The notes under the pieces are model-generated. The model was not told the DNA's origin. It saw nothing but the letters and a program-made list of their open reading frames with translations, and did not search any database. A program made the translations under genes and the position numbers. From Paragordius varius (Eukaryota > Animalia > Nematomorpha): 64,000 nt of DNA. Positions 1 to 64,000 of the stretch are shown one piece after another (position 1 is the stretch's first letter; the number at the start of each line of letters is the position of its first letter). Where the stretch lies: positions 9,176,001 to 9,240,000 of the forward strand of contig OZ176054.1 of assembly GCA_964247055.1 (NCBI GenBank), given 5' to 3'.

Positions 1-289
1 AAAAGCGGCGAATGTATGTATTTTTTGGATATTATTTTTTTAAATGAATAATAATTAAAAAAAGAATTTGAAGCAGAAATGTGAAACCAACTATATCTTA
101 CAAAAATTATTACTTTTAATTTAATATATTAACTTTGAAAAATTTTATACATATAATTGTATGAATAATCTTTAAATAATAATAACGCTATTGATAACAT
201 CTTATTACATAAAATATGTCCTATTGCTAAGTTCATGGTAATAAAGCAATTTATTAAGCATTTTGCTGTAATTTATTTTGGTAAAACGA

Positions 290-295
<6 letters not shown>

Positions 296-328
<33 letters not shown>

Positions 329-339
329 ATATATATATA
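296..339. repeat. (TA)n microsatellite just past the HSPBAP1 stop; others at ~26666-26695, 31228-31265, 35826-35859, 38097-38146
   Basis: TA dinucleotide runs directly visible. Confidence 0.95.
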
Positions 340-354
340 CATATTTAATATCAG

Positions 355-3300
355 TTATTCACATTCTGAATATATTTTATTATAAATTATTTCATTAACA
401 ACATTTTGAGCGTTTTGAAAAAGAAGAGGTAAGCTTTCGGTACTTTTTTTAACATGGCGATCTATTTTCTGATCAAAATATTTCAATGTAATATCATCCA
501 AATAATTGTTAAAGTCTTCAATACTGTGGAATTGTTGTAGATTATTACATTTAGACTTTTTTAGTATTTCCCAAAACATTTCAGTATTTGGTATATTATT
601 ATGCAATATATTTGGTTGGAGTTCTTTTGCATCTTCGTACAATGTTAAATTTTCTTGAATAGAAGACGGTTTCTCCTATTATAAAAATTTTATAATCAAA
701 TAATACTAATAATATACCATTTGCACTTTAAGAGTATCCTTAAACACTTCAAGTTAGTCCTTATACTTTTTTTGAATTTATCCATATTTTTGCATTTATT
801 TATTAATTTGTTAACCAAATCTTCTTGATTTATTATATATTTATTCATTTTAAATTAATATTTTTTTATTTGAAAACTACTTTTTTGTTTCGAACTGATT
901 TTTTCCAATGCTTTACGGAAAAGTGTAATTAATAACCCAAAAAACTTATATTCTTTTCAATTACATGTTAAAACTATATAAAATATAATTTAAGAATTTA
1001 TAAAGATCTACGGTTTCTGATTGATTAAAAGTTGATATTGGTATAAAAGTTTGGTTTAATAAATAAAATAGATTAAAATTGATAAGAAAGATGAATGATA
1101 CACGGTTCGATTGCTAAGAGTTAAAAACAAAATAAAAAAAAGTTAAAGGACCAACTTGAATTGTTCAAGGACACTCTTGGAGTGCAAATGGTATATTAAT
1201 TGTCATCAATTTCACATAATTTTTTTTCAATTCTTTTGAAAGCCGGTTCGGGTTCCACAGAATTATTTTGCCAAAAAATTATCCGTCAAATTATTTTTTT
1301 GTTAGTATAGAATTATGTTATTTTTCTTTATTAATAACTCATGCCAATTTATAATCACAATCAAAACATTATAAACTGTATTATTTCCATAAATAATTAA
1401 CAAATACTCTTTTATGATCAAATAAATTGGAAAAAATATTAAAAACAAAGATAACCAGGTAATAATCAAACAAATTTTTTCAAAGCCGGGTTTCACTTCT
1501 AAAAGTGATATCAAAACCGTTGATAGTTTTTTTAAACGGTTTAGGTTTCATCAATGGATTGTTAATATATATTTTTCAAAAGCTTTAACTATCTGTGCCA
1601 AAAATATGATAACTTTTGCGCAATTTTACAATAAGAAATTATGATGCTAATGTTTGATTAGAAAGTAGTATTTTTAAAATTAAATGATATGATATAGGAC
1701 AAGAAAAGGTTTTGAAATACAGTCTCCACAAACAATTGTGAAAATAATATGGTAATAAAAAAGATAACTAATTTAATCTTTTTTTATGGATTATGATGAC
1801 TATTTTTAATTTTAATATATATAATAAAAAAAATATGTGAATTACGCCATAAGAATTTAGCCATGTGCTCCCGATTTCATCTATCTGTGTCATGATAGAG
1901 TTAATTAAGATACGAATTCTAGCTTCGTTTATTCGTTTACTGATATCTTCCATCTACATTAAACAAATTTAGTTATTACAAAGTGAAAAATAGACCTAAA
2001 TGTTATCGATAGACCTAAATTACAATTTAATTGTTTTGATAAATTTGAGTGATATATTATTGATCTTCAAATATGCCTAATTATATTATTAATTCTACAT
2101 TTTAGTCTAATTTTTATTGTAGACCATAAATATAATGCAGTGAAGGTTATAATTCATAAGACACTTGTACAGCTAGTAAACTTTTAGCAAAATAATATAA
2201 CAAATATTTACATGATCTTAACCAAAAATTTTCTAAATGATGCGTAACGTTTCAGTTTTAAGGAAGATTGTAGACGGCTATTTCCTATTTTAAAAAAGTA
2301 GCATCTAAAAACGAAATCGGACCACATTTTATTTAGAATCCAAAGCACGTGCAATATATATGTATAGAATGTGGAAAAATTTTCTCCACGCTTATAGTCT
2401 TTCAATTAAAAATAAAAAAAAACAACATTATTGTGTGGTACATTCCAATATTAACACTTCGATTCAAATTGGGGTATCAAAAAACCCCAGAATAAATTTG
2501 AGTTAGGATTTTTATAAAGATACTGAATAAAACGGTCCCAATTTAAATTTATGCTTCTATCCTAATAAAAATAAATAAATATGCCAAAAAATCTAAATAA
2601 AATTTTGTTATGAAAAAAAAGTTCCATGTCAAACTACTTCGACGCTAGTATTATTTAACAAAATTTTTGCAAAATATCGTCTTCATTTAATTCCAAGGGT
2701 AAAATTTAAGCTAATTTTTATTTAAATTTCATTTAACATTGATAGAAATATAAAAAGCGGTTTATATTGTATTATTCAATTTTACCATTGCACACATGTC
2801 ACGTTGACTAAATTTTTACCTTTTGGTTTTAGCTCAAAATAAGTATTATCAAGTATTTTTTAATAATTTTTCTTATATATTTCGGTTTATTAATGTTATA
2901 TAGGTGCAAAATTTTGCCATGGTTTCGATTCTGTCCCTATTTAAGGACTAGAATGAATGTGTTATATCCAAGTGTTAAGAGATAATGCGTAACGCATTTA
3001 ATAATATTAACTCATATTTGGGAGAAATAAATATTTGAAAAAATTAATTAAAAATATATAAAGATTAAACTTAAACAAATCGATGTATTTGCGTGATAAG
3101 AAAAGAAAAAACCAGGAAAAATATATCGTTTTGATAAAATATATTTTTTTAAAATAGATCGGATGACTGTAAAGGAAAAATACTTATCAGATTAGGTTCT
3201 TTCGATTGGACCATGGAGAATAAGATATATAATACCCTTCCCAATTATTTGGTTATATTAATTCAAAATTATTACACAAAACAAGAAAAACTAAAATTAA

Positions 3301-5412
3301 TCATCGTAACTACCCTAAAATGACCAAATAAATTCGCAGCAAGTAGTGCTTTTTATTACTTTTGCACCGCGTTCGTATTTATTTTGAGACTTTAAGTGGA
3401 TTTTCGAATAACGCTCTCATACAAAAATTATTTTATAAATATCATATAAATTATTAACTGAAAGACAATAAACCGTTTAATCATTTATTAAGGGCATAAA
3501 AATATTTAGAAGTGCTTAATTGTATTGCATTTGTATATAGCCCTACCTACATGGAACAAATTTGGTTAATTAGATATTTACGCAGGGATTCAAAAAAACC
3601 AAATTGTGTATAAAAAAACTTCCAGTATTATAATTATTAAAAATGCAGTAAAAGGTTAAAAATAATCTTAAAATATTTAAAAGGTAAGAAAATATATAGA
3701 TATGTTAACAAGATTTAAAAGGGTTATGTAAATTATAATATTATTATTTAAAATAAAAGAAGGTGATGAGGAGTAAAAAAATATAAGATAGAGTTAATGC
3801 AAAAGGGAAATTTTTATATAAACCTACTTTATTGTAGATATTCGTACTTCGTAAAAGATAAACAATTAGTATGGAAAGGGACCCACTTTGTGAGAACTAT
3901 ATTTATGATACCTATGAAAAACCTTTTTTTCATAATTTTTATTTATTTTAAATACTTTTCAAATAACGATTTCTTATTTAACAGGTTGTAGAAATTAAAA
4001 AATGCAAAAATAATATAAGTACGAATTTTTTTTGAACAAAATCATTTATTCTTACTAATAACCATAACACGAAGCTTTGAAATTATATAATAATGGGATT
4101 AATGAATAAATAGTGGTACATATGTATTTTTATAATAGAATGCGTGTTAGAAGTTTTATTATTATTCCTATAATATACCATTTACAGTTCAAATTCACCC
4201 TTGAACAATTCGAATTCACCCTCCAACAACATAAATTTACCCTTGAACAATTTAAATTCACTCTAAATATAAATTGTAAATTATCGGGCTAATATATCTC
4301 ATCATTAATGAAATATATCTTTATGGCTTAGTTTATTAATTTTTCAGTGCTATTTTTATTTTAAAAAAAAATTTCATTTTTTTAAATATTAAAAAATATA
4401 GGTAATTTTTAATCTTAAAAAACACAATTTATTTTAGGGTGATTTTGAATTGTTTGGGAGTGAGTTTGATTTGTTTGGGGGTGAATTTGATTTGTTTGAG
4501 GGTGAATTGAATTGTTACATATTTTCATTCTAGTATATAATGAATGTGCTGAATATTTTACGTATTTTTAAAGGCGTTACAGTTACTGTCATGAATGCAC
4601 CAACAACTAGCCAGAGGAAGGTTTAAAAAATTTGTTTCAATATTTTATGAAATTGGCCATTTTAAAATATTAACTTGAGGAATCCATGTATTAACAGAAA
4701 CAGATTTTTCTGTTAACGTTAACACCAAGTGCCACCAATGTCGCGGAACGTAAAGGACCTGACCAGGAGTTAAAATGTAAGATATAGGGTGAAGTTTCTA
4801 ATACATATATTATCATAATTACTGAAGTATTTTGCAGAAAAAATGGATTTTTGAGGCAAAAAACTGATGATTCTTCATAAGGAATCCGAGTTGGATTTAA
4901 ATGATCAGTATCGGAAGGTGGAAATAATATCCAAAGTTTTCTATCTTTATATCGTATTTAAACTTTCCATATATTTGGGCCACCAAATTAAAACCATAAG
5001 TATCATAATGGCATGGGGTATATGAACCGAGTGTACCAATCCAAATAGTTGAATCGTTACCTTTTCTATCGTCAAATCCCAAAAAAGACCAATTAATTAT
5101 CTAATTATGTTATATAAATACTTCATTTAAAATTTTACATTTCAAAAATTTAATGTGTTTATAGCCATAATATGCAAAATATATTTTTTCTTTGGTATAT
5201 TGAGGCAATTTATCAAAAATAGTTTTATCTGCAGTCAATTGACAACGGTTTTCCCATAATATATCTGAAAATATATTTAAATTACCATCTGAGTTTAAAT
5301 TTAAATACCCCAATCTAATATCATCAAAGTCAATCAAATCAATTATTTTTGAAAAATTCCAATCCAATATATCCCATTTTAGGCAATCCGTAAAAATGCA
5401 TGGTAAAGACAT
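355..5412 (-). CDS. HSPBAP1: HSPB1-associated protein 1-like JmjC (cupin_8) hydroxylase, spliced
   Basis: Exons read by hand: 5412-5122, 5100-4964, 4940-4823, 4797-4675, 1953-1846, 675-355 (extra exons in 676-1845 not excluded); all GT-AG and frame-consistent. Translation gives STIWIGTLGSYTPCHYDTYGFNLVAQIYGKKLWILFPP..PTRIPYEESSVF..LTPGQVLYVPRHWWH..SVSVNTWI, matching HSPBAP1 JmjC motifs with HxD...H intact. Start ATG (5412) and last exon less certain. Confidence 0.88.
2455..2974 (+). mobile_element. piggyBac-like non-autonomous element (MITE family A) in the large HSPBAP1 intron
   Basis: TTAA|CACTTCGAT...ATCCAAGTG|TTAA; TTAA on both flanks (2451-2454, 2975-2978); collinear with copies at 41269 and 59465; internal deletion near the right end. 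Confidence 0.8.
4178..4515. mobile_element. MITE family B (TA-flanked, subterminal AATTCAAATTCACCC repeats)
   Basis: Starts TA|CCATTTACAGTTCAAATTCACCC with tandem subterminal repeats; inverted GGGTGAATTTGA repeats at 4436-4515; same family at 28584, 29887, 31646. Confidence 0.7.
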
Positions 5413-5449
5413 TAATATATGAATACTATGTAAATTGTTATTAATCACA

Positions 5450-5522
5450 GCCCTGGTAGCTCAGTCGGTAGAGCATTAGGCTTTTAACCTAAGGGTCTTG
5501 GGTTCGAGCCCCAACCAGGGCG
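5450..5522 (+). tRNA. tRNA-Lys (anticodon UUU)
   Basis: 73-nt cloverleaf: acceptor GCCCTGG/CCAGGGC, D-arm AGCTCAGTCGGTAGAGC, anticodon stem TTAGG/CCTAA with loop CT-TTT-AA, GGTTCGAGCC B-box, followed by an oligo-T Pol III terminator. Confidence 0.97.
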
Positions 5523-7695
5523 TTCTTTTTTAAATTTTTATTATTAAAAGTCTGTTGAAATGCATTTTTGCACTACTCTAAATTTTCATTTACTTTATAA
5601 TATTTGCTAACCCACAAAAATATGAGGTTCTTTTATTGTTTTTTGATTACATTATCTGTAATCATGGTAACCTAAACGGCTGAAATATTCCTCTTGAATT
5701 ATGTTAGCCATATACTTGGTTTCGACTGCTTCTACTCCCACTCAACGGGTGTATTTATTAAAAATACATCAAAGGACCGGCAAAGTTACAACACTTTTCG
5801 ATCTATAAGTTGAAAATATGTGGATTCATAAGTTTGACAGCATAAAGTTTTTATACATTTTTTGATACTTTTGGGATTCCGGTCTAAATCCATTTTCCGA
5901 CTCCTTACTTCAATAGTAATTGTACCCAAATGAGTCGCATTTATGTCCACATAAAATTGAAAACAAATAACACTTTTTTTAAAGAATAAAACGCTTATTT
6001 TCAACTTAACAATCTATCAAAATAAACAACGGTTCCTTTATTAATCAAAATTTTGCGTTTTTGAGTTTCGTCAAAAATTTAATATCTGAATATTATCAGA
6101 TCTTAGTCTTCAATAATAAAATTAAGTTGCATTATGCTAAAACAAATAATTATCTCGAATGTAGCTTATTTTTAAATACCTGTTTATATATTTTTGTAAT
6201 GTATCCATACCTAGAAAAATCTTGAAAAATAATCTGAAAATATTAATATTTTATATATGAAAACAAAAATTTAATTATAAAACATGGTCCAAAATAAGTA
6301 AACCAGATATGATAATTACTCTTTAAACATAATAGGCGAGACATTTGTCAAACTTTCGAAATATGAGACGACTAAAGTAACCGATTGTTCCATAGCAACG
6401 AATGAATTGCCCTTTAATTTTGGCATGGATGGGATCATAGGGGCCGGATATTTCCGGCTAGAAAAGTTCCCTTCTTACAAGATAAATTAGATAAAGAAAA
6501 AAGATTGTTATCTTTGAAAACTATCGAATCGGCAGATCCTCAACAAAGTAGTTTATGTTAGTCTAGTCCAATAGTGAACGTTTTAAAACTAACAGTGAAT
6601 TAAAACTTTGTGCCGATTATCTATAAATAAATATAAACTCAGAAATATTTTCCCTTTAATTATTTAATTTTCAAAATTATCTTTGGTAAAACATTCTCAC
6701 ACTATATTTCGGGGGTGTATACCTTTAAACACCAGACCCCTATTACCAAGCCTTCTCACCATATCAATCCTCTTTTTTTTCTAAAATTTACTTTTGTCTT
6801 TCTATAGTGCACCAACCAACATTATAAATTTCCTGCAATGAGATATCATCCATATTTGGAGGGAAAAAAATTATTTAATTTTTGTAAAGTTATCTATCCC
6901 TTGATCCAAGAATATTGATTTTTTCCAATTATCATGTACCCTTTATATGTTAGTTCTATTATTTGATGTATTAAGTGATAGAACCCGTTCCAAAACGTTC
7001 TCTTAAACTGCAACCTATTCTGGTTCAAAATGGTCTGAAAACAGGTTAGTCTGGATTATTTTGTACCTTATCTAATTAACAACATACGAATGAAGAATTG
7101 AAGACAATAAAATGATTTAAACAAATTTAAATTGATTGTTGTGGAAACAACAAAAAATAGTTTTGACGTTAGAGCCAATATAGATCTTATTCAAACTTTA
7201 TTCAAATTTTTAATCCGGCACTAAATTTATATTCCCGAAAATATTTTTGGGTCATTTTTTTTCATTACAAAATTCATTGGCTTCTCAGGCGTTCAACTGT
7301 GGATGAGAGACCTATTGCGTACTAAGTTAAATTTATATTAAATTTTCTTACATTATAGGTGTTAAAAGGCAAATGCAATCTAATTCTGTTAACCGTTATT
7401 ATTCCATTCCAATTTTTTTAGAAGGTCTTTCACCCTAACCAACTGCAATTTTATTCTAAATACATTTTATTTATTAAATTTTTGAATTTACTATATGCAT
7501 TTATATAAACACAAGTATATTTCGTAATATCTATACAAATTCGTTATTCAATAATCTGAGATCATGAGATTCTATATATAATCTTTGTAAATGATTATCT
7601 ATTACACACTAAATGTAATTGCATATTAGCTAGATTTCAAAATAAATGTTACTGTACAGTTAATATAGATTAGGTAAATAGATGTATCCATATTT

Positions 7696-9903
7696 TTAAT
7701 TTAATGAAAGTTTCATATCGTCCAAAGTCCCGTTCATTTGATCGATATTAATTTCCTGTTTGCTTGCTAACAATAATGTTGCAAAAAACAATCTGGGTAT
7801 GTTTACAATTTTCGCTGGTTTTTCACAATTTTTTTCATGGTTGCCAGTGGATGATGCGCAACCCGCGATTTTAGAAATCATATTTCCAAATGATAAAACA
7901 TGTGAGTTTTGAGATAAGATATTTTGTTGGATAGTATTATTAGTATTTTGGGTGGTCTTTGGAAAACGTTTAATAGGAGAAATTTCTGAACTGTGAGATG
8001 GTGAAGACACTGTAAAAAAGCCTTCATCATCTTCCTCTTCTAATGTTTCCCCCCTTTGCTGCATCCATTCATAATTTTTAACAATTTTTTCTCGTTCGAT
8101 ATGGAGTTCAGGGGGTGATTCATGTCCGTTTAATGTTGTTGTTTGGTGCAAAATGCTTTTTATTAACAACTGATCATTGAGTATGTCCCGATTTTGTTTT
8201 CGTTTCGTTTGTGATTGTGCTCGAGGTAACACATGTGACAATATATAATTCTCCCAATCATCATAACAAGCAAATAAGTTTTGGGTAAAATTTTGATCTG
8301 ATGTATTATAAGAAGGAGCATGGCCTATTGTTTCGTTTGGCTCATCATCTGAATAACCATTATTTTCATGTTCCGATAAAGTTTCCCCACCACCTTGTAT
8401 AAAACTATCGTTTTCCATTTGGTATTCTTTAAGGATCGTTTCGTCAAGATCTCCACAAATGGATGGAGTTACATTAGTTTCCTCAGATGGTTTCTCAACA
8501 GTAGTTTTATTCACACGTTTGGTCGATTTAGCTTTTAACACACGTTTCAAAACACAACTAATGGACTTTGATATTCGTTGGTTAATATCATTATCGGTCA
8601 ATATTTTTTTGTCAGATTTGGTTTTAATCTGTTGTGAAATTGTAGATGTCGGAACAAATATTGTTTGACAAATTTGGGGTAACACTTCATTTGGCAAGCT
8701 TTGTACAAAATTTGTAGACACTGATTGCACTTTTTGTTTTCGTTCATCTGTAATTTCGCCGGATGATTCGTTTGGCGTTTGATATGACGTAATGATATCA
8801 CCATCATCATCTATTAATAGTGTGTCATCATTCATTGTAAAATCTAAATGTCTATGGGTAATGGCATCTGTAAAGTTTGTCCCTGTTATACCAAAAGTAT
8901 TGATATTGTTATCATGTCTTTTCGGAGTTGAGGATGAAACATTTTGAGGCACTAAAAACTTGTCTGGATAAGATAATATAAGGGGAGCTAAATTCAGACA
9001 CGGGTCATAAAAATGGGACAAATGCCAACCCGAGGCATGTATATAAGGATAATTTATGTTGGTTGTGTTTTTACGTATGGTAAGAGTGGTATAAAGTGAA
9101 TTATACATTCGATTACAATACTGATTGATAATTTGTCGAGATTTTTTCATGGTTTTAAGACGTTTTTTGGGACTTTCACTGACTTTTGGCGTTAAAACTG
9201 TTTCGGTAAGGTACATATCTCTTAGTTTTGTAAAAAGTTTCGGAAAATTATCTTTGTTATCTTGATCCTCCTGTAGTACAGGATGAGTATTTATTACCGA
9301 ATCATTTTTTGAAAAGACTTTATATTTTTCTAATATTGTAGCGGCTTTAAAATTATCATTTATTTGAGTTACATTTGATATTATTTTGCCCATATTATCG
9401 ATTGTATAATTTTGAGGTATGGAAAATATATTATCAAGAGATGTTAAAGGTTTTTCGCAATATTCTCTTTCATCAATAGTAGGCTCATAAATATTAGCAG
9501 AATTTTTTAATTCATTTGTTGGATTTTTTAGCGATTTCTTTAAAATATTATTTTTTATGTCCATAAATTCGTTAACTAGCGTGTATAAATGATCAACTCG
9601 TTTACTGTAAAGTAGAGAAGTGCCATGAAGCAAAAGCGAGGCTTTGGCAAAATTAATTTTCTTTTTTAGGGACGTTTGACTAGATGATAGGGAAAAGGAG
9701 GTGGTATCATTAGAATCTAAAGATGAATCGTGTGACGGAGTAGGCGAATATGACAATGCCTCGCTTTCGTTGGATAAAAGAGGATCGATTGCATTTTCAT
9801 TAATATCATACATAAAGTTAGTTAGCTTTTCACCAATATTAATATTCCAATATTCTTTAGGATCCTTTTGGACTTTCAACAAAAAATTTAAATACTCATC
9901 CAT
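7696..9903 (-). CDS. NCAPH2: Condensin II complex subunit H2 (kleisin beta), single exon, 735 aa
   Basis: Uninterrupted ORF. N-terminal YLNFLLKVQKDPKEYWNINIGEKL...INFAKASLLLHGTSLLYSKRVDHLYTLV resembles the CAP-H2 N-terminal kleisin motif; C-terminal PRLFFATLLLASKQEINIDQ resembles the C-terminal winged helix. Confidence 0.85.
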   Translation of the reverse strand: MDEYLNFLLKVQKDPKEYWNINIGEKLTNFMYDINENAIDPLLSNESEALSYSPTPSHDSSLDSNDTTSFSLSSSQTSLKKKINFAKASLLLHGTSLLYSKRVDHLYTLVNEFMDIKNNILKKSLKNPTNELKNSANIYEPTIDEREYCEKPLTSLDNIFSIPQNYTIDNMGKIISNVTQINDNFKAATILEKYKVFSKNDSVINTHPVLQEDQDNKDNFPKLFTKLRDMYLTETVLTPKVSESPKKRLKTMKKSRQIINQYCNRMYNSLYTTLTIRKNTTNINYPYIHASGWHLSHFYDPCLNLAPLILSYPDKFLVPQNVSSSTPKRHDNNINTFGITGTNFTDAITHRHLDFTMNDDTLLIDDDGDIITSYQTPNESSGEITDERKQKVQSVSTNFVQSLPNEVLPQICQTIFVPTSTISQQIKTKSDKKILTDNDINQRISKSISCVLKRVLKAKSTKRVNKTTVEKPSEETNVTPSICGDLDETILKEYQMENDSFIQGGGETLSEHENNGYSDDEPNETIGHAPSYNTSDQNFTQNLFACYDDWENYILSHVLPRAQSQTKRKQNRDILNDQLLIKSILHQTTTLNGHESPPELHIEREKIVKNYEWMQQRGETLEEEDDEGFFTVSSPSHSSEISPIKRFPKTTQNTNNTIQQNILSQNSHVLSFGNMISKIAGCASSTGNHEKNCEKPAKIVNIPRLFFATLLLASKQEINIDQMNGTLDDMKLSLN

Positions 9904-12900
9904 TCTTAAATTAGTCTTTTAAAACATATGGGTTTTACATTAAAAAAATTATAGCTGCTTTATGATCCACTTTTTGCGTATAAAAAAATAGGGGCATGAT
10001 AACTCCAGGCGAAAAGTGTTAATTAAAACTTCGATTCTGGAGTATGATCCAGATCTAACATTGGTATATACTAAAAAAGTGGTTTATATTGCATTTTTTA
10101 GTTTAGCTAAAGGACACGTGTCATGTGGACTTAATTATACCTTAACACTTAATTATCTATTTAATTTTCTATATAGTTTACTTTGTAGGGTCGTTTTTCA
10201 GGGCTTAATTTTTTTTAGTAAACTACAGGTTTGAAAGTAGTTTGAATTAAAAATTAATTACCAAACATTGATCTCATGTATTAGACAACTAATATTTTTA
10301 CATTTTTGTGACTTCCAGAGTATAATAGGACAGCCCCAAAACACGATTAAAACGAACAGCTAATATTTAAATCAAAATATCAAGTTTTTGCTAAAATGTA
10401 CCCTGAAAGCTTTTTTAAATTATATCTATATTTAAAGATAATATACAATATTTAGCCTTTTGTTTTTAAAAAATTTATGGAATAACAGCAAAAAGGAGTG
10501 AGTTGAGAATTTTTAATTTCAGATAACCCAAAAGCTTTCTATTATGACTCAACATAGCATGAAGATTTTTATCAAAATTTTGCTAAATATTAAATTTAGG
10601 TACGCATTTTTCAAAAAATTTTAGTTTATATCAAAATTTAGCTTATATAAATTTTTTTATCACGCATTCCCTGCATTTTGCGTTTATTTAAAGAGGACAA
10701 GCCCAATCAAAAAAATTTGGGGCCCTCAAAGATCAAACCTAAGAATTTAAATTTTTTGAAAATATTGTTTCGCATTTTATAGGTAGTTTATGATATATTT
10801 TAGTGATATTTTTTGGTAAAGCCTTTAGCTTTCACAAAAAAATTTAATTAAAAAATTTGCGCAAATTTTGTCATTTTCTAGTTTGTAATCACACCTGTGT
10901 GATTATCTTTAACCAGCTGATCCTGATAAATATATATATATGACGTATTATTTTTATGGACATTCTATACATGAGAAAAATGGTTATTAATCAAATTTTA
11001 ACTAAAATAACTTTCAGAACATTAGTTTAATTACAAATTGAGCTTTGGGATATAGAAATATGTCATCGCGAACAAAAAAGTGAATAAACATGAAATTCAA
11101 AGTGTAAATTAAAATATGAACTTTCATAAAAATATAAAATCTTGAAAGTAAATTTTTATCATAAGTAGCTTCTTAATTTGTTTGGCCTCTATGTAATTTA
11201 TTTTTATAATTAAAATATTTACAGTTTGGATAAGTCAATGAGAATTTATATTAAACGAATGGAAGACTAGAGCAGTAGGATAAAATAAGTTAGTATATAA
11301 TTCATTAACGTTTTTTTATTTTTAAACAATAAGATTTTTTCTTCTTTGTGTGCCAGCGTTGTGATTGGTTTTTAATGAGACCCAATAAATCTGTATATTC
11401 CGACAGCTACTAAGTTTCATACATGAAATTAAATTGATTTGAGAATCTCTCTTTATAATATTTAATTAAAATATCTAGATAAAATGTAATGATAAAGAGG
11501 CTTCATACATTGTATCCACAAAAAATATCCTGATAAAATATATAAATATATTATGAAGGTATCGGGATGCTCATGGTGCTTTCGGTTTTGGTCCTACGGG
11601 TATTTTAACACTTCATTACATTTTCATTTTGTATTCTGTAAGTTTAGGGAAAGTTTTGTACCCAAAAGTAGTAAATATATTACTATTTTGAAAGCTGTTT
11701 TGTTTATATCACATTTTATAACCTTATGGGGTTGTTCCATACCAACAAGGCCATTTAGAATTGATTTATCCAAAATATTTTAGCATTGGCCAAATTTAAA
11801 TATGCTTTTAGCATTTTAGTCGAATGATACAATTTTATGTAAAATTGTAAAAAATTTCACCTCAAACTCTTTCGCTGCCAATTTTTAAATCGGGAATACT
11901 ACACGCAAATAACTGTTTATCATGGTAGAAATATAAAAAATTAACTTTAAACAAATTACAATTTACTATAACATTTTTAATATAGATTATAATATCTGCT
12001 TTAAGTTTGTTTGCAGCTGCCTGAGTTTGTGTCTATAGAAACTCAGTAAAAATCCAAGTTTTTTTTATCTAAACAGAAGAAGAGAGTTTAATAATTAAGT
12101 TTAAACAAAACAACTTACAAAGTTATTTTTGCCATTAAACCTATGGGGATGGGGAATAAACTATCCCAAATGTCATAACGGATCCAAAAATTAATATGTA
12201 CTGAAATATTAATTATCCCTTTTCTCGTATATAACACAATTGGAATTTATTTTATTTTATATCGCTTACAATAGGCAAATAAGTGAAATATAAATAATTA
12301 ACTTTACTAAGCTTTCATGTTGCATTTTAGCATAAACATGTTATTTATAGATTTAGAAATCAACTGTTTAGTTTAATCTTGTTATGGAGGTGTAATCTAG
12401 TTTTATTTTTTATTTGAATCATTGAGAATCCACTTTAACATGAATAAGTTGATCCAAAAGGAAAATATGTATGGCAATTTGAGATGATATTAAGCAATGT
12501 GTTTTATTCAAATTACCTGGATATTAAGATTAAACAATGATTTTTTTTGTTAAATCATACTTTAATTCCAATGCGTCTTCTTGTTTCTATGAGAAGAGTG
12601 TTTACATCAACTGTAAATGTATTATAAGGTAAATAATCATACAGATAAAAAATCTGGATAAATTCCTCCACAAGAAACAAATGATCATTTATTCAATTAA
12701 TAATAAACGTATTGTTAGATATTATAAACAAATTAAAGGTCGGAAACTTTCAATATTTTTAACCTTTGAAATCCATAAACGCATTTTTCCGATATTTGTT
12801 TTAATCATTTATGTTTCCTTGTATTTTTGGCTTTTTAAGGCTTTTTTTTATAATATTTAGAAAGAACCAGTGAAAAAAAAATTAGACACAATATGTGTTA

Positions 12901-13679
12901 ATTTGACAATCTAGCAATGATTACCTCCCTATACTGTTCTATAATTTAAATAAATTACATTAATCAATTATCAACAATACTCTAAACATTTTGTTTATTT
13001 TCATAAATTTAGGGTTGATTCTCCGAATTTTTGACCCTACCCCTAGATTTTTTTACGCCCCTTTAAGAAGCTTTGCCTTCCTTTTGTGCTATAAGATATT
13101 ATAAAAACACAGTTTCTATATAATTCAGTGATGCTAAATATATCTGTCACCTATAAATAACTTTTTATCGCGCAATATGTTTGCGTTTATTTTAAGAGAA
13201 GTCCATTTTTAAAGGCCCAAACAAATTAGTCTTTCAGCGCCCACATCTAAAATTTAAAGTATAATAATATTGTATTTCTTTCGTTTGTTTATGGTGTATT
13301 TTGGTTGTATTTCTTTTAATAAAGCACATCTCGACAAAAAAATGTGAAACAACGGTGCAAATTTTGCCATTTTAGCTTTCTTAAATCGCTCATACTAAAA
13401 AAGATTTTATTTTTGTGGCTATTGTGTTATCGGCATAATTTTATTTAATTCCTATCACTAAAAGTCTTATAAAACAGCTAAATGCTTAAAATTAGTTTTT
13501 TGAGTTTATTTTTTTTATGGGCAACGTATATCCAAATTTTTGAGGATTCTTAAAACTCATAAGTTTATCTATGCAAAAATTAAAAATTATATATTTGTTA
13601 CTCTAAGTTTACAAATTTATTATATCGCTTTGACTTTATTAGGATTGTTAGTTTTTGCAGCCAAATTATTCTTTGGTAA

Positions 13680-13860
13680 AAGATATAATATATGGAAAAG
13701 TAACTGGGATGAGAGGAATATGCCGAAGTTATATGGGTTCGATGGAAGAAATTTTATCAATATCTGAAATATCTTTAAAACTATATCTAAAAGCCCAAAG
13801 AACCGAGTGAAGGAAGGCAACGGTCGATAATCGATTACAAGCTGTCGATAACAACCGCAT
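13680..13860 (+). mobile_element. RTE-type LINE 3' fragment
   Basis: Similar to 25975-26140 (GGAAAAGTAA..., CTAAAAGCCC, GGTCGATAATCGA); non-coding and degraded. Confidence 0.4.
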
Positions 13861-14205
13861 AATCGTCATTTTTCATTGTTTTATCAAAAGATGATGCTCA
13901 AAGTAGTTTTAAAGGGTCTACAAAAAAACTATTGGGAATGGATATCTAAAGGATTTATAACCTTAAGCAAGCTTTATGGCATGTGTAAGAAGTTAATGGT
14001 AACAAACATAAATTTCTAACGATATTAAATGTGTTTTTTTATAAAAGGTAATATTTTACTAAAGAAGTTTATAGCTTTACAGAATAATTACATAAATTAG
14101 GGAATATTGAATGCTATATTTTAATATAGCATTTTTTGAACGTAATAAAATTACTTGAAACAAATGACTGTTAAAATCATATAGACAGTGCCAAAAAATA
14201 TTTTG

Positions 14206-14236
<31 letters not shown>

Positions 14237-15474
14237 GACCTTACAAATACCCAAGTTATTATGATTTTTGTAACAAGTGCTGTATATGTATAGCAGTTGA
14301 CAAAATTTGACATTCTTCTTAATAAGTTTTTTGATCAAAGGCTTCATTCCAAAAATATCATTAAAAATTAGAAATGATATATAAAAAACAAAAACAATTT
14401 TTTAAAACTAATGTGGGCTTCGAAGGTCTAAAATTTTGGACGCATGGACGATTCTCAATCTAAACGCGAAATTGCCGTTGAGTGATAAAATTCTTAAATA
14501 TGGGTTAAAATTTGACATCAAAAAATCAAAAAAATACTTTACTTAAATTATAGCAAAATTTTGATAAATAGACTTTTATCGAATTTTGGAGCAAAGTGGC
14601 CAGAATAAAAAAACATTTTAAGATATTATTTGTCTATATAATCCTATGTTAAACATTAATATCTCAATCGTTTAAATAAAAAATCGGTAAGTTTAATATA
14701 ATTTTTTAACCAAATATAATTTCAATTTAACGTTAAAAGAATGAATTATAAAGAGTGTTTTTATTAAATCAAGTATTTTATACCGTTTCCACCATGCAAA
14801 AAATAATGAATCTAGCTAGCTTCATTAAATTTTGCAAAATATTTTTTTGGGAAAAAACTTGAAGTCAAAGCACAATTTAAATTTTTTATCGTGTAATTTC
14901 GTGATTTTTGCCTTTAGTTAAAAAAACTTGAGTTGAAACGGGTCCAAAAAATTGTGACTTTTGGAATTCACATATAAAACTTATTTACAAATAGTTTTCA
15001 TCTTATTTTAAAATAGCTTTAATAATATTTTTGGAAATTAAGCTATCATCAGATTTATGTGGATTTGAGCTAATTTTGTGATTTTATGATATAAGTAATT
15101 ATCCCTTAAAAGCAAATAACATTTTTATGTTACTCTTAAGGCCCAAAACCAAGAAGACCATGATAATTATGATGCTTACTTACCTATTAGAATATATATA
15201 TATATCATCAGAATTTTTGTTATCTCGCCCGATTTTGTGCGCAGTGAGATGATTGATAAAAGATATATTCAATAGGTCTACAATTATGATGTAAAATGTC
15301 GCACGCTAATATATATAAATATTGCAAATTAATTTACTAAGCTAAATTGTCACATGATCGTAAATGAGTATATTAAAATAAATAAATGAGTTAAATAAAT
15401 TTAGAAACTAATAAAGGCTCAAAAAATGTATGTATGGATGCAAGGTGTTTATTATAGGATATTATTGCCCTTAG

Positions 15475-18400
15475 CTATTTTTTCCACCAATGAGATGATA
15501 CATTATGACTATTATTTTTGGTTGTTTTATTAATATTTGTATTATTGGTATAAGAAAATTGATTCTTTACGGGTACATTATCACTATTTTCGGCTATAGA
15601 CTTGTGGGAATGAACATCACTTATAGATTTCCGTGATTGTATTGACGGTAATAAGGTTGGTGGAGCACCAACATTTAAAGGTGTGGACATAGGTGGAAAT
15701 TTTTTATCTTCAAAACCACGAATCAATTGTTGAATGGAAGGTGCAAGACTAGAATCTAATAATAAAAATATTCAATAATTATCGATGAAAAAAACATTTT
15801 ATAATTGACTATTTGGTGTGATAAAAAACAATTACTACTAACCAACAATATTGGTTAAATCTTGTAATGGGGCATGGGAAATGGTATTAGGTGTAGGACT
15901 TTCAGGCGTACTACTGCCATCGATTCCGCGCCTAGTAGGAGGTAAATCACTGACTAAATCGGGTATATCGAGAGATAATGATCGGTTGTTGTTAATAGTA
16001 TCTTTAATATCGCTAAATTGGTTATGATCCACACTTAGATCCTGCTTAAATTTTAGATTGTCTTTTTTATCGCGTAAATCATAAAGTTGAGAAAAAGGTC
16101 GTGGTGTAAATGATACTAATCCTGGTTTTTGATTTCTAGAGCCCACATTATCTTTGGCAAACATGACGTCCTGATGGAAACCTAAGTGATCATCATCGTC
16201 AATGTGCTTTATCAAAAGAGGGCTATGAGCTGTTCCATCATATGGAAATTGATATTGTAAATGGGAATTACCAGGGGAATGAAATTTATCACTCAAAAAT
16301 GAAATATTGTTAGGGCTTCGTGGAATTTCATGGGAAGACGTTGTTGTATTGGATTTATAAGTTACATTACTATTTATAGCGGAGGGCGTGTAATTAGTAG
16401 GGAAGCTTTTGTCATCACCACTTATGACAGATGCAGAGGAATCACAGCTATTGTTAAGCGAATCCAAACTTCGTAACATATTGCTTGGACTGCGTATTCG
16501 CTTAATAGGGGGTGAAATAATGAATGGGCTACCATTCGTCCCGGATGTACGATCGGGTGAATTATAAGTAAATGAAATTGTATTTTCCGGACCTTCTTCT
16601 TTCGATACCTTATGTTGAGTCCAAGCCTCCTGTCGCTGTAAGGGAGTCATTTTTCGCCGAGTGTCATTAATAAATGAATCCGTGGATGTAAAATCACCTC
16701 CTGTAATAACACTCCCTGATGGTGTTCGAAACAAACGATTATCATCTGATCCGGTCAAAACAGGCGTGTCGAAAGTTTTTTCATAGGTGTTTTGTGGCAT
16801 GTGTGATAATGTTGAATGGACAAGTCCAGTATCAGATGTGTATTGTCGAAATTTATCTATAATTATACATGCATAAAAATAGCTTTTATAATATCAAAAT
16901 TATCATAAGAGTTAAGGTCAAATTTTTATTATCGAAAGGATGTTTTTTATTGTCACATATCTGTCAAATATTAGATACTAACAGATTAAGTTTGCTAAAA
17001 GCATATAATATCATTTACGTAATAAAGAGGCACGTTTACTCATTCTTTTTTATTAAAATCGGGAAATACTAAATGTATTAGCATCGTTCATATAATTCTG
17101 GAATACCATTTAGTAATTTAGATAGTCCTTTACAATGCCGAGTCCTTTAAATATGGATTTCAAGAAACAATTTTTTTATCCAAATACATAGCGATGATTA
17201 CGAATCGATTGGCAAAAAACAATATAAAAAATGCAATTTATGCGATTTATAAGTAAGAAACACATTTAAAGTATGCGGTTTTATTTTATTAAATATAGTT
17301 AATTTTAACAAAATAACATTTAATACTTATTAAAGCGGGAAGGTGTAGGCACATATCCAAAATACTTCAATGATATTATAAAAAAACTAATAATTCAAAT
17401 CATAGAGAGTTATAACACAAAATAGATTTTTCTAAATACAAGTAGGTTTGAAAATAATTGAAAAAATTATATATATAAACCTTCAGAAAATTTTGAGCCG
17501 GGTAGGAGACAGTTAGCCAAAACATTAGTAACTCTGGATGTGGTTTGTGAACTAATGTTTGATTGCCCAGATATGGATGGAGATATAGAGGTTGAAATAA
17601 TCGATGTATTTGTAGTGCTACTACTTACTGTAGTTGTTGCTATAGGATAATTGCTTGAGTGAACAGGCATTTGAGGAGAGTTGGTGGAAAGCAAAGGGGA
17701 TGACCATAGAGACGATGTCATTTTGGAAAATCTATGAAATTATATAAAATTATATATGCAATCAAACCTTTTTTACGCAAAAAAGAGATATTTCTGATTC
17801 GGATGTCAGCTCTTATGGAGATTGGGGTTAAAATGCAACCAAAGTTTTTTGAGCGGAAAAATAATACACACAAAAAAATGTTGCTTTTTATAACGCAAGA
17901 AAAAAATCAGTCATTCGAATTTTTAATTTTTCACCAATGTTCTCGATTATAAATCTTAATAACATATAAATAATTTCCAATTGTTCAAAAAATAACCAAA
18001 AGTTATATTTTCACAAAAAGCTTTGCAAAAAGGTGGTGACGGTCGACAAAAAATTATTTTAATTTAATGTTAAAACAAACTGTTTTAAATAAAATTTCGT
18101 TTAATCATTTGGCATCCAACGACGGATATTTAATTCATGAACCAACCAGACAATATTCATTGTAAGAATAAAATATTAATTGTAACAAGTTACTAATCAA
18201 TACACCACCTAAATCTCTGCCTTATTTTCATAACTATGTTGTTACTTACATATTACGTATTGCTTACTATTAACAATTAATTTACATACTAAATAATGAT
18301 ATTGCTTATCCTTCATAAATATTTATAATTTTTAAAATTTATTACAGAGAAGAATATGATGCGGCGTCTGTGCCTTCCGTTGTGACCGGAACAAAGTAAA

Positions 18401-21400
18401 TAAAATTGGTTGGCACTAATCCCTCTTTCATGATATCAGCGGTACCATGTGCTAAAAAAGATTGCGTTTTAGCTGGACCTATTTGGGGGGAAATAAAGGA
18501 AAGAAACAATAAAAAATTAATTAGAAGAGTAAAAAATGAAATTGCACGGATAAAATGTAAAACTTAAAGTAAAATACCATACTTTTTACCTATGTAATTA
18601 TAATTTTGAAATAGATAATTGAATGTTTACATTTTGTTTATTTATTGTAAATACGATAGATAGGAAGAAAATGACATAAATAGGGCGCACCTCAATGATT
18701 TTTGTGTCCAAAAATTTTCCAAAGAATGTTAAAAAAATCCCAAAAATTGTAGATTTAATTGGCATATTATGATAATTCATAAAACATGTTATCATCTAAA
18801 TTACAGTTCAAACTAAAAAAACAATTAAAAAACTAAATCGATGAGGCCTGTTTAGCCGCCATTTGTGTGTTAAACGTAGGTCCCCGTAATATAAAACATA
18901 GATATAAACTTTCAGTTCCCGCATCTATTGCCGGACCGGGAGGTTTTATAAGCGCAACTCTCCACCATTCAGGTCCGACTTTTTTGATAGGTCTCATAAT
19001 ATCACCCTTGTTAAAACTCAATTCATCCGGATTACGGCCTGTGAAATTGAATCGGGCTACCGCCAAAAACGAAGGTGTATGCAAAGCCTTAATGTTAGAC
19101 AAATCTGTGTGGCAAATAATTTTTATATATATATGCCATAGATTTAATCGATGTTTGTTAGTTAATATAATAATAATAATCTAACATTGTATGTATTGAA
19201 AAAAAGTAGTGAGATCAATTAATTTCTATTTAAAATATTTGAGTAAAACATATAGACATCAACCATTTACAATACTCGTAAAATGTATGTGGCCAACAAA
19301 GTCCTATTCCCACCTCCCCGCGGTGTTGGCTGGGGCATGAGAATGCGCTAACAGCAAAGGCCAGTTTCTAATGCTTTGTGAAATCATTAGTTGTGCACAA
19401 GGGCAGTTAAGTAAAAAAAATCGTTTAAATTTACCAGGAAGTATAAATATTATGAATATGAATTTCGTGTCATGAAAACTCCGAATCCGGAGTCCAACCC
19501 TTTATAATGATATATATATATATATATGTAATAACTAACTATTTGTTAAATTTAATACTTTTTATATCAGAAATCCGTCGTGATTCATGCCTTTTATGAT
19601 GAAGCGGTGACAATGATTTTATAGGATTTCGTAGATAATTAAATTCTGTGTCGGCACTTTGCCTTTTTTTTGAATTTGCTATAAATACATATCATTATTA
19701 TAAACCAAAATTTGTAAAAAACTAATTAATAAATTAATAAATAAATTAGCAATTGTTCATAAAAATCATTACCCTTTAAGCCTGTTTCACCATCATTTTT
19801 CCCAGTCATGGAACTAAGATAAGGGATTCCCGAAGTCGCTGAAAACAAAAAGGAAAGTGATGGCCTTCTACTAGTATCTTTCATTTCTCCACCACCTATG
19901 GTATGTCCATAGGTATGTGGCGTGTCCATAACATTATTCAGTGTTGTGCTAAGACCACCCTTTTTGCCGGTTGATAACAATGTATCTTTTTTTGTGTTTT
20001 TTGACACAAAACTGTGGGAAAGACCAAGTTTGCTTGGTGAGACGTGTTTGGATTTCTCAAATGGACTACTTGTTTTGCCACTCGTTTCAGCCGTAATAAT
20101 TGGGTATCTGATTGTTTGTGATGTACTAATCTGAGTATTGGTGTTATCATTATCACTTTCACCTCTACCTGGTGGGGTATTGGGTGTCGATTCTGAAGAA
20201 TAGCTATTAGCGGCCAAAATAGTCGATTGTTCAACAGTCGATCCGGTCAGGATATGATTTGGTTTTTGTGATTGAGTCGACTTTGTGGTTGCTGGAGTCA
20301 CTTTCCGTTTTTCCGACACGTTAAAACTATGTGAAGTATGTAGGGGTATTGATGGTTTGCGAACCTTGATAGATGGAGTACGTGTATTGTTAGTATCAGA
20401 TGTGTCTATATTATTTTCACAAAAATTATTGGTTAAGTTTATTTTCTGATAATTAATATAAAAAATACTTAAAGGTGTGTGGATAGGTACTATATTAATA
20501 TAAGACAAATGCTTTGTACATATATTAACAATATGTATAGTTAAAGTGAAAGAAAGCAAAAAAAAATCATGCAGTTTACACCTTTCATTATTAATCTCTA
20601 TATTTAAGCATTTTCTACTTTTAACTGTACATATAAAACTAACTATTTGAATACTACCAAGTAAAATCTCATCTTTACTACTATCATTGTCCAATTGTTC
20701 ATCCATGTCTTCTTGAACGTTAGTATTTTCCAACAGGTCATCATTGTCATCGAATGTGCTTGTGTTCAGTTCATCTCCCCCACCAACATTGGTGCCTTCA
20801 ACACCTGTGTTAACATTTTCGGTGGATGCGGCATATCGGCAATACTTATCGTAGAAGGGACCCTCATCGGCATAATAATTGTTCCCAGCACCGAGTGCTA
20901 AATTATGAGAATGTTTAATACTTTGGTGAGCTACTAAAACGAAATACACATTTTGTCTACTACGTGTAAAATTAATATCCACATAGTTGTATAAAAAAAT
21001 TAATCGTGTGTTAAAGATAGGGGAAAATGTACAACAATTTCAATCATTAGTTGTATTTTTATCTATAATAAGCTATACTGTATTACCAATCGGCCAAAAA
21101 GAATGTGAATTGATCAATATTAATGTGGATACGGTGCATTCATTACCCATTATATTTTTTGGCCAATTGGTAATGAGCAGTAGTGCGTATGGTATATAAT
21201 ATTTCCACATAATTGAACAAACAAATTTAATTGTGGTCTAGGATAGCAAAAATATACAATGTCACACCATGTTGATAATTTTCCTATGCTTTACTGTACA
21301 CATTACCCACTGTAGTTTTGGTAAATTGGTCATATAGATGTGGCGTGCGTATGGTACAAAAAAATATCCACATAATTGAATAAGCAAATTGTGTTAAAAG

Positions 21401-24400
21401 ATAGGGGAAAATGTACAATGTCAATTATTAGTTGATGATTTTTATCATACGCTATACTGTATAATCGATTGGCCAACAATTAAACAGGTATTGTATTTTT
21501 ATAAATGCATCGTTATAATGCATTATGAAATCTGTCTGGGCAATATAGGAAAATTTTAAATAGTTGGCATAGTTAGCTAATATATGTAGGTTTCATTTTA
21601 ATATCAATTTTCGTTGATCTAAGAAACAAAAATCTACGATATAATACCATTGTGGAGTTCATACAATTCGGATTTATTCCATCACATTTAATATTATGAG
21701 AAATTTTAGAATAAAGTAATTTAAAACATTAAATCAAAAAAATTTAATTTTAGGCAAACAAAAAAACCTTTTATGATATCTTGTGGACCAGCTCCGCTCA
21801 AAATAGCGTTTATCACATTGGATTGATATGCGGGTTTAACTGATGTTGTGGGAGTAGTATTAGAATCTTCAGTGCCTGTTGTAACACCTTCTTGACTTCC
21901 ATCCTTTGTTGGGCCAACTAAATTTTATTTCAAAAAATATAGACATTTATTAAGTTATATATATTAAAAAATTGGTTTGTACATTATAAATATTATATTT
22001 ATAATTAATTATTCTCAAGATTATTATATTATGTATATTATAAGTTTTAGAAGCGATTTTCCAAGAAAATCTAAAAAATATTTGGCATAATTTTTTGATA
22101 ACATTTGAAGAATATACTTAAAAGAACGTGTAAAGCAACTTTTTTACTTTATATATAGTAAATAAATTAAGGGAAATAAAGTGTAAATTAAACAATTTAA
22201 ACGTAATTTGTTTATTATCCCGTTGTTTTTTCAATTGAAAATAAAAAAATTAAATTAAAACATTCAACATTTCACTGAATTCGTCTTCAAATCCTATCCA
22301 AATAGTATTACCGTATTTTTAGTTTTTTTTTGTAATTAGTTAATAAATAGAGCTACCGATTTTAGGCACATGAACGGGGAAAATGAAATCCTGTTTCGTT
22401 ATAAGGACTCGTATTAACTCATTAACCGATGCCTGGTAAGTTACTTGGTCTCGGTCGGATGGGATTGGAATTAACGTTGGTCCAAAACACACGGCCAAAT
22501 TGTAAGCGTCCATCATATTTTCATCGCTGTATTGGGAGAGGTGATTCAGGAAAGCAAACAGATATCTATAATTTATAATTCAGCTTTTATATAAGGCAAG
22601 TAAATAAAATAAAAAGACAAATATTATTTCTAAGGCAGCCGTGTGTTTTGTTAGACCTATATATAAATATATATCCTATCGTTTTGAGTAATGAATAGAG
22701 ATATAAACAGTAAAATTTTCAATTGTATCATTGATGTTATCTAAAAAATTAAGGTGTCAAAAAGTATGGTTTTTATAAAACATTATTTGTCGCTTTTAGT
22801 TTTTTCCGTATTGCCTATATAATTTTTAAATACTGTAAATAAAAAACAATAATAATTTTTAAACAATCAAAACATTAGCATTCAAAATATATTTTAAAAA
22901 TATACATTTTTACCTTATCGTTAGGTACACAGATTTCGGTAGCGTTGATAACAAATCCTTCAGTTCCTGGAGGTATTCATCTGGATCTATATAAATGACA
23001 TTGAGAAAATAATGAATTTAATAATTAAATTTTTAAGGAGATTATCATAGTTTTAAGTTTGGCTAAATTTTTATATTAAATTAATTTTCAATTTGTGATA
23101 TTTATTGGTTTGAGTAAGTATACAAAGCTGGTTTTATAATTATTGCCAGAAAGCATATATATTTTTGTAATATAAAAATAACGGATTGGTTATGTTTTGT
23201 AATAGCAGTTAATAAAATTCGTAAGATAACGATAAAGGAAAATTAAATAGAATTAAATGAAAGTATAAATAGAAATTACGATATGTGACACCCTTCGTCA
23301 ATAGTAATCGCAGACTAGTTTCGTGCTTGTTAGCACTCATCAGTACGACACAACTATTTGACTTGGGGTTTTCACATATCGATTTTCGCTTTTTACTGCT
23401 AATAGTCAATAATATTTTTTATGCTGCATATGCGTTTTTTTATGTAAACTGGAACTTGATGTGTTAATAAACAGATATGTATATTCGTTGACCACTAGGA
23501 TTATTTCGTTATTAATCCGTAGCCAATCATGGGGATAGGGGGAGTTGATGTGTAAGATTTTAGTTTTGTTGAGATTCAGTGGTAGATGAATATTTTGCAG
23601 ACATTCATAAAAAAGAGAAAATTGTTTTCGATACTTTTTTGTGAATTGGCTAAAATTACCGTGTCGTCGGCATAATGGAGAGTTGTGAGTGTGACCGCCT
23701 ACTTTAATTACTGGCAGATTTAGCTCCTTCATGATACATTCCAGATAGATGTTGAACAATATATGGGGGATAAAATGCACCCTGGATGTAAACCCGTGTT
23801 TATTGTGCTCTAGGCGGTCTGGCCATGGCGGCTGCTAAGTGGTAGGAATGAATTAGCGTATATGGATTTGATTAGATTGATTAGGTGATCGAAACGCCTA
23901 TTTGTTTAAGCTTTCCAGAAAATGTCGTACGGTATCGAAGGCTTTAGAGAAATCCACAAAGCATATATGTAGCTGATTTTGAAGTTCACATTTTTTTCCA
24001 TCAAATACTTGAGATCATGGGCATCCACTTTTTTCTCTAAAGCTTGCATGCGTCAATAAGATCGAGGTGGCATTGATTAGGAAACAATTCATTATTTTTA
24101 GAAACACTTTTTAAGTTTGTGGTAGGATAGTTTTCGCATAGGAATCGCCCTTTTTGAATATCGGGACGACTAGTGTTCCAGTCCGCCACTGAAGATTATT
24201 TAGTAGCTGTATAAAAATATCGTTAAATTCCCCAGGCCGAGTGATTGCATCAGGACCCATTTGATTTCGCTTTTTAGCATTGGTGGTTCGTTAGTTTGTT
24301 CAAAATTCATAGCGATTTTATTTGACTGTTTTGTGAACATATTTATTCTTCCTAAAGTTTAAATATTACTTTCTTATCGGTTAGCAGTTTTCCATTTGTG

Positions 24401-26664
24401 TGAGATATGAGGCCTTTGTACATTTGCTTTTTGCGCGATTAAATATCCTCAATGCAACGGAATAGTTGTGATTAAGTTTGGAAGCTTGTTATAGGTAGCC
24501 TAAATTGTATTATAATAATGAGACTCTTTGTTCTAATTATATTTTGTAGTTTTTTTTAATATTTTTGCATTAAAGGCCTTCGATTATGTTTTTCTCTGAT
24601 CGATTGAGTCGATACTTTGTTGGGATATGGCAAATTTTATATTTTTCTTTGGGGCGGGCGGTATATTTTCTCTATGGCTGTTTAAGTGGTGATTTTAATA
24701 GTTGATCAAAGGTCACAAGTGTTTAATTTTTAATAGTTTAAGGATTAAAATTTATTGTTAGGGTTGGAGTGATTAAACAGGAAGTAATTTATGGTTCAAT
24801 TTGGTTTCGCAAAAAAATTTTGTGGTTGTAGAAATTGTTACTTTATTTTCATTTTGGCTATTAAAAGGTTATGATCTAAATTACAGTCTGCGCTCGCATA
24901 GCATCGAGGCTCTGGAATGAGCTTATCTTGGCATTCCCAATATATAATCTATTTGGTTCGTATATTTACGGCACGGAGAGTTCCTAGTGTTAAGGCGTCT
25001 ATTAAGTTGTTTGAAAAACGAATTCGCTATGAAGAAATTGTGTTGTTGGCAAAAATCAATTGGCTTTTCACCTCGAGGGTTTTTGGCTTTACCAAGGCCT
25101 TTTCCCCCAGTGACCTTGTCTGTTTTATCGTTAGCTATGATAGCATTATAATCACCGATGACGAAAGTTATGTATTTTTTGGATGTTTCTCTGAGACCCA
25201 TTTGTAAGTCATTACACAACTTTTCGCATTCATCACACTCATGGGGGCATAGACTTGGGGTTTCGTATAAATTCGTAGGATATAATTCGAGAATAAGTAT
25301 ATTATAAATAAAAGTTTTCGATCAACTAATCAAATTAATCATATCCAAATACGTCAATTAATTCCTAACACTTAGCACTCCTCTTGGCCAGACCGTTTCG
25401 AGTCCAATGAACATAGGTTTACGTCAAGGCTGCATTTTATCCCCCATGTTGTTCAACATCCATCTGGAAAGTAGGGAGCTAAATCTGCGGGGGTCACACT
25501 CTGACTCGCCATTATGCCGATAACAAGGTAATTTTAGCTAATTCACAAACTCAAAAACAGTATGCAAAAAATACAAGCCTACACACTGAATCTCAGCAAA
25601 AGTAAAATTCTACACATCAAATCCCCCTGTTTCGATGATTCGCTACGGATTAATAACGAAATAATCCTAGTGGTCAACGAACATACATACCTGTTATCAA
25701 CGCATCAAGTTCCAGCACACAATACACAAAAAGAAGTATAGCTATAGCCGAATGCGATTTGCCTCACATTACAAACTATGGAAATCACAACAAAACTTCA
25801 ATTTATAAACGCCCTAATATTTCCTACCATCTTAAAGGGCAGTGAAAGTTGGACTATTAAAGTGATGACGAGGAAAGAATAAACGCCTTTGAAATATTCT
25901 GCTGGAGGAAAATACTTGGTATAACATGGAAGGACAAAGTGAAGAACACTGATATTTGAAAAGGAATATACTGTTAGGAAAAGTAAATGACAATATAGAG
26001 AAATTTGTTGGATGGACAAACTTTTAACGATTTCCAAAACGTTATTGCAAAAACTATCTCGAAAAGCCCGCAAGACAACTGAGTATAAGAAGTTTTTTTA
26101 GAAAATCGTTAATGGTCGATAATCGACTATACAAGTTCAACAACAGCATGCTGCATATGCTATCTGGCAATTAATATATAAACTAGCAATGTATAATTTA
26201 AAAACATATCAAAAACTTGTCGAGGTGCTAGATGAAGCAATTTTAGATCCCAAATTCACCAGTTGATCAAACATGTATGTTGGGAACAAAGGTTCCCTTA
26301 ACTCCCTCAAATAAAGTTTAAGTACACCAGCCACAGAATTGATATCCCTACTATCTTTTACATCTATCAAAGGGTCTTCACCTACAAACAAACAAACAAA
26401 TTCATTAGACGGATAACGTTATAATATGAAAAAGGATATTTTTGATAACATTAATTAAGTCACATAATACCTCTTTCGAAAGCGGCTTTAAATTCATTTA
26501 TTTCGACTTGGGAGCCAGATACACGGAATATTCCTTGATGATGTAAGCCTATATAAAAAAAGGCAAAATATTCGTAAATTATGTAAGTAGGGTTGAATCG
26601 ACGAGTTATGGATGTTATCATAAATCAGAAAATTTAAACGTTTTATTTTAAGGTAAAAAGATTA

Positions 26665-26695
<31 letters not shown>

Positions 26696-29600
26696 TAGAG
26701 TTTTGCTTTATGTTAGTTAGTTTTCCTAGTATTGAAACCGATTTGATTGGTAAATACAATTTGTCTATCTTATTTGCAATTTATAAATTTAATAAAAAAT
26801 TCATTTTTCGTTTCATATTTATAATATTTAGATAAATTACATTTTTAATACGATTTCATCAATATTTGGGGGGCATGATGAAACTACCTATGAATATTTG
26901 GTTTACTTTGATGATTATTTCAACTGATAAAAACCCATAAATGGTGTATAAATAAATTTCCTTACCATAAAGATTGATGACACGTATCGTACTTAGCATA
27001 ATTAAGGGAATATCTTGTCCGGTAGCCTATACCAATATATATGTAATAGATATATAGTTATATTAAAAAAACAAAAAACCGTAAATTCGGTTTTAAATAT
27101 TCCAAACTTCTGAGTTATATATCCGCCTTTTTTATCATATTCTTCTACTCATTATAATTATCGGTAAAATATGGAAAGGTTTGATATTATATTGATTCAA
27201 ACAGTATTAAACGTTTAAATAAAATTTAAAATAATACCATCTGACGTAAATGTATTGTTTAAGAACTCAGAAAATTACGAATACAATGTATTTCCAATGA
27301 GATAAAAGACCCTGCGATACATTATAATTTATATTGCACAATAAACATGAACAAAGCAAAAACAAAGTAGAATGAATGGCCTTTAAGCCAAATTCCTTAG
27401 CCCAAAACTGATTAGTATAGTATCAGGGATCAAAACGCTATACATTGCAAAGCATAAATTTTTTCAACAAATACAAAATTGAATTAAAAAAGAAAGTACC
27501 GCTAAATATTCCTCTAAACTTCCACCAAACAATTTGGGCTTGGGTAATGAAACGCCACTGAGACCGGTTATAACTGCTTTAGCGCCTATAAAACGCTTTC
27601 CAGTTCTACCAGGGGGTCCAGCCCCACTTACCGCGCTAGGCAAAATGTTTGGATTTCCTGAAATATTGTTATTATTATCGGATATAGGACCACCACTCGT
27701 TGGAGTATTATTATTATTATTAGAGGTAGGTTGTTGGACATTTGTTTCCTGTATCCCTCCTAGAGAACTATTTTGTTGTGCTGTGCTTTTTTCCATATGC
27801 TGTTGTAATTTTGAAAATTAATTTATTTGAAAAACCAAAACTTGTGTCTAACTTGGATGACAAAATTTGATTGTAGGTTCATTTCAGTTTATGTAAAAAG
27901 AGAATGTATTAATAGTTTTTCATTTAATACCAGATAGCATATACTTAAAAGTATAAAAATACTCTTTACTATATACTCTATTTGGTACATTTAAATAATT
28001 AGCAATATTTTTAATATTGTATATTAACATTTTCATAACTAAAAATGTGTACCAAGGTATCTGATAATCGATTGAGTTGTTGCACAGCATTATGTATAAT
28101 GATAAATTTGGCTTGTAATCTGGCTATCAGGTCACCACTCAAAAGGTATTCTCGAAATTTCTATCATATATAAATAAAATTATTTTTTTGTACACACAAA
28201 GGTAAAGTATGGGGATTTAAAATAAGTATATAAGAGAACTGACTTTTATATAGTAATCCTCTATCTCGATATGATCCATTTTATTTTTGTAAGTTATAGA
28301 GGGATCATTTGATGTGTTTGTGTTAATACTGGTATTAGTAGGCTCCACAGATAGTAACTCTGATGATGACGTGGTACTAGATTTACTATTCAATTTTTAT
28401 TAAAAATTTAAATTATATATTGGAAATGTTTGCGTTGAAAAAATATTACAGTCACAATTAAAATACAAATGAATTTTTTTAAACATTGAGAGTATAAAAA
28501 ACGGTTGAAAACACTAAATTTAAAAAAGTAAAAAATCAATTTCACATACATCAAATAAATCAAAATTATAATCTTTATATACACCATTTACACTTCAAAT
28601 TCACCCTCGAACAATGATTTCACCAAATAAATTATGTGTTTTTTAAGATTAAAAATTACCTATATTTTTTATTATTTTTAAAAAATGAATTTTGTTTAAA
28701 ATTTAAATATACTGAAAAAATAATAAACTAGGATATAAAAATATATTTCATATTAATAATAAGTTTAACCCGGAAAGACATAGTTTATTTTTATTGTGAA
28801 TTTGAATTATTCAAGGGTGAAATCGAATTGTTCTAGGATAAATTTCAATTGAAAGTGATATATATTAATATAAGGTGAGATCTGACCAGTTAAAAATACA
28901 TTCATAACTTTATAAATATATTTGTTGAAGATAAACCAGTAAAAACTTTCAAACAAGTTTATGTGATATCTTGTTTTATTAACAATGTTAAAAAATTGTA
29001 AAATGTTGGAACTTATAAATTTCTTTCTTATTATTTAAATAATTTATTTCATTTGGTTATTCAATTACATAATACATTATTATGATTGACCAGTTATAAC
29101 CGTGAATATAGGCGGTCAAATCAATATTGATTAAAAGCGACGCTAATATCTGGTCACTGACGATTTAATGTTTAATTATAACCATTTACATTAAACAATT
29201 CAAACTCACCCCTGAACATAACACCCTGAAAATAATTTTTGTGTCTTTAAGCTAAAATAAATGACCTAGAAAATATTTCTTCCTCGTATAGTATATTATT
29301 TTTTCTGTTTTATGTTAATTCGAAACGAAACTCATTTTTTCAATATATATAATAGTAATTTATAATATTTGAAAACATTATATTGTGTGAGGGTAAATTT
29401 ATGGCGCAAATGTTATAGATACATGTTGAAAACAAAATTTAAAATGTAAAACCTTGATATTTGCCCGGTAGAATTATAACCAAATCCAGAAATGATTCCA
29501 GATGAACTTGATGTATCAGCTAAAATTCCACCAGATTTTATGGTAGCTATTGCGGGTACATTTACTAAAAAACGGTAAACGTAAAATAAACATATACATT

Positions 29601-31225
29601 CATAAACCCATAATTTGTCTCTACTATAAAATAAATTATTTAATTTTTTTATAAAGATAAAACCATATTATTATAATGTCTATGATTTAAATTATATACT
29701 TGTATCGCAATAAACCACATATGTTGGTCTATTATAACATTTGAATTGTAACTTAATTGAAATGCAACCAAAAATCATAAAAAGTTTATATATAGATGAT
29801 AACGCATCCGTACGTAATAAATTAAAATCAATTTCCTCAAATTTGGAGCATAAAATAGATATAATTATATATAACGGAAATATATACCATTTACAATTCA
29901 AATTCACTCCCGAACCATTAGGATTCACCCTCAAATAAAATATATGTTTTTTAGAATTAAAAATTACCTATATTTTTATATATTTTAAAACCTAAAAATT
30001 TTGCTTTTAATTAAAATAATACTCAAAAAATAATAAACTATGCATGCCATAAAGATATATTTCATATAAATTATGAGTAATATTAGTTCGAAAACACATA
30101 ATTTATTTTTAGGGTGAATTTGAACTGTAAGTGATATATATTGATATTGATGAATAAAAATAAACTTGTCGGAGTATTTTCAGCAGTGGTTGATGATAGA
30201 CCTGCGCTAAAAAGTGAACCGACATTATATTGGCAAGCCGTGTACACCGCACTAAGGAGTGATTGTTCAGCTGTTTCAAGCGTTTTCCAAATCTCATCAT
30301 TCTCGGTTCGTAAAGAGGTTAGTCTTGAAGCAAGTTGGACATGTCTTTCAACTAATTCATCCCCGAATTCGGGGTCAGCAGTGAAGGAATTTATCTATTT
30401 GTCATATCATATATATATATTTATATTATAGATATGATAAATTTTATTTAATTTTCTATTATCATTGAATATAGGGAATAAATACGCAAATGAGTAAAAT
30501 AGGGGTGGCTATTTACATATTTTTTATGTGGTTTAGAGTGTTGATATAACCATTACTACGCATAATACCCCCGTCCCAACCACAAATATTTTTGTTTACT
30601 AAAAAGAATTTCATAAATAAAAAATCATACCAAATCGCCTCTGTGTTGTTTGAAAGACATTTTATTAGGTAACTGAAATGCCGTGTTATAAATCTCAAAG
30701 AAATGTTGTTTATCGCCTTTGGAATCCAAATTATTGATGATAGATACCGTTTCCCGCATACCCTCTTGATTCGAATATATAAGACGATCTTGACCTTGGA
30801 GATAAAGTTGAAGTGTAGCACTCAGGGATGGTAAAAATGCAATAGATCCACACTATATCAAAAATAGTGAGAAAAAGATGAAAAAACAGTATATTTTGAA
30901 TTGTAATAAACAAGTTTTAATTGCTTTTAATATATATCATATTACGTTACTTCTAAAGTTAACAAATAAGTAAACATCTAAAAATTTTCAAAAAATTAAA
31001 ATACTGTCATTTTTTTAAAAAAATCCAATTTTTATTTTCTTATGTTTTATATGAATAGCGTTGTAAGCCCAAGACAATTCATATATCACAACCGTATTCA
31101 TATATGGTTTTGGAGAAAAATAATGGCACAAAAAATATGGTAGCTACTTCCATAAAAAATGATTATTTTTTACTTTATAAATTTATCAGTATATTTTAAA
31201 ATTTGGATATTTTCATCTTTCCTTT

Positions 31226-31268
<43 letters not shown>

Positions 31269-34200
31269 AAAAAATATCAAATAATTATTAACCTTAAAAA
31301 ACAAAAACAATGAAGAAAATGAATGATAAATTAAAAAAATTAATTTTTACATCTAACAAATCATTCATGTCCTCTTGAAAAAATCGGTATATGGTAGTAT
31401 TAGCCGCCGCTAAACAAAGGATATACTCATTACGAGCCCGATCAACCTTGAGTTTGCTGGCAACATATTTTTCTTGTCTCTGCATTGTTATAAATAATTG
31501 CTTTTAATTTGAATAATTCCTCAAATAATATTTAATTTAAAAACTTTTATTAATATTGAAATAAAATATCATCTATTCTGAAATAGATGATCATAAGCCA
31601 TAATCAAAAATATTTAATAATCTTCAAAAAATATTTTAAGATATACCATTTACAATTCAAATTTACCCTTAATATATGTGTTTTCAGGCATTACAAATAT
31701 GAAATATAATATTATAGCATAGATTATTATTTTTCCAATATTATAATAATTTAAAACAAAATTTGATTTTTTAAAAATATTTTAATCTTAAAACACACAA
31801 TTTATTTTAGAGTGAATTCCTTCAAGTGTGAATTTGAATTAATCAAGGGTGAATTTGAACTGTAAATGGTTTATATGTACTATGTAATAGGCTAATTCGA
31901 ATGAAAGATAATATTATGATTAGAAGTTTAAAATAATCAATAATTATTTATAAAATGAATTATTTTTGTTAGTTAAAAGTATTGATGACATCTTTATTGT
32001 ATTAATCAAAGACAAAAACATCAAAAACTAATATTGTTACCAACACATTTTAACCTTTAATGGAGTCAGTGTTAAAAGGCGCAGTATTAAGCATTTTTAT
32101 TCCGGTTAAAATGTAATGATCAAAGAATAATTTAATTAATTATATTGAAAACAACAAAACATTAAGTAATAAATCTAAATTAAGGCATATCAAAATTATA
32201 GGGCCTGCTGAATAAAATCTAGTATATACTAAAAACTAGGTTTTTTCCAGTATATACTAGCTATGTATTGAATAAAAAAATATATTGCTTTTACTATCCA
32301 GTACGTACTATGTTTACCAGTATATACTGACAAATATCATTGAATAAAAATTGTCTTTTTACAAATTTTACCTAGTACTTACTGGTTTTTTTTAAGCTGG
32401 TAAATGGCAACATTTTAAACTATTATTTTTTCACTTAAAATAATATCGGTTATATTTTTATGAAATTTCTAAGATAAATGTTTTTTTAAATTACATGATT
32501 CATAATATATATATATATATATATATACATATATATAAACTTATTAATATATTAATTAAATATTATTTGTTTTATTATTAATAATAATTTTTTTCCTTCT
32601 CTATTTAAGCTTTGTGAGTTCAATTTGCAGAGATTATTACTTTTGTTAAAAAATATTGGTTTTTTTTCAAGAATGTTCACAATCATATCATTTTCTTCGA
32701 TTATTTCATTTTTGTGTAAAATATTTGAGTTTATATACTTTTTAATGACCTTAATTTTATTTTATAAACATTTAAATTTTATATATTTGAGTGAATATTT
32801 TTGAATGAAGCTATTTTTTATATAAAAAACCACCGATTTATTCAAATTCGAGTTATGACATGACCTTTTCATATTTTGGTTAAAAATTAAATATTTCTTT
32901 AATTTAGATTCTTTCATTTAGATTCATTCATTTGGATATATATCATCCATAATGATCGAGTTAATATAATATTATTCGTATTGATATTTGGTATATATTT
33001 TGTGAATTATAAATTTAACCTTGGAATCGTACATAGTTCCACATTATGCAAAACTATACCTAAAGTTATGGACGAAATAATATCAAAATCTCATCAATGG
33101 ATAAAATTTCCCAAGTCATTTGAAGAGCTCAATATTGCGAATAAACTATGGCTATCCAAATATAAAATGCCAACTGCTATTGGTTGCATTGATTGTTCAT
33201 ACTTTGAAATATTAAGACCTAAAGAAAATGTTGAGGCCTATATAAATAGAAAGGGTCGATGTACCCTCAATGTACAATTTACATGTAATGCCAATGAATA
33301 AATTACATCTGTGGATGCACAATGGCCATGATTCAAGGATATGGCGAAACACGATTGTTCAGTCATATATGTGCAAAAATGATTTCTGTTTGTTAGGTGA
33401 TAATGGATATCCACTATTCTATCATCCTGGCTCCTAACCCCCTTCAAAAATACGATGATCGATAACGGAAAATATTCAATAAATTACATTGTTCAAGAAG
33501 CATTATCGAGCGCGGGTTTTCGGTCAGATGAAGACCCGATTTCCTATACTTGGTAACGAAATTCGTTTAAGTCTAGAACGAATCCCAAAACTTATATTAA
33601 CATGTTCCATATTACATAATGTATCCAAATATATTAAAACCCTTAGCAGATTTTAATAGTAATTCATATTTTGGGAGGATTGTGAAGCAAATATTGATCT
33701 AACCCAAATACTCAAGGCTGGCAAAATGAAACGAGATTCAATTCAAACATTATTTTGATTTATTTTTTGTGTATTTATGAATAAATGTGTATTAATAAAT
33801 GCATTATTTAAAAATATGGGTAGATAATCGATATTTATTTTCCAAAAGTTAGACTTTCTAATTTTCTTTATGAATTTTTCAAACGCATTTTATGAATGAA
33901 ATCAAAAACCAACAAAAAACAAAATGAAAATAAACATTTTACACATACTAAAGACTTAAGTACGTACATGATAGTAAGTACCTATTTTTATTCAATGTTT
34001 TTGCAAAAACTAGTACATACTATCAAGCACCTACTACCCAGTAGGTGCTTGTTTTTATTCAGCAGGCCCATAATGCTAAATGACAATTTCTTACACGTCC
34101 TGTTTTGGTAATAATTTTTTTCTTAGATGCCGAAATCTTGTCTCGTATCTCAATTTTGTTCATTTGACCTTCGGCTAATTTGAGTTTTTGTTCTGATACT

Positions 34201-35821
34201 TTGAATGACGAATTGTAAATATGGTAAGATTTGATAGCCTGTACACAAATAGAAAGGATATAAATTGCTAGTTTATAAATATAATTTTACATTATTTTGT
34301 CTTTTACCGAGGATTTTTCGTTATATATTGTTTTAAGTGATATTTAACCTATTTTAAAAGTGGATAACTATAATCGTCTAATAAAAATAAACTTTTCTAA
34401 ACAAATGATTTCCATGGCTGTGCTTAAAATTAAAAATTAAACAATGTGTCAAAGTTAACCGACAATAATATGTAATAAATTAATATTATGCGGTTAAATA
34501 GAGATTGTAATTGAAATCATTTTTGGTTCGTAAAATATAATTTTTTAAATTAATACTCTACAGATTCACAAAAACGGTTTGGGTTTTATTCCCAAATATT
34601 TCTTAAAATAAAGTATTTTAATGTAAATTATATATTATTAGTGGGCATTTTTAAGATTATATATTAAATGTAGATATAATTCGCTATTAATAATATTATT
34701 TTGCAAAATTGTACAATTGTTTTGTAATAATTAAATTCAATAGTGTAATCAATATTCAAGCAAAAATTTCAAGTCGCAAAATACCGTATTTAATTCGCTT
34801 AGGACTTTGAATATCTCTTCGTGACATTTGTATCCAATTTCTTTGCACTAAATATGTTTGGGAAAAAAAGATATTATTAACATAAATTCTTTGAAATTTA
34901 TTTTGATTCAGGGCGATTACAAATAAAATACATAAAAAACGCCAAAACTTTGGCCCCTAAATTGTAAAAAAATCCACAAACATTTAGATAATTAGTTTTG
35001 TTGCGTATCAAACGGTAGTTTTATTTCTAAATAAGTTAAACAGAATGAGTTAAAAAATCTTTTATTCAAATATCAGATGTTTCATTATTGAAGCTTAAAA
35101 GACAACTAATCTTTTAGTAATATTGCGTATGTATCAAGAAATGCTAAAATTAATTTCGATAACTACTATAACTGCATTGTGGATGAAAATTTATTAATTT
35201 TTCATTAAGAAGTAATGTTTAAAGCAGGAAGTGTCCAATGCAAATGACTTTGTGAGCCGCATTTTTAAACAAAAAAAACGGCGGGTCGCATTTGAGATAA
35301 AAAAATAATATATGTGGGCATTCATAAATATATTACTATTAGATTCAAACGTAAAACTTTTAAATGCAATCACAATGTAACAATTTTCATAGTTTGTTGT
35401 CAATTGAATATAGGCTTTATAAAAAATATCAATTTACCTAAGATTTTATGTGCATGTGTTTGCAAATTATACATTTCTAAATTTTTTCCCCAGGGGTCGC
35501 ACCTGAGATTTAAAGCAAAAAATTTAGATTGTAATATAACTAATAAAACTGATAAAACAAAATACTCTTTTATGTATCCTTTGATTGTCTTCAATGATTT
35601 GAGTTAGGCGTGGACTAATAACAGCAAAATATAAATCCGAGACGGCTGAATGATTACGACTATCCTCTTTACAGCGCGACAACAAATTTTGCCAAATGGA
35701 ATAGGGTGTATACGAGGGCCAATGTTCACGTCTAACGTATAATATCAAAAAGTTTACATTTAATTATTACACGTTTCAAAAAAAATTATAATAACCAATT
35801 ATATGTACACAAATTTTGTGC

Positions 35822-35863
<42 letters not shown>

Positions 35864-38092
35864 TTGATATTAGAGATATTATATATACTAAGTAAAAAAA
35901 GCCAACAATTTAATCATTGCAATTGCTTAAAAATGTTGCGTTTGGTTTGAAAAAATGTTGCTTTTGACTGAAAAAGGGAATAAAAAAATATTAAATTTTA
36001 ACCAATCTACCGTTTAAGTTTTTGCATAAATTAGATTAAATTGTTAGACTGAAAAAAAAGTTAAGGAAAATAAAAAAGATAGCTCACAAATTGTGTGACC
36101 AATGGTTTTTGAATTAAAAAGTTCTTTATTTTGCAATATTATTAAAATTGTAATTATTTTATATGATTTCATAATTCCTAGTACATATATATATATATAT
36201 ATATGTATGTATATATAATTACAGATAATTGTATAGCGGTGTAATTATCTAAAAAATAACCATATACAAAAACGAAAAAAGATTTAACCACGTTTTTAAA
36301 TAATGTTTCCAGTATAATAACAAACAAACTTATGGGAAAAAAAGAGGATAATTTGAAAGAGTTTATATAAACACCATACAACACTTATTATAAAAAGGGT
36401 ATTAAGATAAATGGGATTTGGCATAAACGTAAAAAGTGATTATTTTGAACAGGGTAAAACGTATTTAATTATAATTGAGGTAACTAGAGATCCATGACCA
36501 TACTTAAAATAATGTTATTAAAAAACTACTTTCCAATTGAATTCATGCTTCTATCCTATGAAAAATTATATACAGTGTGAGAGTAAGTATAAATTGCTAG
36601 AAAGTTATTAATTGCTGCCAAATAATAAATACAACAAAGGGCAGTATTATTGGCTAATAATATTAAAAAGTGAAAAAAAATAATTATAAGACAATAATAC
36701 TGCCCTTTGTTGCATTTACTATTTAGTATAATAATTACTAACTTTCTAGCAATTTATACTTACTCATACTATAAATAAGTCAAAATATCAAAATGAATTT
36801 TAGTTTTGGAAAAAAAAATCCAAATAGCTACTTTGACGCCATATTTGCTCTGTAGCATTTTTTTAAAATATTGCATCCTTTTAATTTTAACACTATTTAA
36901 TTTATCTTTTTATGAGAATAAAAATATCAGACCTTATCTATACATTAGAGTTGATTGGCTCCAAAAAAATCAAAAAATCTTTAAATTAATTATATTACTA
37001 AATATTAAATATATTGAATAATAATAAATAAAATTCTAATATATCATATTTCAATAAATTATTATATCTAATTATAATTATTAGAATAATACTTATATAT
37101 CCCACATAGTAATGATATGCAAATTAACAAACCGATTGATTGATTTTATTTAATCATAAGATTTTAATTCAATCCAACTATTGTATACATTTTAATATAG
37201 AGAGTATACGGAAACAAATATAGATTGGCACTAAATAATTCATATATAATATAATTATAATCAAAAAACAATTTTATAATAATTATGTGAAAAAATTAAA
37301 AAAAAGTTTAAGATTTTAAGCATTTTTTTACTTTTTAGATTCAATCGCTAAATTGTGCATTAAGTTGACCAACAAAGTAGTTTTAGTATTCAAAATAATT
37401 TTTCGTTTATTCTAAATTTATAAATACAAATATATTATTCTTAATAAGCAAAAAAGTTTAATTTTCATTTTTTAGAAGAGTTTTATGAGGTGAATGGTAT
37501 ATTCGTTAATAAATATATATAAATTTTATATTATCACATCCTTGTTCAAGTTATCGATAAATCAGTAGAGTACATTAATTTAAATAAAATTGCTACTTAG
37601 AAGTAACACATTCGAATAGTAAAATAGATATAAAAAGAGATTTTTTACAAATTTGATAATTCACTAACCTAACCTAACTGAAACTAGAAAAGAAGAATTA
37701 ATAAAGTGTTTATTGATTTTTAATGAGTTTATTTATCTCCTCTTTGCTCTGAAAACATATGGTTTGATCATAAAAATTGAGTTTTTTTGTTAAAATAAAC
37801 CAAACTAAAAACTAACTAAAACTTTATACAGGCAAAGTTTTGCAAAAATTTTGTACCATTTAGCCTAATTTTTAATTAAAAAAACAATCATTTCTATCGA
37901 ATCGTCTTGTATAGAGAGTGTGGCCCTTAAAAAAATAATTATACTGAATATTAATAAGATATATAATTTTAATGTGCGTCGCAATTTGCAAAAGTAAACG
38001 ATTGAAAGGTTAATTCTAATAAAATCTGACGTTTCCCATGAGACTAATCTATAATCCTTTTTCCTACCTAAAAAATATTTTGGAGGGGCTGA

Positions 38093-38149
<57 letters not shown>

Positions 38150-38846
38150 TCACGTAAAGATGGAAAAAAAATTGTTTAAAACAAAATTTAAAAGAAATAA
38201 ATTCTTAATAGCCCCAAAAAAATTTGTAATACTTTGATTTTTCGTTTTTGTGACGGAGTTGAATGTTCCGTACCAATTTGTCAAGGTTTCTCGAATACTC
38301 CATCTCAATTTCGGACCGACGTTTAAAATAATCTTGGATCTCGACCAAAATAGCCAGCTCAGTATCAACTTTGGCATCAAAACATTTTAGCTGTTCATTC
38401 AATTGAGTCTTAAGATCTAAAGATTTAATATATAATTTTTATAATATTTGACTGTTTTAATAAAAAATCTTTTAAAATTGCATTGCCAATAAAATATGCA
38501 ACTTTTGGTCTACTGATGGAAATGAGACCCTTTACTAGTACTGCATACGAATCATATTTACCTAAAAAAATCAAATATGGAAAACAATTTTATTGTTAAT
38601 AGCAATAAAACTCAATTATAATTTGTGATTGGACGTGTTTTGAACACTCAATAAACCGGTCTGATAAGTTTAAAATACAGTATTACAATAAATAAATCCC
38701 TTTGATACAATAAATATAAAAATAATAATAAATCATAATGGTCATTTAATAAATTTGCTTAGCATAGCGTTTTTGCAAAATAAAATATAAAAGATAAATA
38801 TTTAAGCATAAAATATCCTATTAAGTTAATATAATTTCATTTCCAT

Positions 38847-38878
<32 letters not shown>

Positions 38879-40918
38879 TCAAAAGTGACAAATAGAAAGC
38901 TGTCCAATCATGATGGCATTAACCAGTCTGGTCAGATCAAACACTTAAATTTATTTCTAACTCGAATCTACCAATTTTTATAAATATTTAGTTTTTAGCC
39001 TTTAATTTGTCAACATTTAATATTACATATAATTCAATAGCATATAGTATAAAAAGTACTATTAAAAATGCATGCATACTGTAAATTACAAATTTTGTAC
39101 GGAGTTCATTTCAACTGTAAATGTTGAGTTAAAAAAAAGCATCATAGGTATGTGATGAAAAGGAAGGAATCCCTTGGGGGTGTTACAATATTATTTGAAT
39201 ATGTGTGTACGTCTAACAAAACTTTACAAAGGTGAAATAATAAATTTTAGGAAAACGAATTATTTTAAATACAAATATTTTCTCATGTCATAATAAAACC
39301 AGATCATGTGGTCTCATTCACTTTAACACTCCATCACCTTTTGGGGTAGTTTTATATCCTAAAGCGATTCAAAATTTGTATCATAAAAAGTATTTTAGAT
39401 ATTAAGCCGAATTAAAAAATATGCTTTCTTAAGGCTTTTAGGCGCATTACACAGAAATGTTTTTTTAAAAAATGTAAAATTGTAAAAACCCTAAACTCAA
39501 ATTTTTTGCCGCCATTTTTTTATAAATTTTTAAATCGCTAACAGATGTTTGTTTAAATCAAGTTTAGGGGCTGTCCCATCTATAAGTTACAAAACTGTAA
39601 AAATATAAGCTTTTTTATCTAATATATAAGAACATTGTTTAATGATTAATTAATTAAAATAACTTTCAAAACAAACAGTAGTTAATTTACAAAATTAAGC
39701 GATAAATCACCCCAAAACTTAAACACCAAAAAGTGAAAAGCTAATGAAGTGCTAATTCTACTAAATAAAATATATATAATTTACATATAAACATTTTTTT
39801 ATTTATATAAAAATATATAGATAGATAGCGTCGTTGATTAACAAATATATTAGGTACCCCAAAATCAATATGAATATGCTGTTAAAATATTGAGCAAAAA
39901 TAATATATTTTTAAGTTAGTAATGTGTGTGGTATGCGAAAATATGAATGTGTGTCAATAATTTTTGATGATATCGATTTCTTAAACACACTTTTTTTGCA
40001 TTTGTAAAAAAATATAAATAAATAAGTTGTATATCTTCTTTATTATCTGGAATTAAGTTAGGGAATATATTGGGGTGTCATATATTGAGAATTATTAAAT
40101 TAATTGAAAAACATAATAATAAAATTTAGTATGGGAAAAAACTCAAACAAAAGTTGTCGTTTAAGGTGATTTTTTAAAGCTTTAAAAATTGAGTATTTGT
40201 TGAAAAACTACAATTTGCCGTACAACATACTCGGTAAATTTAAAATAGCAAATAAAAATATATATAAATGTATTATGATATTAATTTGTTTTACAAAATT
40301 ATTAACTTTTATATATGAAAAAATTTTATCTAAAATTAAAATTAAGAGACCAATGTGTGTAATTCATGTAAGTGTTAAATGATTAATGTCACACGTAAGA
40401 TAGCTGTAATAATTGATAATTATTCTAACAATTTTATAATGAAAATATGACAGGGTATATATCTCTTAATCATGATAATGTTGTCTAAAATCGATATTAT
40501 ACTTGTTTAAAGCTTAAAACAATATAAAAAATAAATATAATGATTTGAGACTGATGACATGAAATTATATAAAAAATAAATTTTCTAAGAGTATTGTTAA
40601 ACCTTAAAAATATAAATGACAAAAAAGGTAAAAGCCAATCCAAGCATATACATTTAAAAAAATTGAAAATTAAAAATTATGTAATAAAGGAGGATAATAG
40701 AAGAATTTAATGAAAAAGGATCAAAACTTATAGTGTCGATTAATTATTAAAATAAAAAAATATATTGAAAATAGAGTTACAAAATTGAGCTCATTAGAAT
40801 TATAAAACTTTTATTAATATATAATCAACAATATACCTTTTAAGGATAAATCGAATTCCAACATAATATCCTTCTCTTTTCTAATTTTTTTATCTACTGT
40901 ACTAATTGCTGAAGACAT
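15475..40918 (-). CDS. SRGAP: SLIT-ROBO Rho GTPase-activating protein (F-BAR + RhoGAP + SH3), 25 exons, ~1787 aa
   Basis: Exons: 40918-40837, 38416-38233, 35731-35566, 34847-34785, 34238-34095, 31479-31351, 30852-30631, 30394-30166, 29564-29453, 28385-28244, 28160-28053, 27799-27500, 27026-26966, 26548-26471, 26381-26217, 22986-22914, 22565-22357, 21917-21768, 20897-20658, 20405-19773, 19104-18910, 18478-18346, 17731-17481, 16856-15843, 15755-15475; total 5364 nt, all GT-AG with consistent phases. Motifs: KIRKEKDIMLEFDLSLKDLKTQLNEQLKC, SEIEMEYSRNLDKL, ARNEYILCL, KLFGGSLEEY, GLHHQGIFRVSGSQ (Arg finger), INSVAGVLKLYLREL, YLFAFLNHLSQYSDENMMDAYNLAVCFGPTL, ARFNFTGRNPDELSFNKGD..WW..EGLVPTNFI. Low-complexity exons are less secure. 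Confidence 0.92.
23440..25270 (-). mobile_element. Degenerate RTE-clade LINE (APE endonuclease + RT fragments) in srGAP intron
   Basis: QVYAP, FVIGDYNA..GKGLGKAKNPRGE..NQIDYIL endonuclease motifs (ORF 24923-25219); FVDFSKAFDT and GCILSPILFNIYLE RT motifs; many stops and frameshifts. Confidence 0.85.
25320..26150 (+). mobile_element. Second RTE LINE fragment (RT C-terminal half and 3' end), inverted relative to the first
   Basis: GLRQGCILSPMLFNIHLE, then KLQFINALIFPTILKGSESWTIK..INAFEIFCWRKILGITWKDKVKN, typical of the RTE C-terminus; homologous to the reverse complement of 23440-23880. Confidence 0.85.
29887..30133. mobile_element. MITE family B copy (further copies 28584-28860, ~29182-29400)
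   Basis: TA|CCATTTACAATTCAAATTCAC ... GGGTGAATTTGAACTGTAAGTGA|TA. Confidence 0.75.
31646..31869. mobile_element. MITE family B copy with 25-bp TIRs
   Basis: Left CCATTTACAATTCAAATTTACCCTT versus reverse complement of right end CCATTTACAGTTCAAATTCACCCTT (2 mismatches). Confidence 0.8.
32201..34069 (+). mobile_element. PIF/Harbinger DNA transposon with intact ends and a decayed HARBI1-like transposase
   Basis: Perfect 17-bp TIR GGGCCTGCTGAATAAAA (32201-32217 / 34053-34069), 3-bp duplication ATA on both flanks. Transposase remnants ~32980-33740: MPTAIGCIDCSY..YINRKG..LNVQFTC, LLGDNGYP, RSIIER.FGQMKTRFPIL, TCSILHN, interrupted by stops and frameshifts. Confidence 0.92.
36573..36772. mobile_element. 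Foldback MITE with near-full-length inverted arms
   Basis: Perfect 27-bp inverted arms 36581-36607 / 36739-36765 and perfect 21-bp inner arms 36632-36652 / 36692-36712, 39-nt loop; starts TACAGTG (Tc1/mariner-like). Confidence 0.8.
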
Positions 40919-41268
40919 CTCCAGAGAAATTCAAAAACTCAACCAAACATATAAAATAATTTCATATGATATTCATGATTTGATATAAATTTTATTATAA
41001 TTGGTTTTTGAATGTTGACAATTATAAAAATATTGATAAGTTTAGGCTATCTTTTTAGTTTTTTGTTACAATTTACCTTTACATTCAACCATAATAATAT
41101 ATATTTATTTGCCTATTGCAATAACGATTATAAAATAATTAATGAAAAAAGGCGGCAAAAAAGTTTGAGTTTTCACAACTTTACATTTTTTAAAAAAATG
41201 AATAATGCGCCTTAATATTTCTATTCAAATTGTTATCATACCCAAGACTATAATTAAATTGATATTAA

Positions 41269-41838
41269 CACTTCGATTCAAATTGGGGTATCTAAATACC
41301 CCAGACTAAATTTGAGTTAGGATTTTTAAAAAACTACTGAAGGAAACAGTCCCAATTTAAATTTATGCTACTATCCTAATAAAAATTATAAAAATATGCC
41401 AAAATATTTAAATAAAATTTTGTTGAAAAAAAGTTTCATGTCAAACTACTTCGACGCCATTTTTATTTTACAAAATTTTTGCAAAATATCGTCTTCATTT
41501 AGTTTTAAGGGTAAAATTAAAGCTGATTTTTTATTATTACATCTAACATTGATAGAAATAAGCTGTTTATTTTGTGTTATTTTTCCATTTTACCATTGCA
41601 CGCATGCCGCGTTGACTAAATTTTTACCTTTAGGTTTTAGCTTAAAATAAGTATTATCAAGTATTTTTGAATAAACTTTTTTATATATTTCGGTTTATTA
41701 AAGTTATATAAGTGCAAGATTTTGCCATGGTTTCGATTCTTTCCATATTTTTAAAGAATTTAATTTTAAACAGGCCTGGGGTATTTAACTACCCCAATTT
41801 GAATCGAAGGACTAAAATGAATGTGTTGTATCTAAGTG
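41269..41838 (+). mobile_element. piggyBac-like MITE family A, full length (570 bp); degraded tandem copy ~41865-42345
   Basis: TTAA|CACTTCGATTCAAATTGGGGTA ... TACCCCAATTTGAATCGAAGGACTAAAATGAATGTGTTGTATCTAAGTG|TTAA. Confidence 0.85.
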
Positions 41839-44339
41839 TTAATAAAAAAATAAATGAAAAAAAACGGTCACAATTTAAATGTATGCTTCCATCCTATTGA
41901 ATATTATATAAATAAACCTAAACTTCTAAATAAAATTAAGTTTTAAAAAAAGTCCATAGCAAATTACTTCGGCGCCATTTTAGTTTTTAAACATTATTGA
42001 AAAATATCGTGTTTATATTATTCTAAGGCTATTACGTTACCTTTTTTATTAACATTTAACATTATTATCAGAAAAAGGCTTATATTGCATTATTTTTATA
42101 TTTAGCATACGCACACATGCCATGACGGCTAAATGTTTTCCTTTGGGATTTACCTCCAAATAAAAATTATCAAGTATTTTTTTGTGAATTTTTTTATATT
42201 TTGGTTGATTGTTATACAAGTGTAAACTTTTTCCATGTTCAATTCTTTCCATATTTCTTGAATTATTTAATTTTAGACAGGCCTGGGCTATCCAACTACC
42301 CCAATTGGAAGCGAAGGATCGAAATGAATGTCTTGTATTTAAGTGTTAAGGCTAGAGAAAGTATATTTTTAAATTCGGTTAAATACTCTAATACTTTTCA
42401 AGATATCTTTAAATCGCTCTGGATAATACCCCAGAACATGATCGAGTGTTAAATATGAAAATTTATAATTTAAATTTTTATTTATAACTTATGGATTTTA
42501 AAATTTATTTTATTTTAATTTGAGGAAAAAATACATTTATTTACGAATCATGACCATAAAACATCTCAATAAATTATTTATTTTGTTAGAATCTATTATT
42601 CTTATGGATTTTGGTTACAAGCCTTAAAATTATTACTTTTGATAAACCAGATGTCAATCGCAAATTATTGAAAGAAATATATTTTTGTTTAAAGCTAAAT
42701 GCTTTAGTGTATGTAATTATCTTACATTATATATAAAATTAAAATTTTTTTTAAAATTATTTAAATTGCATGTTAATGGACTCCTCAAATTTTTGGCCCC
42801 TTTAAAATTAAATTGTTATTTATGCATACATGTAACAAAATTTAACGATATATTTAACATATCCATAACCTTTTCACTTGAGAATCTTGTAAAAACACTA
42901 CTGTTTTGAAAGTTATTTTAGTGAAAATTTAATTATCAAACGTTTCTGGCCTGGATTAGATAAAAAGGCTTATATTTTTTACAGTTTTATGACTTCAAGA
43001 GTGTATTGAGTTCCAAAAGACGATTGAACTAACCAGCTGATTTTAAATATATATCAAATTTTTGTTGGTAAGCAACCTAAAAGCTTAATAAAAATTATAT
43101 ACATCCATAGCAGAATATACACCTATTGCCTGTTGTATTAATTTAAATAATTATTTAGGGTTAGGTTTAAAGAAAAAGGTGACGACAAAAAGGGTTGAGA
43201 TGAGAATAATATACAATTTTACATTTTGAAATACAAATTTTTTTGTATTATGCGCCTAAAAGATTAAAACTGTCTTTTTAGATTTGGCCTAATACCTTAA
43301 ACCATTTTTTAAGATATTCAATCTATTAATCGCTCTGGGATATAAAACTACCCCAAAAGACAATGAAGTTTTAATATAAACAGTGTACGAAATTGGGAAG
43401 ATAAAAATATCCTGGTGAAATATAGATTTCGATGGGAAAATATATAAAGTCTGTTAAGTGCCCCATATACAGTGTCCACAATAAAATAACCTGATGAAAT
43501 ATAAATATTTTGATAGGAAAATGTATAAGGATTATCATGGCGTTTTTGGTTTTGGCCCTTACTGATAAAAATTACGCTTTTGTAGTAAGTGCTCCATATC
43601 AGAAAATGACAAAATTTGCGCGCATTTTTTAATAATTTTTTTTTGGCCAAAGCTGAGTGCTTTGTTCGAAAAAATATCACTAAAATATATTATTATAAAC
43701 AACGTATAAAAAGCAAAAAAATACTTTCAAATTTAATTTTTAGATGTCGGTTCTGAAACCCAAATTTTTCGCTCTTTTAAAATGGGGAGTTCCTTTCAAT
43801 ACACGGAGTAACGGGATTGCATGTGAATTGATTCTGATAACTATAATATTTTTACAAAAATGCATAATTAAAAATCTAATTTTTAGCAAAATTTTGTTGA
43901 CGCGTCTTCATGAAAACGGAAGTATATAATTCAGTGATGCTGAACATTTCTTTCATGTTTATTGAATCGTCTAAATTTATGTTAAGCTATAGCCAAAGAA
44001 CCTTTAAATTAAAATGAAGTGATAAAAATTTTCCGTAATCCATTATATAGAAAAATGTTTTCATAATATAATAAAGCGTTTTATCCCCTTTTCATTATGC
44101 CTTAAAATAGTATGAGGTGTGTTTCAACAAAATTTTGCTAAATAAATTTATAAAAAACTGTATCTAAATATTTATTGATATCAAATTTTAGCATATTCAA
44201 AAATTTTATTGCGTGATCCAAACAAATTTTCTTAATCTTGTGAACCAGAGCTGTATATTATAAATTTTAAAGTCTCTTGAAATTGTTAATAATGCACAGA
44301 ATTATTCCTTAAAAAACCTATTTTCATTATAATCAAAAA

Positions 44340-44725
44340 ACATCAGGAACGAGCGAACATGGTAAAACGATTTTGTTAAATGACAATGCTTTGTCTCGCA
44401 CACCAAAACCAGTGAAACAAACCAAAATCACTTGAATGAAAATTTTTTCACCGCCCTACTCTCTTGACCTGGCGCCATCTGTCTTATCTATCCTCGCATC
44501 AATGGACGACACTCACGCAGAACAGTACTTAAATGATTTCAAAGACTTAATAAATGGCTTGAATGGTTAACCGCGAAATATAACAGTTTTTCATCCCGGC
44601 ATTCATACATTTCCTGAGATATTAAATTAAAGTTGGTGTACAATATTTTATTAAAATAATAGAATTCCTTTCAAAAATGCGAATTTACAGAAAAACCGGT
44701 AAAAAATATATAAAAATACACCTGG
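44340..44725 (+). mobile_element. Mariner (Mos1/mauritiana-like) transposase 3' relic with right TIR
   Basis: HGKTILLNDNA..KPVKQT..PPYSLDLAPS..KWLEW..GIHTFPE (mariner HDNA / YSPDLAPSD motifs, decayed); ends TACACCTGG|TA, the reverse complement of the TA-CCAGGTGTA Mos1-type terminus. Confidence 0.8.
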
Positions 44726-45156
44726 TACATTAAATTTAAACTTTGGATTCTGGCTCCTAATCTCAAATTATCAAATTTATTTATTAGGCTAGTTTCGAAA
44801 AAATATTTTGATATATATTTTACTTTTAAGTACGAAGAGTATTTTATGTTTTAAGCAACGGTGAAAAAGGTTGAAAGAATACTTTTAGATAATATAAACT
44901 TTTTTTGAAGTAAAAGAATGCGTAAAAAATAAAATTAGGTTAATTATTTTAGACTTTTATTGAAAAGTCTTAAAAAATATATTGAATTGTAACGAATTGT
45001 GATACCCTATGTAATAAGGTTTAGGTAATTGATGAAAACCAATAACATCAAGAATGTTGTACTGGAAAAAATCAACCTTTTAGCATAAATTATGATAAGC
45101 TTGATAGATTATTTGTTATTTATAATGGATTATTGCTATCCTTTTATTGTACTAAT

Positions 45157-46330
45157 CAGAGGCAAAACTATAAATTGTGCCCCCCCCCCCTCAAGATTTA
45201 AATACAGCCCCCTCTTCCCCCAAAAAAATCGTTTGCAGTTATCTTTTCACCTGGCGCATCACTTAAATTCGTAAAGAAATATTATATTTAAAATGATTTT
45301 ATATATATGACTCATCCTGAGTCTAAAAGTGCGCTCCTGGTATTTTTATATATGATGGTTAATACCCACCCGCCCACCCTAACCACCGCCAATTCCTTAA
45401 TCTTAACGTCATTTTTAAAGTTTAAAATAATTGAATAAATTATTAAGAGCATGTACAAATCAGAAGATCATGTTTTAAAATTTCGTTTTCTCGATTTTGC
45501 GTGAGTAAATTTTCTTATTATACTTTTTTATCCATTTGATCCGCCATCTCCGCTTCATTTGCTAGAAACGATAATTTGCTTAACCTTTTTTCAGCCATCT
45601 TCTAATAAAATTTTCAATAATTATTTATGACTTTGAGAATGAACGTTCCGCTGTAGCAATCGTAACTGGTAAAGTCTAAAACAATAACAATGCTGTTATA
45701 ACTTCATCACAACTGGCTGAAACTGTTGGGTATTTAATAATAATTAATAGCTCTGCAAATTGCTGGCATTGTTGACTTGAGCGATCTCTTTCTTAAGCGA
45801 ATTAGAACTGAAACTATTTGAATCGGAAAAATCACACAAATCGTTTAAATAAATAATTATAAATTTTAAACTGAATTGATAATTCTACTTAACTCATTTT
45901 AGTTAACTTTGATGGAAGCAGAAATGAAAACATATTCTTTACGCTATAAAAACTGCCGGATCTGTTTTTAACTGAAAAATTACAATATCTAAATTTTATT
46001 AACATTCGCTTTAAACTTATCATCTAAATTAGAAAATCTATGGTCATCGGCAAGTTCATCTATAAGTCTTTTAATAATTTTATGTCTCTTATCACTAAAA
46101 ACAGGTTTAATGCCCCATTTTATTGCCATTTCCATGGCATCTTTTCTGCGGTTATATAGTCACTTATGCATCAAAGGTTTAGATTAATGAACATTAATGT
46201 ATACCAGCTAACAAATGTTGGCCAATTTACATTACAGTAAAGTATGTGAAATAACCATCATTCTGTAAAATTTCATTTACGATGTCTGCATTGAAGAACA
46301 CTTTTTACAAAATTATTGTTATTTCTCATA
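45157..46330 (-). mobile_element. hAT (ZMYM1-like) transposase relic
   Basis: Minus strand: EVITALLLF*TLPVTIATAERSFSK..LSKLSFLANEAEMA (hAT dimerisation domain) and KWGIKPVFSDKRHK..DELADDHRF; CAGAGGC terminus-like motif at 45157 with a C-rich subterminal patch. Confidence 0.65.
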
Positions 46331-47004
46331 CTTTGCTGTAATATGAATTGGCCAACATTAATGTGAATTGGTCTGCACTAAATTGCATATTGTATAATCA
46401 AAATAAATAAATTGAGATTATTATTAGAGAATATTGTTTTGATGAATGTTTTTTCTTTTTTCCCTCCTTTTTGTTCACTATTAAAACTGCCACAAAATAA
46501 AGGAACAAAAAATATCATTATGGTTAAAATTTAATGGATAGTGAAAAAAATCATTTTCTCTTTCTCCCTTTAACTCAATAACATTAAAATTTACATGATT
46601 CCATTTCCTCATAAAAATTAAAATATGTGAATTGTCTTTCCCACTAAAAAAACAAAAGATATTTTTCTATAATATATTATCACACATGAGATTTTATTTG
46701 TAATTATTTTAATTTATCAGAGGCAAAAAAATTAAATCTGTCAAAATTTTGTGAATTCTCATAAAACTATAATACTATAATTTTTAATGACAAAATTAGG
46801 TATGCTACCATTTTAATTTTTAAGCAAAATGTGTTATTTTCATAAAAAATTTGAAATTAATTGCAATCAAATTTTATAAATAGCTTTTCAGATTTTTAAC
46901 TTCCTGCTTGCTGAAACAAAATGTTGAATTAACAATTTTTTCCCTTACATTAATTACTATGTTCATTTTATTCAATATTTTGTTGTTTCTTTCCATACAC
47001 TACT

Positions 47005-47690
47005 GTAATGTTACCAGATATTTTGAACTTCGAACGCAGTACAAAATTAAAACATACTTTGCCTGTTTTTACACCATCGGTGTGGTATATAACGCAGTTT
47101 CCACAAAAAAATATCCAGATAAAACATATATCTTCTGATAGGAAAATATCAGGATTATCATGGTGCTTTTGGTTTATTTTAGATGTGGGCTTTGAAAGTC
47201 CGAAATTTTTTGGCTCTTTTAAAATGGACTGTTCTCTTAAAATAAAGCAAATATTTCGACATTGTGCAATACTTTTAAATATATGCTAAATTTTGATATC
47301 GACTAAATATATTTTTAAAAAATGCATACTTTCAAAATTTAATTTTTAGCAAAATTTTGTTGAAACGTACTTCGTACTATTTTAAGCATGATGGAAACGA
47401 TATAAACGGTTGAGATGTTATATCACTTTATATATTTAATTCGATAATGTTAACCATTTTTCTCACTCAGAATTACGATGAAAATATTCGTTCGTATTCA
47501 AATTTATGTTAAATAAAAATAGTTTTAAAAAATTCTCCAAAATTTTCAAGCAAACAAACCTTTAAAATTCTGAACCTATAGTGTTCAATCATCGAATTAT
47601 TTAGAAAAAGGGTTTTATTATATCTTAATGCCGGTATATCGTTCATATTTGTTTATGAAAAAAAATCATGAAAACTAATAAAGTTTAGGA
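47005..47690 (+). repeat. Dispersed repeat family D (probable Tc1/mariner-derived MITE)
   Basis: High similarity to 63468-64000 (GCAGTACAAAATTAAAA..TTTGCCTGTTTTTACACCATCGGTGTGGTAT..CAGTTTCCACAAAAAAATATCC..GGATTATCATG); related pieces at 43470-44200, ~11515-11600, ~10730-10930, ~15130-15210. Confidence 0.7.
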
Positions 47691-49169
47691 AAAAAATTAA
47701 GATATCATACCCCCACCTAATGAGTGTATAAAACGTAAAAACTAAATTTTCTTATACGAAAAAGGTTTTTTTTGAGATCAGCCATATATAATCAATTTTA
47801 TATGATATGTTAGAAGAATAACAATTTTCTATATAATTCCGTTAAACAAAAAATTATTTTTCTAAAACCTGATCAAACATTTGTTAAAATATCATAAATT
47901 AATTTTGTAATTTTAAATTTTGATGCACACCTCTTTATGCGAAAGTCCTGAGTGAAAGAGCTATTTAGCCTAAATCTTACGGTGTGAAGTCTGAGATTTA
48001 TAGTTTCGCCACTGCATCAAAGGTTGAAATCCTAAGTTTTATGTATAAATCGAACAGAAAAAATATTTATTATTTAAAAATAGGCTCTTAGTTTTTTAAA
48101 TCAAAATGAACCATTTAAAATTTGTGGGGTTTTTTTACAGTGGGTACTATATTAAATTCTAAAATAAATTTTTTGGATAAATAAAAGGTAATTAATATAA
48201 TTATAAAAAATTAATTTTTGTTAATTTCAAAAAGCAGTACAAAAGTGGTCGCAGTTTTTTCTGAAAACCCAGTGCTGTAGTGCGAAAAACAGCCTATCTG
48301 TTCAAATTGCCCAACCATAGTGCGAAATAAGCATTAAATTCACATACAAGTAATGTGGATATAATAATATAGATTTAAAAATAATTTTTGATCATTTTTT
48401 ACAATTTTATTGTATTGTTAACTTAATATTATGTTATAGGCTTTAGAAGATAAAGATCAAAGAGAGTAACGCAAATTCCGGCAGCATTTTGCACTCAAAA
48501 AGCTGGTGGCCGCCATTTTTGCAATTTATATGCGGATATTCATATTTAATGAATATAAAACAAAATACTGTAAACTGCGAACACGGTATAACAATGCTAT
48601 ACTTTCTATTTTGTCAATTAAAACTTCAGAAATTTGTTTATGAATATCAATTTTACAAAGATTTTGTAAGCATTTTGCAAATTAGGATCTTTTTGCGCGC
48701 CAGGGCCGTGTATTGAACACCTCTGCTCTTTATTTTATGATAGTACTTTAATTTTAAAATATGCAATGGGGCAGTAGCTTATTGAGGTTAGTTTGAAAAT
48801 TTTGCGCATTGATTGTGAAAATAATTCTTTAAAATGATTAGGTTCCAAACGCAGGTAGGTTCGGTTTCAGCATACCTTCATATTGAAATAAAGTTTAAAA
48901 GGATTGTTATTAAATTTTAGGCTTCAACCTGTTTTCGTATATTTTGTAATTAAAACCATTGGGCTTTTACCAATTTTTTATTCTATTGAAAGATATGGTG
49001 TAATGTGCTGGAAATTACTGCTAAATAATACAGAATTTTTTTTATATATATTAATTCTATTAACTCAAATCATATAGTCTATATTTTTAGTAATCTTTGC
49101 TTTGATGATAAATGCTCTTATCTATGATCCTGATAAATAGCAAATGTGCAAGTAGCCATTTTATGATTT

Positions 49170-52100
49170 TTAGCCTACAGTTGAATTTGTTATTTGAGGT
49201 ATTGTTGATTCTTTAGTAGGATCCGATCGTTCTGTCGTAAAGATGTCCTTAAAAAAATCTTTGTAAGTTGTGAAGCTTGTTAAACTGATTGATTCATCGT
49301 CAGTTGAATATGGGTTTGACTTAATATTATTATTTGCGGTTGATTCCATGAACGGCTTATAGTTATATAATTCTTTTGGTACATTTGGTTCAGAAGTAGG
49401 GGTGAAAGGTTTAGAATAATTATTTGATATGCCATCTGCTGTAGTAGATATAGAATCATCTATGTTCATATTATTATTTATATTATGCCCAGTATTAGTG
49501 TAAGTTATGTTATCCTTATCTAACCCAAATAAAGGATTAAAGAAAGCAAACTGTTCCCTAAATTTGCTGACGAAAAAGGCATCACGCCAGTACCTGTATG
49601 ATAAACACATGGTGGTAAATATAAGGATACATAAAGTTATAGACAACACGATAACCGTATATTGGGAGCTTATAATTTGCATAAACTTTGATTGTACCAT
49701 CATATTTTCACTACAAGCGTTCAATTTTTCCATATCTATTTTTCTACTAATATTTTTACTTGAACATCTATCTTTTGCATTTGTGCTATTGACTGATAGA
49801 TTACTATTAATTAAAGGTATGATGACACTATTATTAGGCAATGAATTATTGGATTTTATAATATTTTTGTTTTCAATATTGGAATCTGGTGATATATCCA
49901 GTTTTGTTTCATTATCCCCCAATACACGAACACTAATATATTGGCCTTGCTGCTGATTTGTAGGTGTTTCAGCATCTGGGCTTTTTGCAGACCGATTACT
50001 TACACATTCCATATACAGGGATGAATTCGCAACTTTTTTGGATAAAACACCTGAATAATAATTTAATCGTAACATATTACGGATGAATAGGGCTAGATCA
50101 AGTCTATTAACTGTACAATCTATTGGATTTCCAAAAATGGTTACATACGTGATCCACAGGATATTTTGAATGTCAGTCAGCGAGTTTTGATGTATATATA
50201 AGATTTCAAGTGATTCCGGGAAGTTGACGTTATTTATGCTCGTTATGAGATTGAATGACAAATCCAACGAATACAATTTGGTTAAAGTTGAAAAGATTTG
50301 TTTGTTCAGGCTGTAAATTTTGTTACAGGCCAATCGTAATTCCCTAATTTCGTTGGAATATGCGAACAGGGTAGCACCCAACTTGGTTAAACTGTTTGCA
50401 CTTAAATCGACATACGTTAATTGATTTAGACCGGCGAATGTATTATCACTCAATTGCACGTGTGTATTGTTGGTGAGCGTTAAATTCTTGAGTTGTTTGA
50501 AGCATCGAAACATATCCTCCAAATACAAGTAAAATAATGTGAAGTCACTTTGTTCTATCCAAAGCGTTTGTATGTTTGTGCAAAAAAACGTTTTTTCATC
50601 GATTTTTTTGGCCAAGGCCTTCGCACCAGGACTATCTACGTTAATAAAGGACCAATGGTATGTCATGTATTCATTACGTCCTATGTAACTATCGTACGTG
50701 CTAACTATTATACCTATTAAATACGATTAATATTTATAAATAAATAAAAATATCTAAAATATTATATAATCAATAATAATAATAATACACTGTTTAATTT
50801 AATCTATTTTTCATTAAAATTCTCCCTTGTTCTATACATATATATGTTTGCTCTTTTAATTTACCGAAAAAATTTTTTTACTCACTCTTTAAACAAGACT
50901 CACCGACAATAATTTAATTGGTATGGCATATAACAGCTTATTCGATTACATTTTGAATGTATACCATTTACACTTCAAACCTTTAAAGAATTCAAATTTG
51001 CCCTTGAACAATTTAAATTCAACCCCGAACAATTTGTATTTATCTTTATAGTAACCATAATTACTATATAACATTTAAAAGTAATTAATTTAAAGAGGTT
51101 AAAGCTGGTTGAAAAGTTATAATTTTTTCTCAATTTTGTGTAAAAACGGTTGGAATGGAAAGAAAACGGGTTAATTAAAATGGGAAATGATTAGCACATG
51201 ATTTTGATTGTAAAAGTTATACATAATTAATATTTTTATAATTATTTAGGTAAATCGTTGACTTACTTAAAGAAGTTTGTTTGCAAAACATTATTTTGGC
51301 CCCGTACTCCATTACATTATTAACATTATTATTAATGTTATCCATATTCATATCTAAGCTTCCGATTTCCGAACCAACATAACAGAGATCAGGTATATCA
51401 CAATAGTGAATATTTTTTATTTGTAAAATACTTTGATTGTTCAAACTTTCTTGTTTACCACTAGTATTAGAGAGATTACTGTAAAAACAATTTGTTATAT
51501 TGGGATTCCGTAAGATTTGTCTGTTTTTGGACATGCCTTTCGTTAATTGTTCCCATGTGGGCCGATTTTCACATAAACAAGTTAGAGGATTCGACCAAAT
51601 AGAAAGTGCTTTGAGTGTTGAATTTAATAGGTGTGCAGCTACAAAATTTATATCAGAAATACGATTGTTATGGACAAACAACATTTTCATTGCAGTGTTG
51701 GACAAATCAAGTGTTTTTAGGTTATTGTGGCTGAGATCTAAACTTTCTAGTTTCGTCCAGTCATTTATTCGTTTATCAAGTATTAGTGTCTCTATCTGGT
51801 TGTGACTGAAATTTAAGTATTGTATGAGTTTTTGACTCGCTAAAATTTGGGACGGTAATGACATTATTTTATTATAACTCATGTCTAAAGTTATCAAATA
51901 ATTTGTTTTTGCACCAAAAAGGGTAGGTATTTCAGATAAAACGTTATGTGATAAATTTAAGTATAGGAGATTTGGTAGATTAGAAAAAGCATTTTCATCA
52001 ATTTTACTTATGTTACATCGACTAAGATCTAACTTAGCTAATGAGGGCGCACCATTAAAGTAAGATGTTTTTATTTTATCCATCCGTCCGTGCATAACAA

Positions 52101-52521
52101 ATGATTCCAACCTTGTTAGTTGGGTTAAATTCATCAATGATGATGACACAGTCACATTGTCAAAATAAATGGTATTTATGAATGTATCATATAATTTGGT
52201 TGATTTCGGGTTACATTTTACCAAGGAAAGATCAATGTCGGTTGCTTGAACATCAACTATTTCCAGGTTTGATATGTAAGCACATTGTTGTTCAAACAAA
52301 TATGGATTGTTTTTGAGATGAAGTCCATTTATGTTTATTAACTTAACATTTTCAATCACGGTATTTGTATTATTTATTATATTATTTAATTGTTCGTAGT
52401 CTAGATCTGTTTGACACGTTACCATGGCTACGCCTCTGTCAAATATACATTTTGCTGCACAACGATTTAAAACATAAATATAAAAAACCAAAAGAAACAT
52501 ATATTTTTGATTGAATTTCAT
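49170..52521 (-). CDS. LRR transmembrane receptor 1 (Toll-like ectodomain with two Cys-capped LRR blocks, no TIR), ~921 aa
   Basis: Exon 1 52521-51267 (signal peptide MKFNQKYMFLLVFYIYVLNRCAA, LRRs such as LAKLDLSRCNI, LLYLNLSHNVL, cap SNPLTCLC); donor GTAAGT at 51266; acceptor CATAG before 50680; exon 2 50680-49170 (LRRs, GNPIDC, TM IVLSITLCILIFTTMCL, ~140-aa low-complexity tail). Phase-1 junction keeps the frame. The ORF track start at 52551 is a TTG. Confidence 0.82.
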
Positions 52522-52674
52522 TGATTGATTGTCATTAGAATACCTAAACAATCATATAACTACTTATCACACATTGTGATCGGGTTTAATGTATGTTTTA
52601 ATATATAATTTAATGATATTATACATAGATAATGCAATGAAAGTGTTAATAAATTGCATTAATCATTCATATGA
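52522..52674. promoter_or_regulatory. Putative bidirectional promoter/5' UTRs of the LRR receptor pair
   Basis: 153 bp between divergent ATGs; dyads ATCACA-cat-TGTGAT (52566-52580) and TAATGCAAT-N14-ATTGCATTA (52630-52661). Function inferred. Confidence 0.5.
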
Positions 52675-55600
52675 ATGATCCAAATTATTCAAACATTGTG
52701 TTTACAATTCTTGAGTCCCTTATGTTGTCTTGTAATTTGTCTTTTGGTTGTGGATAAAACAAATTTTGTTGAATCAGGATTTAATGTTAATGACTGTGAT
52801 CCTAGTCATACTATAGCGATGCAAGACATTGATTTTACAAACTTAAAAAAATTAACTGATCATTTAATTATGTGTCCAGGTGTGGAGAAAATACAACTTA
52901 AACGTGTCAAAAATTATGCAAACTCCGTGTTGGTAGATATCCAAGGCTTATTTTGTAAGCACAAAATAGTAAGCGTCGAATTATCCGAAATATATGGCTC
53001 GAATCAAATAATGTTTACAATAGAACCTTGGTTATGTCCTGCTGGTGTTAAGAATAACACAATACTGCAAGAATTCATATTGAAGGATCACCTTTTTTCC
53101 TATGCGCTCTCTGGTTACATTTATGCCCAAAATTTATCTTATGTCAGTATAACTTCAGGGACTCTGTTAGCCGTGAATCGTAATACATTTAATGGAACAG
53201 CCATAATAACATTAAATATATCACAAAACACCATTGAATATATCCATCCCTTGGCCTTTGCTAATATGACACAATTAACAAATTTATATTTGCAAAATAA
53301 TAATATAAAGGTAATTACTTCCACAACTTTTTTGGGGACATATTATATTATGCGTCTGGATGTTAGTTTCAATCTCCTAACATTCCCTGTTAATAATGAT
53401 ACAAATTCTTTAAACAAAAATAGTCTAATTGAAATTTTAAGGCCGTTTAGACGGTTGTCACGATTAGATTTACACAACAATAAATTAACTTTTTTTGATA
53501 GCCTAAATATGTTTCCACGAGAGGTAGCATTTACCCTGACCTACCTTGATTTATCATCGAATGTAATACAATGGGTGGCTATTGATTTTTTGCCAGCACT
53601 GACCTACCTAAATTTAATTGATAATCGAATCACTACTCTAACGGTTCGGAACGATTATAATTTGGATGTGACAGATTTTATGATTTATTCTAACGAACTA
53701 AACTGTGACTGCAATATGATCCCATTTTTAGGGGTGTACAAGAAATTTTTAAAAATATCTTCCGATTCTGAATCAACACCCACCACATTTGGCACTGAGG
53801 TGAAACGTCGTAATGTTCAGGCCGGTTACCGGACACTGTGTAAAACTCCAACAAACGTTGCCGATAAAGCTTTTATGGAATTGTCAGATACCCAGATATA
53901 TTGTATGGAAAATTATACGAATGAATGCTATATATTTGATGCCAATTTTAGTTTGGTCTGTGTGGGGACCAGTAATAATGCGGTAAGAGTTGCCTTAGCT
54001 ACCATACGTTTGGAGAAAAAGAACATCACGAAATGGATAGTTCAATATATTGACATAGAAATATTTCCTACCGAATATGACTCTTATTTATGCAATGTTA
54101 CGGACGTTTCTCTCAAAGGCAATAATCTTGTTGGGTTTGAAAATGGTAATTTAAAGCTTAATATATCCATAGTAACCTTAATACAATCTGTTCTACTAAT
54201 AGGATAGATTTGTATGTATGTCTAGTATGAGTAAAAAAAGTTTGCTAGTTTTTTATTGCCAGATAATACTTACAGTAGAGAGATAGATAATTTATTGGTA
54301 TAATATTGGCATTGTATAAATGTATTTTTTGGCCTTTTCTTTCTTTTACCCAAAATTTCTTTACTTTAAGTGCTAGGCCAAATTTGATAAATAAGTAGTT
54401 TTTTACATTTATATATCTAAATAGCGGAGACTCTCACACTTTGCTGTTTTTTATTCGACAATATTATTTAAATAAAATTGCAATAAACAGAATATGATTT
54501 AGTCACAGAAATAATTCATGAATCTATATTTAACATAGTACGGTCCTAACCTGGTCAAGTTTAAAAAAGGCTTGACTAAAATGCAGTAGACACCCCTTAT
54601 AAAGATCCACCCCCTCCCTCTTTTATACACAGCCTTGGTGGTTAAACAGCGCTTAAAAACTAATTACCATATACCGATCCTTTCCCAAATAAGGCTCAAA
54701 TTTTTAACTTAAAAGCTTTCCGAGGTTAGAAAACTCTCATAAAGATATATATTCGCTCAAAAAACTAAATTTAACCAATGGCTGCTTTTTAATTTTTTAT
54801 ATTTTTATTTATGAATGAAAAAATAAATAATACTAAATTACATTTATATCCTTTTTCAAGCTATTGAACTTATAAAGTAAAGCGTTAAAATGTAAAATCG
54901 ATCTTTAAAAATAAAATTAGTATTTTACTAAATTTATTTAAACGGGGTTAGAATGTAAATAATTAAAGCGTCGTTTTATCTAAAAAAACTTAGTTTCAAC
55001 ACCCTATCTTAACTTAAAAATATGCCCCAATCAACTAGGTATGAATATTAAATAGATGTTTTTTTCAATCTTCAAATCAGTTAAAGGAACATATTTATAT
55101 TAATTTATTACATTTATAAATTTTGATCTTAAGTACCAGTAGAGTTTAAAATTTAGTAGTAGGGTGGAATTGTAGGAGCTTCTGGAAATAAGGCTTTATT
55201 TAAACTTTATAAATTAACCCACCATATATATGCTTATAATTTTATTACTTTTGAATTCATTTAAAAAAAATTATTTTTACATTTTAAACGCCTAACTTTT
55301 AAATTGTCAAAGAGACAAACACAAGCTGTGAATTGCTGTATCAAATTAAGCCATTAATAAACATTACAAAATTTACAGCTAACTATTCATTACTTTTTAA
55401 TTTTATGCAAGTTCACTCCGATTAGTTTCGCAGAAAGCTAGTATTTTACATAAAAATAAAAAAAGCTCGCAGTTCAAACCATCTTTAGTATCAAATTTTT
55501 AGTTTTTCACCCTTTGGAATATAGTTTCAACCAATCTTAATAAAGAAAAGGGTAAGGGTATTACATGACCATTAACCATACTTTTTGCAAATAAAATAAA

Positions 55601-56756
55601 GAAAGAAAATAGGTATTAATTATGCACTAAGGAACAGTGTCGAAGCAACATAGAATTCAAGGGCAAAAAAAATATATAATCTTTTTAATTTAAACGTATA
55701 TATAAATTTTTTATAGCATCATTGTTATGTGGAGATCAATTAACAAGATTAGATTTGGAGGATAATCAATTTAAACAGCTTGAATGCGATATAGGTTTCC
55801 AGGCTCAATTTCAACAATTGCAATATTTAAATTTAAAGAAAAATTTTATTTCATACATACCATCCTGTGCTTTTAGGCTAAACCCAAATTTGCGGCATCT
55901 AGATTTATCCTATAATCTTTTGACAGAAATCCATGCTAATTTATTGGTTAACTTAACCCAATTAAATTGGCTAGCATTAGATCATAACCGGATTATGAAA
56001 CTTTATGATTTAAGGACACCTGTCCCATTGTCCCATTTTCAAATACATTATAACCGTCTAAAAGCCGTCAAAGCTGAATGGGTCAAATCTATGAAGTATA
56101 TAACATTCGGAGATAACAACTTTGAATGTAGCGTGGAATTCGTCTCTCTAGTCAAAAATTACATTAAAACATGGACAAACAAACTCGAAAATAATGGGTC
56201 TTCAGGGAATATAAATACACTAGCCCCTATGTGGTATGAAGAATGTTCGTTAGAATGCGAAACGCCACAACGCTATAAGATCCAGGGTAAAGTGTTTATT
56301 CGCGATTATTTTAATTTGACGCAGGCATGTAAATACGTACTACAGCAATACAAAACTATTCAAAGAGCTAATACACACGGCCAACCAAAAAAACAAACTG
56401 ATGCACCACCACCTATCGTTGTTCCAACTACACCGCTAAAATTGGAGATACTTACTACAAACTTTTTGATTGTTACCGAAACTCCTAAATCAAATACAAA
56501 AAAGCGAGTGATTATTATTTTGATTATTCTAATCATATTGTGTGTGTTGGTTGTAACTTCGTTTGTTTTATGGATAAAATATAAAAATGTTTTTCTCAAA
56601 AAATCTAACGAAGAAAAGGAAAGCGACTCTTTGACACCCATTCCATATAATAAAGAAAATAAAGATACAGACATTAGCCTTAATTACGATTACAATATGG
56701 ATGCATCAAACTCAACTACAAATTACACAAAGACTTATGAAAAAGATTATGCCTAA
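52675..56756 (+). CDS. LRR transmembrane receptor 2 (two Cys-capped LRR blocks, no TIR), ~836 aa
   Basis: Exon 1 52675-54145 (hydrophobic leader, LRRs such as LTNLYLQNNNI, LSRLDLHNNKL, cap SNELNCDC..CKTP), GT donor 54146, TTTTATAG acceptor, exon 2 55717-56756 (LRRs, DNNFECS, TM VIIILIILIILCVLVVTSFVLW, ~60-aa tail). Phase-1 junction keeps the frame. Confidence 0.82.
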
Positions 56757-57034
56757 CAATAAATATTATAGTATATTGTGAATAACTATTATACATTGCT
56801 ATATTTTTTTATTTACTGCCAGATAGCCATTAACATATTTCTTTTGCTGTATATGTTATCGGTAATGCGGAAAACTAGCATTGTTCACTTTGCATGTTTC
56901 TTACTTTTACAGGATTAATATTAATTTTGACAAAGGGCTAATTTAGATTCTAGGATCAAAAACTTATCTCAGTGTCAGTCATAAACTCTTTTGTAACATT
57001 GCCTTCATTTTTTGAGAGTTATAAAAAATTCAGA

Positions 57035-57830
57035 AAAAAATTTGCATTTTTGACAGCTGATTCCAAAAACGGCTTATAGTTATGAAATTCTCTTGGTACA
57101 TTTGGTTGAGCAGTAGGTGTGAATGTTTCGTCTATTTTTAGCCTTCGATTAATCATGACCACTTTTTTTATCCGCTATGATGTATTGGGGTAGTTTTATA
57201 TTCCAGAGCTCAATCTTGTGAGTATATTTTGTTTTTAAAGTTATTTTAGTTAGAATTTGATTATCAAACATTGTCTTGTATTAGATATTTTACAGTTTTG
57301 ATGTCTACAGTCTTACATTAGGACATCTCCGAAACACGATTCACTTAAGCAGCTAACAATATATATCAAGTTTTTGCTGGTAAAATACCACCTGAAAGCT
57401 TAATAGAGTTAATTATTTGCATTTTATAACCATAATATACATTTATTTTCCTTGTGTATTAGCGATTTAAAAAAATGGCGGGTAAAAAGTAGAGGTTTTT
57501 TTTCACTACATTAGTTTAAAAAACTTGTTTTATTAGTCTAAAAGGCTAGAGAGAGCATCTTTTTAAAATCAATGTAATACTTTAATTATCTTTTAAGTAT
57601 TCAAATTTTTATCTCTCTGGGATATAAAATTACCACATCAAGTAAAAAAAATTAAAAAAGCAAACGGTTATTTAAATTTCCTTACTTAAAATGCATCACG
57701 CCAATACCTGTATGATAAACACATAACATTTGTAAATATTAGGATGCATAGAGTTATAGACATTACGATAACTGTATATTAGAAGCTTATAATCTACATA
57801 AATTTAGATTACACCACAATTTTGAACCAC
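57035..57830 (-). pseudogene. Decayed paralogue of LRR receptor 1 (TM and cytoplasmic-tail segment only)
   Basis: 57690-57830 aligns with 49575-49720 (YTVIVMSITLCILIF..MCLSYRYWRDAF) and 57050-57125 with 49335-49410 (TPT..PNVP.E..NYKPF.ES); at least five in-frame stops; interrupted by a MITE. Confidence 0.85.
57187..57636. mobile_element. MITE family C (GGGGTAGTTTTATATCCCAGAG-type TIR) inserted in the pseudogene
   Basis: Left GGGGTAGTTTTATATTCCAGAG, right CTCTGGGATATAAAATTACCAC; related ends at 39343 and 43332-43354, internal similarity to ~10310-10420. Confidence 0.7.
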
Positions 57831-59113
57831 AGTTCATTTTTTCACTCTCATTGTCTTCTCATATTTTAAATACTTTTCATTAATTTTTGACGGTGAATAC
57901 ATTTTAAGATATTGGGTGCCATCCCTAAACTGAAAATAAATTATGTTTTGATTAAAACATTAAACATCCTATATCAGATTAAAAAGGTTGTGTTTGGTAC
58001 AATTTTCTATAAGGTAAAAAGTGAGATATACGAAATACGATTATAAACAGTTGATTTGGAAAAAATCAAAAAATTTCTGCATAATTTAAAGGCTTCCAAA
58101 ACTTATGTATTAACATTTTATACCAAAAAATGAATTTATTTCTTGCCTGTTGTATTAGCGTTATAGGACAGGAAAATTGGCGGAAAAAGTAGGGATGAGG
58201 ATATATTTACAATTAAAAATATTTTAAATTATGCGCCAATATCTTAGATTATTTTTAAGATATTTAATTAAAATCGCTCAAAAACACATAAAGGCAAGGC
58301 ATGTTAATTTAAATCATGCCTTTTCAATGTTAAATATTAAATCATGAAATTTAAAATGTCAATTACTTTTTAATCTGTTTTTCTATTATTACATAAGTCA
58401 GTCCACAATAAGGGGTTCAAGATTATATATATCATTATCCAATAGAAAAATTCGAAACAGCGCACATCACGAAGTATTCAAAAAATGAATATTCTGATTG
58501 ATAGTAGAACCGAGATTTTATAATGCTTTGGTTCAATTACTTATACATCAAAGTTAATACTACTTTTGTATTGACTGCTCCATCAGAAAATGGCAAAATA
58601 TGCGCATTTATTAAAATCTTTAATGAACTGAAAATGCCTCATTACAAAAATATCGATATGAAATTCAGACAAAAATAAAAAAAATTATAATATTTTTAGA
58701 TAAGGCTCCCAAGGTCAAACTTTTTGACGGGTTTGAAAATAGCGAATTCTTTTTTTATAATTTCGAAAAAAATTCCAAAAAAATAGATATTTAATAATTA
58801 ATTTATAGCGTTCGATGAAGTGAGTTTTATGGTATTCGAAGCATGGTGGAAACGGTAAAAAAATCATTAAGTTCAAATATTGTTAAACCACTTTTCTATA
58901 TACGATAATGTTGAGCATTTTTAGAACCTCAGGATTAATTCCTTTGCTTGTAAATTTTGGTAATTTTTGCGAAAATATTTACAAAGCCTTTCACCGTTTC
59001 CATTATAATACCTCAAACATGTCCACAAAATTCTAAAAAAATAAAATATTTTTATCGGAGGATGTATCCGATTATCATTATGCTTTTTGTTTGTATTCGT
59101 ACGAGTTATTTAA

Positions 59114-60240
59114 CACTTCGGTGTAGGGGTATCTAAATACCCCAAACTATTTTAAAGTTGACATTTTTAAGAAAACTACTGAAAAAAATGGTCCCAATGC
59201 AAATTGCTTCTATCCTAATAAAAATAGGAAACACCTAAATAAATATGAAAAAAGCTTCATATGAAACTACTTCGGCCCCATTTTTATTTGTAACATTTTT
59301 GCAAAATATCGTGTTTACTTAATTTGTGAGTTATTATAAAAGCTAATTTTTGATTTAAATCACATCTAACTTGACAGAAACAGAAAAAGTGGTTTATTTT
59401 TATTTTTAAATTTAGCTAAATAACACATGTCATGTTGACTAAATTTTAACCTGTATTACCTTAACACTTGGATACAACACATTCATTTTAGTCCTTCGAT
59501 TCAAATTGGGGTAGTTAAATACCCCAGGCCTGTTTATAATTAAATTCTTAAAAAAATATGGAATGAATCAAACCCATGGCAAAATCTTGCACTTATATAA
59601 CATTATCAAACCCAAATATATAAAAAAATTTATACAAAAATACTTGATATTACTTATTTTAAGCTAAAACCGAAAGGTAAAAATTTAGTCAATGTGACAT
59701 GCGTGCAATGGTAAAATTGAAAAACAATATAAAATAAACAGCTTTTTCTATTTCTATCAATGTTAGATGTAATTTAAATCAAAAATTAGCTTTGATTTGA
59801 CCCTTAAAATTAAATAAAGACGATTTTGCAAATTTTTTGTAAAATAAAAATGGCGGCCAAGTAGTTTGACATGGAGCTTTTTTTCAAAACAAAATTTTAT
59901 TTGGATATTTTGGCATATTTATATAATTTTTATTAGGATAGAAGCATAAATTTAAATCGGGACCGTTTCTTTCAGTAGTTTTTTAAAAATCCTAACTAAA
60001 ATTTAGTCTGGGGTATTTAGATACCCCAATTTGAATCGAAGTGTTAAAATAAATTATATCAAGCATTTTTGAACGAACTTTTTTTTATATATTTTGGTTA
60101 ATTAATATTAAACAAGTGCATATTTTTGCCATGGTTCCAATTCAATTGATATTATTTAAAATATATAATTTAAAACAGACCTGGGGTATCCTACCCCAAT
60201 TTAAATCGAAGGACTGAAATAAATGTGTCGTATCCAAGTG
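59114..60240 (+). mobile_element. Older family A piggyBac-like element, split by a nested younger copy
   Basis: TTAA|CACTTCGG at 59110-59114 and ATCCAAGTG|TTAA at 60240; halves 59114-59460 and 60048-60240 are collinear with the 41269 copy once the insert is removed. Confidence 0.8.
59465..60043 (-). mobile_element. Family A piggyBac-like MITE, full length, nested in inverted orientation
   Basis: TTAA at 59461-59464 and 60044-60047; reverse complement closely matches 41269-41838. Confidence 0.88.
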
Positions 60241-60928
60241 TTAACAAATATGTTTTTTTGTGATAACTGGTCCATATTACATAACAGCAAATTTTATTTT
60301 GTTTATTTGGGAAAGGAAACTTCCCAAAATACCTAATATATCATGAACTACATCAAATTAAATTTTCTATGTGGCTCCCAAAGTCTAGAAATTTGGGTCC
60401 AAAACGGGCTAATTTTTTAAAACAAAAGTAAAAGGGGCTGATAAGGCTGGTTTGCTTTAAGATTTGGGTTAATTTCGTAAAACAAACAAATTAGATTTTA
60501 CATAAATATTAAGAGGAATGATTATTTTTTTTAAATTTTTTGAGGGAATTATCCCATTTTGGAAAAAATTTGGGATTGATTTTTAAATGATATATATTTT
60601 AATAATATTTTCTGGAATAAGCGCTTAGCTTTTATTTTTGATATTTTATAAGCTATTTCGTTTTTTTTAATATCCAGCAAACTTTCTTACTTACCATCTT
60701 AACTTGCATTTATCTATCAGATTATATTTATTTTATCATGTTATTTATAATACCTCGATTTTTAACCACAGGGTTATGCTTTAAGATAAAAAATATAGGA
60801 ATTAAAAGTTAGATATTAAATTATGACAATACATGATAATTTTTACGATCCCAGTTTTTTTGAAAATTATCTTTTGATTGCGGGTGACCAAAAAATTTAT
60901 CAGGTGTGTGCATGTCCCCAAATTTCGA

Positions 60929-61326
60929 ATGAACGCACCGCCGTCTTTTGAATCATTTTTATTATTTGAAGGTGAGAAGAAGTAAATATTTTTTTAATTT
61001 AGAATTATTTTTTACAAGGACACAAAAGTTCCAAATGCAGCTCTTTTTACTATTAACAAAGAAGATCACACTCTTGGAAACATTTTAAGAATGTATAATT
61101 ATTTTAATTAATAAGGCAGTTGCTAAAAGATCCACAAGTTATATTTGCAGGCTACAAATGTCCTCATCCATTGGATCATAAAGTTGTGTTAAGAATTCAG
61201 ACTACCTCAAATTATAGTCCTCAAGAAGCATTTACTAACGCTATAACAGATTTGGTGAGTGAGTTATCTTTAATGGATGAACGTTTTAGAGAAGCTATTA
61301 GAGAGAAACAAGAAGGCTACGATTAA
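60929..61326 (+). CDS. POLR2J: DNA-directed RNA polymerase II subunit RPB11
   Basis: Exons 60929-60981, 61003-61092, 61116-61326 give [117 protein letters not shown]; AATAAA follows the stop. Confidence 0.97.
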
Positions 61327-61398
61327 TATTTTATATGTAGAAATAAATCATATATCTCGCCTATTATGATGACGTAATCATTGTTAATATTGATATAA

Positions 61399-62352
61399 AT
61401 GCAAACCTTATCAACCATTTCATCCAATAGTTTTATCTCTTATATTATTGATGAGTGTCGAATACAAAATGATTTTATTTCAAATTATATTGCCGTTTTA
61501 TGGAATTTCTTTATTCCAAATTGTTCGTCACCCGATAAGGGTACTTTCTATTTTATCGTGATTATCAAATTTGTTGATAAAGTAATAGAATATTTGCGTG
61601 CTAAAAAATTTTCGCGTTTTTCCATAGATACTGTCGAAATCATAGCTTTAAGATTCCATACCTTATCATCGCTTATATTTTCTTACCATCGAAGTAATTG
61701 TACCTTTGATGAAACATTTATTGTTATGATATGGGACATAGCATTCTATTGTCGTGAGCAGATTGAAGAATTGATACAAAACGCAGATAATGACGATAAT
61801 CTTGATTGGAATATTTTGGTTAAAATTCCATTGAAACCAAATTTAAATCAATTGCCTAGAAAAGTTGATGCAATAAAAACAAATAATTCGTTAAATTCTG
61901 AGAACTTTGGGAGAGACATCTCCATTACAGAAAGTGATAAAGATATATATAGTGAAAATAATTTAAATGATATTTCAACCATTTCAAACTCTTCAACAAC
62001 AATTAGTATCGTAAAATCGTACAAAATAAAAACACTATCTGGGAGTGATGTATTGACAGCGTTTGATTATTTTTTTAATCACATTATGCTTGCTAAATGT
62101 TTTAAAAATAATCGAAACAAACCTAGACTCAAGCCATTAATTCAAAAACTTGCATGGTTTTCAAATGAACGCATAGAACACATGATTCGAATTGAAATGG
62201 ATGTAAGTCGAGGCGTTAAACCTGAGAAAATGTCGTATTTTTATCCTAAAGAGTTAATCCATAGACAAAACAATGTTATGCCCAATATAAATTTAAAGTC
62301 CAACAGTGTGAATATTAATGATAATAATAATAATATGATTGTTAAAAAGTAA
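61399..62352 (+). CDS. Hypothetical protein, 317 aa, no family recognised
   Basis: 954-nt ATG-to-TAA open frame in very AT-rich DNA, unlikely by chance; downstream AATAAA near 62371. No motif recognised. Confidence 0.7.
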   Translation: MQTLSTISSNSFISYIIDECRIQNDFISNYIAVLWNFFIPNCSSPDKGTFYFIVIIKFVDKVIEYLRAKKFSRFSIDTVEIIALRFHTLSSLIFSYHRSNCTFDETFIVMIWDIAFYCREQIEELIQNADNDDNLDWNILVKIPLKPNLNQLPRKVDAIKTNNSLNSENFGRDISITESDKDIYSENNLNDISTISNSSTTISIVKSYKIKTLSGSDVLTAFDYFFNHIMLAKCFKNNRNKPRLKPLIQKLAWFSNERIEHMIRIEMDVSRGVKPEKMSYFYPKELIHRQNNVMPNINLKSNSVNINDNNNNMIVKK

Positions 62353-63467
62353 TATAGACAAATAATGATAAATAAATTGAAAAATATTATATATTAACAG
62401 GGCATTATTTACATATTGCTTACCAATATTTGATAATCTATATTATAAAAATGGAAAGTGGTAGCTTTGTGATCTGTTTCCGGAAAACCGGTGGACCCAT
62501 TCAAATCCAAATGTCGAAAAAATATAATCAATAATTAATGCCCCGACAATAGCTTCGCCATTTTTTTGAATTAGGCCCCCAGTTCGGGCCCACGCCGTGT
62601 AAAAAACGGTGTTTTTTGAAAACAGATATTCATAAAAATCGTGTCTTTAAGACAATTTTTCGGACATGTTGCACCATTCGATTTCAAATATGAATTCACT
62701 TATTTTCGATTGCGCCGAACATAGTGGGCTCGTTTTTTTAATTTGGGCCTTCTTTTTATCCGTCCCCATCCCCGTAAAATGCTATTTTTTAAAAGTCCAC
62801 ATTTTTCGCCCAAGGTATGAGACCGTAAAAATTCAATGAGGATCCCAGGTATTTCCTGTTAAAAGGCAAACATTCTAGATGTGGGTTTTTGTTATATTGA
62901 CTGCTGGTTAAGGAGATACCCGCCAAAAACTGACATGTCATATGTAAATAGCGTGCCTTTGGAACTAAATTTCAGAAAACTTATCACGACATATGAGTTC
63001 AATAGGCACTTAAAATATTACCCGTAACAAGACAAAAATTTAGGTCGTGTGGTTTTTTAAAATTAGCTGTTAATTAGGCCTTCACGCCCTGAAAAATGCA
63101 CCACCATAGAATGATTTTTTCGTTTTGAAGCTATTTTTCCAAAAACCACTCAGAGCATATAATTAATCATGATTCCAGGTATTTCCCAAATTAAGGCAAA
63201 AATAATCGAGCGTTTTTTTGTTTTGTCTCTAGAGGGCTACCGGCGTAAAACTGTGTCATCATATCAATACAGCATGCCTTTGGAGACAAATTTCAGAAAG
63301 CCTATGAGTCTAATAGGAACATATGGAATCCATGATAATTCCAAATATTCCCAATATAACGGCAAAAATTTTGCTAAACGCTTTATATCTGCCCCTCTGT
63401 AAGGAGTTAGCCAAAAACTGCGCCACAATATAGAAATTGCGTTGTTTTGGAGCTAATTTACAATAAC

Positions 63468-64000
63468 GTGACCAGATATTTTGAACTTTGATGCAGTACA
63501 AAATTAAAATATAATTTGCCTGTTTTTACACCATCGGTGTGGTATAATACCCAGTTTCCACAAAAAAATATCCTGTTGATATATATATATATATATGGAA
63601 AATATCAGGATTATCATGATGCTTTTAGTTTTAACCTTTACGAGTTAGTAAAGAAAGTTATTTACACTTTTTGTGGTAAGCGCTCCGTATAAAATTGCAA
63701 AAGGTGCGCAATTTTTCCATGCATACTTTCAAAAATTTAATTTTTAGCAAGATTTTGTTGAAGCATACTTCATACTATTTTGAGCATAGGAAACGAAATG
63801 AACGGTTTAGATGTCATTTTATATATATAATTCGATAATGCTAATTTCTAAATCAGAATTTTGATTAAAATATTCGTTCGTTTTCAAATTTATGGTAAAT
63901 AAAAATTGTGTTTTATACAAAAATTCACCAAAATTTGCAAGCAAAGAAACCTTTAAATTAAAATTCCGAATGTTCAACATCATTTAAAAATTTTTATTAT
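63468..64000 (+). repeat. Repeat family D copy, running off the window end
   Basis: Collinear with 47005-47690. Confidence 0.7.

Follow-up and report, generated by a model that had tools for sequence, protein, structure and literature searches.

Two divergent genes encoding predicted TIR-less, Toll-like LRR surface proteins in Paragordius varius

Two genes that face away from each other across a very short gap raise the question of whether their products also work together. Such an arrangement is found in the hairworm Paragordius varius, in a window of 64,000 nucleotides (the whole stretch of DNA analysed here), where genes A and B lie head-to-head on opposite strands with starts 153 bp apart. 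A preliminary description had read them as TIR-less, Toll-like LRR receptors that act as an obligate heterodimer. We asked what A and B encode, how close they stand to the Tolls, and whether pairing is part of their biology.

The locus consists of four long open reading frames (ORFs) in a region of 25-30% GC. With 344-510 codons, these ORFs are longer than expected by chance at 27-30% GC, and the Pfam domains found above cut-off in all four exons were LRR types only (LRR_8, LRR_4 and LRR_1). Based on the ORFs and the splice sites read, gene A is predicted to span 49170-52521 on the minus strand, from an ATG at 52521 to a stop codon at 49170, with two exons, one intron and a product whose length varies with the acceptor chosen (932 or 921 aa). 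Exon 1 (51267-52521) encodes a signal peptide (52453-52521; MKFNQKYMFLLVFYIYVLNRCAA), an N-cap followed by LRR block 1 with approximately 10 repeats (51583-52275), a CxC..C..C cluster (51397-51582), and a C..C cluster (51268-51390); its last base, 51267, is one base of a split codon at the phase-1 donor TTA A/GTAAGT. The intron (50714-51266, GTAAGT...AG, phase 1) can end at either of two phase-1 acceptors, 50713 or 50680, and is accordingly 553 or 586 bp long, the second choice moving its end to 50681. Exon 2 (49170-50713) continues with a linker, LRR block 2 with five to six repeats (50121-50492), a membrane-proximal cap that starts with C-T-V (49998-50120), an N-rich stalk, a transmembrane segment (TM; 49596-49661), and a tail of 141 aa without domain match (49173-49595), followed by the stop codon.

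Gene B is predicted to span 52675-56756 on the plus strand, likewise with two exons and one intron, and to encode 836 aa. Exon 1 (52675-54145) begins with the ATG at 52675 and a signal peptide (52675-52752), followed by an N-cap with four Cys, LRR block 1 (53134-53700), a CxC..C..C cluster (53701-53910), a C..C cluster (53923-53967), a linker and the first LRR of block 2 (54088-54144), and it ends at the phase-1 donor AAT G/GTAATT. The intron (54146-55716, 1571 bp, GTAATT...TATAG, phase 1) leads to the acceptor ttttatag/CA at 55717. Exon 2 (55717-56756) holds the remainder of LRR block 2 (55719-56123), a membrane-proximal cap that starts with C-S-V (56124-56336) and is followed by a stalk, the TM (56508-56576), and a Tyr-rich tail of 59 aa without domain match (56577-56753), with the stop at 56756. 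In both genes, the TM is the single 19-residue hydrophobic window above 1.8 in exon 2. The splice junction of B is supported by collinearity across it with an intronless paralogue, gene C, described below.

Much of what had been noticed about the pair was thus borne out. The gap between the two ATGs (52522-52674, 23% GC, presumed to be a shared or bidirectional promoter) measures exactly 153 bp, and A and B have a common layout of leader, LRR block, Cys cluster, LRR block, cap and TM. Each ectodomain contains approximately 18 Cys, distributed over the N-terminal cap, the CxC..C..C and C..C clusters and the membrane-proximal cap, and both proteins have many NxS/T sites. The single phase-1 intron reported for each gene is predicted here as well. 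However, the intron of A directly follows the second of the two Cys in the internal C..C cluster, whereas that of B lies approximately 75 residues further on, within the first LRR of block 2. Because of this distance, the two introns are non-homologous. Similarly, the tails are non-TIR as described, but to call both of them short is wrong for A with its 141 aa.

The absence of TIR extends beyond the two tails. No Pfam match to TIR was found in the tails of A or B, and the downstream ORFs, followed to 4-5 kb from each gene, yielded no TIR; the reading of the pair as TIR-less was therefore confirmed. A search of the whole assembly (110.5 Mb) with PF01582 and PF13676 returned 0 TIR candidates. 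As a positive control, the same tool recovered a Rel-homology domain (RHD), which is divided among three exons. When Tollo was used as genome query, only LRR matches were obtained. One separate gene (L023:1982-4480) has the Toll-6/7/8 signature Cys cluster and matches Tollo at 2e-16; no TIR was found in its terminal ORF. The signature itself, CxYxxxCxxLCxCCxFxxCDCxxxCPxxCxC ahead of the last LRR block, is absent from the translations of A and B. A published report on the transcriptome of Paragordius varius includes a TIR-bearing mccTLR (PMC7056985), and TIR loss is therefore not established for the phylum.

Within the genome, we found two further relatives with the same layout, C and D, both intronless and solitary. 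C is located on the same chromosome as A and B, 430 kb off, and D on a different one; no TIR was found in either. The strong sequence divergence attributed to A and B was confirmed, as their identity is approximately 25%, a level typical of any two LRR proteins, and they form the weakest pair within the family. In the exon comparison between A and B, matching exons scored no higher than non-matching ones, indicating that the similarity between them is generic to LRRs. Closer relationships connect the other members: exon 1 of A and C are reciprocal best matches within the genome, exon 1 of B aligns collinearly with C over 334 residues (120-453), and exon 2 of B has D as its top match within the genome. 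Outside the LRRs, significant similarity was restricted to B and C, with z=4.5 for the mid region (attained by 1/1000 shuffles) and a tail similarity attained by 12/2000 shuffles. The same shuffle tests gave no statistically significant similarity of A to B, C or D outside the LRRs, and the membership of A is based on layout, reciprocal best matches within the LRRs, and location. A tail motif, NY.K.[YF]E, initially considered common to A, B and C, was not significant for A and was kept for B and C only. Taken together, A-D apparently constitute a small, fast-evolving, lineage-specific family, of which this genome contains at least four genes.

Searches for orthologues were performed exon by exon for A and B, and the length window of the word-index search excluded full-length relatives of A (approximately 930 aa). 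With exon 1 of B, exon 1 of A and residues 330-834 of C as queries, the word-index search yielded only generic LRR proteins, with 23-35% identity within the repeats. A phmmer search with exon 2 of A against 1.84 billion representatives gave no orthologue among the best 150 matches listed (at least about 117 bits); these were giant multi-LRR proteins, and the best stretch covered query residues 19-199 only. Likewise, the PDB sequence search with C and exon 1 of B found generic LRR matches only. Toll (4lxr) ranked mid-list there, below ALS, LRRC15, LGR4/5 and LRRTM, and SLITRK2 (4y61_B) was a weak generic LRR match (E 1.5e-6), far below ALS, LGR4 and LRRC32. In the ESM Atlas, the closest clusters for exon 1 of B and for C were generic extracellular LRR proteins, none with TIR.

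AlphaFold2 modelled C with a pLDDT of 33 from the single sequence and of 61.5 with a 47-row alignment. In the latter model, residues 80-320 and residues 480-640 each form an LRR solenoid of good confidence, and the cap regions stay below pLDDT 50. In a Foldseek search against the PDB, SHOC2, LGR4/5, TLRs and Toll were undifferentiated, with Toll at rank 38. Pfam LRRCT and LRRNT did not match the isolated cap segments even at E<=10, and the non-LRR segments, searched with blastp and as an HMM, found no match among 330 collected LRR and Toll proteins. The earlier remark that neither protein was recognised agrees with these searches (word-index, HMMER, PDB sequence and fold, Atlas), in which no orthologue was found. 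The label 'Toll-like' fared less well: it fits the layout, but no sequence or fold search ranked Toll closer to the two proteins than the remaining extracellular LRR proteins.

Several known systems can be set beside A and B. The P-type/mcc Tolls (Drosophila Toll and Toll-6/7/8, C. elegans TOL-1) are type I proteins whose parts follow the order predicted for A and B, with clusters of LRRCT and then of LRRNT type between the LRR blocks. The Cys spacing of A and B fits such an ectodomain, as CxC..C..C and C..C occupy the centre and another cap precedes the TM, although Pfam does not recognise the caps and those modelled for C have a pLDDT below 50. Unlike these Tolls, A and B have no TIR and no similarity beyond generic LRR, and the Toll-6/7/8 signature cluster, missing from both, occurs in a separate gene of this genome. 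HyLRR-1/2 of Hydra also combine an LRR ectodomain with a TM and lack TIR, but they work with the TIR-only membrane proteins HyTRR-1/2. A split receptor of this kind, cited earlier as background to the pair, found no support, as the 110.5-Mb assembly yielded no TIR-bearing partner (0 TIR candidates) while the RHD control worked. The vertebrate TLR4-like protein RP105/CD180, with its Toll-type LRR ectodomain, membrane anchor and short non-TIR tail, is a precedent for a TIR-less modulator; it has a single Cys cluster, is a clear TLR4 paralogue and works with MD-1, relationships that cannot be demonstrated for A and B. The SLITRK proteins, which serve in synaptic adhesion in vertebrates, share with A and B a tandem pair of capped LRR blocks, a TM, and a Tyr-containing non-catalytic tail, but their blocks are equal (six LRRs each), and the weak generic match to 4y61 does not amount to orthology. 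Finally, the gp150-type arthropod and nematode 'LRRCT domain-containing' eLRR proteins form the closest language-model clusters for exon 1 of B and for C. They have an LRR ectodomain, a TM and a domain-less tail, and they are Atlas leads only, as alignment-based orthology was not found.

TLRs are defined by a TIR domain, a TM, and at least one LRR (PMC8609888). A and B have LRRs and a single TM after them but no cytoplasmic TIR, and are therefore not TLRs by this definition. LRR-only TLR-like proteins are a recognised and widespread category (PMC8609888), and A and B are probably intact divergent genes whose products fall into this category as LRR glycoproteins of the cell surface (type I, single-pass) and form part of a small, apparently lineage-specific family. 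Judging from domain content, each protein would most likely bind an extracellular ligand or counter-receptor through its LRR face. Any signalling would rely on short linear tail motifs or on an unrelated co-receptor and not on TIR. The adjacency of A and B may most simply be a relic of an old local duplication, since the chromosome carries a third member and a decayed partial copy of A lies beside B. The 153-bp gap is probably a shared bidirectional promoter, and co-expression of A and B from it is plausible.

A different origin would be conceivable if A-D were Tolls that lost TIR, i.e., descendants of mcc TLR genes of the ecdysozoan ancestor that still bind Spaetzle-like cystine-knot ligands and act independently of TIR or as decoys in the style of RP105-TLR4. 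Their layout does resemble that of a P-type/mcc ectodomain (large LRR block, LRRCT and LRRNT clusters, small block, cap, TM), no TIR was detected genome-wide, and even the gene with the Toll-6/7/8 signature has a terminal ORF without it. We nevertheless regard this origin as unlikely, because specific similarity to Toll is missing (4lxr was mid-list in the sequence search and at rank 38 in the fold search), the mid-region profile matched 0 of the 330 proteins in the LRR and Toll collection, the closest Atlas clusters have no TIR, unrelated families such as SLITRK and Slit have two-block capped LRR ectodomains too, and a TIR-bearing mccTLR has been reported for the transcriptome of Paragordius varius (PMC7056985). 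The obligate heterodimer, in which A and B would be expressed together from the 153-bp promoter and assemble into a heteromeric receptor of two chains or an adhesion complex, appears more doubtful still. It would account for the head-to-head starts just 153 bp apart and for the similar overall layout with approximately 18 ectodomain Cys in each protein, and strong divergence can be reconciled with partners that have sub-functionalised. However, the paralogues C and D are solitary, so that pairing is not a family trait, and no two members of the family resemble each other less than A and B do. The recurrence of divergent pairs that had been envisaged, with the head-to-head NLR pairs of plants as a model, was not observed, as no LRR gene was found in the 4-5 kb upstream flank of C or D. 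The mosquito proteins LRIM1 and APL1C, two diverged LRR proteins that act together as proposed for A and B, do not provide a close model either: they are secreted and linked by C-terminal coiled coils and a disulfide, whereas A and B are membrane-anchored, each with a stalk, its own TM after the LRRs and a tail, and no dimerisation element like that coiled coil is apparent.

Combining both ideas, TIR might have been lost in the lineage while Toll-type ectodomains (A-D and the Toll-6/7/8-like gene) were kept, with a promoter-sharing A/B heteromer binding Spaetzle-like cystine-knot ligands and signalling via Tyr motifs in the tails rather than TIR, MyD88 and NF-kB. We consider this highly improbable; if true, it would mean that the Toll ligand-receptor module had been rewired to work independently of TIR. 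Similarly improbable is that the gene models themselves are wrong, each supposed gene being a pseudogene or a pair of separate genes, or that intron retention produces a secreted LRR protein from exon 1 only. A stop codon does follow soon after the donor in each exon-1 ORF, and exon 2 of A contains an ATG of its own. On the other hand, both exon-2 products lack a signal peptide, there is no ATG near the start of exon 2 of B, the junction in B rebuilds an LRR that matches the intronless C residue for residue, both introns are canonical GT-AG and of the same phase, and ORFs of 344-510 codons are unexpected by chance at 27-30% GC.

As members of an apparently lineage-specific LRR-only family, A and B extend the 'TLR-like' class, itself large and only loosely defined, by two entries, which is useful for the annotation of a poorly known phylum but unsurprising. 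If confirmed, it would matter more than the pair that a genome without TIR-coding sequence has at least five genes for Toll-style ectodomains, one of them with the Toll-6/7/8 signature. The animal would then be a natural test of the role of Toll-type ectodomains without TIR signalling, and the missing TIR would bear on the TIR-bearing TLR published from the hairworm transcriptome.

The pair is flanked by the genes for RPB11 and CAP-H2. Just downstream of gene B, at 57058-57867 on the minus strand, lies a decayed partial copy of the 3' end of gene A, from the part that codes for the TM and tail, with 78-88% DNA identity and several stop codons. A dispersed repeat interrupts this copy at roughly 57185-57637, and the position of the copy beside B points to local duplication. 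No palindrome or repeat of note was found in the 153-bp gap. We also considered the introns as mobile 'introner' elements and rejected this idea: a genome search showed the intron of B to be single-copy, and that of A contains only a fragment of approximately 80 bp of a dispersed repeat, at about 50957-51047. The number of introns varies within the family, from none in C and D to one each, at differing sites, in A and B; if confirmed, this would also matter more than the pair itself, as a small case of intron gain or loss.

The window is eukaryotic and AT-rich (22-35% GC in 2-kb steps), and four long ORFs, two per strand, lie at 49170-56756. The sole Pfam domains above cut-off in all four are of the LRR type (LRR_8, LRR_4, LRR_1). 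Splice sites were read directly from the DNA. Gene A, on the minus strand, starts with an ATG at 52521. Its predicted phase-1 donor (exon end TTA A, intron start GTAAGT) has 51267 as last exon base, the predicted AG acceptor has 50713 or alternatively 50680 as first exon base, phase 1 being kept by either, and the stop is at 49170; the protein has 932 or 921 aa, depending on the acceptor. Gene B, on the plus strand, starts at 52675, has a predicted donor (exon end AAT G, intron start GTAATT) with last exon base 54145, resumes at 55717 after the predicted acceptor ttttatag, and stops at 56756 (836 aa). The introns measure 553 or 586 bp in A (50714-51266) and 1571 bp in B (54146-55716). The two start codons are separated by 153 bp (52522-52674), the spacing given in the preliminary description. 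An out-of-frame ATG at 52671-52673, 4 nt 5' of the B start (overlap ATGAATG), opens a short upstream reading frame before B. The next gene beyond B is marked by an RPB11-type RNA polymerase subunit exon (61120-61326, plus strand; PF13656, 7.5e-18), followed by a TNFAIP8-like ORF (61399-62352, plus strand); a condensin II CAP-H2 ORF (7696-9903, minus strand) and a tRNA-Lys(TTT) (5450-5522, plus strand) lie elsewhere in the window.

Both proteins open with a hydrophobic leader and a four-cysteine N-terminal region, followed by about 8-10 LRRs. Next come a CxC..C..C cluster, a C..C cluster, a linker and 5-6 more LRRs. The membrane-proximal cap opens with C-[TS]-V, not CxC, and leads into a stalk, one transmembrane helix and a domain-free tail of 141 aa in A and 59 aa in B. 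About 18 cysteines and 15-25 N-glycosylation sequons are present in each ectodomain. The shared architecture described earlier, from leader to non-TIR tail, was thus found again, and because gene models, 153-bp gap and protein layout agree, the observation of two TIR-less LRR genes arranged head to head is confirmed.

Relatives were sought exon by exon in the 110.5-Mb assembly, and no close copies of A or B exons were found. Two intronless paralogues were found. C, an 834-aa ORF on chromosome C5 (C5:9656787-9659288; L006:4788-7292, plus strand, in the extracted locus), lies 430 kb from A/B and has the same layout of two LRR blocks, transmembrane helix and non-TIR tail. D, an ORF of at least 833 aa on chromosome C1 (C1:3749473-3751974; locus L036:2974-5475, minus strand), has an A/B-type layout and a Ser-rich tail of about 150 aa. 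Neither C nor D contains a TIR domain. In reciprocal searches A exon 1 and C are each other's best hit, a collinear alignment of B exon 1 with C spans 334 residues, and the best match of B exon 2 in the genome is D. B and C show significant similarity outside the repeats too: their middle regions match with z=4.5 (score reached by 1 of 1000 shuffles), and their tails (LTPIPYNKENK in B, LSPIPNENK in C) at a score reached by 12 of 2000 shuffles. The predicted B junction, ..NNLVGFEN-A-SLLCGDQLTRLDL.., aligns to the uninterrupted ..NNLEDLSQITGVLCNKGIQLTEL.. of C; among the evidence for the B splice model, this agreement is the strongest.

A and B themselves are the weakest pair in an all-against-all comparison of the family. 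Their identity of about 25% is confined to the LRRs, A exon 1 matches B exon 2 as well as it does B exon 1, and shuffling tests gave no significant similarity in the N-cap, middle cysteine region, second cap or tail. The single intron is phase 1 in both genes, as had been described, but the positions are not homologous: placed on an intronless paralogue, that of A directly follows the second cysteine in the internal C..C cluster, and that of B falls about 75 residues further on, inside the first LRR of block 2. Since the positions differ and C and D have no intron, the gene structures suggest either independent gain in A and B or loss in C and D.

Searches outside the genome were likewise run with single exons, plus C, and no close orthologue was found. 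Word-index searches with B exon 1, A exon 1 and C residues 330-834 matched generic LRR proteins only (ALS, chaoptin, artichoke, LRRC15, LGR, some Tolls), at 23-35% identity limited to the repeats. A full phmmer search of 1.84 billion representative proteins with A exon 2 as query gave 12,486 matches, the best 150 of which were giant multi-LRR proteins aligned to query residues 19-199 only. These 150, which reach down to 117 bits, include no close orthologue, and one scoring above that value is therefore absent from the library; among the lower-scoring matches a more distant orthologue may be present. In PDB sequence searches, ALS, LRRC15, LRRTM, LGR4/5 and LRRC32 ranked above Drosophila Toll. 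Two Atlas look-ups led to arthropod and nematode extracellular-LRR clusters, one of gp150 type, none with a TIR. AlphaFold2 modelled C (47-row alignment) with confident LRR solenoids at residues 80-320 and 480-640 and left the caps unresolved; Foldseek with this model was non-discriminating (SHOC2, LGR4/5, TLR3; Toll at rank 38). Because sequence and fold searches gave generic or non-discriminating LRR matches, "Toll-like" describes the layout and is not a demonstrated relationship.

No TIR was detected by Pfam in the tails of A and B, nor in ORFs of at least 40 aa in the 4-5 kb that follow each gene, where a TIR exon would have contradicted the TIR-less reading. Across the whole assembly, the models PF01582 and PF13676 yielded zero candidates, and hence no TIR-only transmembrane partner; as a positive control, a Rel-homology domain was recovered with the same tool over three exons of about 50 residues (C5:3448443-3453954). 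A Tollo query gave LRR matches only. Among the loci found is a Toll-6/7/8-like gene on chromosome C3 (C3:3674478-3676979; locus L023:1979-4480, minus strand; 2e-16 to a wasp Tollo), with an upstream ORF at L023:7243-8124 on the same strand. Its product has the Toll-6/7/8 (Tollo) signature cysteine cluster FLCPYEEYCAPLCQCCTFFYCDCKYVCPPGCIC, followed by LRRs, an LRRCT, a transmembrane helix and a tail of about 110 aa without TIR, and seems to represent a long-Toll relative, still recognisable as such, that lost its TIR. The genome may encode no TIR domains at all. One paper (PMC7056985) reports both that MyD88, Pelle, Dorsal and Tir-1 are missing from P. varius, which fits this result, and a TIR-bearing mccTLR in that species, with which the result conflicts. 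TIR absence beside several Toll-style ectodomain genes is a more interesting lead than the A/B pair.

A and B are most likely intact genes for cell-surface LRR glycoproteins, in a family that is small, rapidly diverging and apparently lineage-specific. The published definition (PMC8609888) makes them "LRR-only TLR-like" proteins and not TLRs, and they add entries to this known class. They would bind extracellular ligands or counter-receptors, and any signalling would proceed via motifs in the tail or via other partners in the membrane. An origin from an ancestral mcc Toll would account for the layout, but is unlikely: an HMM of the B/C/D middle region matched none of 330 collected proteins, several TIR-bearing Tolls included.

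The preliminary interpretation is only partly supported, in that the architecture holds but not the two-chain receptor. With 153 bp between their start codons, the two genes very probably have to share some promoter elements, which makes co-expression of A and B plausible. Nothing supports an obligate heterodimer. C and D are both solitary, with no LRR-coding neighbours in their flanks, so that a head-to-head arrangement does not characterise the family. The analogy with the split receptor of Hydra has no basis here, since no TIR was found in the assembly. The adjacency of A and B is probably a remnant of an old duplication.

A decayed partial copy of the part of A coding for transmembrane helix and tail lies just downstream of B, on A's minus strand (57058-57123 and 57651-57867; DNA identity 78-88%), and contains several stop codons. 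Together with C and D, it gives the locus the marks of repeated local duplication. The copy is interrupted by a dispersed repeat at about 57185-57637, which recurs in the window at about 10230-12348, 39342-39675 and 42348-43356. The A intron also contains a piece of about 80 bp (50957-51047) from a dispersed repeat; over 80 matches to it are spread over all chromosomes. Often these form inverted pairs with a spacing of about 250-300 bp, suggesting that they are the ends of a MITE-like element.
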